From the NCBI GenBank assembly GCA_951406725.2, contig OX597832.1:4898001-4962000 (forward strand): DNA of 64,000 bases, given 5' to 3'. Under the pieces are notes generated by a model. That model did not search any database. It was not told the origin of the DNA and saw only the letters and a program-made list of their open reading frames with translations. The position numbers and the translations under genes are program-made. Positions 1-64,000 of this stretch are shown here, piece after piece. The DNA is from Octopus vulgaris. Its lineage: Eukaryota. Positions within the stretch are counted from its first letter, which is position 1; each line of letters opens with the position of its first letter.

Positions 1-29
1 CACCTGCATAAAATGGGCTTTTTTATTAG

Positions 30-170
30 TTTTTACCTACCAAATCCACTCATGAGGCTTTGATCGGCCTGAGGCTATAATAGAAGGCAGTTGCCCAAGG
101 TGCTATGCAGTGGGACTGAACCCAGTACCATATAGTTTGGAAGCACGCTTCTTACCACATAGCCACACCT
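30..170 (-). mobile_element. SINE family A fragment
   Basis: Matches the head of the copies at 6400 and 54995. Confidence 0.7.
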
Positions 171-573
171 GTCCCTATATATATATATATTATATAAATA
201 TAAATAAATTTTATATATTATATGAATATATTTGTATATATGGGGAACAGATTTTCTTTCATACATGTTTCATTAAAACAACTATGTCCCAGGACTGCAT
301 TTACATATCTTTACATCAGTCTTAAGCAGTTAGTTTGGAATAAGAAAGTTCCTAGTTCCTTATTCAACATTTCCATACACACACATGTATGTGATATGTA
401 TATATGCATGTGTATGTATATATGTATGTTTACATATACACAGAGATATAAATCTATACATACACATAATGTAAATAATTGGTTTTTATCTCTTTATTTG
501 ATACCGTTTTAAAATTTTATTGTTAACTTTAGTTCTTTTTTAATACTTTATTCTTTTTTCTCTTTTTCTTTAG

Positions 574-1064
574 GTCACTCTGAATGCATTGAAGACATGT
601 TAGAGGCTGGGCTGGATTTGAATATTTTAGACAATGAATATCGAACACCTCTGTGGTATGCTTTATACAGTGGACGATTTGAAGCTGTTGAATCATTATT
701 GAAGTATACAAGTCATGTTGCTTCTTTTAATTGTCCCGCTCACGCTCCAGAAACATCTTGCCCTGTAAAGCTTGCATTTTTAAAAGGGGCTAAAAAAGTC
801 ATTAAACAGTTCATACTGATTGGTTTTGATAAAGATCATATTCGATATTATATACAGAATTCTGATGATGTTACTGCTGACTGGACGACTGTAGACCAAA
901 ATGACTGGTTTTCTTTTATTCAGCAGCCACTGACACTTCTGCAAATTAGCAGAATATGGATACGCCATTATCTGGGAAGATTATTTTACCTTAATGTTTC
1001 AAAGCTCCCTTTGCCAAAATCTTTCCAAGATTTCCTACTTTTCTCTGACTTCAAAAATATTTGA
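574..1064 (+). CDS. Terminal coding exon of an ankyrin repeat and SOCS box (ASB-like) protein; upstream exons lie outside the window
   Basis: Polypyrimidine tract plus TAG acceptor at 571-573. Translates GHSECIEDMLEAGLDLNILDNEYRTPLWYALYSG (ankyrin repeat) and ends PLTLLQISRIWIRHYLG...LPLPKSFQDFLLF (SOCS box: BC-box plus LPLP cullin box). Stop at 1064. Confidence 0.88.
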
Positions 1065-1123
1065 AGTCTGTATTAATTTAATTTTGTGGTAACCACATGT
1101 TTTCTTTTATGTAACATGTTTTA

Positions 1124-1129
1124 AATAAA
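1124..1129 (+). promoter_or_regulatory. Candidate polyadenylation signal of the ASB-like gene
   Basis: AATAAA 60 nt after the stop codon, followed by T/GT-rich sequence. Confidence 0.4.
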
Positions 1130-4100
1130 TTATTTTTTATGCAGCTTTTATATCATTGTGAGTTTTTTTCTTTTTGTTGGTACAAAGCAAACAAACATGC
1201 ATCCATACATTAAGTAAGCTTTGCAGTCACAACACAAATCATGACATATTTTCAGTGATCAGAATTAAGGCCGCTAAGAGGGAACACAATATATGTAAAT
1301 ATGTATCAATCGCAATGTGGAAAAATAAAAATAATGACATGACATAGGTATATTAAAAAATATACATTATAATTTTTTTACATGTAAGGACACTTGACAA
1401 ATGTATATGCTTTACTCAGTCTCATTTCTCTTCTTTATAAACTTGAAACCTTGTCTTTATATGAGAAATCAATATGTTTGATGTTTGTTTTGCTACAGAA
1501 TAAGAGCTAAGAAAGTGAGAAAACTCTTTTTTCTGGTTTTTAACCTTGATGAAATCATGTGTGTGCATATATATATTCATACATATAATGTTTTACTAAT
1601 CACAACTATTTCAAGTAATTTCAATGCCTAGATATCTGTCTTTGTAAATGAAGAAGTCAATGGTGTAGAAAAGTTGAAGGTTCTGCACTGGTCTCACTGT
1701 GGCATTAAGTTGGAGAAGGAACTTCTAATCCAAGAGGAGAAGGACGTATGATTGCAAAAATAGGCAACTTTCTATATTGACAGTGATAAGTATTTACAGT
1801 TAGAGATAGGTAACTACATCTGTGATATTACTTTTTCCCAAGTTATTGAGGCTGTGTGAAAGCAGATCCCTTGTAGGGTTCTCCAGTACCATATCAGAGA
1901 TCAAAGATTCTACAGATGCTACAGAAACTCTATAACTGATCACTGTAACAAAAGAGACTCAAAGGGATAGTTTTTTTGTTTTTTTTTTACTGTTCCCATT
2001 ACCTTTGTAGTGTTTAGAATGAAGATAATATGTCAAAGACATCAAAACAAAGGGCATATTCCTGCAGACAAAAATTGAAGAATTTAGTAAGGTGAGGGAT
2101 AAGTGTGAAATCATATTGAAAGTAGTTGAAGAAATATCATGAAATGTTACCTTTGAGTGATGAGAAATTCTCATATGGTAATTGCATATAGTGTAATTGT
2201 GTATACATGGCTGTAGAAAGGGATTTTGTTGTGTAATTGTGTGCATGTGTGTGTGTAGTTGGAATCAAAACAAGTGACACAGGTAGGGATAGTGAGTAAG
2301 AAGTTTGCTTTGTAACTTTGGAATTTCAACAGGTTTGAATATACCACCTTGGCAAAATCTTCTGATTTTCAGGTCAACAAAAACCTTGGTAGACAAAAAC
2401 TCTGTGGAAACCTGTTGGAAAGATTGTTCATGTTCTTGGATGGTACACTTAATGTCACTTGGTTTAACCCTTTGCCTGTCCTGTGTATCACATTTGATAC
2501 ACAGGACATATGTCCCTGGTGTTCATGTGTCATATAGGATACACATTCCCAATTTTTTTCAGCCACCGAAGTAACTTGAAACTTATGAATGGAAAGCATT
2601 ATATTACCCAGAATGTATGAAATAAGGGCTAACTAAAAGTCTGAAAACAAGCATGGATGTTTAGGACAAATTTATGAAAATACTTTGGACAGGCAAAAGG
2701 TTAATATAACCTCCACCACCTGACCCTTAGGTGTCTAAGACAAAGGCTACCTTGTCGCAAGCATTTAGGTCAAGACACTTGTATAAAGATAACTTCCTTC
2801 CACCAGTTTGAGAAGTCCTGAAAATAGTCATGGACACTTAACTTTTTCCACTTATTTAGTTAACAAAAAAAGCAATCCACAATCAAGAAGGATTTGTGAG
2901 TAACTAACAGATCTATTTTGATTGAGGAATGGCAGGGAAAAATACTTTGCAAAGTGATCCTTGGACTTCTATGATGATAATTTGAAGGTGTTACAAAGAT
3001 CAACTGGTTATTGCAAACAGTATTTTTCCCAAGTGAACCACTTGGGAGATATTGAGGTTATGTGAGGGATGTGTAGGGATATAGCTCAGAAGAGAGTATC
3101 AGTTACCTTTTTAGTAGTTTTTGATGGACCATAGCACGTATGTTTTCTAACAAAAATAGTTAACATAAAACTAACAGCTCTAAGTTTGGGGACAGAGTTA
3201 TATGGTAGAAAATCAGATATATTCCTTTTGCTACAATAAATCTTCCACTTTGTGAATCTATTTGATTGACAGTAATCTAACTATCAAATGAGAGCAGAGA
3301 CCCCAATTGCTGAGAAATGGTTCTATCAGAGATGAGAAATAGTGTGTCAAAGATATCCAAAATATCAAACGAATGGGAAAGCAATAAATTGAACCAAAGG
3401 AAGACAAAGTCTCAATAACAGTTGACTAGTGGAAAAAGTAGATTCTATACAGATATATGATGCCATATTTCAGAAAGAAATTGAAATATAATGTAGTTTG
3501 GACAGCAGAGATCAGATATGAGGTGAAATATATAGATGGGTTACTGAGAAGAATTGATGATGTGACTTAAGTCATATCTCATGCTCCCACTGTGATTCTA
3601 GTTTCAACAATTGTACTAATGAGATGGATCTTTACTGCTTGCACACAGGAGAGAACTGGATGTTTTTTTTTTTTTTCTTTATACTTTATGTGCTTTATTA
3701 AAATCTTCAGAAACATAATACCACACATCTCCCTTTGTAGTCTCAGCTGACTGAGACAACTAAATGATTTACCAACAGTGCTGAAAACAAGTTCTCTTAA
3801 CTGTTTGAAGGATATTTTTAAGAATTGTCATTGAATTTAATTTTTGGATTTCATTCATATTGTTGTTGATATTAACTCCAAGTTAACCCTAATATAGAAA
3901 TCTGAGAATCAAAAATTAAAATCAGTTTGAAGGAAAGGTGAGAGAAGTAGGAGTGGATCAGGGAGAGGGTAGCTGTACAAAAAGGGTGGTGGGCAGAGCA
4001 GAAGTACAATAAAATAGCAGATAAATGAAAAACAGGGAGACGTGAAGTGTGGGGGGAGATAGAGGGATACACAATGATAGAGCTGGAGGCCAGAGGTATG

Positions 4101-4253
4101 TAGGGGTGAATATAGTGAGTGACAAAAAAAGGGTGGGGATCATAGATAGCAGGATATGAGAGGGTGCATATCCATAATTTAAGGTTAAATACCCTTTCCA
4201 GGTAATATGTTTTGGAATTAAATTTTAAATAACTCTCTCTATGCCAACAAATA

Positions 4254-5327
4254 CAGGCTGTTCTAGTTAAATTTGACAATTCTTTTACTTCTTTTTTCAG
4301 GAATAGCTTGATATGTTAGTGAACAGTCAATATAAAGATTAAAATTATTTTTGAGAAAAAGTTTGCTGACATGGAGGATTGAAAGCCATCTGAATCTTTG
4401 ATGATTTGTGCCAGGTACCAAAATGCTGACACCATGACTGCTGATCAATGTTCTGTGGATACTATAAAGACTGGTAGACAAGACAGGGACAACTGTAGTG
4501 GAGACTACAAAGCTGTGGCCAGCATGAAGGGACATGGCAGTCATTCTGACTGCATCCATATACCAGAATTCATTCAGCAACTGATGAACAGGGCCCAAGA
4601 TTCAATTCAGACAGCTTCATAAAGCTGTTGGAGACTGTGGTCAATTCCTGACTGGAGAGGGTTGCTGCTAGAAGGTTATGTGTGTGGCAGCAGGATTTGG
4701 CTCATTGCCATACCTTCAGAAAGTGCCAGAAGGTGGCGAACTGGCAGAAACATTAGCACACCAGGTGAAATACTTAGCAGTATTTCGTCTGCCGCTACGT
4801 TCTGAGTTCAAATTCCACCGAGGTCGACTTTGCCTTTCATCCTTTCGGGGTCGATTCAATAAGTACCAGTTACGCTCTGGGGTCGATGTAATCGACTTAA
4901 TCCATTTGTATGTCCTTGTTTGTCCCCTCTGTGTAGCCCCTTGTGGTCAGTAAAGAAATCAGAAAGTGCCAGAAGTGGTTGTCAGAGATTTTCTACAACT
5001 TCAACAGCCCCAATTTCTGATCTCCTATTTCCCCCAATTATAATCCTATGGATTTCTATGTTTGAGGCATGACTGAGAAAGACACCTGCAACACTAAGGC
5101 TAAGCTAGTGGCCAAATGAAGGAAGAGTTTGAAGACCTTCCTAGAAATACAGAGCCATCTTGCTACTGTGGTAGAAGCTGAGGGTGGCTGCTTTGTGTAA
5201 TCTATTATCTCCCAGCCATAATCTAGGTGACACTTTTCGATCTTTTAAAAAATACTTTTATTTTTGAATGGAATATTGTGTTTTCTTTTCCTTTGTGCAA
5301 ACTGTCAAATTTAGCCTGAACATCCTG
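4254..5327 (+). mobile_element. Degenerate Tc1/mariner-superfamily DNA transposon
   Basis: TA-flanked TIRs caggctgttctagttaaatttgaca / tgtcaaatttagcctgaacatcctg; remnant SP.YNPMDFYV (SPDLNP-like) near 5030-5065. Confidence 0.7.
4733..4958 (+). mobile_element. tRNA-derived SINE (family B) nested in the Tc1/mariner relic, with 17-bp TSD
   Basis: tcagaaagtgccagaag duplicated at 4716-4732 and 4959-4975; B-box-like gagttcaaattcc. Confidence 0.85.
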
Positions 5328-6054
5328 TATACAAACGTCTCTCTATATTTAGTAATTTGCTTGTTAATTACTTTGGCAAGTCATGCTGAACTTGCCAAAG
5401 AATGACACTATTTCATCAGTAAATATAGGAATACTTGCTAATAAAGAAGTATTAGCCATTAAGAAATATTTCTCTTTCACCACATATTTCACCCTAGTTT
5501 TAGCTTTACCATGTCCTAATAATGAGAAAGTAAATTTGTACTCCCAGGCCAGTAGAGTAAATAGCTGATGATCTACTACGAAAAACGGGACGGGGGTCTT
5601 TGCATTAAAGATACAGCATATTTTACACAAACATGGTATAGTAAATTTTTAAATGCTTTTTAATTTTTCTTTTCTTTTTTTTTTTTTTGCAAAATGTGTA
5701 AGTGAGGGCAAGGTGATTGGATAGTGAAAAGTGTATGTTTTTTTTTTTTAATTGGACTAAATTTTTTTATATCACCTATCATTTAACACATAAGTGCAAT
5801 TCTGTGAAACATTCATGCTTATTTACAAGGCAGATATATGCAATTTAATTAATGGTTGTATCGTATGTATGGGATTTGTTTTTTTTTGTTTATAGGGAAA
5901 ATAGACAAAAAGAGTGAATATTTATTTTATGAGTGCTGATTATCTTAAAAAGAAGATTTTCTCTGTATGTATGTATGTTGAAAATTCATATATTTACATA
6001 ATTCCAAATTTAGTGGATGAAAAAATCAGAATTAATATTCTAAATACCATAACC

Positions 6055-6290
6055 TAATTCTGGAGGTGCATGGCTTAGTGGTTAGGGTGTTGGACTCATG
6101 ATTGTAAGATTGTGTTTTTGATTCCTGGACAGAGCAATGCATTGTGTTCTTAAGCAAAACACTTCATTTCACATTGCTCCACTCCACTCAGCTGTAGAAA
6201 GGAGTACCACTAGTGGAAGCATGTCACTTAGTAGTTAGGGTGTTGGATTTATGACCCTAATATTATAGTTTCAATCCCTGGACCAAAACA
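6055..6290 (+). repeat. 236-bp copy of 11334-11569 (two tandem degenerate tRNA-SINE heads)
   Basis: One mismatch seen between the two copies. Confidence 0.85.
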
Positions 6291-6399
6291 TTTTTTCGGT
6301 CAAAATAACTCCTAATTACGAAAAAAAATCAATAAAATTACTTCTGCTAGTTAAGTCTATAAAATTGTACATAGAGTATATAAAGTGTATATATAAAGT

Positions 6400-6537
6400 A
6401 GGAGTGGCTGTGTGGTAAGTAGCTTGCTTACAAACCACATGGTTCCAGGTTCAGTCCCACTGCATAGCCTCGGGTCGACCAAAGCCTTGTGAGTGGATTT
6501 GGTAGTTGGAAACTGAAAGAAGCCCGTCGTATATATG

Positions 6538-6568
<31 letters not shown>

Positions 6569-6800
6569 ATGTGTGTGTGTGTGCGTGTGTGTATGTTTGT
6601 GTGTCTGTGTTTGTCCCCCAACATCACTTGACAACCGTGTTTATGTCCCTGTAACTTAGCAGTTCGGCAAAAGAGACTGATAGAATAAGTACTAGGCTTA
6701 CAAAGAATAAGTCCTGGGGTCGATTTGCTCGACTAAAGGCGGTGCTCCAGCATGGCCACAATCAAATGACTGAAACAAGTAAAAGAGTAAAAAAGAGAGA
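6400..6800 (+). mobile_element. tRNA-derived SINE family A with internal (TA)n(TG)n
   Basis: ggagtggctgtgtggtaag...ggttcagtccca head; caaatgactgaaacaagtaaaaga tail; many copies in the window. Confidence 0.85.
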
Positions 6801-7331
6801 GTATAAAGTGCATCAAGGAATCATCGTTTTCCAATTTCTTTCATTTTTCAATGAGCAGCAGATGAGTTACCATCTTTCTATAAAGACACAACACAGGCTA
6901 CACTTTCAGGTTTTTTGGATAAAGTTTTCAGAAATAACTCAATAGGTTTACCATTAATTCCATGAAACATTCAAAGGTCTCACTAATTTCAATAATTTCT
7001 ACTTTTTAACTGTATCATGTGCTAATATAATAGGAAAAGGACCATTTCCGTAGGTCATGGAGAAGCTATAGAGAATATTTTAAATTGATTTTTTTTAGAT
7101 TTAATAGAGTTTTGATTTACATATCATGTACCATTCTTCCAAATATCTAGGTCAAACTTTCATTTGACCTAGATATTTTAAATTTTAGTTGCATCTCTGA
7201 TCTTCCTGATGTCTAAAGATAGATATTGAAATGTATGAGCCTTTTTTCAAATGTAATTCTAGAGAACTGAAGAGGCAAATTTACCTTACTTTGTCTTCCT
7301 CATTTTGTCCCACCTAAATTTGTCTTTTGCA

Positions 7332-7525
7332 TTCTTTTACTTGTTTCAGTCATTTGACTGTGGCCATGCTGGAGCACTGCCTTTAGTTGAGCAAATCGAC
7401 CCCAGGACTTATTCTTTGCAAGCCTAGTACTTTCACCGAACCGCTAAGTTACAACGTCATAAATGTACCAGCATCAGTTATCAAGTGACGGTGGAGGGAA
7501 GCCAAACACAGACACACAAACATAT
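7332..7525 (-). mobile_element. SINE family A 3' half
   Basis: Reverse complement of the 6640-6790 tail. Confidence 0.75.
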
Positions 7526-7542
7526 ACACATACATATATATA

Positions 7543-10212
7543 TCATCATCATCATCATCGTTTAACTCCACTTTCCATGCTGGCATGGGTTTGACGGTTT
7601 GACTGAGGACTGACGAGCCAGATGGCTGCAGCAGGCTCCAATCTGATCTGGTGGAGTTTCTACAGCTGGATGCCCTTCTTAATGCCAACCACTCTGAGAG
7701 TGTAGTGGGTGCTTTTATGTGCCACCAGCACGAGGGCCAGTCAGGTGGTACTGGCAACGGCCACACTCAAATGGTGTTTTTTACATGCCACCTGCACAGG
7801 AGCCAGTGCAGCGGCACTGACAATGACCTCACTCAAATGTTGTCTTTCACGTGCCTGTAAGGTGATGTTGGTAACAATCACACTTGAATGCTGCTCTTTA
7901 CATGCTACCGACACAGGAGCCAGTCAGCAGCCCTGACAATGATCACACTCGGATGGTGCTCTTAGCGCTCCACTAGCACAGACGCCAGTCAATCAAATTT
8001 GATTTCAATTTCACTTGCCTCAGCAGATCTTCGCAAGCAGAGTTTAGTGTCCAATGAAGGAAAGATACACATAAGTGGGCTGGTTAAACCACTGGCATGG
8101 GCCATGGTTTATGGTCTCACTTGACTTCTTGGGTCTTCTCAAGCACAGCATATTTCCAATGGTCTTGGTCACTAGTCATTGCCTTGGTGAGGCATAATGT
8201 TTGAAGGTCATGCTTCACCACTTCATCCCAGGTCTTCCTGGGTCTACCTCTTCCACACGTTCCCTCAACCGCTAGAGTGTGACACTTTTTCACACAGCTA
8301 TCCACATCCATTCTCACCACATGACCATACCAGTGCAGTCGTCTCTCTTACACACCACATCTGATGCTTCTTAAGTCCAACTTTTCTCTCAAGGCACTTA
8401 CACTCTGTCGTTTATGCACACTGACATTACACATCCAGGGAAGCATGCTAGCTTCATTCCTTGCAAGCTTACACATGTCCTCAGCAGTTACAGCCCATGT
8501 TTCACTGCCATGTAGCATGGCTATTCATACACATCTGTCATACAGTCTACCTTTTCCCTCTGTGCGAGAAGCCCTTTGTCACCAGCAGAGGTAGGAGCTT
8601 CCTGAACTTTGCCCATGCTATTCTTATTCTAGTAGCTACACTTTCAGAGCACCCATTCCTGCTACTGACTTGGTCACCTAGGTAATAGAAGCTGTCAACT
8701 ACTAGTAGTTTTTCTCCCTGGAATGTGGCAGTTGTTCTCTGCACATTTTCAGTGTTTATTACTCCTGAGCATCCGCCACATACAAAAACTATCGTCCCAG
8801 ATAGCCTTCCTTTGATATTGCTGCACCTCTTATGTGTCCATAGCTTACACTGGGTACATCTTATAGAGTTTTCTACAGATTGAGCAGGGCCATCTACCTG
8901 AAGGGATTTGTGGTTTGCCTGCCTTCCTACTTATTAGGACTTTGGTTTTAGCTAGGCCCTTCTCTAAGGCCCTTCAATTCTAACCCTTCCTTCCACACCT
9001 GAAACTTCTCTAGTTCTGATAGTGACTCAACAATTAGAGGAGCTCCCAGGGGCATCCTGTCTTGAATTCCTCTGTTATTGCCTGGAGGACTATGATAAAT
9101 AGGAGGGGGCTGAGGACTGAACCTTGGTGGACCCCTACCTCTAACCAGAATTCTTCACTGTACTCATTGCCAACCCTCACCTTACTGACAGCATCCCTGT
9201 ACATGGCTTGCACAGCTCTCACTAACCATTCATCTATCCCTAGTTTCCTCATTGACTACCAGATAAGGGATTGGGTGACCCTGTCAAAGGGTTTCTCCAT
9301 GTCAACGAAAGCCAGGTACAGAGGTTTATCTTTGGCTAGGTATTTCTCCTGCAGCTGCCTTACCAGAAATATAGCATCAGTGGTGCTTTTCCCAGGCACA
9401 AACCCAAACTGCATCTCATCTAAACTGACCCTCTCCGTGACCTTCATTACCTGATCCAACAACTTGACACCTCTGTAATTATTCGTATCTAAAGCGTCAC
9501 CTTTACCTTTGTAGCAATCGACTATGGTGTTGCTACACTAGTCATTGGGTGACTCCTTTATGTATCACCTGGTTAACTATACGGATGACTAGGCTATAGC
9601 CAACACTGCCAGATATTTTGAGCATCTCTGCAGTGATTCCTGATGGGTTGGGGGCTTTCCCTGTCTTCATACTCTTAATTGCTTTATCTACTAAGGTACT
9701 GTCAATTCGGATAGCTGATCCTTCTGTTGGGTTGACATTTGGCAGACTCTCTTTCTCTCATTCATTCTCTTTATTGAGCAACCTTTCAGAGTGGCGTCTC
9801 CAAACCTCTCTTTGCAACCTTGTTTAATGCAAGTGAACCATCATCCATGCAGATACATTTCTCTCCTACGACATCATGATTCTCTCTCTCACAATGTCTT
9901 GCAACGTGAAATACCTCAAGACTTTGGTCTTCACAGCACAGAACATTGGCAAATTTTTTCTTATCTGCTTCCCCTCTGGCTAAATAAACCTGTCTCCTAG
10001 CTTCCCTTCTGGCAGTCTGATACAATTCCCTGCTACCATCATTCTTCCTGTCCTTCCAAGTCTGTTTCTTTTCTCTAATAGCCCTGTCAACAACATTGTT
10101 CCACCACCACATTACCTTGAGTTGAGAGGGGACTTTGCATCATCCACAGATCTAGTCAGTGGCCCTCAGCAGGCTGTCCCGTAGAAATCTCCAGTTGTCT
10201 TCCACATCATGT
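7543..10212 (-). mobile_element. RTE-clade LINE, 5'-truncated, decayed
   Basis: RT motifs QFGFVPGKSTTDAIF, AFVDMEK.FDRV, GVHQGSVLSPLLF; C-terminal GRGRPRKTW; 3' UTR with short tandem units and a (CAT)n tail. Confidence 0.9.
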
Positions 10213-10254
10213 GATGCTATATCCCCTATTTTATCAAAGGCTTCATATATACAC

Positions 10255-10412
10255 ACAACGGGCTTCTTTCAGTTTCCATCTACCAAATCCACTCACAAGG
10301 CTTTGGTCAACCCAAGGCTATAGTAGAAGATACTTTCCCGAGGTGCCACGCAGTGGGATTGAACCCAGAACCATGTGGTTGGTAAGCAAGCTACTTACCA
10401 CACAACTGCTCC
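10255..10412 (-). mobile_element. SINE family A head
   Basis: Reverse complement of the family A head. Confidence 0.75.
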
Positions 10413-11333
10413 TATTCAAAGAAAACAGATAATTTTCTGAAATAGTGTTTAAAATATGTTTTAGTGTTTTTAATGCATTTAGAGACGGTCGTTTATTTAG
10501 CTTATATATCGTTTTTGTAAGGTTGTGGACATTTGCAAAAGCAATCTTGTTTTTCAAGAATGCAATAACTATTACTCATTCTACCCCACCTCCCATTTAT
10601 ATATTTTAGTTTTATTCAGTCTAATAATAACAAAGGAAAAAGCTTTTATGTCTTCTGCCTATACATTGGCTACTACTGCTGCTACTTCCAAGAAAAGCAC
10701 TTATAAGAACTACTACCAGAGAAAATAATCATCTATTTGGCCATTATCAGCATTTTATCTTGCTAGCAGAACAAATCATTGATTTCTGTATCAGAGTTTG
10801 CACTCTCGCCAACCCACATTACAGACTCAGGTGTTTCCCAAGACACCTGTGTTTTTGCACAATCTTTCTTCTGTACATTAATCATGCATTTACTGTAGTT
10901 TCAAACATTCTGCTCATAGATGCCATCTGCAAGCAACTTGTTCCTTACAAATCCATCCTTTTCTTTTTTTTATTTGTCCCCAGCATGTCCCCTTTTCTCC
11001 TGACAGGTTAAATTAACTTTCAGAAAGTGTTAGTACTTGTTTAACATCCCAAAAATTAACACAAAAATTATTTTGCTCTAGAAAGCAAGTCAATGTTGCT
11101 TAATAGATTATTTCTGGTGCCAAAACAATCACAGACAGAAGTAATAAAGGTTTTTAACATAGAAGCAACACCATAAATTTCAAAGAGTAAGTTGATTACA
11201 TTGACTCCAGGACATGACTGGTATTCTATTTTATCAATCCAAGAGGATGAAAGGCAAAGTCTTCATAGGTGAGATTTGAACTCAGAATGCTTACATTGAG
11301 CCAAAATCCCCATCCCTTTTTTTGATGCTCTAA

Positions 11334-11610
11334 TAATTCTGGAGGTGCATGGCTTAGTGGTTAGGGTGTTGGACTCATGATTGTAAGATTGTGTTTTTGA
11401 TTCCTGGACAGAGCAATGCATTGTGTTCTTAAGCAAAACACTTCATTTCACATTGCTCCACTCCACTCAGCTGTAGAAAGGAGTACCACTAGTGGAAGCA
11501 TGTCACTTAGTAGTTAGGGTGTTGGATTTATGACCCTAATATTATGGTTTCAATCCCTGGACCAAAACACTTAATTTCATATTGCTACAGTCCACTCAGC
11601 TGTAGAAATG
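11334..11610 (+). mobile_element. Tandem degenerate tRNA-SINE heads (family C)
   Basis: ggaggtgcatggcttagtggttagggtgttggactcatga (A-box-like) repeated twice; related copies at 26310-26625. Confidence 0.7.
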
Positions 11611-12627
11611 AGTTAGGCCTGGAGAGGGATGGGCTCTGCCAGGCTTTCTCACTCTAGATACACTGCATGGCTGCAGCATCCCAATGACCCCCACCCCCAA
11701 GGGTTAAGGGACTTATCGGTTGTCAATGATTCTGCCAATCCTTCTCAATAATTTTCAACATAAGCACAAGACCGAAATTTGTGGGAAGGGAACAGTTAAT
11801 GACAGGTACTTTATTTTATCGAACCCAGAAGGCCGAAACATAAAATTGGCCCAAGTGGGATTTTAACTCTAATGTGAAGAATTGGAAAAAAATACTACAA
11901 GGTATTTTATTCAATGCTCTACTGGTTTTACCAATCCACTGAAAAGATTAATTATCTCAATATCAATAACACCTAACATTATAATAACAATACAATCACA
12001 AATATCACACATATCTTATAGGGTAACATTCATATCTGTCATTAATAGTATTGTATCCAATTATATTTTATTGTATTATATAATTATATCCAATTATATT
12101 TTATTACAAAACAAAATCAATTGACCCTACTTCACAGAAAGTATGCCCAATTATAATCAGAATTATCAACGAACAAATCTGAAGTAGGATCATTGTATTT
12201 ATCGTCTGTATGTTCACTTATTCTATGCAGACATAGGTTGCACAACACATCTTTAGACAGTATATGAAAATCAGATGCCCTTCATATCAAGTAAAATATT
12301 TTATTTCATGTCTTCACACACAGAACTACTGAGGTTGGATGGTTTGTTTACCAGACATGAAGAGACAGTCACACAAACACATGTCATCTCATCTTTTAAC
12401 ATCCATCTTCCAAACCAACATATACACACACACACACACATACATATCCTCCCCTTTGTGTATATATCATCAACTACTTCTTAACAACCCTTATTCTTCA
12501 TCTCTATTCACCTTCATGTATCTTCAGAGTCCACCTTGGCATTTCATCACTACTATTTTATCCCTTTCCAGTAACACCCTGGTTACTCCCACTCTTTAGT
12601 GTGTGTGTACACACACACATCTTTATA

Positions 12628-13345
12628 CACAGGGGTTGGCCAAAATAATGAAAACATCACTTTTTACTTACATTTTTTTTATTATAGACAATATGATAAA
12701 TCCAAAACTGTTCTAGTCTCTCTATATGTGTTCATGTGCATTATGTATATTATGTTCTTCATGATATAGCCCCCTGTTATACTTTTTTTTTCAGATATTT
12801 ATATTTAAACAAGTTAAAATGCATGACATTTGATTTCCGAAGAGAAATGATTGTTGGAGCATGGATGGCTGGAGTTTTAGTCACTAAAACTGTTGAATTA
12901 GTTAATCTTTTGAGAGGTACAGTCTCTAAAATCATGTTGGCATCCCAAAACCAAGGTAAAACCACCTAACTCTGGCAAGCATAATTCTGGGCATAAGGCA
13001 ACTCTCACAGAGAGAGGATTGCAGAACAGTGAAACACATAGTTTAAAACCACTGAACAACAGTAGCAAAAATTAAACCTTGCTAACCCCATGTCAACTGA
13101 AACTATTTGTTATGAGCTCCATAAAGTTGGATATGAAGGGAGGGCCACAATTGCTAAACTTTTCCTGTTGCTATCAACATTGATAAGCAAAACATTTTTT
13201 TTTTTAAATGGTGTTAAAACTATTAGAAGTGGTCAATGACTCAATGGGACAATGTCATCTTCTCTGATGAATCATCATTCATCCCTTTCTTACTTTGGGA
13301 TGACTTTATGTCTGGATACGGCCTAAAGAAGCCCTAAACCTTGAC
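12628..13345 (+). mobile_element. Tc1-like transposon fragment
   Basis: caggggttggccaaaataatgaaaaca TIR-like start; HTH remnant REMIVGAWMAG...RGTVSKIM; WDNVIFSDESSF near 13245-13280. Confidence 0.75.
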
Positions 13346-13503
13346 TAAACAGGAGACACATGGGATGGTGAGTCACTGAAGAGATAACAGGATGTGTGAT
13401 GAAAGATTTCAGACAAAGGACACTAAAATAAGAATAATATTAAAACAAGAGTGAAGACCAAGTATATAGTTAATTGGCAGAAAATATTACCATCCCCAAA
13501 TGT

Positions 13504-13545
<42 letters not shown>

Positions 13546-13629
13546 ATAAAATTTTCTTATAAAGTATGTTTTCAAGTATACTTCAAAATATATGAGCTGT
13601 ATTAAGAAGTGCTCATTGCAAGCTAACTC

Positions 13630-14450
13630 GAAGGATAAGAGAAATTATAGAAGGAACACATTTAGGCAATCAATACAAATTCCAAGCCATAACTTAATGC
13701 ACACAACGAAATAAATATATGTATAAATTTATATAGATAAATGAATAAAATTACATGTAAAAGTCATATGTGAAAACTATACTCCATGTACATTGGGTTC
13801 ACATACCGAATGGAGAAGTGACAAATATAGAGACAAAAATCCACAGTAAGGACTTCAAAAAGGAAATGTTCCAATCCATTAAGAATTTGATGTTTATATG
13901 AGTTATCGGACGAGAGATGAAAATTTGAAATTCAGAGGTAAATAAATTTGGTAAAATATTATTAAGATAAATATACAAATTATCATGTAGGATTTCATCA
14001 TGAGGTAAACCATCCTGATGAGGTGGGGCATTATGTTTTTGTGTATGGAATAATTAAAATGCCATTTATACATTTAATGTACTCCTGAAGCAACCATAGA
14101 TGATGTCCTTTAACCCCGAGTTTGTATATTTATCTTATGTCATAATATTTTACCAAATTTATTTACCTCTGAATTTCAAATTTTGATCTCTCATCTGATA
14201 ACTCATATAAACATCAATTGGAACATTTCCTTTTGGAAGCCCTTACCTTGGATTTTTATCTCTATATTTGTCATTTTTCCATTCGGTATGTGAACCCAAC
14301 GTACATGAGGCATAGTTTTCACATATAACTTTTACATGTAATTTTATTCATCTGTCTATATAAATTTATTTCGTTGTGTGCTTGAAATTATGCTTTGGAA
14401 TTTGTATTGATTGACTAGATGTATTCCTTCTATAATTTCTCTAATCCTTT
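13630..14450. mobile_element. Penelope-like relic: long inverted repeat of a GIY-YIG 3' end around a hammerhead-bearing spacer
   Basis: 13630-13979 is the reverse complement of 14121-14450 (diverged). The arm encodes KITCK...MYIGFT and the spacer carries catc-CTGATGA...GAAG...TA-gatg. Confidence 0.65.
14011..14102 (+). ncRNA. Degenerate type I hammerhead ribozyme motif
   Basis: Stem I catc/gatg, CTGATGA at 14015-14021, extended stem II, GAAG in place of GAAA at 14087-14090. Confidence 0.45.
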
Positions 14451-14451
14451 C

Positions 14452-14486
<35 letters not shown>

Positions 14487-14591
14487 GAGGTAAGTGTACA
14501 AACAAAAGAAAGAGGCACTCAACACATTTAGCAAGAGTTACATATATCATTATTTAAAACAGTTTGATTTGGCTGAATGAAACTGTTTTAA

Positions 14592-14622
<31 letters not shown>

Positions 14623-15817
14623 TACATTTCATGTTGAAGAAGCTTCCAAGAGTAGAAAGGTAAATTAACAATCACCAGCCATGCTAAAAGAGAAAAATAT
14701 GGTTTTGTTTATTTATTACTGGAGGCCCAAAGCCACTGTACCCAGTTTATGGGTCCGAGATGTAAAACTCCCAGAACAATAAATAACTCATGGATGAAAA
14801 AAAGAATGGTCAAACCTTCAGTAAAATAGTGAAGACTAGCACTTTAGCCATCGCAGTTATGTCCCTTAGATTAGTTTCTGTTAACTGTTGTTCTGTATGT
14901 TAGTATTCAGATAGTAATTGGTCACCGCATTTTCTTTTTTTTTACGCTTTGGGGATGAGAGGGTTGGATGAGGTGCAGTCGATGAGGGAGAAGAAAGAGA
15001 GACAGAGATGAAGGAAGGGATTTTTAAAGCAAATATGTGGTTGCATAAACATATAGGTGCTGTGTGTGTGTGGCAGGGGTATAGCAGTACATGTGGTGAG
15101 AAAACAACTAATGGGGAAAGAGCCAACCCTTACTGTTATGACTGAACCAGCCTGTTGGTTAAGCTATATTTATGGTTTTGAGGACAAGAGGAAAATATCC
15201 CACTTTTAGAGTTCAGTAGTGAGAATTCATAGCTAGTGTCAACAACCAATACTCTCCTCTTTAAGAATTTGAGTCATGTAATGTCATAACATTGGGGAGA
15301 CACAAAAGATTATTGACAGAAACTGCTGCACAATATACCATCATATGGCCGTTGCTGGATAAATGCAAAACTTACCATAGAAGCAGTATGAAGTGTAGAC
15401 TTTCTTCAGCAGAGAAAATGCTATCATTAAAACTGCTAGACAAAGAGAATACATTTACAGCCAAGGTAATTTGTATCAACTATATATATATATATATGTA
15501 TGTATGTATATATAAGTGCCTTATTTGCCAGAGATAAGGTAGGGAAACTGCTGTTGAGGCATAATGTCCAGACACTCGTTTGCTTTTTCTTCATGGCATG
15601 TCCACTTTGAAGGATATTTGGGATTATCTCCCCTTCTCATTCAGGATGATCCCAATTGCTACGTCATCTCTGGAAACCAATAAATCATGAATTTATCTTG
15701 CATGTTTTCTAATATAACCCTATTCATTTTTGTTGCTCAAATACATACCACTGGACATTGTTATTTCTCTTATCTTATTTTCATATCATTTATGCAAATT
15801 ACACACAGACACACACA

Positions 15818-15863
<46 letters not shown>

Positions 15864-16094
15864 GCTTTTTTTAGTTTCTGTCTACCAAATCCACTCACAA
15901 GGCTTTCAAAGTAAAAGACACATGCCCTGGAACCTCTGAACTTGAAAACATGTGCTTGTGAGGGAAGCCTGATCTGCACCTCAATAAAGAATATTTATTC
16001 TATGGTTTCACAGGTTTCAATTCAGCAAAACTAAATATTTAAATATCAAAAGAAAAATCTAGAACAAATTTTAAATTATTTTGTTACATAAAAC

Positions 16095-16100
16095 TTTATT
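16095..16100 (-). promoter_or_regulatory. Candidate TM9SF2 polyadenylation signal (about 1.1 kb 3' UTR)
   Basis: AATAAA on the minus strand near the end of the repeat-poor stretch downstream of the stop; an alternative lies at about 16967. Confidence 0.3.
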
Positions 16101-17224
16101 TAACACCCGATTTCATGAAAAATTAATGTACCATGACAACCTTATTTCCTTCTCTGCAGTTTCTCCTCTATGGAATTCCTTTGTCAAATAAGTATTACTT
16201 AGAGTCAATATATATATATATATGTATATATATGTACGTATATGTATAGAGTTAGTATTATAATACTTAGCATTAGTGTATTAGATATTATATACATGGA
16301 AGAATGCAGAAGGGCTGAGATAACAGATTGTCAGAATTAAAATCTTCTCTTGAATTGTAAACTAATTTTATGCAAACTGAAATTTATGATGTAAAGTTTA
16401 CAATTTAGTTTTCCAAGATCTCCAACAATACTATTAGATCTTAAAAACCAGCAGTTAGAATTTATGAAAATAACAAAAATCAGAAAAAATAATGTTAAGT
16501 CCTTAACATAGAGGGCTTATAACTTAACCAATAGGCAATACACTAATAAACATAAAAACCACTACAAAACATCAAAATACCAAACAAATTTTCTTTTTTG
16601 TTTCCTTTTTTTTTTTCTTTTCTTATAAACTCTTTCTTACCTGGTTACCAGAAATCTGCTTTGAGTAAAGCTAAAGGAGTGATATGGAATTTCAAAGTTT
16701 CATGAGAAAAAGAAAAATAGTTATATTTAAGAAATGAAGAGAAAGATGAATAACCATTTGTAGTAGAACTACAATTTTTCTTCATAAAATATTTTCAGTT
16801 GAGTTAATAAGAGAGAACATCTAAATGAAACGGATGACCCCATTTGTCCTAAATTCCTTGATCTTTTTAATTGCTTCTATTATATACCAGAGACTATATA
16901 AAAATAATACTTCTGTACTTGGCTGCTTGTCAGCCAGTTATCTATATGTTTCTAAGAAGGGAAGGCTTTATTAAGCGATGTGTTAATGTCAAGTAAAAAA
17001 GGAAAATGTTTCCAATAAAGAAACAATATTCACACCCCACCGTTTGGTGCACTTATGGAGATTGGCAAAATTGAAAATACAAAAAAAAAAAAAAAAAAAA
17101 AGAAGATGACTGCAATCTTCAAAGTTTCCTTCCATTCAATGCATAATCTGTTTTTGCTTACACGTAAGACTTGACAGAAATGGCTGCTGAACAAGTGACA
17201 GTTCAAAATACAAATAATCAGCAT

Positions 17225-17292
17225 TTAGTCCACTTTGACTACACTATAGATCTTAGAAACAAACCAAAAGCAGGAGAAGAAGCCAATGGTAC
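17225..17292 (-). CDS. TM9SF2: TM9SF2 last coding exon ([22 protein letters not shown])
   Basis: TTTGCAG acceptor; TAA stop at 17227-17225. Confidence 0.95.
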
Positions 17293-19322
17293 CTGCAAAA
17301 ATATTTAAAAAAAAAACATTAATAATAATCAAGTTATACATAAAAAAATGATATACTTTCAAATAACAAAAAGAAGTTTCTTTATAATAGGAAGTTGTGT
17401 TTATGTCACACTTCCCCATAATAAAACTTTCTAATTACATACACACGGAATCTTTGATGAAAACTGCAGAAGTTGAATGAGTAACCCCAATCAATTGTCC
17501 TCAAACAGATATTTGGTATGGAATTAACTGAGTAATGTTGATGATAACCCATAAGTTCCGTACTTAAAAGCCTAACCTCTAAACCTGTTCTAAGACTAAG
17601 TTGTACATTCTGTCATGCAGTGTTTAGTTATGTGATGCCTGGTAGAGTAGCCTTTCACATTTGTTTTATAGGCCAATCTGTTTTTGAAGGACTGAATTCT
17701 GGTGATGACTACAATACAGACAAGATGATGGAGTTTTACTATGGTAGTTCTATTATACTGTGCAACAAATTTTTGTCCTACTTGCTTACCTTAAGAAAAT
17801 ATGAAAAATGGCTAATATTACCTTCAAACTTTGCTTTTGTTACATTTATTCAAACCCCAAAGAATCCCTCTCAACATGTGGCTACAATGGGCCCCCACTA
17901 CTCTTGCTCATGACCAGAGATGCACATATTGTCAGCCACTAAGGGATATGCTCAAGTGGTTATGGTCAAGCAACTGACAAGCAAATCTGTGGTACTGAGC
18001 AGAATATTTGCTATAATGATATTTCTACTACAGCAACTCAGCACTGAATCTGTCTGAAATGTAATGGAAAATAGGTCAGTTTGAAAACCTTGACGTCCAG
18101 GTCACAATAGCAAATTTTGAAGGGAATTGTAATCATTTCCTTTGATTTCTAGATAGAAGCAAATAGGAAATAACATTTACTGACTAAAGGCAAAAAAAAT
18201 TAAAATTTTGTTACACAGTGTTATGTAACAACCAATGTCTCTGAACACAAAACGGGATACCAATATATATTTCTTTACTACCAACAAGGGGCTAAACACA
18301 GAGGAGACAAACAAGGACAGACAAAGGGATTAAGTCGATTACATCGACCCCAGTGCGCAACTGGTACTTAGTTTATCGACCCCGAAAGGATGAAAGGCAA
18401 AGTCGACCTCGGAGGAATTTGAACCCAGAACACTTAACGGCAGACGAAATACGGCTACACATTTCGCCCGGCGTGCTAACGTTTCTGCCAGCTCGCCGAT
18501 CCTATACAACTCTTCCGAACTCACATACACTTGGTAGGTTAACAGCACTTTGTGGCTTCAGGAATAAATTGGAAAATTATAAATATGAAAAGTTAAACTA
18601 ACTGTGTTGTTTATTTGGAAACAGAAGAAGCAACTAGTATTTCCTTAAAAGATATTTTGGGTCGTCAAAGTCAGAATCAGAGTATAAATGGCAAAATGAG
18701 AGAAAGATTATATAACAGCAAAGTAGGATAATGCGGTATGAAGTGTGGAAGAAGTCAGTGTGTCAGATCACAACAGAGTGGAGGGGATCATATGTTTGTC
18801 AATATGTTTATACAGCTTTCTTTTTAGTTATGGTTACATTACTGTATTTCAGTCTCTTCTAATTCATTAACTGTGAAATTACCTTGCACCACAGCTCATA
18901 TGACAGGTAGAAGAATATCCAACTCATAATCTCCCTTGCATCTCTTTTTTTTTTTCCCATAAGTTACTTTTGCCTCTCTGTTTTCTTCCATATACTTCTA
19001 TAGTTCCAACTCCTACTATTCTTGGATGTTTTGCCTTTCTGTGTTTATAGATGTATTAATATGCATGTGCACATACACACCCAAAGTTATAAGAGAAGAC
19101 TTGTAAACAAGACATGCAGAAGAATTGAACCTAGAACCTGTGTTATTATGAATGTGCCTATCTCATACATTCAAACTACACATTCAACATACCAAACTCA
19201 GCTAATGTCTATTCTGCTCTCAAATGTCTTTTAAACTCTTCAATATATCTAACCACAAATAAGAGCTTGCTCAGATCATGATGACCCATCCAACCTAAGT
19301 CAACATGGAAATTATACATAAA

Positions 19323-19354
<32 letters not shown>

Positions 19355-19801
19355 ATAATTTGTATGGCTTTATTATACATATCAAATATTTAAACATATA
19401 CAGAAGCTATTTTTGTATGAAATAAAGGAAATCTACTTGCCAGTTAATAAGAAAAATAAAAACATAACAATTAACATGTATCCAAAGTAGAGCACTGTGC
19501 TTGCAGATCCAACCAATTCCAGTTTGGTAACATAGTAATGAATGCAGTATATGAAGAAATATACTGCTGTGAAACCACTTGTAAGGAATGACCGCCACCA
19601 CCAATGGTAGTCCTGAAATAGAATAGGTTCTTTAGATAAAATTTTTCTTTAAAAATATAACAAGGAGGCTTGAAATGCTTAAACAAGCCAGTTTCAATGA
19701 ATCAAGTCATATTTTACTAATATACATGTTATATATATATATATATACACACACTCATATTTACACACACACACACACATATATATATACGGACACACAA
19801 A

Positions 19802-19867
<66 letters not shown>

Positions 19868-22800
19868 TACACACATGTTTTCTCTGTCTCACTTCCTCCT
19901 CACCCTCTTGTACTATATCTTATTCCTCCGCACTACTACGAAACTATAAAATGTTCAAACTCCCCACAATTGATTTGATTTGAAAACCCCACTAGATTGG
20001 GAGAAAGCGCTAATCCGAATGATATGATCTGAATGATATGATATATATGTAAAAAATGTAATATATAAATAAATATCTACAAATATGAACCATCTGATCT
20101 GATTACCTCATTTTTTCTAATATATAATACCTGTACATCATCTCCAAACCTTCCGATACATATATTTGGATGTACATGACATCAGAATGGATGGACTAAT
20201 ATCAGATCCACAAACAGAAGATACCAAAAATACAGAAAATATTGAAAGGAATGGAACAGAACCAGACCCCAAACAAGCTTATACCAAACACGCAGAAGAC
20301 CTAACACAAATCTGCAAAATATGCAATGCCGAAATAAACAAGACAGAAGCACATCTTCAACAGGGAAATACAAGAAGCATGGAAGATCTACTCACAGAAA
20401 CCTGTAGTAAGTTAAATTCGCTTCTCTCAAAAATTGATACGCTCTTTGCAAACATTGCTTTAACAATAAATACAATCCAAACACAAAATATTCTCTGTAA
20501 AAATAATCAAGCAAACACAACTGACAACACAAACCTTCTGGCGGGACTACCCCAATCACAAAGGACAACAAATGACGAAGAAACAAAAACTGACACAAAC
20601 CAAGAAAAACCTTCAAAACCCCAAGACTGGAACAAACTTCTAAACCAACGCAAATATGCTTGTTGGAAAAACATACGCTGTAAGAACATAGCCAACATAT
20701 ATCAAAACTGGCGGGACTTGAAGAACCCAATACTCCCTAGAAAATTTCTTATCAAAGAAATAAGGGGTGAAACACTAGAAGAAACAACAATACGTGCAAA
20801 CCTAGCCCTCTGCCGACTAGAAACGGAAATTTCCCTTCTACAAACACGAAGCACACACCAGGAAGATAAGATTAAAACAATCGATACCGTCATAATGGCC
20901 GAGATAACAGAAAGGAACAATAACCAAAACAAAGAAAAACTACAACAATTATGGAAAGAGGATACCGAACGAGAGGAGGAAAGATCCAGATTTATGTGGA
21001 CCAAACAACAGGAGTGGTTTTTACACTACGAAAAGAACTATGGGGAAGAATCAATTATGAAGACAAAAAAACTACCAAAACAAATGAATAGATACAACAA
21101 ACTAACACCACAAACATATTGGACTCCCAGACATCAAAATAAGCCCTACCAAACACAAACCAAAATCCCGCTCCTTACACTGCCGAACCCCCCAATTAAC
21201 AGATACACAAAATATGAAAGACAACCATCAACCCAAAACCCCACAAAAACAAACACACCAACAGCAAGACGAGCACAATACATACAACCAACAACCTATA
21301 ACACTTGGAGAGAACAAATAGAATATGAACAACCACCAACACATAACACTGGACACCCTAAAGGGGGACACACATGGAACAATATATAAATGGATAGAAA
21401 TCAACACATAACCTACAACAAACATCAAGGAAATCGAAACTACACAAACACCAACCCCATGCAACCCCACAAATTTCCAAGATGGATAAAAAACAACTCC
21501 CACTATCAATACAATACAAACACAATACATGAACCATCCACCTACCCACAAAGAAACCTAAACCCCAGTAATAAATATTGGCTCAACAAACACAGAAGAT
21601 GGGAAGAAAACAACTACCAAAGACAAAACAACACATACAGACCACCCCAACTACAAGAAAACCTAAGAACTGAAAATGGAATTTAGAGACGTAACAACAC
21701 AACCCATTTTTTAGGGAGAGGATACTTCAACCATACTCCAGACCCAATACACCAAAACTTCCGGATGAACTCCCAAAACACATAGACCCCAAAATAATAA
21801 ACTTATCTAAAAGAGAACTTGACGAATATGAAATGAACCTACTACTAAAAGGCCTCAAATTTACACCTACACCCACTCCAAACCTCATAGAACTAAAAAC
21901 TGACATAGACAACTTCAGCTGCTACCTCCGCCTTATGGAATTCTTTGAAAATAAAGAAACAGAAGATAACTCAATCATAAGAAAAAAATCCCACTTCACC
22001 CCTTACAAGGGAAGTGACAAACACCTTGACACATACATAGAAACAATATCCAAATTCCCTCTTCACACACACAAATGCAAACAGAATCTCCGCAGAGAAG
22101 AAAAACAAGCCCTACAAAAACTGAAAAATGACAAATCAATCGTTATAAAAGAAGCTGACAAAGGTGGAGCAATAGTAATTATGGACACAGATTACTACAA
22201 AGAAAAGATACTAGAGTTACTGAACAACCAGACATATTACAAAGAGGAACCAACACCACCGGAGAAAACAACAATAAGAAAAATTAGAATTTAGTCAATG
22301 AATATCAGGACTCCTTTACAGATAAGGAGGAAGACTATCTATGCAACTCACAAACCAAAGAAAGCAACTTTTATGGATTACCTAAAATTCATAAAAGCTC
22401 GGAAATACAGAGAGCCATAAAGGAACAGAGGAACCACTATATAAGAGTACAAAGGCCTGCAGACCTCACAATGAGACCAATAGTGGCAGGACCCCAGGCA
22501 CCAACACAACAACTAAGCCACTTCATAGATATACTCCTCAAACCTCTATGCCCACAGATTCCAAGCTACATAAGGGATGACATAGACTTCCTCACACACA
22601 TTCCAAATACAGTCCCAAAAAACACCATACTTGCAAGCTTTGATGTCACAAATCTATACACAAACATACCACACACCCTAGGTCTAGAAGCTATAAAACA
22701 ATCAATAGAAAAATACAGAGAACTTATAGACGAACGCTTCAAGACAAACTTTATCACCCAAGCCACCCAACTAATACTAGAAGAAAACACATTCTCATTC

Positions 22801-24400
22801 AACAACAAGACATACCGACAGATAAAAGGCACGGCTATGGGTACAAAATTCGCACCTTCATATGCCAACCTGGTGATGGGCTTCCTGGAGAAAAAACTAT
22901 ATGACGAAATAGGGAAAGTCTTCGAACACGACTTCAGAGAAGACATCAAGAAAAAGTGGAAACGCTACCTCGATGACTGTTTCATCTTTTGGAACAGATC
23001 AGAAGAGGACCTACAAACATTCCACAACATCCTCAATACGCTGCACCCATCTATCAATTTCACAATAGATACCAGCCACAACGAACTTCCCTTCCTAGAC
23101 ATCAACATCAAAATACACAACTCCATCGTCACAACAGACATCCACTACAAAAAAACTGACACACATCAATACTTAAATTTCCACTCCTGCCACCCATCCC
23201 ACACAAAAAGAAACATCCCATATAGTATGGCACGACGAATATGTAGCATAGTAACTGATTCACAAATACGATTAATAAGACTAGATGAACTCAAAAGCTT
23301 CCTCCTAGAGCAAAAATACCCCCTTAAACTAATAGAAAATGGAATCACAAGAGCATTAAAACTAGACATCACACAACTCAGGACACCCAAAACAAAAAAC
23401 AAAGAAAACACTATCCCTTTTATAAACACACACAACCCTGGAGTTACCAACATCTTCCAAACCATACATTCAAACCTACCAATAGCCTTACAAAGCCCCA
23501 AAATGAAAAACATATTAAACAAATATAGCATAAAAAACAGTAGACGACAGGACAAAAACCTAAAAAAACACCTAACAAGAGCGAAATTCTCTTCAGAAAC
23601 TAAAACGGAATTCTTTGCAAAAGAGTGCGGAGATGGTAGATGTGGGACCTGCAGCAACCCCACCTACAAATACATAGAGAGCAACAGAGAGATAAGATTT
23701 AAAAATGGTGTCATATTCAAAGTAAATGCAGATATGAACTGCAAGACGCAGAACGTCATATACTGCATAACCTGCCCCACGTGCAAGGAGAATTACGTAG
23801 GTGAAACTGGTAATTCTTTGTGCCAGCGAGCCAGGATCCACCGACAACATATTCGGCAGGAAGAACTACGCAAAATACCACTAAGCACACACCTAGCTAC
23901 ATGTGGAGAAGGAAAATTTAAGATATTTCCCTTCTACAAGTGTCCGAAGAACGACACCCCCTTCAGGAGGAATATGGAAAAACATTTCTCCCCCAAAGTT
24001 CTCCCCCAAATTAAATGGCTGAAACTTTATTCAACATACATTGAAGGACAAAAAATTTTTTTCGATTTACAATATGATACAGTGGAACATTTAATATATG
24101 TGTGTGTGTATATATATATAGGTGTGTATGTGTATATGTTACTTGTTACATACATTATATTGTTTTTGCAATTTACTTGATCTTTACTCGCCAATTGTCA
24201 TTCTAACTTTAACCTTCCTATGATATGCAATTTTCAAGATGGTGTAACTTGATTGTTCATTTTGATTCGTTAGAAGGTGGATTTTTCCCTAATATTTCAT
24301 GTGTAAGCATGTATATATATATATATATAGTGACATTGAAGGACGCATCTTTCGATTTACAATCTAATATAGTAGAACATTTAGTATATGTCTGTGTGTG

Positions 24401-24439
<39 letters not shown>

Positions 24440-25056
24440 GTGTGTGTATAGATATGTGTATTGCCTGTTATATACATCATATTATATTATTATCTTTATA
24501 ATTCACTTCCATCTTTACCTTTTAATTGTCACTTTAATTTTAACTTTCCTATGATATACAATTTTCAAGATGGTATAATTTGGTTGTTCATTTTTGACCG
24601 ATAAAAAGGTTTTTTTCAAATATTTTATGTATAAGTCTGTGTGTGTGTGTATATATATGTATTGGTATAAATATCAACACACAAAAATATTTTTTTCTTC
24701 TCCACTTCCTCCCTTATTTTTATTTTTATTTATTTTTTATATTTTTTTTTTATTTTTTTATTTTCCCTTTTCTCTTTTTGTCTCTCTCCCCTTCTCCAAA
24801 CACACAGACAGACAGACACACACACACACACGCACACACAAACACACACGGACACACAGAGACACACACACACACACACCTCCACAAAATGATCATAGAA
24901 AGTGTGATCCCAAATGACATTTGTCAGGCCAACCTACGCACAACACACACTCAGTGACATCGAAATGGACAGAGCCAAGTTCTTATAAAACCACAGGAGG
25001 TCCAGTAGACCAACGGAAATAACACTTCTTCCCTCTCAGATATAAACGCGCGCACA

Positions 25057-25103
<47 letters not shown>

Positions 25104-25341
25104 ATGTTTTCTCTGTCTCACTTCCTCCTCACCCTCTTGTACTATATCTTATTCCTCCGCACTACTACGAAACTATAAAATGTTCAAACTCCCCACAATT
25201 GATTTGATTTGAAAACCCCACTAGATTGGGAGAAAGCGCTAATCCGAATGATATGATCTGAATGATATGATATATATGTAAAAAATGTAATATATAAATA
25301 AATATCTACAAATATGAACCATCTGATCTGATTACCTCATT

Positions 25342-25386
<45 letters not shown>

Positions 25387-28300
25387 AAATACAAAATGGG
25401 ACAAGAACACAAAACATCCGGACAACTAGGTGATACAAAAGGGGACAACAAAACATCCAGATAGACAATACAAAAAAAACAAGGATGGGTCATTCGAAGC
25501 CTTTTATCTTCAGTCAAGAACCGGATCATCCTCACAATTTCGGCTGATTAATCTTGAGACTGCTCCAATCTGGCCAGCCCCAATGAAAAATTAAGCTAAG
25601 AGCATTAGATTCCTTGGAAAAAAGCATCAAATGTATACGAAAACAAGGACAGAAAAACAGACGATGTTACATGGATATAACTACAAAAATACAATAAAAA
25701 TAATAATAACAGGACATAACAACAGGCGTCTTTCGACTGGGGACGAATTGAATTCACCTGGCGTGTGTGGAAATGAAGCCTTATGGCAGAGGGATGAATA
25801 TCGATGTGGCAGTGACCGTGGTCAGACGCAAAAGGGCTAGTAGTCAGCCAATAGGTCATATATATATATATATATATATACATATATACAGTAATCCATG
25901 GAGGAATTGACATAAGCTTAAATAATAAATCACGATAGGTGAACTGCAATACAGTGAGGGATTACTGTATATTTATATATATTCATATATAAATAGTTGA
26001 AAAATTTGAACTCATTTTTTTCTTTTATATATATATAAAAGAAAAAAATGAATTCAAATGATTTTTTTAAATGACTTGCTTTGAAGTTTTGCATTCGGTA
26101 CAACTTGTTTATCTTAGTAGTCTTGACCGCAAGGGTCCCTCTAATAGCGTGCGGTATCTATGAATATAGGTACCCTCTATATAATATAAATAAATATTTT
26201 TAAAGTGGATAAATTTACGGATTTTTTCTCTTATCCTCAATTGTAAAAAAAAAAAAAAATATATATATATAAATGCATATACAAATATAATATGAAGTGT
26301 TCTGCTCAAAAATCATAAGATTTTGGTTTCAATTCCTGGACTGGGTGATACGTTGTGTTCTTGAATAAAACACTTCATTTCACGTTGCTCCAGTCCACTC
26401 AACTGGCAAAAAAGAGTAATCCTGTGAAAGATCAGTGTCCTGTCCAGTTGGGGAATTTATACGCCACTGAAACCAGGAAACCAGCCCTTATGAGCCTAGC
26501 ATGGCTTGAGAAGGAAGCATTTCTTCTTCTTTCTGCTCAAAAACACTACACATAGGCTGGTCTAAGAATCAAAGCCACAATCTTACAATCATGAGTCCAA
26601 CACCCAAACTGCCATGTACCTTCACTGTAGTAAAACAAGGTATTCAATAATTAAATCAAGAAGGATGAAATAAAAACAAAATCTTTTTGATGATGCTGTT
26701 TGTAAAGTTTTACCCTTAAACTTGGCCTTATTTATTTATTATTAACAATGAAGTTGTGGTTTGGGATTAAAAATTAATTTTAAAGGTTAGAGTTAAAGTT
26801 CATAAATATCGTTTACTATAGTTTGCAGCTGAATATTAAAAAATTTATAAGTGCTCAAGAATACACCTAAGTTTTAACAGCTTCTGCCCCACATCTGTTT
26901 GGACATTCTCAATATTCATCAATATAAAACATGAAATCAATTTCTACATATGTTAATGGATATTGTATACTTACAATAATAATTACACTGTGTAACAGCT
27001 TTTTTTTTTTAAATCTTTGGTCAGTAAGTGTTATTTCCTATTTGCTTCTATCAAAAGAAATGACTACTATTCCTGAGTTGCTGAAACAGAGATATCATTA
27101 TAGCAAATATTCTGCTCAATACCACAGATTTGCTTGTCAGTTGCTTGTCCATAACAACTTGAGCATATCCCTTAGTGGCTGGCTATATGTGCATCTCTAA
27201 TCATGAGCAGGAGTGCTGGGGAAGCATCATAGCCATGAGTTGAGAGGAATTCTTTGAAGTTTGAATAAACATAACAAAAGCAAAGTTTGAAGGTAATATT
27301 AGCCATTCTTCATACTTTGTAGGGTTTTTTTTTTTTTTTTGGCAATCCCTCAAGATCGAGGATGATGGTCTTCGTGCAAATTTACTGGTGAGTCCGTAGG
27401 TGACCGATAAGACCAATTCTTGCTTGAAAAGATCAGTCGCAGTGCGGACATCTAGTGCCGGAAGGGGTAAGCAAATAGGAAATAACAGTTGCTACCCAAG
27501 GATAAAAACCTTGTTACACAGTGTTATATAGTCATGAAGTATATCATAAATAATTTCAGAAAACTTGTTATACAAGACAGATGTGTGAGAATGTTGTGAA
27601 GGAGTAAATACTAGATGAAAAATGATTACCTCAGCACATAGGTGAAAATAACACAGCAAGATGGTAGCTTCAGAGCAAGTGATGATGAGGATGATGAACA
27701 CAAGAAAGAGGAATCCAAACATATAGTATGTTTGATGTGACCTGAAATAAATTTAAAATAAAGAAGAAATTTTTTTTACAATCACAAAATATTTTACTTA
27801 TTTACTCATTCTTGTCAAATATTTGGCAAATTACAAAACAAAAGCTTCATCTCCAGATCACATAATTTATTACTAATTATCTTTTTGATCAACAAATATT
27901 TCTATTATTAGATGTATCAGGTCATCCCATAAGTTCTGTCTGATTTTACCTTTTTTAAAATTGAATGAAATTTAATGGTATTTTAGAATGTCTAATGGAA
28001 TTAAAAATTATTTTTATGCATTTCTGTACATTTAAACTAATTAAATATCATTTTACAGAATAATAGAATTAAAATTTCTTTGATTAAAACCCTTTCCAAC
28101 ATGGAAGTATCCAAAGAGTATTTGAGGCACATAATGCTTTATGGGTGCAAAAAGGGAAACTCTGCAACCGAAGTGACTCGAAACATACACTCAGTTTATG
28201 GGAAAGAATGCTTGAATGAAAGAACTTGCAGAAGATGGTTTGCAAAATTCACAAGTGGAGATTTCAGTCTAGAAGATGAAGACCGAACAGGACGTCCAGT

Positions 28301-31300
28301 TGAGTTTGATGATAAGCTCCTTGAGGCATTACTTGAAGAAAATCCTGCATTATCAGTTGAAGAATTAGCAATAAAGCTTAGTTCAAACCATACAACTGTT
28401 CATCGTCATCTTCAACAACTTGGGAAAGGTTCCTAAACTTGGAAAACAGGTGCCTCGTGAATTATCTGAAAGCAACCGCAAATCCCGAGTTGACATCTGC
28501 TCTTCTTTCCATTCTCGCGAACTCATTTCACCCTTTTTGGATAGACTTGTGACTGATGGCGAAAAATGGATCTTCTATCGAAATGTTAAACATCGTAAAC
28601 AGTGGCTTGGTAAAAGGGAAAAAGCTCAGCCACAAGTGAGAAGGGAACTTCATGGAAAAAAGGTTCTTCTCTCTATCTGGTGGCATTGCAAAGGAGTAAT
28701 TCACTTTGAATTGTTGCCACCTAATGCAACAATCAATGCTCAAGTCTAATGTCAGCAATTAGAGCATTTGAACCAAGCTTTGAAGGAAAAAAAAAACCGC
28801 TTTAGTGAATCGAAAAGGTGTGATGTTTCATCAAGACAATGCACGACCCCTCACTGCAAGGATCACATCACAGAAGATTGAAGAGCTTGGTTGGGAAAAA
28901 AATTCCTCATCCACCTTATTCTCCCGACCTTGCTCCTTCAGACTACCATTTGCTTCATAGTTTACAGAATCATTTGGGGGACATAACTTTTGCAAGCCAG
29001 GAGGAGGTCAAAACTGACATTTCAGAGTTCTTTGCTTTGAAACCAAGAGTTTTACATTGATGGGATTAAATAGCTTGTAAATAGATGGAAAGAAGTAATA
29101 GGTAATCAGGAAAAATACGTTGATGATTAAATTTCAATTAAATATAACATTTGATCACTTGTTTATGAGATTATTAGTTAGATTACTCATTAGTTCTGAT
29201 ACTTTTGATCAGATAGCATATATTACAAGAAATATGCATTGTACATTGAAATTTACTGTGTGTGCTCAATATATGATGTGAAAAAAAACTTGTGTACACT
29301 CATACTGGATACCCTGTTATTTATAAATTTGTCCAGACCAAGTATTTTAAACTTGTTGCAAGAATACCTTAATTAGCATTTTCTGAAAAATTCCTAGGTA
29401 TTTTGTGTGTGTGTGTGTTTTCAAAATGTCCAAAACTTGAAGAAATCTATACAAGGAATGAATATAAATATATTCTGATGTCTGAATAAGTCTGAGTAAA
29501 AGAGATGAAAATGTAACTTACCATAAACTGTTTAAAATGAAGAATAGCTGAATAAATATACAGCCAAATGGTAACACTCCTCCCATGATAATGCCAGGTA
29601 AAGGCTTTGTATAGAAAGACTGATCTGGGATTTGGCGTGGAATCAGATTAGTGCGCACAGGGTGCTCTATAGGCTGAAATGGCAGTTAAAACAATCTTAT
29701 AAAACTGCTTGATATCACATTTTAACTCACTAAAATATATATTTACAAACAGAAACATTAAAAAAAAAGAAGAAGAAAAAATGGCTTATATAAGAAGCAG
29801 AAATTTCCCACCCTCACCACCTATTTTAACAAGATAGGCTCAGCTAGTGTTAGTCTATTAGCTTAGATGCCAATATGTTAAGACTTGCAACCTTATATTA
29901 TGGAAACAGCATCAGCCATCAACAAGCAACTTTATGCCCATTTTTTATTAACCCCCACCCCAAGAAGGGGTTTCTCCCCTATTCCCCTGAAAACTTAAAT
30001 GAAATGGGTGTCATCTTACTCTAGCTAGTGCCTTCAGTGCTAGTGGCATGGTAAAATGCAACCAGCCTATGATGTAGAATGGTTAGAGATAGCAAGTGCA
30101 TCTAGCAGTAATAACCACACCAAAAATGAGGGAATGACTATAAGACACATTTCATCCAGTTTACCAACTTGGAAGGCTGTAAAAAAATGCACCCAATACA
30201 TAATGTAAAATGGCTGGTGATAGGAGTGCATCCAGCAATAGAAACCAAAAACCAATGGAATGTATGAATGAGATGTGCATCCTGTAAAGTATGTCACAGA
30301 CTACCCATCTTTGAATATTTGGCAATGAATAAGAAATGATACAAAATAAAAGGGACTTTTTAGTCTTCCCATATGAGACAACTTCTCTGGTGCCAGTAAT
30401 ATAGCAAAATTTACCCAGTACACACTATAAAGTGGGTGGTGATAGGAAAAGCATTATGTCATAGAAACCATAAATCAAAATGACTGGGTTGACTTAATAA
30501 TCAAATAAATGATATTCCACTTTTAAAAAGAAAATATGTACTTACTCTTTTCTTGAAGCCAAAGTAAGCCCCAATAAATGTAAGTGGTACAGAAATTCCA
30601 AACCAAAGTGCCAAGAGTGCCAGGAGGGTTGTAAATGGTATGGCTGCACTGCTGCCATTACCCCAAAGAATCAAGTTCAACAGGAAAAACATACTAAAGA
30701 CGATTCTGTAAATAAAATCAGATTCCATTCAGTTCAAATAATACTTTCAAACATTTATATTCAGATTGCTAACAACCTGAGAGATAGCATTTCTATTCAA
30801 AAATACCACTTGTAACATTTACTCATACTTACCCTGGGCAAAGGAATGCAGTCAATAGAACATTTGATTTCCACTTTTCACCACCAAACACTATTTAAGA
30901 GAAAATTAAATGCAGTTATGACAAAATAAAATGACAGCAAAATCAGAAGAAAGTTGCAAAAAATTTATATTTACAAACTAACGCAAAAAGAAATAGTAAT
31001 ATTGGTTTCAAATATTGGTTTCAAATGTTGGCACAAAGCCAGCAATTTCGGGGGAGGGAGTAAGTTGATTACACCAACCCACAGTGTTCAACTGGTACTT
31101 GTTTTATCGACCCTGAAAGGACAAAAGGCAAAGCCAGCCTCTGCAGAATTTGAAAAGCAATAGTAATATTAAAAGATTTGCTAGCAATTCGAAACTTTTG
31201 AATTCTCTTTTATTATTTTATTTGTTTCAGTCATTTGACTGCAGCCATGTTGGAGCACTGCCTCTAGTCAAACAAATCAACCACAGGACTTATTCTTTGT

Positions 31301-34300
31301 AAGCCTAGTACTTATTTTATTGGTCTTTTTGCCGAACTGCTAAGTTACGGGGACGTAAACACACCAACATCGGTTGTCAAGTGATGGTGAGGGGGACACA
31401 CTGACACACACACACATATATTACGAGCTTCTTTCAGTTTCCGCCTAGCAAATCCACTCACAAGGCTTTGGTCAGCTCAAGATTATAGTAGAAGACACTT
31501 GTCCAAGGAGCTTTGAAGTGGGACTGAACCTAGAACCATGTGGTTGGTAAGTAAGCTACTTACCTTACAGCCAATATACAATTTATTTATACTTCTAAAC
31601 TGCTACTATTAGCCTTATAAATGTTGATAAAATTTTTTTTTTCTTAATAGCATGAATAACTCACTTTTGTAAATTCTTGCAGAAATAAATCCAGCTGGTG
31701 TCCCAAGACAAACATATAAAACCTTTAAAGAAAACAGAAAGATATGAAATACAAAACTATAAGTATTTTCAAATTCATCAAACAGAACATACATAAATCA
31801 AATTGCTATAACCTGCAGATACAATGACAAATACTTTAGAAAAAAATCAAGGTGAACTCAGCAGGAACTTTTAAAAAAAGACATTTGTTACATAAATTTA
31901 AATGTACTTACAAGACATAAAATATGTCTCATCAGAGGCAGATGAAATACACTTTCAATTCAAACATTTTCCCTCTACTAGTATTTATAATTATGAATAT
32001 AATGTACAGAGATACAACTATAAATGTAATGCATTAAACAACAGAAAAACTTATGGTGAAATAAAAATGATTCTGTTATATAACAAAGAGGGTGCACAAA
32101 GTTTCTTTGCAGATATTCCTAAAATAAAACACTTCATGAAAAGCATCTAACTTCACTAATAAAATAATTACTTTCTATGTACAGTTAAATTTGTTAGATT
32201 ATATAGTGAGTCAATATTATAGCAAAGCTCAAAAGTCACAGCTGGCAGAGTCATTGGGATTTTGTCCAGATTGTTAAAGCATAACCCAGTCCCTTAGTAA
32301 TCCCTTAGTAGCCTAGTTCATTTAGTGTAAGGGATTATATAATTGAAAACAAAATTCATAATATTATGAATTTTGTTATCAGTATTCTTTTATTTCTGGC
32401 TTAACCCTTTCATTATCAACCTGGCTGAAACTGGCTCTGGTTCTGAGTACAAATGTCTTGTTTTCATAAATTTTGAATTAAAATCTTTCACGAAACCTTA
32501 GTCACAATTTATGTTCCTAACACTAGCTGAGTGATAACTAAGTTATTTTACTAAATTCTTTGTTATAATCAAAGTAATTGGAAGAAACACAGAGCATCAG
32601 AAAATAAATACAGTACCGAAAGGGCTAAAGAGAATTATCTCTTAACTACACCAGCAAGCCTAATCCCTTCTTTCACTTGTTGTTGATGAAGACCAATTCC
32701 CCAGAATCCAAAGATAAAACATCTTAGAGAGGCGAAATGTTACAGATGATACTTGTCAACTCAGTTCAATAAGGTTATAGTCTCAATTTCAGCTGGTCCC
32801 CACCACCTCATCAACAGACCCTGCTTTTCATTTGCATTAATTAACACTTTTAAAAAACAACAAACAAATTCTCAGATATTATTGTTCTCACTATATACTA
32901 ATTATTAATAGTAATTACTAAATATTTCACTAAAACTACTTTTTAAAATGTGATACAAACTTACCATTGCACAAGTCATAAGAGCTCCTCGGTTGGCAGG
33001 TGAAAGGAAGCCAAGACAGGCAAATACTAAAAATGGGAAAAAAGTAAAAAAACAGTGAGACAACTTTATTCAACAACATTTTCAATCAGTTAGTATTCAA
33101 AATAATCTTGAGCTTAACTATGTTTCCTGTGTTCTGCCTATCAACTGTCTTGCATAGAAAACATGCTATGACACTAGTTTCCAGTTGACAAGACACTGGT
33201 CATAATTAAATGAAGACATTGTTAATCTATTTGTTGTCAGTCGTTACATAAAAAAGTTATGAAGGATACCTGAACAGACCTACTTAAACAGAAACTTGAT
33301 GGAGAAATACTAGCAGAAAGTTATGCATATCTGTAAGCAATAGAAAACCAACAACACTGACAAGAATAGTGGACATTCCTGGACCTTTGATAAATACATC
33401 ACATCTCATCAAGAAGGCTATATAGGAACAAGAGATAGAAACTAAATACCTGATCAACTGGAGTGATGGGGGATGCCTCTAACCTCCAGGTCTTGATAGG
33501 AAATATTGATTATGCCTACCAATAGGGAAGATATTACCCACTTCATCATCAGCAGTTCAAAATACAACCTTACCATGAGATTTTACAGTGTTGTTAAAGC
33601 CATCTATAATATTATTCTCAGGAACCAGAACATATCCACACTTTTAAAAATAAAGTATATGGTGGAATACTCCAATAAAAACATCAACCTGGTGTACATA
33701 CAATAGGCCTGATATTATTCAATGGAACAGAGAACAAATGTCATGCACTCTTGTAGAGATCAGCTACCTGGCAAATGTAAATGTCTCATCAAAAATTAGG
33801 GAACAGAAGAATCTCAACGGAAAACTGATGAGAAACTTATATTTCATATAACTTGTAAGATCTTACATTCTGGCTAAAGATTTTCACTTGTCTATTATCA
33901 TAGGTGAACTAGGCTATGCAACAACAGATTTGCATAAAAGCCGAGAAATGATAGGGCTCTCCAAGAGAAGAACAAAGCAAACTAATTCACATTTCCAAAA
34001 TACAACTGATTAGTGGTACAATGAATGCTGTAAAACATTCCAGGGATTCTCCATTTCAGGTTCCTAGGCTAAACACACATAAACCATCACATGTACACAT
34101 ACATAAACAGTAATAAAGTTTATACACTTGTGTACTAAAGTGACATCCACAACCACTACAAAACAAGTTTATCCACACACACGCACACATCTCATATATG
34201 TACATATTAACCTATTTGCATATCCACAAGTCCCAACTTAAAACCTTGCCACTTTGCTAAAGACCAGCTTGAATTCTGCAAAGCAAAAAAAATTTTAATA

Positions 34301-36443
34301 AATCCCAAAGAAAGAACTAACAAAATAATACAATACATACATCATATGCACACACAGTCGTGAAGAATGAAAACTGTCTTGAAGTTTTCAAGATTATTCC
34401 ACATGGAATTATAGACTGATTCCAGTTGTCAAGAATTTACTACTGTTGTGTCACATATATAACAATAGTAAACATAAAATTTAATACACACAGTTTGGAC
34501 AGAATACACATGGAGCAGAAAGACATAACTGTTACCTAAAGTTATCAAAGTCATGAAAAATATCTGAATGCCATTTCCATTAATAACAGCGAGAAGCATC
34601 CCTTTCCTTGGGGGTCTGAACACGTCTCCATGAACCAGTTTCCAGCCAAATTCTTCTTGAGCATCTTCCTACATCAATATACAAAACGTCAGTATGAAAG
34701 AGAAAAAACTGTTTTAGCTACTGAAGCAAATGTTATTCACATTTCATATAAAACTGCAATGAATAAAGTAACAAGTAAGAAGACCTGTTATGCTAAATCT
34801 GATAAGACCCAGATAGCAATTGATAGATCTAACCTAAATGGGCTGAATTTGTTGTTAAGTCTCAAGTTACACAAAATTGAACAAATCTTTGACTAAAACA
34901 TTTCATCTAGTCTTTTTAATGGTATTCAATATGCCTTCTTTTTTTCAAGAGGATGTGATTCAAGTATGATTTGGCTGCTATCTGTGACAGATGAAGGTCA
35001 AGTGACAATGTAGAGGCTCTCTTTGTGATTAGCTGACTTTTATGTTTTTTAGTTATATACTTCAGAAATTTAACAGAGCATAATATTGTAAAGGGTTTTC
35101 TACTTTAACACTACTTTCAAACTTGTTTTGCCTTGTGATCAAAATATGGACAATTATTTCTAAAACTTTATTCACAATGTAGATCTAAATACTAAGATAT
35201 ATTGGATCAATACATTATAACAACTATCTTAACAACAAAGAAACATGTGTATGTATACATATATATGTATGTATGAATGTGTGTGTCTATATATATCTAT
35301 ATAGACCACTCTGAGTGGTTGGTGTTAGGAAGGGCATCCAGCTATAAAAATCCTGCCAAAACAGTCACAGAAGTTTGGTGCAGGCTTCTACCTGGCTGGC
35401 TCCTGTCAAATCATCCCACCCATGTCAGCGTGGAAGGCAGACATTAAACGATGCTGATGATATATGTGTGTGTGTGTGTGTATACACACACACACATACA
35501 TACATACACATACATAAATACACACAAGTATGTACATACTCATATATAATCGGACATTAAATGATGATGATGACGATAATGAAATACATAAATGTCGAAC
35601 AATGAGAATGAGTGCTCAACACCACATTGGTGGATAAAATTTCTTTATTTGAGTAATTAAGATATTTTCTTAACATGAAACCAATGGTAGCCTTAAAACA
35701 CATACACTGTTATACTTGGGGTGGTCGTATTTTGCCAATTAGACATACACACTATATATAATTGGTCATCACTTCAGCTTTATTACTAAAATAAGAATAA
35801 TAAAGCTGAAGTAAAAACCAAATATATAGTGCATGTGTTTAATTAGCAAAATATGACCATCGCCAAGTATAACAATCTCTGTTTCAAAGCAAGATTTCAC
35901 TTCAAGAATCTTTGAAAGCAAATCATCATTTAATGTCCATTGTCCATATATATATCATCGTCATCGTTTAATGTCCATCTATTCCCCCTCATTTTCCTTC
36001 CTTTTTCTCACACCCCCTCTCTCACATTTCTTGGCTCTCTTTTTCTTTAACTCCCACTACTTCCCACTCGTTTATCTCCCCTGTACCTTTCTCTTTGTCT
36101 CTGTTTTTTTTTTTCTAATCCTTCAATCCCGCTGTCCCCTATTTTGATATACATACACAAATAGTCATATTCACAAACATATATACACACACCTACATAT
36201 AGATAAAAAAAAAAAAATATATATATATATATTTACATACATATATACATATGTTCCTTATACATTTCAGACCAAAAGTTGTAGCTGTGGTGGGGCACTG
36301 CCAGTAGGAACATAAGACGTTTATAGTACCTAGGTTTCCCACGCAGCCACCCATCTAAATACTAACTAGGATCAATGTTGCTTAACTTTGGTGATCAAAT
36401 GAGAACCAGTGTTTTCAACGTAGATGTGTGTGTGTGTGTGTAC

Positions 36444-36495
<52 letters not shown>

Positions 36496-39400
36496 GAGGG
36501 ACGTTCAATAAGTAATGCCTCTGACCCACTTGCAGTTGTTTGATCTAGCTGAAATTTTGCATGTGCAATCATTTATATCTCTATAGAGTAAGTGGCAAAT
36601 TACAGCTCTGAATTAATTGTGGTTTCTGATTTACAGGTGTTTGAACCTAGTCAAGTGTGAAATGGAGCCTGTTGAGTGTCGAGCAGTGATCCGGTTTTTG
36701 TATTTGAAACTGGGACCCTTGCCATCATAACCAACCTGGAACAACCTGCTCATGAAATGAATGTGCAAGTGGCTGAGCACTCAACAAAGATGTATATTAT
36801 TAATGTAGTTCCCAGGGAGATTCAGAGTGTGATATGGTTAGCCCTTTTAAATTACAGGTACAGCTCAATATAGCCAACTGAGTGAACTGAAGTAATGTGA
36901 AATAAAGCATCATGTTGAAGGACACAATAGGTAGTCATGAATTGAACTCATGATTGTAAGTTTATAACAATTAATACTTTTATTTTAAACATAGAATCCA
37001 TCCATCCATTTTCTCCGGCCATCATTTCTGAGAAGGCCATAAGGGTAGAATCTTCAAGGATGTGCTCCATAGGGTTCAGTCAGGATTCCCAAGTGTGACA
37101 AACTGAGACTTTGGATATTATCCAAGCATCTCAATTTTAGTCTACCCCAAGGTCTCCTGCCAGTTGGTTCAGCTTGAATAATCCATCTTGCAATTCTTTC
37201 CTATGACATTCAAATCACCTGTTTGTGAAACTAGAGCTGTGACTTCTCAGTACAGAGAAGTATCGGCTCAACTTGGAGAGACTCTTTGATCTCCAAGCCC
37301 TGCACCCTCTCAAATAATGTCAATCCAGAGAGCTTTTGGAGGAACCCTATTTCAGTCCTTTGTATTTACGACTATACTCTTCTGATCATTACTCAATATT
37401 CATGATCATAGGTAAGGACAGGCACAAAAACTGAATTGAATATAGCAAGTTTACTCTTTTATTCTTCTACTTGTTTCAGTCATTTGACTATGGCCATGCT
37501 GGAGCACTGCCTTAATGGGTTCTAATTAATGAAATTAACTCCAGGACTTATTCTTTGTAATCCTAGTACTTATTCTATTGGGCTCTTTTGCCAAACTCCT
37601 AAGTTATGGGGGACATAAACACACCAGCATTAGTTGTCAAGCGATGGTGACGGGTACACACACACACACACACATATACAAGCTTCTTTCAGTTTCTGTC
37701 TACCAAATCCACTCAAAAAGCTTTAGTGAGCCTGAGGTTATAGTAGAAGACACTTGCCCAAGGTGCCACATAGTGGGACTGAACCTGGAACCATGTGGTG
37801 GGAAGCAAGCTTCTTACCCACACAGCCACATAGCTTTCTTTTCTTTTCTTTAAAAAACTTCCCCTCTTTCAAATTATATACTTCTAAAATGAAAAGGGTT
37901 TGAGAAGCATAATTTGAAAATTTAAAAAAGCAAAAAATACAAATGTTTACTTACAGCATTGTCCATTTGGTTGTAACGGGCAATGTCTTTATGTAAAGTT
38001 CTCAGCATGATCATGGCTACCATACCAGAGAGGAAGAGGACTATTATCAAGGAATTCATGATACTGTTAGAAAATATTAAGAGGGAGAAATTACTAACAC
38101 CACCAAAGTTAGAATACATAAAATATAGTACAATATTAATAAAGAACACCCAGTTGTTATTAAATTGAAGTTGAAAAATAACCTTAATGCCCAATTATTT
38201 TTAAATGATCCATAATTAGACAAATAACATTCATTAAATTTCCCAACATAATGATCTTTTTTTCTCTCTCCCCACAGCCAAGCCCCCACCTCCAAAAAAT
38301 AACGTATATGACAGAACTAATATGAAGTGTTAGTGCCAAATATTTGTTTGGTTTAGACTTACCTAAACCATTGAATGTTGGAATGAGACATAGAATCCAA
38401 TATGTAATCCCATCGAGATGACCACTTAATTTTATTATCAACCTAAAAATAAAAAAAAAATAAATAAATAAAATGTCAACACTGAAATGTGTTTTGGTAA
38501 TAACTAAATTCAGAGACTTCAATATCAAAATAGCCTCTTACATTTAATTTAATTCCTTATTGGAAATAATTGAAATTGGTTAATATAAAGTAATTAAGAG
38601 ATAAAGAATAATCTTATTTCAGATATTTAAATTAAAATAATACAGAGATATAGTGCTTGTAAAGCTATTTAAATTTTTCAGAATTGGACGACTAATCAGA
38701 TTATTTTTGTAAACATGTCAACTCCCATGGCCTGTTACTGGAATTTACCAGTGGCACCCCATATTTCCAGTCACAATGCATACTGTTTAATTACAACGAA
38801 ATGTAATTTTTTTTTGTGTGTGTGTTTTTACAATATTTTATGATTAAACTTTAATATTGTGTGTTTCTTAAATGGCTTACAAACACCTTCCACGCTGCAA
38901 TTGCTTTAATATTTAGCACCCATGTTATTCAAATATCCTTGAAACCATGTCACAGATACAGAATAAAATATTTTCGCAAATTATGAAAATGAACCACCGG
39001 TGGGGCATATGGCAATTGTGTGAAGTTTGCAATGAACACCAGTGGTACATGTGGCAGTTATGTTAAAATAGGTACTACCACACTTTGTGACAAATTAATT
39101 AGACTATAGTCACAACTAAAAATAACAACATTTTTTAGATCCATATCTCTATATTTAAGTTGATATGGTATTGGAACAATTTCATAGAATGCAAGATCAA
39201 ATCCACTGCAAATGTTTCATTGTATTTCTGGATATTATGCATAATTATATTATTTCATTTGAAGAACTATAACGACAAAATAGCAGATTTCAATAATAAC
39301 GATAATAATAAGCAATATGAAGAGCATGATAAGATTTGTAATCCAGACTGACTCTGTTTACTGAAGTAAACAATATTTTGACAGTTTGTCTGTCTTCCTC

Positions 39401-42400
39401 GGGTTTAAAATGGCAAAACAGAAATACAGAATATGAACAAGAATATCCATCATTCCTTTTTAGACAAAAGGACATCATCAGATTTTGCTATGCCAGCTAT
39501 GCGACACTGGCATAGGCCCCAGCTATTTCACTTGGCTTGCTGAGTCTTCTCAAGCACAGCCTATCTCCAGAAGTATGGTCATTGTCATTGCCTCTGTGAG
39601 GCCCAATGTTTGAAGGTAGTACTGCATCACCTTATCCCAAGTCTTCCTGGGTTTACCTCTTCCACAGGTTCCCTCCACTGTTGGGGTGTGACACTGTTAT
39701 TTATAACATTGTTCGTGCATTTGTACTGGTTTTAGGGTTAGTGTTAGGGTTTAAGGGTTAGGGTGTTAGAGTTAGGGTTAGGGGTTAGGGTTAGGGTTTT
39801 AGGCTAAAGGTTTTAGGGTTTTAGAGTTGGGATTAGGGTTAGGGTTGGGATTTTAGGGTTAGAGTTATGGAAAAAAGTGAAAAATGAAGAAATTGGAAGA
39901 GGAGGGGGGCAAAAAGCAAAAATAGTAGCTGAAACACAGGAAAAAAACTAAAAGCAGTAGAAATGCACGAACAATTGTGGTGGTGGCATGAAGTAAACAT
40001 GCTTCAGATACACTCGTTTATTCATACAAACGTAACTGAGATGAAATATGTCATAAATAACAGTGACAAACGAAATATACACTGCTGGAAGTTGTTGATA
40101 AACAACAGCAGTAATTTTATTCAGCTGAGTACACGTCATTCATTAGTTGAAATTACTGCAATACGACAACTTTAACACAAACTTTTCTCAACAACACTAA
40201 GAGTAAAATATATTTTATATGACACATTCTACCAGTGTCCGAAGTTTGAAAGTGTTTAGTTACAAAAAATTAATTTCTCAATCTGCCGTTCAAAGGGTAA
40301 AGATCCCAATAACTTCTTAATTTTCCATGTTGGTATAGGTAGGAGACCATACTGCAAATCTGAATACTTGTATAGTGATGAAGAAAGTGTTTGTTTTAAA
40401 TTTTCTTTTTTTTTTTACCCATTCTGCAGCTAATCATTCAGAAAAAAGGAGTCATACTTTTATTAACCAAGGAAACTTAGACAAGTTGAGCAATTTTCCA
40501 AGAATACAACACAGTAATTATAGCAATGTTTCATATCATGATATTATGAAAACTTTAAACTTACAGTCTTTGTTTAGCTCTAACATTTCATATATGATTA
40601 TTCAAATTTACAACACAATGACTGTTAACATTAATAGCTTTTTTACTGTCATCTCAAACAAGAGTGAGTCCTTTTCTTTTAATACACAGATAGCATCTAT
40701 ACAATCACAAGATAGACTTGAACTAATTTCTATGTGCAATGACTTTCAAAGCTTACTTTAACAGTGGATGACAACTTAATCTGCTTCAACAGTACCAAGA
40801 TACAATTGCAACATACAACCCATGCTAGCATGGAAAGCGGATGTTAAACGACGATGATGATGAAGGAAATTGTTTTGATTCAAATTTCTTTACACACAAA
40901 CAATTAAAATGCAAATACCGGGACTCACAATTTTGAATGATCTCTCAGTACATTACCAAAATTGTATCCTAAAGACCAGGATTCCTCAAGACTGGAAAAT
41001 ACTTCAGATCAAAACACTTGCTAAACCTTTACAGGTAAAAGCTACACTGCTCAAGTAAAACCCATAGTAGAAAAATGCTCACATATCAAAAATGATGCAA
41101 CTGTTATAACTCACAAACATTCTGCATTGCATCCAAAAGAAGGCCATTTTGTCAGTCAGTTAATAATCTACAACCATTAGCTAAAAAATGTTATTTTCGT
41201 CTTTCTGCTTTGTTGATTGCTATTACAACAGATACAATACTTCTAAACTAACTAACAGCACACTCTGTCCATCCATGTTCATTTGACCTCTTACAACTCC
41301 CCCTGCTCAATTCCCTCCACTCTACATTTTTTTTTACAGACACATGCTTTCACTTCATCAGTTAAGGAGGACACTATGACTCTTCTGACCAACAAATGAA
41401 AAGAATAATATGAGAAAACAATAAAACATCAATTCTCTCATGAGATGTGTCCCTCTAGATAGAGTGGTATTTACAAATTTTTCAGTTGATTAACACCTTT
41501 ATACTACCTTGCCTAAGACCATCTTTGGTTCTATAGTATACACTTTCTATTTTTAAGTGATCTAAGTTAATATTTCCTAATTCAGATAAATTTCATGTTC
41601 CAAAGAACTTTATAACACGAAAGTTATTTTACTAAATTCTTCATTATTTCCAGAATTAATTGAAATAAAGAGAGTATTTCAACAGAAATGTAATACTGAA
41701 GAGGATAAGAAGCAAATTGCAACAATAAAAAAAAAACATGAAAATTAAACAACTTCTGTTAACTATAACTTATAATTAGCATAACATCTATTTTGATAGA
41801 AGACAATAATAGAGAACTATAATATTTAGCAGTTTTTTTTCCTCAATTTGTTAAAGGAAAAACCACGTGGGTACTGCATACCAATTGTGTGATACCAAAG
41901 AGGAAGTGGCTTTAAAAAGTAGAAAAGGGTTATGTACAAATTTGATCCCATGTACTCAGTGCAAACAATGGGCAGGCAGTAAAATGCAGTTAAATGTGAT
42001 GTCAGACAACAAGGAATTCAGATGTGCCACTTGTTTAGGCATGATTACTATTCTATTATTAATTATATCTGAACACAAAATAAAATCTATGAACTATTCA
42101 GGTGGAACAAAAGACATTAAAGATTCTTTCTGCTTCCCATATGATCTAATAAGTGCTTGGTGGTGAAAGTTACAATAGCAAAAGAAAGAAAAAGAGTGAG
42201 GATAATTCTCAATGCACAAGTTAGTTTATATAAAAAGTGTTATTTCTGCATGGTAATAAGATATGAGCAATGAATGAATAAAGATCTGCAAAGGTTGGAG
42301 AGAAATAAATGTAGCTTAACTTAATGAATATGCGACTTATATAAAAGGTTGAGAGCAACTGAGCTGAGAGAATATGTGGTATTAAAAGTTAAAGGTATGT

Positions 42401-45400
42401 TTAATGTATACAGGAGAGACATCCTTGTTGATCAGGAAATGATGTAAACACACACAGAGTGCTGAGCTAAGAAGTACTGAATGGAAGATACCACAGATCA
42501 AAGAAAACATAGAAGGAAGTGGGTAAGTTAGATCTGAAGATGTTGGGCTTCATACACAAAACAAGCTCAAGATCAAGTACTTTACCATGTTGCAAACTCA
42601 TCCATCCAGATCATGTAAATATGGAAAAGAGAAGTCATAACAATGATATGAGAAAACAATATGATGAAAGTGATGAAAACCAGTTTAAATCTTATGACAT
42701 AATAATAATAATACTTTCTATTATAGGCACAAGGCCTAAAATTTTGGGGGGAGAGGGCTAGTCAATTCTATCAACCCCAGTGTGTGACTGGGACTTATTT
42801 CATCAACCTAGAAAGGTTGAAAGACAAAGTTGACCTCGGCATAATTTAAACTCAAAATGTAAAGACAGACAAAATGCTAATGATTCTGCCAGCTCGCTGC
42901 CTTAAATGATAATAATAATGATGATGATGATGATGATAATGTAGCCACAACAGAAGTTGCTGGAAAAAATAGGTGGGATTGGTTGAAGGAAAAAACACTG
43001 AAAAAAAGAGACTGAGAGCACTATACTGGCAGCACAAGACCGAGCTTTGACCATTAATTGGAGAGTCACCCTTAGGAGTAAGGAAGTGTCTCCATTGTGC
43101 TGCATCTGTAATAGAGTGGATGAAACCATTGACCATATCATGAATGAATGCCACAGACTTGCCTAAAACCACTACACATTGTGGTGACACAATAAGGTAG
43201 CGAAAGTGCTACATTGAAAATTGCGCAAAAAGTGTTGGCACAAACCGCAGAGAGTGGTGGAGTCAGAGACTTGCAAAATCCTCTGGGATTTCCCAATCCA
43301 AACAGGTCAGGTGCTAGAGTATAACAGACTGGACCTAGAGGTGGTTGACAAGATGCACCACATGTGCTATATAGTTGATGTGTGCCCCTTTGACCCATGA
43401 ATAGTCAAGAAGGTAGGTTAAAAAATAGATAATACAATTCTCTTAAGTATGAAATAGCCCAGCTAAGGAAAATGAAGAAGGTGAAGATAGAGCCAATTGT
43501 TGGATCCTTGGGGACAGTATCAGAATGTATCAAGAGGAATATAAAGGAAATTGGAATAGAGTGCCCAGTAGAACTGTTACAAAAGGTTTGCCTCCTTGGC
43601 ACAGCCAAAATAATCAGGAAAGTATTAGATAGTTGAAAAGGACAGATAGCATGGTATTATAGGCTGCAGGCAGCAAGCCTGCTATGTATGCAAGTCTCTA
43701 GAAGTTCCAACAAAACCTGTGAAAAAAAGAAGTAATAACAGTGATGATGATGGTGATGATGATAGCATACCACATTTATGGATCTTGAAATCGCTGGACA
43801 TTTTCCAATTTTCTCCTGAAACTTCAAACTTCCAGAAGCATAATATGTCATTGTGGAATACAAATCTTCAATTATATCACTCTAATGGAAGGATAACTTC
43901 AAACAATATTAACCTCAGCTGTAACGTTTTCAAAGGTGACTCACTTTCACCTCTAGTTTTTTGCATGGCCCTAATACCTCTTACAAGTGAACTTAACAGA
44001 AAAGGGTATGGGTATAAAAGTGACAACAAGAAAATATGCCATCTATTTCATATGGATGACTTAAACTTATGGTAAAGGCAATGACGAACTTGAAAGCCTA
44101 TTATATACTGTGAAAGCATTCAGTGATGACATCTGGATGTAGTCTGGTCTTAATAAATGTACCAAGACCATTTTCCAAAAAGGGAAATTGAAAACCTCAA
44201 ATTCAGTCGTGCTAGATGTTGACACAATTATAAAAGAACTTGAGCAGCAACAAGCTTACAAATACCTAGGACTAAATGAAGGCACTGGCATTCAGCATGC
44301 AATCATGAAAGAGAAGATCAGGAAGGAATGTTATAGGAGAGTTAAAGCAATCCTGAAATCTGAACTAAATGCACGTAACAAGACGTTAGCCATAAATTCC
44401 TTAGCAGTTCTAATTGTTATAGCTTCAATGTGTTGAACAGGAATATCAGTGAAATAAAGAAAATTGGAAAATACATAAACTGCTGACTTTCAATAAGATT
44501 CACTACTCGAAGGCAGATGTGGATTGTCTTTACCATCTCAGAGCCCAAGGAAGTTGAGGTTTGATCTAGTTTGAACTCTCTTACAAAACCACCACAAATG
44601 AACTGGTCAAATATCTTGAAACATCTAACGACCAGATGCTAAAACTCATTGAAAATCATAATAATGATAATAATAATCTTTTCTATTGTAAGGACAAAGC
44701 CTGAAATTTGGGGGAAGGAATTAAGTCAATAATACTGACCCAAGAGTGCAACTGGTACTTATTTAATCGACCTCAAAAGGATGAAAGGCAAAGTTGACCT
44801 TGGCGGAATTTGAAATCAAAACGTAGCGACTGGCAAAATACTGCTAGGCATTTTGTCCAATGCACTAATGATTTTGCCAGCTCACTGCCTTAATAATGAT
44901 AATAATGATAATAATAATAATAACTATAGATAAAATATTAAATTTCTCCCTAGAAACCAAAGAAACCAGAGTAACATTCACAGACAATAAGTGACCTGAC
45001 AAAATGCGGAATAAAATGGTTTACTCAGAAACACATTAAAACATTTACAACAGATTTGAACTCTTAATTCAAGAGTTCAAATATTCCAATACATCATCTA
45101 CTCAGTCATCTTATGTTTATAAATGAATTCTGATGTCATACTAAAACAGCATTAACATTTCGTAGATCAAGGCATGCTAAACGTCTCTTTAAAATATATC
45201 ATCGTGCTTCAAGTTTCCAAATAAATATATACAAGCCTTTTTAGAAAATCTTTTAAAATACTACCATAACTTACCCGATAGCGAACTGAATATGTATAGT
45301 CAAATGCTATCTCATCTTTATTATCAGCTTTGATAGCCAAAGGAGGTCCAGAACATTTTCCATTTTTGAAACTAAACAGAAAAAACATCATTTAATTATT

Positions 45401-48400
45401 TTTAATAAATATACAGATATTTTCACATCTAATGTTTGATATTCTTTTTCTCATGCGTTATTATCTAAAGGTAACTTATGCAATAAGTTATCTAATCTCT
45501 TCAAGATCTCACAATAGACAAACAAATAAATCAATTTATTCATGATGTTCCACAGTCAGTTTACCGGGTCTATTTGAAATTCAAATCAAATCAAATTACA
45601 AAACAATTCAAAACTTTGTTCTTCACCTGTACTAACTTCAATCATTACAATAGATAGCAGAATTGATAGAGGGATAAGCAAAACACCTTGTAGGATTTCA
45701 TTATTCTCTTTATCTTCTGAGTTGTGTGCTGATAAAAGAAGTACTAGTCAAGTAACAGATCAGTGTAATTCACTGTACCATCCCCCGTGTTCTTCTGCCT
45801 CTCATGGAAATCATTATTTATAGAAGGGTACATAGCACAACTGAGATAGTTGATTACTAGACTAAATGCATTATATTATAATTCCTCCCACTAAGTTTTG
45901 AATTCAAATCCTGTCAAGTTCTAGTTCATCTTTTATTATGTCAAAGATAATAAAATAAGTCTTGTAATATTGAAGTATAATTACATAATCTGGAATCAAT
46001 GCAATCAACTCAATATTGCTGCTCCAACAACTGAGCTTATGTGGAAGTAAATCTTTGATGTTATTGTTACTATTTGGAAGAAGTGAAGGGAGGGGAATGA
46101 TGACTCATTTTCCACTAGAGTACAAGATGAGGGGTACAATTACAAAAACACATTATGTGAAAGGGTTTACATCGAAAATCAAACGAGAAAAAAACAAACA
46201 AACATGAAATACAAGTATATACTGCATACAAATAATGGACGATGATGACAATGCAGTCCTCCTGATACAGGAGGACCTCTATCAAGGGCCTATCAAAGAA
46301 GCTCCCAGATCCAAGATCACCTTGAACACCAAGGTAAAGTGCTCTTTCCAACTGCCATTCTCTGACTACAAGTGTATATTTATAGCAGTCCCCATCAACT
46401 CTTTGCCATTTTCACCATTTTTACCCATCTTCTAATAAATCTACTTGAGGACAGCATTCCCTCTCCACTCATGCTTTCCTTTCCAAGTGAAACTTTAAAA
46501 AAAAGTCAATGAGGCTCTGTCAGACCACTGCCAGTGATGGGAATGAGTTTTAGGGTCCAGAGGTATGCTAAAGTCCATGAGGCTAAGGTTGAAACAGAGA
46601 TGAGGTTAGATGCTGTAAATCCCTCAGCCCTTTGAAATGATAGGTTTACCATCCTCCTGTGTATTGTCTGCCACCCATTTCCATCATTGTCCATCACATA
46701 ACTATTTTCACCATAGCCACCACACAAAGGACAACTGCCTTCCCTAACTGGTTAAAGGAAGGCAAAAGGGCAATCATTACAACGGACTCAGTTGATAAGG
46801 CAGATCTGTCCCACATGAAGTTAATGCAGCGTATACTCTTTGTTGAGTGATAATCTTGAAAGTTCATTACAATACTCCCTAGCCCACTTGCTATATCTTT
46901 TATTTTGTTGCAATAGTAAGTGGTGGTGGTGATGACAGCAAGGATTCCAAAATCCACTGTGAACGTGCTAGTAGCAATGTCAGTTGAAGAAATGATAGAA
47001 CTACCGTGTGCTGTTGTGATAATTTTGAAAGCAGTGCTGTTTTTAATGTAACTGGCCTTCTTTGGGACTAGCAAGCTATAGTTGGTGGTGAATGTGCTAT
47101 TGCTTTTGCTGCCATGACAACAACATTGCTTTCAAATTCTAGTTCCTCCTCACAGTAGTCAACAAGCACTCAAAAGAGAGGAAAAAGAAAGGAAATTTTG
47201 GCAAAAACTTATAGGACTGAGAATCAGCAAGGTTTCTTGCTCCACCATTAACAACACTCTTAAGAAGGTAGAATGAAGATTTAGAAAAAGTGCTTTCTTT
47301 TTACAAAAGCTTTGGTAACCTAAATAAAAAATAAAGTAATTATTGGCAGGTGGTTAGAATGCGGCAGGAAGACAAATTCTTCAAGCCAAGGTAACCAGCA
47401 GTTGACCTAAGGGGAGATCACAAGCGTGATGGTTGAATAATATCTATAGTCTCAGCTGGTCATATTTGGGAGTCCAGCAGGAAATTTTAATGATCGTTTC
47501 TGGGAGGAGGTAGCTGAGGACACTGTACCCCAACAACCTCCAAGGAATAGTGGGTGGTGAAAATGGATGCATGGAATTACAATGAGAAATGATGAATAAA
47601 TAGCAGACACGAGAGCTAATTTCTAAAGCTCATCAATTTCTGAAATATCAGTTTCAAATTTTGGCATAGGGCCAGCAATTTTAGGAGAGGAGTAAGTCAG
47701 TTACATTGGATCCCAGTATTCAACTGGTACTTATTTTATTGACTCCAAAGGGAAGGAAGGCAAAGTCAACCCCAGCAGAATTTGAACTCAAAACGTGAAA
47801 ACGGATGAAATACTGCTAAGCAGTTTGCTTAGTATTTGATTCAAAACATGGCTGTTTAGTAATAAATTCAAAAAAATTTTGAAATCTAGAAAGTACCTGC
47901 GTGGTGTAACTCTGGCTGATATAATCCTTCCACCTTTGCCAGTTAAAGATTCTCCCCAATCTTCCTGTTTTCCACTGTGATAAGTGATATCTATATCAAC
48001 ATGGTTAAAGAGGTAATAGGTATTCGTCTCAGTGTATGAATCCTAAAAATAAACACAAAAAACATTTCATTAACATTTCATGAGGATATAAGATTTGCTA
48101 AAAATCAAAATTGATCAGCATCAATGAAATTTGTAGTTGTGATACCAGTGCCGGTGGCACGTAAGAGAACCATCCGAACGTGGCCATAGCCAGCACCGCA
48201 TCGCCTGGCCTCTGTGCCGGTGGCACGTAACAAACACCATCCGATCGTGACCGTTTCCAGCCTTGCCTGGCACCTGTGTCGGTGGCACGTAAAAAGCACC
48301 CACTACACTCACGGAGTGGTTGGCGTTAGGAAGGGCATCAAGCTGTAGAAACACTACCAGATCTGACTGGGCCTGGTGCAGCCTTCGGGCTTCCCAGACC

Positions 48401-51400
48401 CCAGTTGAACCGTCCAACCCATGCTTGCATGGAAAGCGGACGTTAAATGATGATGATGATGATTTATTTATTTACTTATTTATCTGTTTACCTATATAAG
48501 TTTTGCATCTTTTTCTCCCTCACACATGTAGAGCATGCCACAGTACACCAGTGCTTATCCCACTATAAACTGTATTAAGCAACTCAGAAAGAATTTACAA
48601 ATGGTAAGATTTTAGTTCAATACTGTAAACATTTCAAATGATTATAGAATAGCAATACATACAAAAGAAGTATTGGCACTTCTTTATACTCTGAACTAAT
48701 TCTCCACTCTAAACAGGGAAACTTAAAGTTGAATTAGCTTCGTCTCAATAAATTATACTGACAACATTTTAGCCCCTAAACTGATCTCTTAAACACTCCA
48801 ACAGCTATCGAAATCGATCAACATCAATGGAAATTGCAGCTGTGATACCAGTGCCAGTGATACGTAAGAAAACCATCCGAACGTGGCTGTTGCCAGCGCC
48901 GCCCCGACTGGCCTCGTGCCAGTGGCACGTAAAAAGCACCATCCGATCGTGGCCGTTTGCCAGCCTCGTCTGGCACGTAAAAAGCACCCACTACACTCAC
49001 GGAGTAGCTGGCATTAGGAAGGGCATCCATCCATGGAAACATTGCCAGATCAAACTGGGCCTGGAGCATCCTTCTGGCTTCCCAGACCCCAGTTGAACCA
49101 TCCAACCCATGCTAGCATGGAAAGCGGATGCTAAACGATGATGATGATGATGATGAAAGTGGAAAAAGAAGGATAAAAAAATGAATAAAAATAGTAATGA
49201 ATTAAATAAAAGAGGCGATTATAAATTATTAATATGTATTAAAGTCAATTTTTAAAAGATCATTTTTCATGTGACATGAACCTATACAGTAACTAAAATA
49301 ATGCATAATTACAAAATCATTTATTTTAGTTAAAATATAGTTATACAATTACCGTAAAAAGCCATGTAATTTACGAACCTGTGTAATCTACACATATGAT
49401 TTTCAGGATAAAAATTGTTAAAAAAAAGCTTATACTCATGTAAAATTCACACCCAAAAGTTTTCAGAATTGCCAATAAGGCCAGTGGGAAAAAGGTTTTC
49501 AATTTAGTTGTATTTAGCATAATTTCACTTATTTAAGATTAGATTTTATCAAATTTTCATTGAATAAAAATTTTTGTTTAACAGGTATCACATTAAAAGC
49601 TATTAATTTACAAAGTGTTTGTGTTGTCTTTTCAGCATCATTATCATCGTTTAACGTCCGTTTTCCACGCTAGCACGGGTTGGACGATTCGACCGGGGTC
49701 TGGGAAGCCAGGGGCTGCACCAGGCACCAGTCTGATCTGGTAGTGTTTCTACAGCTGGATGCCCTTCCTAACGCCAACCACTCCGCGAGTGTAGTGGGTG
49801 CTTTTTACGTGCCACCTGCACAGGTGCCAGGGGAGTCCGGCATCGGCCACGATCGGTTGGTGCTTTTAACATGCCACTGGCACGGAAGCCAGCCAAGGCG
49901 TCGCTGGCATCGGCACGTTCGGATGGTGCTTTTTATGTGCCACCAGCACAGAAGCCAGTCGAGGCGGCGCTGGCAACGGCCACGTTCGGATGGTGCTTTT
50001 TATGTGCCACCAGCACAGGTATCACAGTTGTTAAGAATTATCAACAAAAACAAAGCTGATGAATACACATAGACATAGCAAACTAAGTTTAATTACCAAT
50101 AAACATCAGCTTGGATGACACTCGACCAAGTTAAATATGTAAAATATGGCCCAGACTGTAGTTACCAGCATGTACATCAGACTTCAAAAAGTAGTTAACC
50201 ATTTAATGGTTTTAGTAAAATTGTACAGAAAAAGTAAGCATTATACTGTCCAGCATAAATAAAAGTCAACTTCATTAGATGAGTCAACTTCCGGTACGAA
50301 TGTTTACATTTTGTATGTCATTTTTCAACAACAATACAATTCTAAAAAAATTCTGGAAACGATCTACTCATGTAATTTACGCACCCCTAAAGTTTAGTTT
50401 CATTTTTGCAAAAAAGAAAAAAGTGCATAAATTACATGGATTTTTTACAGTACACATTTATTTCTTGTAATTTATCATCATCATCATCATCATCATCATT
50501 TAGCACCCATTTTCCATGCTGGCATGGGTTGGACAGTTTGACCAGAGTTGGCAAGTTGGACAGCTACCCCAAGTTCCGGTCTAATTTGACTTGGTTTCTA
50601 CAGCTGGATGTCCTTCCTAATGCCAACCACATTACAGTGTGTGCTGGATGCTTTTAATGTAACACCAGTATTATTGACTATATTTTAACATCGGGTGATA
50701 AACTGGCTGTTTTGCTTAAGAAGCTCACTTTTCATCCACATGGTTTCATGTTCAGTCCCACTTGGACAAATGTCTTCTACTATAGCTTTGGGCTGACCAA
50801 TGCCTTATGAGTGAATTTGGTTGATGGAAATTGTGTGGAAGCCTGTCATGTGAGTGTATGTGCATGTATATTATGTGTGTGTTGTATGTGCGAAAGCATA
50901 GGAATGTGTCCTACCTGAAAACCAAAGCAGTTTTCTTTACATTCCTGTAACTTAGCAGTTTGGCAAAAGAGACTGATAGAATAAGTACCAGAAATCAGAC
51001 TTAAAAATAAGTATTGGGGTCAATTTGTTCTACTAAAACCCTTCAAGACAGTTCCCCAGTATGGTCACAGACCAATGGTTGTAACAAGGAAAAGATAAAC
51101 GGCTTTAAAAATTGCATTGATGCATATAAATCATTCCTAACTGAGGAATTTCTAACAATCAACAAAATAGTCAATAACTATACATAATCTGAATTTAAAA
51201 TAACAAGGGAAAATATCACATAATACATACTCTTGTCCGACATATGCCTTTTCTGTAGCCATCTTTTGTAACATAACAACCAATAGGGAAGCCAGTATTA
51301 CAATGGTGTTTGTTGTTTTCAACATCATAGCACCAGGTGATTGGCATATTATCAATAATCCTTGAAATGACAAAAAGAAATCAATGAAGTAAAATATATA

Positions 51401-54400
51401 CTGATGCTATTTTATTTTATTTTAAGACAAATAGAAATCAAGTAAAAACTTTATTTAAAACAAAGTTAAACTTTACCAGTGGTGTCGATATTCCAGGCTA
51501 ATACCCCTCAAGATGAAGTCAAGTTTGCTTTTTGAAACTGCACTGTTTTTTTCATATTTCCTTTGGCAGACTTTCTTGCAAGTAATATCTGTTAAAAATG
51601 TCATCTGAAATAGCAACCAAAACAATAACATTTTAATATATATTTCAGAATATTGCAAAATATTTTGGAAATAAAATCATTAGAATAAGTCATTGTCTTT
51701 AATTCCAAGATTATGAAATATAGTAAGCAGTCTAATAATGAATATAAGAAATTTAAATGAAAGACTTAAACCGTAACTTTTATTTCAAGTAACCCTTTTG
51801 GTACCAACTTGCCTGACACCAACCCTGGTTCTATGATACAAACTTCTTACTATAAAGTGATCTAAATTAAAACCTTTATGTTCCAAACACAAGCTTAATA
51901 ATGGCTTCAAATTTTGGCACAAGGCCAGCAACTTGGTGGTGGGGTGGTGAGTCAATTACATCAACCCAATACACAACTGGTACTTATTTTATCGACCCTG
52001 ACCTCAGTGGAATTTGAACTCGGGACATAAAGACAGATAAAATACCACCAAGCCTTTTACCTGGCATGCTTATGATTCTGCCAGCTCACCACCTTAAACA
52101 CAATCTTAATAATGGCAGTTATTTTAATAAATTCTTTGTTATTTTCAAAATAAATTGAAACAAAGGCAGTGTATTTCAACAGAAATGTGATAACAAAAGG
52201 ATTAAAAATAACATATTGGTTATATTAACAGATGCATATATACATTTACATAGCTACATAATTATGCATTCATACTAGCAGAACCTGTAGAAATTCCATA
52301 GTTGTTTTGAAAATAGTAAACTGGTTGGAGGTTTATAACTGTGAAATATCATTCAACCATGGTAGTGGTTGAAAATATTCTTAAGTCCACCATTTCATCA
52401 ATCGCAATCCATGACCCTGTAAAGAAGACTGCTAGATAATGTTGGTCTACTCAGAAAAACTCTTATATGTATCATAACAATTTTCAGTTAATCATTATAA
52501 TACACTTTTTCTTAGCTAAAACTTCACATCATGATGTTCTTTCATGGTGGCCACAGTCTTTGAGCCCTTCTGACATCTGACTGCTACCACAAAGACAACT
52601 TATCCACATCAAATTACTTCGAAACAATCTCTGCCCAGCAAATCCTCAGGTATTTTTCAGCTCTATCAATTCTAGGCTGACAGCTCTAAGCAAAAGACAT
52701 GCACCATTCTGAACCAGTTTGAGACAACTAAATGGAAGATTGAAACAATACTCATCGATGTATTCCTTAACAGCACTCAAACAACCATAGTCCACAAACA
52801 TCAATAACTCCTATGCAAATGTAGAGCCTAAACTCCCAGCCAGGAGAAAACCACTTATGGTCACTATTTTTGTAACATGTTTACACAATATCGTAACTAA
52901 TGCAAGACATTCGTCTTGTATATACACAGCCTGCAAATTTTTTTGCCTCCCAGATTCTAAGTATACTTTCTGACTGCTTAGAATCTGTTCAAGAATATTT
53001 CTTTCAACTCTGCAGAATGCTCCTTAAGCATATATCCCAACCCAATGGCTCTTATAAACATGAATCCTGTGAACAAAATGACCATATTCATTATTTTGCT
53101 TCCATTCCACACAGCACATACACACAACTGCCACTCTCATCCCCCAATCTCTGCTTATCCTAAGACTGTTATTGCAGATACATCAAATAGTTTATATGCA
53201 TACTGGAATCTATCCTAACCAAACACTTCAACTTCAATTTTTTTGTGGGTATCTACCCCAACTTCAAGAAAAACAAACACTACAATATCCCCAAAAATGT
53301 AAACCCTCAGACACTGTCAACTATCCACCTTAGATTTCTTTCACTACATTGTGACAAAAAGACTTAACATAAAGAATGCAAGTCTCATGGAGACGCATGT
53401 TTTCTTATTACTCACAAGTAGTCCTTTATCCTTGTGAACTTCAGCAAAGTATCTGACAACAAATATTCAAGGACCTTCTAGCTAAGTTGTGTCGGTCTTC
53501 CATTTCTTGGATTAGTAGTTTCCAGTTAGGCTACTCTTGCTTCAAGTTTCAGTATAGCACCCATACACTTTCTTCTGTAAATATCAATAGTCTAATTGCT
53601 GCTGCTTCTAAGCAATTTTCTCCTATATAGATGGTACTATACGTCACAGCTCATTTTCTATAGAACAAAGATGCAAGTATCCAGAGTCACTCACAGATGA
53701 TCATGGAGTTAACTACTAAGACTACAAGCAGAATAATTTTAGATCATACAGACATGACAATAAGAAACATTACCTACAAGTTGCATGTATAATGTAAAGG
53801 TTGATGAAATGTGTGCCAATTTGTATGAGGCAACAATTAACAATTTATCAATCACCTTGTGAAGGGTAAACGAAGAGATGAGATGGGATCTGCCACAAAA
53901 TTCACTAACAAGCAACATTCTGATGTTATAATTACTATCAAATAAATTATTTGGTTAATTTCCCTTAGAAATAACTATTCTCACTTTGAAGTGGCAAAGT
54001 TCCATTTTCAAATAGTTAATCTCACTATAAAATGTCAAGGCCTTCACTTTGAAGTAACCTGTACACACTTAAAGGTACAAGAACTATGGTCTTCATAAGC
54101 AATAAGAGGGTTCAAAGCTGATTATCATTGTGAAAGTGAAAAAAGAGGTCAACAAGGAATATACATTGTTAATAAAGAGATAGTAAGATAAATTGTTAAA
54201 CTTTTGTTGAGATTAAGTTAGAGATCTAATCAGCCCAAACCAGCCCTGCCAGTCTATACTATTTTGTTTTATTTATCTTAAACAATTACTATAGGAACTT
54301 AAAAAAAGGCTTTAAAATGACAAATGAAGAAAGGGTCATATAGCCAACACTGCCATATTTTATAGAAGAAATATGTATTAAAACTGTTAACTGATTATGT

Positions 54401-57400
54401 TGACAGTGTTACATTTATTCTTAGATTAATGATTCATAGATCTTCACATATATACCAACATCTGATGTCCACTTTTCCATGCTTGTATTAGTCAGATAGA
54501 ATCTGTTGAGAGATTTTCTAAGGCCAGATGCCCTTCCTGTTGCTAATCCTTACTTGTTTCCAAGCACGGTAATATTTTTCCATGGTCAGACATATTTATC
54601 ACAAAAGATGAGAAACAGAGACAGAGCCACGGGGTCTGATAAAAAAAAGTATCAGGACTGTTGCTATGGTAACAGAGCCAATGTATGAAACAAAGTGTAC
54701 AGCAAGAAGTGTATGAGTCGGACATGAGTGTACAAGTGGCTCAAACATTTCCAAGATGGCTGACAAAATGTTGACAGTGACACACGTTCTGGGAGATCTG
54801 CAACTGATGAAAACATCACAGATGTGGGCATTAGTTACAGTTCAGTTCAGTCCATTCTTACTGAAGGTTTGGGTACAAGACACGTGTCTGCCAAGTTTGC
54901 AAAAACTGCTTTTAGTTGACCAAAGAGATCAGGTTTCAGCTGTGCAGGATTTCCTAGATTGTATTGAGGAAGATGAAAATTTTTTGTATAGGCACAGGAG
55001 TGGCTGTGTGGTAAGTAGCTTGCTAACCAACCACATGGTTCCGGGTTCAGTCCCACTGTGTGGCAACTTGGGCAAGTGTCTTCTGCTATAGCCCCGGGCC
55101 GACCAATGCCTTGTGAGTGGATTTGGTAGACAGAAACTGAAAGAAGCCCGTCGTATATATGTATATATATATATATATGTGTGTGTGTCTGTGTTTGTCC
55201 CCCTAGCATTGCTTGACAACCGATGCTGGTGTGTTTACGTCCCCGTCACTCAGCGGTTCGGCAAAAGAGACCGATAGAATAAGTACTGGGCTTACAAAGA
55301 ATAAGTCCCGGGGTCGATTTGCCTGACTAAAGGCAGTGCTCCAGCATGGCCACAGTCAAATGACTGAGACAAGTAAAGGAGTAAAAGGAGTAAGGAGAGC
55401 CATAACAGTTGATGAATCGTGGGTCTTTGGTTATGATCCAGAAACCAAGGCCCAGTCTTCACAGTGGAAGATCCCCAACACCTCTGAAACCAAAGAAAGA
55501 ACAAATGAGTCAAAGCAATGTGAACACACTGCTGACAGTTTTCTTTGACTACAAGGGCATTGTTCATCATGAGTATGTTCCACCAAGTCAAACAGTAAAC
55601 AAAGAGTACTACTATGACGTGTTGTGATGTTTGCAGGATGCTGTTCATGAGAAACGGACAGAATTGCATGCATCCTGTGAGTGGCAACTCCACCATGACA
55701 ACACACCTACTCATTCAGTGCAACCTGTACAGGATTTTTTGACCCAGCACATCTCCCAGGTCCAACAACCACCATTTTCCTCAGACCTCACTGCTTGCAT
55801 CTTTTTCCTCTTTCCAAAGACCAAATCCCACTTGAAAGGAACAAAATTTCAAGATGTCAAGGAAATCCAAGAGAAAGCAATGAGGAAGCTGCTCTCTATC
55901 CCCAAAAAAGGAGTTCCAGTGATGCTTCAATCATTGGTAATGCTTCAGAAAGAGACTGTTTCTTAGGAGATTAAATGCCAAATTGACATGTGTCGTAGTT
56001 TTCTTTTTATAGCATCAGTCCCGATATCTTTTCATGAGCCCTCATATAGTAGAGACATGCCCAAGGTGCTACACAGTTGAAATGAACCTAAGACCACATA
56101 GCCAAGAAGCAAGCTCCTTAACCACACAACCATGCTTAATATCACCATAATTCAACATCCACTTTTCTATGCTAGCATGGGTTAGATGGAGTTTATTGAG
56201 GTAGATTTTCTATGGTTGGATGTTCTTCCTGCCACCAACCCTCACCTGTTTCCAAGCAAGGTAATCTTTCCCCACAGCCAGACATGTTCTTGCAGTATAT
56301 TGGAAATGAAAGACACTGCCTGTATGACAGTTACAATCATTTTAGAACTACTATACAATGTCAAGGCAAGGAGATACAAAGAGATACACACACACCACAG
56401 GCTTCTTCCAGTTTCCGTCTACCACTCACAAGACTTTGGCCGGCCTGAAGCTATAGTAGAAGACACTTGCCCAAAGTACCACACAGTGGGACTGAACCCA
56501 GAAGCATGTGGTTGGGAAACAAACTTCTTACAACACAGCCACACTTGTATATTATTCTTTTTGTTTAACTCTTTCGTTACCAAACCGCCCAAAACCGCCC
56601 CAAAAAAATTTTGGTTAATGTGACCAAACAGCCCAAAGCCGCCCAAATTTACCTATTCATATTTAAATGAGAATATCAGAGCAAATCTCTTTGGTACATT
56701 CGTGAAAATACGTATTATACTTCGTAAAGAGTTCAACTACAGTTTTGTACAAAAATCGAAGTGTAATTTTAATTCCGTGAATTTTGGGAGATTTCTTTTC
56801 GAAATTTGTTCCTATTGTGTTTTCAAAATTTGTAATTCTGACAAAAAATGGATACGAATTTCATTATATCAAGCAGCAAGTCAGAATTCGAAGGATTTTC
56901 TACTGAAGACCTTCATAAATCTAACTCTATGACTGAAAAAAAAAAAAGCATGTGGTATTTGATAATGAATCTGATGTTTCATTTTCCGAAAGTGAAAACA
57001 GTGAATCCGAGAGCTCCAACAGCGATAAAGAAAATGAATTGGCACCTGAATGGAGTGAAAATTTAAAAACTGTTTCTTTCGGTGATTTTTCTGAAGAAAC
57101 TGGACCAAGCCACAGACTTTCCCAGAAGAGTAAAGCCTTAGACTATTTCTTTTTACTTTTTCGAATGAGCCTATTTGAAATCATTACGACGGAAATGAAC
57201 CGTTACGCTAAATGTAAACAAAGCAAAAGAAAGGATAGTTAGTGGTTTCCTACAACCTTAAATGAAATTAAGACTATTTTGCCATAAATATTATTATGGG
57301 TATCAGAAAGTTACCCAGAATAACAAATTCTATCGTAAAATTTTGTTGTATACCCAATTGAATATTAGCTAATAACCCATTTTCTATAGCGATGTTTGAA

Positions 57401-60400
57401 CAAAATTTTAATAATTATATATTTTGTTGAATTTACCTGTATCTACCTGCAATTAGAGTCACTTTGTGACAAAAATTATAGTATAGAATTGGTTGAGAAC
57501 ATTTCATTAAATTATCTTCCAAAATTCACGTTAATATATTGATAAATAAAAAAGTTATAGTTGTTTAATGAAACCAGACTAAATTTATGATTATGTTAGA
57601 AATTAATTGAAACACATAAGGGGTGTATTTTGGTCAGAAATATAGTAACGAAAGGGTTAAGCACTCCATTTTGGCCATCATCATTGAATGATGATTATGA
57701 AAACCAAAATTGAGTATTCAATTCATGAGCATAATCGGTTATATCAACCTCAATATTTGTAGACTGGTGCTATTTTATCAACCATGGATGGAAGAAAAGT
57801 AAAGTGAACCCAGATAAAATATGAACTCAAGAATGTGAAGGGATACAACCAAATGTAAGTTATTTTCTAGGATGCTCAATCAATTTAGTCAATCCACCAC
57901 CTTAGAGTTACAGTGAATATTTCAATATTAGTCTAACATATATAATTTTTTTAGTTATAGACACTTATCTAATTACTCAAAAACAAAAATGACTGAGAAT
58001 TAGCTAATTAATACAAACTTCAAATTTATGATAGATGCAGAGATTCTGAAAGATTAACGACTGATAAAGTGGAAAAAGCTGACAACAAAAGCTCCTTCTC
58101 ATTTACTTTATCCATTCTGATCTACTTATTCAGACATTTATTTTTTTCATTTTTATTTATATTTTTCATTCACTATTGTCTATTTTATATTCCTTCCTTT
58201 ATCTCCTCACCAAATCTCCTCAGATTCAGTGCTGAAGCAGAAATATCATTATAGTAACAAGCCTGCTCAATGCCACAGATTTGCTTATCAGTTACTTGAC
58301 CTTAACCACTTGAGACAGAGAGAAAAAAACAAAGATATACAATAACAATTAAAAAGACCTATGAAATAATGCCAGAGATTGTTGTGGCGAGAGTCATTGA
58401 CAGCTCTGTGGGATTGGAAGAATGGATTGGCCAAACTCTTATGAAGAGTAGCATATTGGTTGAAACAAGAAGTCATAAAAGCCATTGAGAGTTCGTGGAG
58501 ATCATTGAGATTTTGTATGTATTGAAGTATCGTGTTTATTAGAATAAGCTGAAGTACATCATATGAAGACAGTTGTGTCTATTCCCACTTCGTGAAATTT
58601 GCATATCAACTGGATGTCCTTCTAACACCAACCACTCCAAGAGTGTAGTGGGTGCCTTTTATGTGCCACCAGCACGAAGGCCAGTCAAGCAGTACTGATA
58701 TCAACCACACTTCAATGGTGCTTTTTACATACCACCGGTATGGGTGCCAATCAGGCGGTACTGTCATCAGCCACTACTTGACTCAACAGGTCTTCGCAAG
58801 CACAGTATATTGTCCAACGATTGAAGGGTATTCTTAAATGGGCCGGTTATGCTGCACTGGCATAGGCCATGGTTACAGTCTTACTTGGCTTCCCAGGTTT
58901 TCTCAAGTACAGCATATCTCCAAAGGTTTCAATCACTTGTCATTGTCTCCATGAGGCTCAATATGCAAAGGTTGTACTTCACCACATCATCCCAGGTGTT
59001 CCTGGGTCTACCCCTTTCACAAGTTCCCTCAACCGCTAGGATGTGGTACTTATTCACACAGCTGACCTCATCCATACATAACACATGACCATATCAGTGC
59101 AGTCGTCTCTCTTGCACACCACATCTGATGCTTCTTAAATCTAACTTTTCTCTCAGGGTTCTTACACTCTGTTGTGTATGCACACTGACATTACACATCC
59201 AGCAGAGCATACGAGCTTCATTCCTTGCAAGCTTACACATGTGCTCAGCAGTCACAACCCATGTTTCACTGTCATGTAGTATGGCTGTTCGCATACATGA
59301 ATCATACAGTTACCTTTTACTCTGAGCAAGAGGCCCTTTATAACCAGCAGAAGTAGGAGCTCTCTGAACTTTGCCCAGGTTATTCTTACTCTAGCAGCTA
59401 CACTCTCAGAGCATGCCCCCCTCCCATACTGACTTGGTCACCTACATAATGGAAGCTATCAACTACTTTTAGTTTTTTTTTCCCCTGGTATGTAATGGAA
59501 GCTGTTTTCTGGACATTTCCAGTGTTTATAGCACCTGAGCATTTGCCACATATAAAAACTATCTTCCCAGTTAGCCTTCCTTTGATATTGCTGCACCTCT
59601 TATGTGTCAATAGCTTACACTGGGTACATCTTATAGAGTTTCAACCTCCGCCTTTTCTACAGATTGAGCAGGGCCATCTACCTGAAGGGATTTGTGGTTT
59701 GCCTGCCTTCCTACTTATTAGGACTTTTGTTTTAGCTAGGTTGACTCTAAGGCCCTTCGATTTTAATCCTTGTTTCCACACTTGAAACTTCTCTAGTTCT
59801 GATAGTGACTCAGCAATTAGAGCAAGGTCATCAGCATAGAGGAGCTCCCAGGGGCATCCTGTCTTGAATTCCTCCGTTATTGACTGGAGGACTATGATAT
59901 CATCATTATCAACATCGTTTAACATCCGCTTTCCATGCTAGCAGGGGTTGGATGGTTCGACCGGGGTCTGGGAAGCCAGGAGGCTGCACTAGGCTCCAGT
60001 CAGATCCGGCAGTGTTTCTACAGCTGGATGGCTTTCCTAACGCCAATCACTCCGTGAGTGTAGTGGGTGCCTTTTACGTGCCACCAGCACAGAAGCCAGT
60101 CAAGGCGGCGCTGGCATAAGCTACATTCAGATGGTACTTTTTACATGCCACCAGCACAGGTATCACAACTACAATTTCCATTTGATATTTATTTTGATGT
60201 TGATGTACTTGACTCAGTAGGTCTTCTCAAGCACAGCACGTTACCCTACGATCCAAGGTAAGCACAGCAGGTCATTCTGCAATACAAGGTACTTTGGATG
60301 GGCTGGGGCTATGCAAAGCTGGTGCAGGAAGCAGCCATAAACTCACACTATTTGTCAGGTCTTTGGAGTCACAGCATATCTCCAGAGGTCTCGGTCTTTC

Positions 60401-60876
60401 GTCATTGTCTATGTGAGGCCCAACGTTCGAAGGTCATGCTTGACCACCTCATCCCATGTCTTCCTGGGTCTACCTCTCCCCCGGATATCTTCAACTGCTT
60501 GGCAGTGGCACTTCTTCACACATCTCTCCTCATCCATCCGCAGTACATGACCATACCAGCGCAAACGTCTCTCTTGCACACCACATCTGATGCTTCTTAT
60601 GTCCAGCATTTCTCTCAAGGCGCTTACACTCTGTCGTGTGTGCACACTGACATTACACATCCAGCGGATCATGCTAGCTTCATTTCTTTCAAGCCTACGC
60701 ATGTCCTCTGCTGTCACAGCCCATGTTTCACTACCGTGAAGCATGGCAGTTCGCACACATGCATTGTACAATCTACCTTTCACTCTGAGCAAGAGACCCT
60801 TTGTCACCAGTAGGGGTAGAAGCTTTCTAAACTTTGCTCAGGTTATTCGTATTCTAATATATATATATATTTGCGA

Positions 60877-60907
<31 letters not shown>

Positions 60908-62209
60908 TATATATATATTCGCAAATATAAGGACACAGGAAATGTGTCAAAGCCGACAGGAAGCGTCAATGCTTCCTAGGGCTATATAGCAGTAGTGTAA
61001 TTCCCTTTACGGGACTGTCATGTTATGTTGACATTATACAACCACTCTATCGCTCCACCACAGCTCATTTCTCTTTGAGACATTTAGAAATTCAATATTT
61101 CTAATTATGGTAACCAGTGAATAGATTTCACTGTAAATATATATATTTGTGAAGGCTTGGCAGGTATCTCAACTAGCAGGACTTGCTACTTTGGAAGTGT
61201 TTGTGTCGGTTTGTTGGATTTGTTGATTGTTGTTGTTGAGAACTGTTGTGTTGAATTGTTGGAGTTTTTGTTGGGTATGCACATACAAACACATGTATAT
61301 ATACCTATGTATATACACACACACACATATACATATATACATACACATGCATATATATATATATACAAACATACATATATACACACATACACATGCATAT
61401 ATACAGAGTTCAAATTCCACCAAGATCGCCTTTGCCTTTCATCCTTTGACGGTTGATAAGATAAGTACCAGTTGGGCACTGGGTTAGATGTAATCGGCTT
61501 ACCCTCTCCCCTGAAACTGTTGGCCTTGTGTGAAAATTTGAAACCTTAATTATTATTATTATTGGCAGAATCGTTAGCATGCTGAACGAAATGCTTAGCG
61601 GCATTTTGCCCGTTGCTAAATTCTGAGTTCAATTTCTGCCGCGGTCGACTTTACCTTTCATCCTTTTGGGGTCAATGAAATAAGTACCAGCTGAACACTG
61701 GGGTTAATGTCATCAACTCATCCCTTTCCCCAAAACTGCTGCCCTTGTGGCAAAATTCGAAACCGTTATTATTATTGTTGTTGCTATGTTTGATTTGGCT
61801 CCATGAGATTTAAAGTTTGGCAAGCTTCTGACAGAACCCCATCTTATTCAGGCTATGATTACTGAACAGAGAAAAACAGGAAATTCAAGATGGCAGCCAT
61901 TTGGGGTTTCTGCTAGAAGCCTGCAAAACTTTATATTTCATGGAGCTAAAGCAAACTGTTTTAAATAATAGTACATGTAACTCCTACTAAATGTGTTGGG
62001 TGCTTTTTCCTTTTGTTTGTCCACTCACTTATGTATATATAGTTGTGTATGAGTATGTGTGTTATTATCCTAATTTATATCCAAGATAATGAAAAAAAAA
62101 TCAACAAATTTTTACCTCATATGGAGACGGTCGTATCCTTTCACCAAATACAACTTGACCAAGGTTTTCTACAGGAGAGTGTGATTCATCAGACGTACAA
62201 AAATCGAAA
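17225..62209 (-). CDS. TM9SF2: Transmembrane 9 superfamily member 2 (nonaspanin/EMP70); 16 coding exons in the window, 5' exons missing
   Basis: 16 exons splice in phase (1759 nt). They give [112 protein letters not shown] and the C-terminal KIYSVVKVD (KxD/E motif). Confidence 0.96.
17754..18223 (+). mobile_element. Non-autonomous DNA element (MITE-like), copy 1
   Basis: Termini actgtgcaacaaatttt / aaattttgttacacagtg; homologous to 26983-27527 in the opposite orientation. Confidence 0.65.
18268..18498 (-). mobile_element. SINE family B, near-complete
   Basis: Reverse complement of the 4733-4958 family. Confidence 0.85.
19441..19612 (-). CDS. TM9SF2: TM9SF2 penultimate exon ([14 protein letters not shown]...FFLLT), followed by a GC donor
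   Basis: AG acceptor; the in-phase end is G|GCAAGT. Confidence 0.92.
19874..20126 (+). repeat. 5' pseudo-LTR of the Penelope element
   Basis: Identical by eye to 25103-25355; preceded by (CA)n. Confidence 0.9.
19973..20020 (+). ncRNA. Putative minimal type I hammerhead ribozyme, U3-A8 variant (5' pLTR)
   Basis: gat-TTGAAAA-c ccca ctagat tggg a-GAAA-gcgc-TA-atc fits stem I / core / stem II / GAAA / palindromic stem III / UH. Confidence 0.6.
20166..21713 (+). pseudogene. Penelope ORF1 (coiled-coil plus low-complexity protein), interrupted by two in-frame stops
   Basis: The 407-aa and 98-aa ORFs share one frame (TAA 21387, TAG 21684); heptad-like helices, then a P/T/Q/N/Y-rich tail; start codon uncertain. 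Confidence 0.65.
21695..24022 (+). pseudogene. Penelope ORF2: reverse transcriptase plus GIY-YIG endonuclease, with frameshifts near 22290 and 23990
   Basis: ORFs 21833-22294 and 22471-24180 join if one base is restored near 22290. An alternative frame ends KFSPKLNG* at 24022, the usual PLE P.LN terminus. Confidence 0.9.
24041..24660 (+). repeat. Two diverged tandem units of about 295 bp in the Penelope 3' region
   Basis: ttgaaggac...ttcgatttacaat...gaacattta...aattgtca...ttcctatgatat.caattttcaagatggt occurs at about 24041 and about 24336. Confidence 0.7.
25103..25355 (+). repeat. 3' pseudo-LTR of the Penelope element
   Basis: Identical to 19874-20126; runs into (TA)n. Confidence 0.9.
25202..25249 (+). 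ncRNA. Putative minimal type I hammerhead ribozyme, U3-A8 variant (3' pLTR)
   Basis: Identical copy of 19973-20020. Confidence 0.6.
25381..25860. mobile_element. Unclassified interspersed element bounded by (TA)n on both sides
   Basis: CpG-retaining segment between two TA tracts, abutting the Penelope 3' pLTR. Confidence 0.4.
26983..27527 (-). mobile_element. MITE-like element, copy 2 (inverted relative to 17754-18223)
   Basis: Shared block (both translate [12 protein letters not shown]-like); termini acactgtgtaaca / tgttacacagtgt. Confidence 0.65.
27325..27467 (-). mobile_element. 3' tip of a LINE (probably RTE-clade) with C2H2 finger and poly(A) tail, inserted in the MITE
   Basis: Minus strand reads [21 protein letters not shown] followed by a short UTR and A16. 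Confidence 0.7.
27630..27741 (-). CDS. TM9SF2: TM9SF2 exon ([15 protein letters not shown]...CYFHLCAE)
   Basis: AG/GT boundaries. Confidence 0.95.
27917..29150 (+). mobile_element. Mariner (DD34D) transposon, defective transposase 28101-29130, right TIR not found
   Basis: [25 protein letters not shown] (HTH), QVPREL (WVPHEL-like), [29 protein letters not shown]; frameshifts and stops; TA plus left TIR tcaggtcatcccataagttc. Confidence 0.92.
29522..29673 (-). CDS. TM9SF2: TM9SF2 exon ([18 protein letters not shown]...[12 protein letters not shown])
   Basis: AG/GT boundaries; PRQIP and GGVLPFG. Confidence 0.95.
30546..30705 (-). CDS. TM9SF2: TM9SF2 exon ([24 protein letters not shown]...GAYFGFKKR)
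   Basis: AG/GT boundaries; SSAAIPF and [12 protein letters not shown]. Confidence 0.95.
30833..30890 (-). CDS. TM9SF2: TM9SF2 exon ([19 protein letters not shown])
   Basis: AG/GT boundaries. Confidence 0.94.
31205..31575 (-). mobile_element. SINE family A
   Basis: Full-length reverse copy. Confidence 0.8.
31665..31722 (-). CDS. TM9SF2: TM9SF2 exon ([19 protein letters not shown])
   Basis: AG/GT boundaries. Confidence 0.93.
32405..32624. mobile_element. piggyBac-type MITE
   Basis: TTAA-ccctttc...gaaaggg-CTAA termini, similar to the 56569-57656 ends. Confidence 0.7.
32965..33026 (-). CDS. TM9SF2: TM9SF2 exon ([20 protein letters not shown])
   Basis: AG/GT boundaries. Confidence 0.94.
33180..34080 (+). 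mobile_element. Highly degenerate retroelement fragment, possibly Penelope RT-thumb/GIY-YIG
   Basis: A-rich strand bias; remnant ITCK...IGEL near 33850-33915. Confidence 0.3.
34536..34668 (-). CDS. TM9SF2: TM9SF2 exon ([26 protein letters not shown]...)
   Basis: AG/GT boundaries; [13 protein letters not shown]. Confidence 0.95.
35690..35890. repeat. Long imperfect palindrome (foldback)
   Basis: tgttatacttgg..tggtcgtattttgccaatt..actatata..acttcagctttatta is mirrored by taataaagctgaagt..tatatagt..aattagcaaaatatgacca..ccaagtataaca. Confidence 0.8.
36318..36426 (-). pseudogene. 5S rRNA pseudogene (5'-truncated) or 5S-derived SINE head
   Basis: Minus strand acgttgaaaacactggttctcatttgatcaccaaagttaagcaaca..gttagtatttagatggg..tgggaaacctaggtactataaac follows metazoan 5S rRNA with many CpG-type transitions. 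Confidence 0.85.
36495..36710 (+). mobile_element. Mariner 5' fragment
   Basis: TA-cgagggacgttcaataagtaatg TIR; ATG at 36662 gives [16 protein letters not shown]. Confidence 0.7.
37000..37440 (-). mobile_element. Degenerate LINE 3' fragment (RTE-like)
   Basis: (CCAT)n tail and RP.GRP-like remnant (ccccaaggtctcctgccagttgg on +). Confidence 0.4.
37455..37830 (-). mobile_element. SINE family A
   Basis: Full-length reverse copy. Confidence 0.8.
37955..38063 (-). CDS. TM9SF2: TM9SF2 exon ([36 protein letters not shown])
   Basis: AG/GT boundaries; first transmembrane helix. Confidence 0.95.
38363..38442 (-). CDS. TM9SF2: TM9SF2 exon ([27 protein letters not shown])
   Basis: AG/GT boundaries; W.SRWDY and IQWFS. 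Confidence 0.94.
39708..39975. mobile_element. Small element with 28-bp inverted repeats enclosing a degenerate (TTAGGG)n tract
   Basis: attgttcgtgcatttgtactggttttag (39708-39735) vs ctaaaagcagtagaaatgcacgaacaat (39948-39975), 2 mismatches; telomere-like tract about 39732-39868. Confidence 0.7.
41870..42640 (+). mobile_element. Old RTE LINE fragment
   Basis: [17 protein letters not shown]...FRCATC...DSFCF resembles the Cys-rich region of the RTE at 8700-8900. Confidence 0.55.
42945..43735 (+). mobile_element. 3' end of an R4/Dong-like non-LTR retrotransposon (RLE endonuclease)
   Basis: [21 protein letters not shown] (CCHC), PD-like NR.DL and IVDV.CPFD, then GSLGTV...[17 protein letters not shown]; bounded by (TAA/TGA)n. 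Confidence 0.78.
43765..44660 (+). mobile_element. R4/Dong-like RT fragment
   Basis: [45 protein letters not shown]; bounded by (TGA/TAA)n. Confidence 0.82.
44680..44892 (-). mobile_element. SINE family B; further copies near 11160, 11760, 31020, 42720, 47650, 51905, 61405 and 61562
   Basis: Shared caactggtacttattttatcgacc..aaaggatgaaaggcaaagt.gacct core. Confidence 0.75.
45275..45371 (-). CDS. TM9SF2: TM9SF2 exon ([14 protein letters not shown]...YTYSVRYR)
   Basis: AG/GT boundaries; YTYSV motif. Confidence 0.9.
47897..48042 (-). CDS. TM9SF2: TM9SF2 exon ([22 protein letters not shown]...ARVTPRS)
   Basis: AG/GT boundaries; FNHVDI motif. Confidence 0.92.
48110..48462 (+). mobile_element. 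RTE LINE 3' UTR-only insertion with internal tandem units and (GAT)n tail
   Basis: Repeated ggcacgtaa.aa.cacc units; same as the RTE tail at 7543-7990. Confidence 0.8.
48810..49156 (+). mobile_element. RTE LINE 3' UTR-only insertion
   Basis: Closely similar to 48110-48462. Confidence 0.8.
49352..50450. mobile_element. Non-autonomous pogo/Tc1-mariner-type element interrupted by an RTE tail
   Basis: TA-ccgtaaaaagccatgtaattta ... taaattacatggattttttacag-TA TIRs with subterminal repeats. Confidence 0.7.
49636..50030 (-). mobile_element. RTE LINE 3' UTR-only insertion, inverted relative to 48110 and 48810
   Basis: Reverse complement of the same unit structure. Confidence 0.8.
50700..51100 (+). 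mobile_element. SINE family A, diverged
   Basis: Head, (TG)n and tail are recognisable. Confidence 0.7.
51231..51360 (-). CDS. TM9SF2: TM9SF2 exon ([14 protein letters not shown]...[12 protein letters not shown])
   Basis: AG/GT boundaries; conserved DNMP and GFPIGCY. Confidence 0.93.
51477..51604 (-). CDS. TM9SF2: TM9SF2 exon ([13 protein letters not shown]...SLEYRHHW)
   Basis: AG/GT boundaries, phase-compatible with neighbours. Confidence 0.9.
51790..52205. mobile_element. piggyBac-type MITE with nested SINE B
   Basis: taacccttttggtacc ... taacaaaaggattaa; body similar to 32405-32624. Confidence 0.6.
54629..56046 (+). mobile_element. Mariner transposon relic split by a SINE
   Basis: Degenerate TIRs ggggtctgataaaa..gtatcaggactgttgctat / atagcatcagtcccgatatctttt; [42 protein letters not shown]. 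Confidence 0.85.
54995..55392 (+). mobile_element. SINE family A, near-complete, nested in the mariner
   Basis: Interrupts the transposase between ENFLY and AITVDESW. Confidence 0.88.
56569..57656 (+). mobile_element. Internally deleted piggyBac element with TTAA TSDs
   Basis: TTAA-ctctttcgttac ... gtaacgaaaggg-TTAA; encodes an acidic N-terminus and [30 protein letters not shown] (PGBD N-terminal region). Confidence 0.88.
58610..59897 (-). mobile_element. RTE LINE, 5'-truncated
   Basis: [28 protein letters not shown], Cys-rich finger, SETW; same family as 7543-10212. Confidence 0.88.
59898..60856 (-). mobile_element. RTE LINE 3' end (second insertion)
   Basis: Open 132-aa [23 protein letters not shown]...[10 protein letters not shown]...GRGRPRKTW plus 3' UTR. 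Confidence 0.88.
62116..62209 (-). CDS. TM9SF2: TM9SF2 exon ([31 protein letters not shown])
   Basis: AG/GT boundaries; conserved ENLGQV.FGERI motif. Confidence 0.93.
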
Positions 62210-62361
62210 CTATACATAAGAAAAAAAGTACTGGATTAGTATTTATTCACAACATAATTTTCATAATTTATAAACCTTAATATCTTAATTCCCTTCCACC
62301 TTTGATTGAATACATTTGATGTTGGAACCTATTTTCTCAATTATTTCTCTCTCTCTCTCTT

Positions 62362-62403
<42 letters not shown>

Positions 62404-62794
62404 CATACATACACACACACATTCTACAGAAGTGTTTCTTTTCTTTTATTTAGAACTCTACAAGTAGATTTTAAACAGATTATTTCATTTGAAAATTAAT
62501 GAGTTTTAGCACCTGTTACTCATTGGAATCTTTTTATCAAATAGAAAATCTGTCGATGGTTTACTACATGTATTTATTCATGTAGCATGGTAGAGTCATT
62601 GACTTACATAGCTTTGCATTCATTTTATTTCACTTCTTTGGAATTTCACATATTTTACAAACATCTATTAGGTCTTTCAGAATTTTGGCCTCACAACTAC
62701 CCACAGGTTGATTAAAAAAGTATTAGCTGGGTCGTTGTTATCATGAGGGATGCTGAGCCATGCCATTCAAATAACAGAAAGACAGCAGTATTAG

Positions 62795-63235
62795 GTGTTC
62801 CTCTATGCTGATGACCTTGCTCTTATAGCTGGATCACTTTCAAAATTAGAGATGAAATTCCAGGTTGGAAGCAAGGTCTAGGATCAAAGGGCCTTAGAGT
62901 TAATCTAGCAAAAATCAAAGTCTTAGTAAGTAGGAAAGCAGACAAATCACGAATCCCTTCAGGTAGATGGCCCTGCTCAATCTGTAGAAAAGGCATAGGT
63001 AGAAACTCCATAAGATGTTGCCAATGTAATATAAATGGCATCTGTGCCAGTGGTACATAAAAAGTACCCATTACACTCAGAGTGGTTGATGTTAGAAAGG
63101 GCATCTAGCTGTAAAAACCATTCCGAATCAGACTGGAACCTGGTGCAGTGCTCCAGCTTACCAGTTCCATTCAAACCATTTAACCCATGCCAGCTTGAAA
63201 AGCAGATGTTAAATGATGACGATGTTGATGATGAG
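62795..63235 (+). mobile_element. Internally deleted RTE LINE fragment
   Basis: [26 protein letters not shown] fused to the 3' UTR and (GAT)n tail. Confidence 0.75.
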
Positions 63236-64000
63236 TGTTGTCGTGAATATTAGTTTAAAGGGATAATATATAAGTAACAAAACTAGTTATTGTAGTGACT
63301 AAAATCCTATTATTATAACTGAAAATAGAAGAACACATCAAACAGAACATCATACAGAACTACAAAAATTTCTGTTACTTGCTGCAAGCTGAACCCTATT
63401 GAAATAATTTTCTCCATCTAGAAATATAGATGGGAAAAAATAAAAAACAGAAAGGACCAAAACTATTGCTAAATACAGTGAAACAAAACTGAAATTAGAT
63501 AAAAAAAAAAAGAAGTATTTGTGCAAGGCTGCAAACAGCGGTGCCACAGCTCTGAGCTGAAACTAGAGAGAAAAAAAAAACTAACTAGTTTTTAATTAAG
63601 TGCCTTCTATAACATTTTTTTTTTTTTTTTTTTTGATTGAAGAAATAAACTGATATTTATAAATCATGTCTTGAGATAAAATTCCTTCATAATTTGTAAA
63701 ATATGAAAACAGATATTCACATTTAAGTAAACAGAAATTTTGATGCATTATGTAAACATTAGCAAAGTATAAAAATAATCTATAAAAAGCTTGTCATAAT
63801 CTTGTTATATCTTTATCCAATTTTTGTGTGCTCATCAAAACTAATTACTGCATATTTTTCCCCTCTTTAACTTCATTTTCATTGTTACAGGCATCAGAAA
63901 GACTAATGCTCATATTGTGTTAAATAAACTTACAACTTTTTTTTTTTTAGTATGTTAAATTTTTTTTTATCTTCAAATTCACCATCAGAACTCAGTGTCA

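Follow-up and report, generated by a model that had tools for sequence, protein, structure and literature searches.

One Penelope-like element (PLE) fills positions 19871-25355 of the window, the window being the whole stretch of 64,000 nucleotides from Octopus vulgaris that was analysed. The element is bounded by two pseudo-LTRs and there is no second copy elsewhere in the 64-kb window. Its features are:

19871..20126, + strand: 5' pseudo-LTR, a direct repeat of 256 nt identical to 25100-25355; adjoins a (CA)n/(TA)n microsatellite
20190..21785, + strand: ORF1, about 530 codons, with a helical core of no known family, a low-complexity tail and two copy-specific stops
21387..21389, + strand: in-frame TAA, private to the window copy (another letter in 4/4 sequencing runs)
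21684..21686, + strand: in-frame TAG, private to the window copy (another letter in 4/4 sequencing runs)
21692..21694, + strand: TAA that shuts the reverse transcriptase (RT) frame, 13 nt 5' of the heptamer; the family state, unchanged in three spanning contigs
21695..21782, + strand: 88 nt in which ORF1 overlaps the -1 (RT) frame
21695..24022, + strand: ORF2, with PLE reverse transcriptase, linker and GIY-YIG endonuclease (Pfam RVT_1 and GIY-YIG); one break and a probable second
21707..21713, + strand: U_UUU_UUA, a slippery heptamer read as Phe-Leu in ORF1 and the predicted site of the -1 frameshift
21714..21745, + strand: G+C-rich 3' context without convincing stimulatory structure
21794..21808, + strand: IINLS motif, which opens the conserved PLE RT N-terminal region, 5' of the first in-frame ATG (21833)
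25100..25355, + strand: 3' pseudo-LTR, the 256-nt identical repeat, with (TA)n after it

ORF1 is taken to start at its first ATG (20190), a putative start codon, and its frame closes at TAG 21783. ORF2 matches Pfam RVT_1 (2.6e-10) and carries the RT N-terminal motifs GLKF and KEADKGG (GxKF and DKG type) within 21695-22291. Its Pfam GIY-YIG match (E 3.8e-4) has 21.1 bits and is under the curated cut-off of 22.6; close homologues of ORF2 exceed this cut-off and the CCHH residues of the endonuclease (VIYC..C..YVG..H..H) are recognisable by inspection. Ahead of GIY-YIG there is a C-x4-C-x2-C linker (CGDGRCGTC, 23626-23652), and a CX2-5CxxC linker is likewise present in three of the related loci described below (L003, L016 and L083). 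With PLE RT motifs, GIY-YIG and pseudo-LTRs all present, the element is an endonuclease-bearing (EN+) PLE.

The window copy is decayed and dead. In addition to the two in-frame stops at 21387 and 21684, its RT frame is broken at about 22289 and probably once more near 23985-24010; the earlier note on this DNA had listed the two stops and overlooked both breaks. An 11-nt duplication-like stretch moves the end of the endonuclease ORF (23985-24022, outside the region covered by the read contigs used below), and the family-type ending sits in another frame. Because of this decay, the window by itself could not settle the question of a frameshift.

The stretch between the end of the ORF and the 3' pseudo-LTR (24038-24657) holds a degraded tandem duplication, its two units of about 300 nt being 69% alike, and the element is enclosed by an inverted repeat pair (17796-18204 and 27000-27318; 246 nt and 53 nt, 85-88% complementary, about 9 kb apart). 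Neither Rfam nor a pattern search identified a hammerhead core in the pseudo-LTR of the window, and Rfam returned only microsatellite-driven miRNA matches for the window. By pattern match only, L003, L005, L013, L034 and L083 have CTGANGA..GAAA cores, which lie beside ORF1 or at the repeat, and a hammerhead-like core (CTGAAGA..GAAT) lies on the minus strand at 25480-25530, just beyond the 3' pseudo-LTR; the latter is possibly the end of another, oppositely oriented PLE.

At the junction the ORF1 frame reads CAT TTT TTA GGG AGA, reproducing the U_UUU_UUA heptamer that the earlier note had placed at 21707-21713 in phase with ORF1. The RT frame is -1 relative to ORF1 and begins after TAA 21692: as also described there, it opens at 21695 and has no ATG until 21833, which lies 3' of the start of IINLS. 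T6A occurs a single time in 20001-24050 and is the only one in the element. Heptamers of the general XXXYYYZ type number 35 in 20121-24100; two are inside the 88-nt overlap and U_UUU_UUA is the sole one in phase.

To read the family state, other copies were drawn from the contigs of four public sequencing runs (X1, X7, X8 and X17, from four studies and with three organism codes) and compared over 19880-22450; all these data are contigs, which drop rare forms, and the RNA status of X1 and X8 is a guess. TAA 21387 is replaced in all four runs (13.3 of 18.4 depth in X1, essentially all depth in the other three), TAG 21684 is destroyed at position 21685 in all four (at essentially full depth), and all four have one additional base at 22289, making this RT break private to the window copy. 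As both stops and the 22289 break are absent from other copies, the contig comparison is able to reveal copy-specific damage. Contigs from three of the four runs span the junction: X1#4 (21415-22172, 7 differences to the window), X7#23 (21589-22185, 6 differences) and X8#27 (20889-22185, 20 differences), with 9 gap bases each. These gap bases all belong to a 9-nt insertion at 21636, which keeps the frame, and, checked by hand, no difference adds a stop. None of the differences falls within 21686-21757 or at 21783 and heptamer and offset are unchanged; thus, the family state is an ORF1 that reads on past the heptamer without a stop, an RT frame still shut by TAA 21692 and an offset of -1. Three questions that the earlier note had raised are answered by these copies: ORF1 is open to the heptamer outside the window copy, heptamer and -1 phase are conserved (as T6A or T6G also in distant relatives, see below), and ORF1 and RT are kept in different frames rather than in one.

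For the comparison at DNA level, 120 loci were fetched with the RT alignment, the ORF1 alignment being too divergent for locus scans. Seven of the 120 have an ORF1 profile match (L003, L005, L012, L013, L016, L034 and L083) and all seven have a heptamer in -1 phase, T_TTT_TTA in L003, L005, L012, L016 and L034 and T_TTT_TTG in L013 and L083, with codons that are always TTT plus TTR, preceded by T; the sample at DNA level is only these seven loci, two of them are close kin, and L012 and L083 are partly decayed. In L005, ORF1 matches the profile at the opposite end of the contig, and the tail preceding the RT is cut off by the contig edge. U_UUU_UUG is outside the classic XXXYYYZ sites, in which Z is A, U or C. 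The RT frame is open from the heptamer to IINLS over 29-58 codons in the window and all seven loci; the chance of this is 0.02-0.24 per locus and, multiplied by hand with L034 omitted as kin of L003, about 1e-7 to 1e-8 jointly. An ATG between heptamer and IINLS is absent in seven of these eight sequences; L016 has one in frame. Of three further loci, L037 (RT 31% identical) has T6G in phase, L030 has T6A in phase and was excluded from the site counts for an RT-frame TGA downstream and a broken RT, and L057, a decayed relative of L013 with T5, is uncounted. Viral contigs yielded one weak locus and then none. Two frames, a -1 offset, an in-phase heptamer, an RT frame open from heptamer to IINLS and the lack of a conserved RT start are therefore found across divergent families.

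The same data bear on whether the two frames of the window stem from a copy-specific indel in an ancestrally single ORF, with a heptamer present by chance. The window copy does carry two stops and one or more further frame breaks, and single-ORF PLEs with an in-frame N-terminal domain are known among more distant relatives (L009, L010, L015, L017, L022 and L025). However, the offset is kept in contigs of three runs, whereas the 22289 break is missing from other copies; the same -1 offset with T6R recurs in 7/7 divergent loci, and there is no in-frame fusion among 150 ORF1 and 140 RT homologues, intron-bridged models aside. The contig comparison and the seven related loci refute the indel, and we leave it practically no probability. 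In a quick RT tree of 49 rows, built from fetched loci only and without L012 and L034, which were too short, the window groups with the T6R loci on a single branch (SH-aLRT 91, or 99 with L008), separate from the single-ORF PLEs; L037 is a long branch.

The ORF1 family has at least 420 representatives (homologues at E<=1e-3) and no known domain; the best 150 of the 420 are all at most 706 aa long. The homologues with a named source come from Mytilus, Saccostrea and Pinctada and from symbiont assemblies that are probably contaminated by host. Among 507 prokaryotic genomes, ORF1 was found only on the L083 contig again and in three marginal matches of about 1e-3, and a word-indexed search, which is weak, revealed no long ORF1 fusion among 224 candidates. 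Positions 20121-21386 of ORF1 have no Pfam match. A structure model predicts an all-helical core with five long helices (mean pLDDT 82, pTM 0.56), for which the PDB holds no match at E<=0.001, and the N-terminal domain of the single-ORF PLEs is not significantly similar to ORF1 (hhalign E 0.34). Judged from the modelled helical core and the R/N/Q-rich tail, ORF1 probably acts in RNP assembly, as an RNA-binding or oligomerising part.

The tail of ORF1 is otherwise unalignable among homologues, and carries Phe-Leu. For the counts, we used the 88 of the best 150 homologues that have at least 300 aa and dropped the 62 shorter ones as fragments. Phe-Leu is present inside the last 45 residues in 70 of the 88 (shuffled sequences: mean 7.1, maximum 15) and in the two preceding windows in 2/88 and 6/88, respectively. 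These 70 proteins form 67 clusters at 50% identity and 36 at 40% and are thus not a handful of near-copies, though related. Residues with codons unable to end in U (K/E/Q/M/W) never stand just before Phe-Leu (0/70, background 0.198; P 2e-7 if independent), and are found 9, 15 and 12 times at positions -2, -3 and -4. The ORF1 stop is never nearer than 9-10 codons past Phe-Leu and is exactly 10 codons away in 20/70, about one ribosome length; this spacing could reflect stop-codon stimulation, structure or a donor motif. Among the 18 homologues without terminal Phe-Leu, four have FF and three NF near the end and some are broken or truncated.

On the RT side, the ORF1 domain is absent from all 140 homologues (120 close and 20 long); 14 of the 20 long ones have an in-frame N-terminal domain. 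The called proteins of the 120 close homologues begin 3' of IINLS in 69 cases and scattered 0-70 aa upstream of it in 51. PLE RT sequences are also present in several bacterial genome assemblies and MAGs (L082-L120), most likely as host contamination. Among the best 150 of the 420 ORF1 homologues and the 140 RT homologues there is no in-frame ORF1-RT fusion beyond intron-bridged bivalve models: within the best 150 of 420, RT sequence accompanies ORF1 in a single case, a Mytilus gene model joined via a predicted intron, and in the Mytilus models P0032, P0159 and P0160 such an intron bridges ORF1 and RT and removes IINLS. The bridging is probably an annotation artefact of the frameshift.

These models do raise the question of whether splicing joins ORF1 to the RT, either with TTTTTTAG as acceptor, as the earlier note had considered, or with a donor close to the ORF1 end and an acceptor within the RT. 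PLEs are known to retain introns, according to the accessible text of PMC8557442, T6AG is present in six of nine DNA loci, and the residue after Phe-Leu has a G-initial codon in 47/70 homologues. Moreover, a donor-like GGTAA is found 27-54 nt 3' of the heptamer in five of the nine loci (background 24/318 windows), the window not being one of the five; in this nine-locus set, also used for the open frame, L037 replaces the L030 of the folding set below. The approximate positions of the donor-like G/GTAA are:

L003, position 1379
L034, position 2176
L012, position 3303
L013, position 1780
L083, position 1262

However, the AG is missing in L013, L083 and L037, and its absence in L013 and L083 argues against a splice acceptor at the heptamer; likewise, Phe-Leu is followed by Y/W/F/P/H/L/N in 18/70 homologues, incompatible with TTA-G. 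ORF1 continues past the heptamer as an open frame of fixed phase, a donor motif is lacking in the window, the GGTAA is placed beyond the ORF1 stop of L003 and L034 and takes in the stop of L013 and L083, and an intron from this donor to the RT would remove IINLS, which is conserved and in open frame. No joint at 21714/21715 is listed for the two presumed-RNA runs, which is weak evidence as contigs drop rare forms; the check for spliced reads proposed in the earlier note thus came out in favour of frameshifting on the AG and only faintly so on the joints. The GGTAA enrichment suggests that splicing may contribute in some families; as the general way of joining ORF1 and RT we consider it very improbable.

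Slightly less probable again is that the RT is made separately, by reinitiation, a leaky or non-AUG start or a subgenomic RNA, and that Phe-Leu is a motif of the ORF1 protein. The 51 of 120 called RT proteins that begin upstream of IINLS and the ATG of L016 fit with this, and the protein data alone are compatible with an [HPSN]FL binding motif. However, seven of eight loci have no ATG ahead of IINLS, the called starts scatter over 0-70 aa, the offset is -1 in every locus, and TTT plus TTR preceded by T in all DNA loci is beyond the need of a protein motif.

An RNA polymerase that slips on T6 and adds a U, with the fusion translated from edited transcripts rather than by ribosome slippage, would also agree with a homopolymer run as the conserved feature and with the failure to find a ribosomal stimulator. 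The run is just six long, though, a fixed phase to the ORF1 codons would not be needed by such a polymerase, and no added T is listed at 21707-21712, in contigs that drop rare variants; we give polymerase slippage a marginally smaller chance than separate RT synthesis. Even summed, the four rivals remain quite unlikely.

The earlier note had reported a weak stem downstream of the heptamer and weak it is: with z from -0.47 to +0.62 it folds no better than shuffled sequences, and the window shows no stimulatory stem-loop or pseudoknot at the typical spacing of 5-9 nt. The first 30 nt 3' of the heptamer are G+C-rich (0.64, 0.60 and 0.51, compared with about 0.35). Across nine folded loci, which include L030, there is no shared stimulatory fold (window z -0.21 and +1.07); clear hairpins are restricted to three of the nine (L016, L005 and L083), and the Stouffer z is about -2. 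An unrelated group of 12 endonuclease-less PLE loci (five C-termini inspected, no GIY-YIG) has instead A_AAA_AAC followed about 6 nt 3' by an H-type pseudoknot. Here, a long ORF1 and the RT share about 600 nt, in -1 phase, and the heptamer is at the start of the RT frame. The pseudoknot, drawn by eye from the alignment and then scored, shows pairing in 99% of cells, with compensatory changes at 3/10 pairs in 11 rows. As a covarying pseudoknot is detectable in this group, its absence from the U_UUU_UUR clade is informative. The A_AAA_AAC sites are:

L041, position 2361
L042, position 232
L043, position 1636
L045, position 1192
L046, position 579
L049, position 2575 (a second at 2587)
L058, position 1237
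L059, position 1922
L061, position 1849
L062, position 1194
L066, position 1806
L077, position 1877

Two single loci of other PLE lineages, each with a long upstream ORF, have other candidate heptamers in a -1 overlap: L028 has U_UUA_AAC at 2252 in an overlap of 10 nt, and L085 has G_GGU_UUU or C_CCA_AAC (3125 and 3149) in one of 196 nt.

Taken together, the sequence comparisons make it highly probable that the window element belongs to a clade of EN+ PLEs with overlapping ORF1 and RT-GIY-YIG frames that are joined by programmed -1 frameshifting at a conserved U_UUU_UUR. The earlier note had proposed such a frameshift from ORF1 to an ORF1-RT-EN fusion, and the conservation of offset, heptamer and phase supports it. 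Recoding is very likely functional in the active family, the window copy itself being dead. Most ribosomes would end at the ORF1 stop 9-40 codons on and make the helical ORF1 protein as main product, while in a minority tandem tRNA slippage at Phe-Leu would lead to an ORF1-RT-EN fusion of about 1,280 aa (506 + 774 codons); a stimulator, if any, would differ between families. A bolder version, which we consider doubtful, is that of a large, undescribed clade of bivalve and other marine assemblies with an ORF1 family of its own, which would obtain its RT-endonuclease solely via the U_UUU_UUR slip and with no conserved RNA structure, the ORF1 stop (at least 9-10 codons on, most commonly exactly 10) stalling the trailing ribosome as stimulator; together with the A_AAA_AAC-pseudoknot group and the U_UUA_AAC locus, recoding would then have arisen several times in PLEs. 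A frameshift also accounts for RTs of the clade that are called truncated or intron-bridged in bivalve annotations, and the dozens of U_UUU_UUR sites that occur naturally in animal genomes, in differing 3' surroundings, offer a test set for -1 stimulation in the absence of a conserved structure.

U_UUU_UUA is the gag-pol site of HIV-1 (PMC5009743) and, according to the available part of PMC2569925, causes 10-18% frameshifting in alphaviruses with diverse 3' signals. The window family shares with HIV-1 gag-pol and alphavirus 6K/TF the heptamer with Phe-Leu in frame 0 (accessible parts of PMC5009743, PMC2569925 and PMC3561942), and with the alphaviruses the diversity of 3' contexts; unlike these systems, it has T6G variants and lacks Gag, protease, integrase, LTRs and a stable stem-loop. 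Pfam matches neither Gag (capsid fold, CCHC knuckle) nor protease or integrase, and the repeats are not true LTRs. The 'gag-pol-like' strategy suggested by the earlier note hence describes the logic of expression well, but not the protein, as ORF1 is without any Gag feature.

Canonical EN+ PLEs (Penelope/Poseidon, Neptune and Nematis) are described as single-ORF in the accessible text of Craig et al. 2021 (PMC8557442) and likewise in that of PMC3846280, PMC11167929 and PMC4209133. The window element resembles Neptune and Nematis in its RT with C-terminal GIY-YIG, CX2-5CxxC linker, GxKF and DKG motifs, pseudo-LTRs and microsatellite flanks. It differs from these single-ORF elements in that the N-terminal part has an ORF to itself, in the +1 frame, two frames being found in the family and in 7/7 related loci; furthermore, no relationship is detectable between ORF1 and the N-terminal domain of the single-ORF relatives, and the RTs are on their own branch. 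Other ORFs upstream of the RT in EN+ PLEs encode different proteins, as far as the accessible text goes: an esterase ORF1p (PMC3905857), the zinc-knuckle ORF1 of Chlamys-2/-5_cBra (PMC8557442) and a non-overlapping ORF1 of 420 nt in killifish Neptune (PMC12602865). The word 'frameshift' is absent from the main text of PMC3905857 and PMC12602865, and the accessible parts of PMC6431247, PMC5408684 and bioRxiv 10.64898/2026.07.22.740005 contain nothing on an ORF1/RT frameshift in EN+ PLEs. Five short motifs typical of the clade are absent from the text of the Craig supplement (PMC8557442), where wrapped alignments could hide them. In the literature searched, which was mostly open-access and did not include Repbase, we found no description of a two-ORF EN+ PLE clade with such a helical, frameshifted ORF1; the arrangement may already be covered in Arkhipova 2006, Arkhipova 2017 or Repbase/Dfam entries.

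The closest parallel is in the legend of Fig. 1 of Craig et al. 2021 (PMC8557442), where, for an unnamed clade, a 'frameshift with a pseudoknot' is said to be able to set ORF1 apart (CC standing for coiled-coil). In both those elements and ours, a frameshift would link an ORF1 that resembles a coiled coil to a PLE RT, but the window element has an endonuclease, is not telomeric and has no conserved pseudoknot; it is our A_AAA_AAC-pseudoknot group that fits the wording of the legend. The frameshifted two-ORF PLEs of this legend are reportedly the EN-deficient Athena/Terminon elements, said to be those of Arkhipova et al. 2017. The earlier note's statement that EN+ PLEs are usually described as single-ORF agrees with these papers; the frameshift between ORF1 and RT as such is not wholly new, being already in print for PLEs. 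What is added to the known systems is the EN+ clade with helical ORF1, which would change the standard view of EN+ PLEs, the sister group of telomerase RT, as single-ORF elements.
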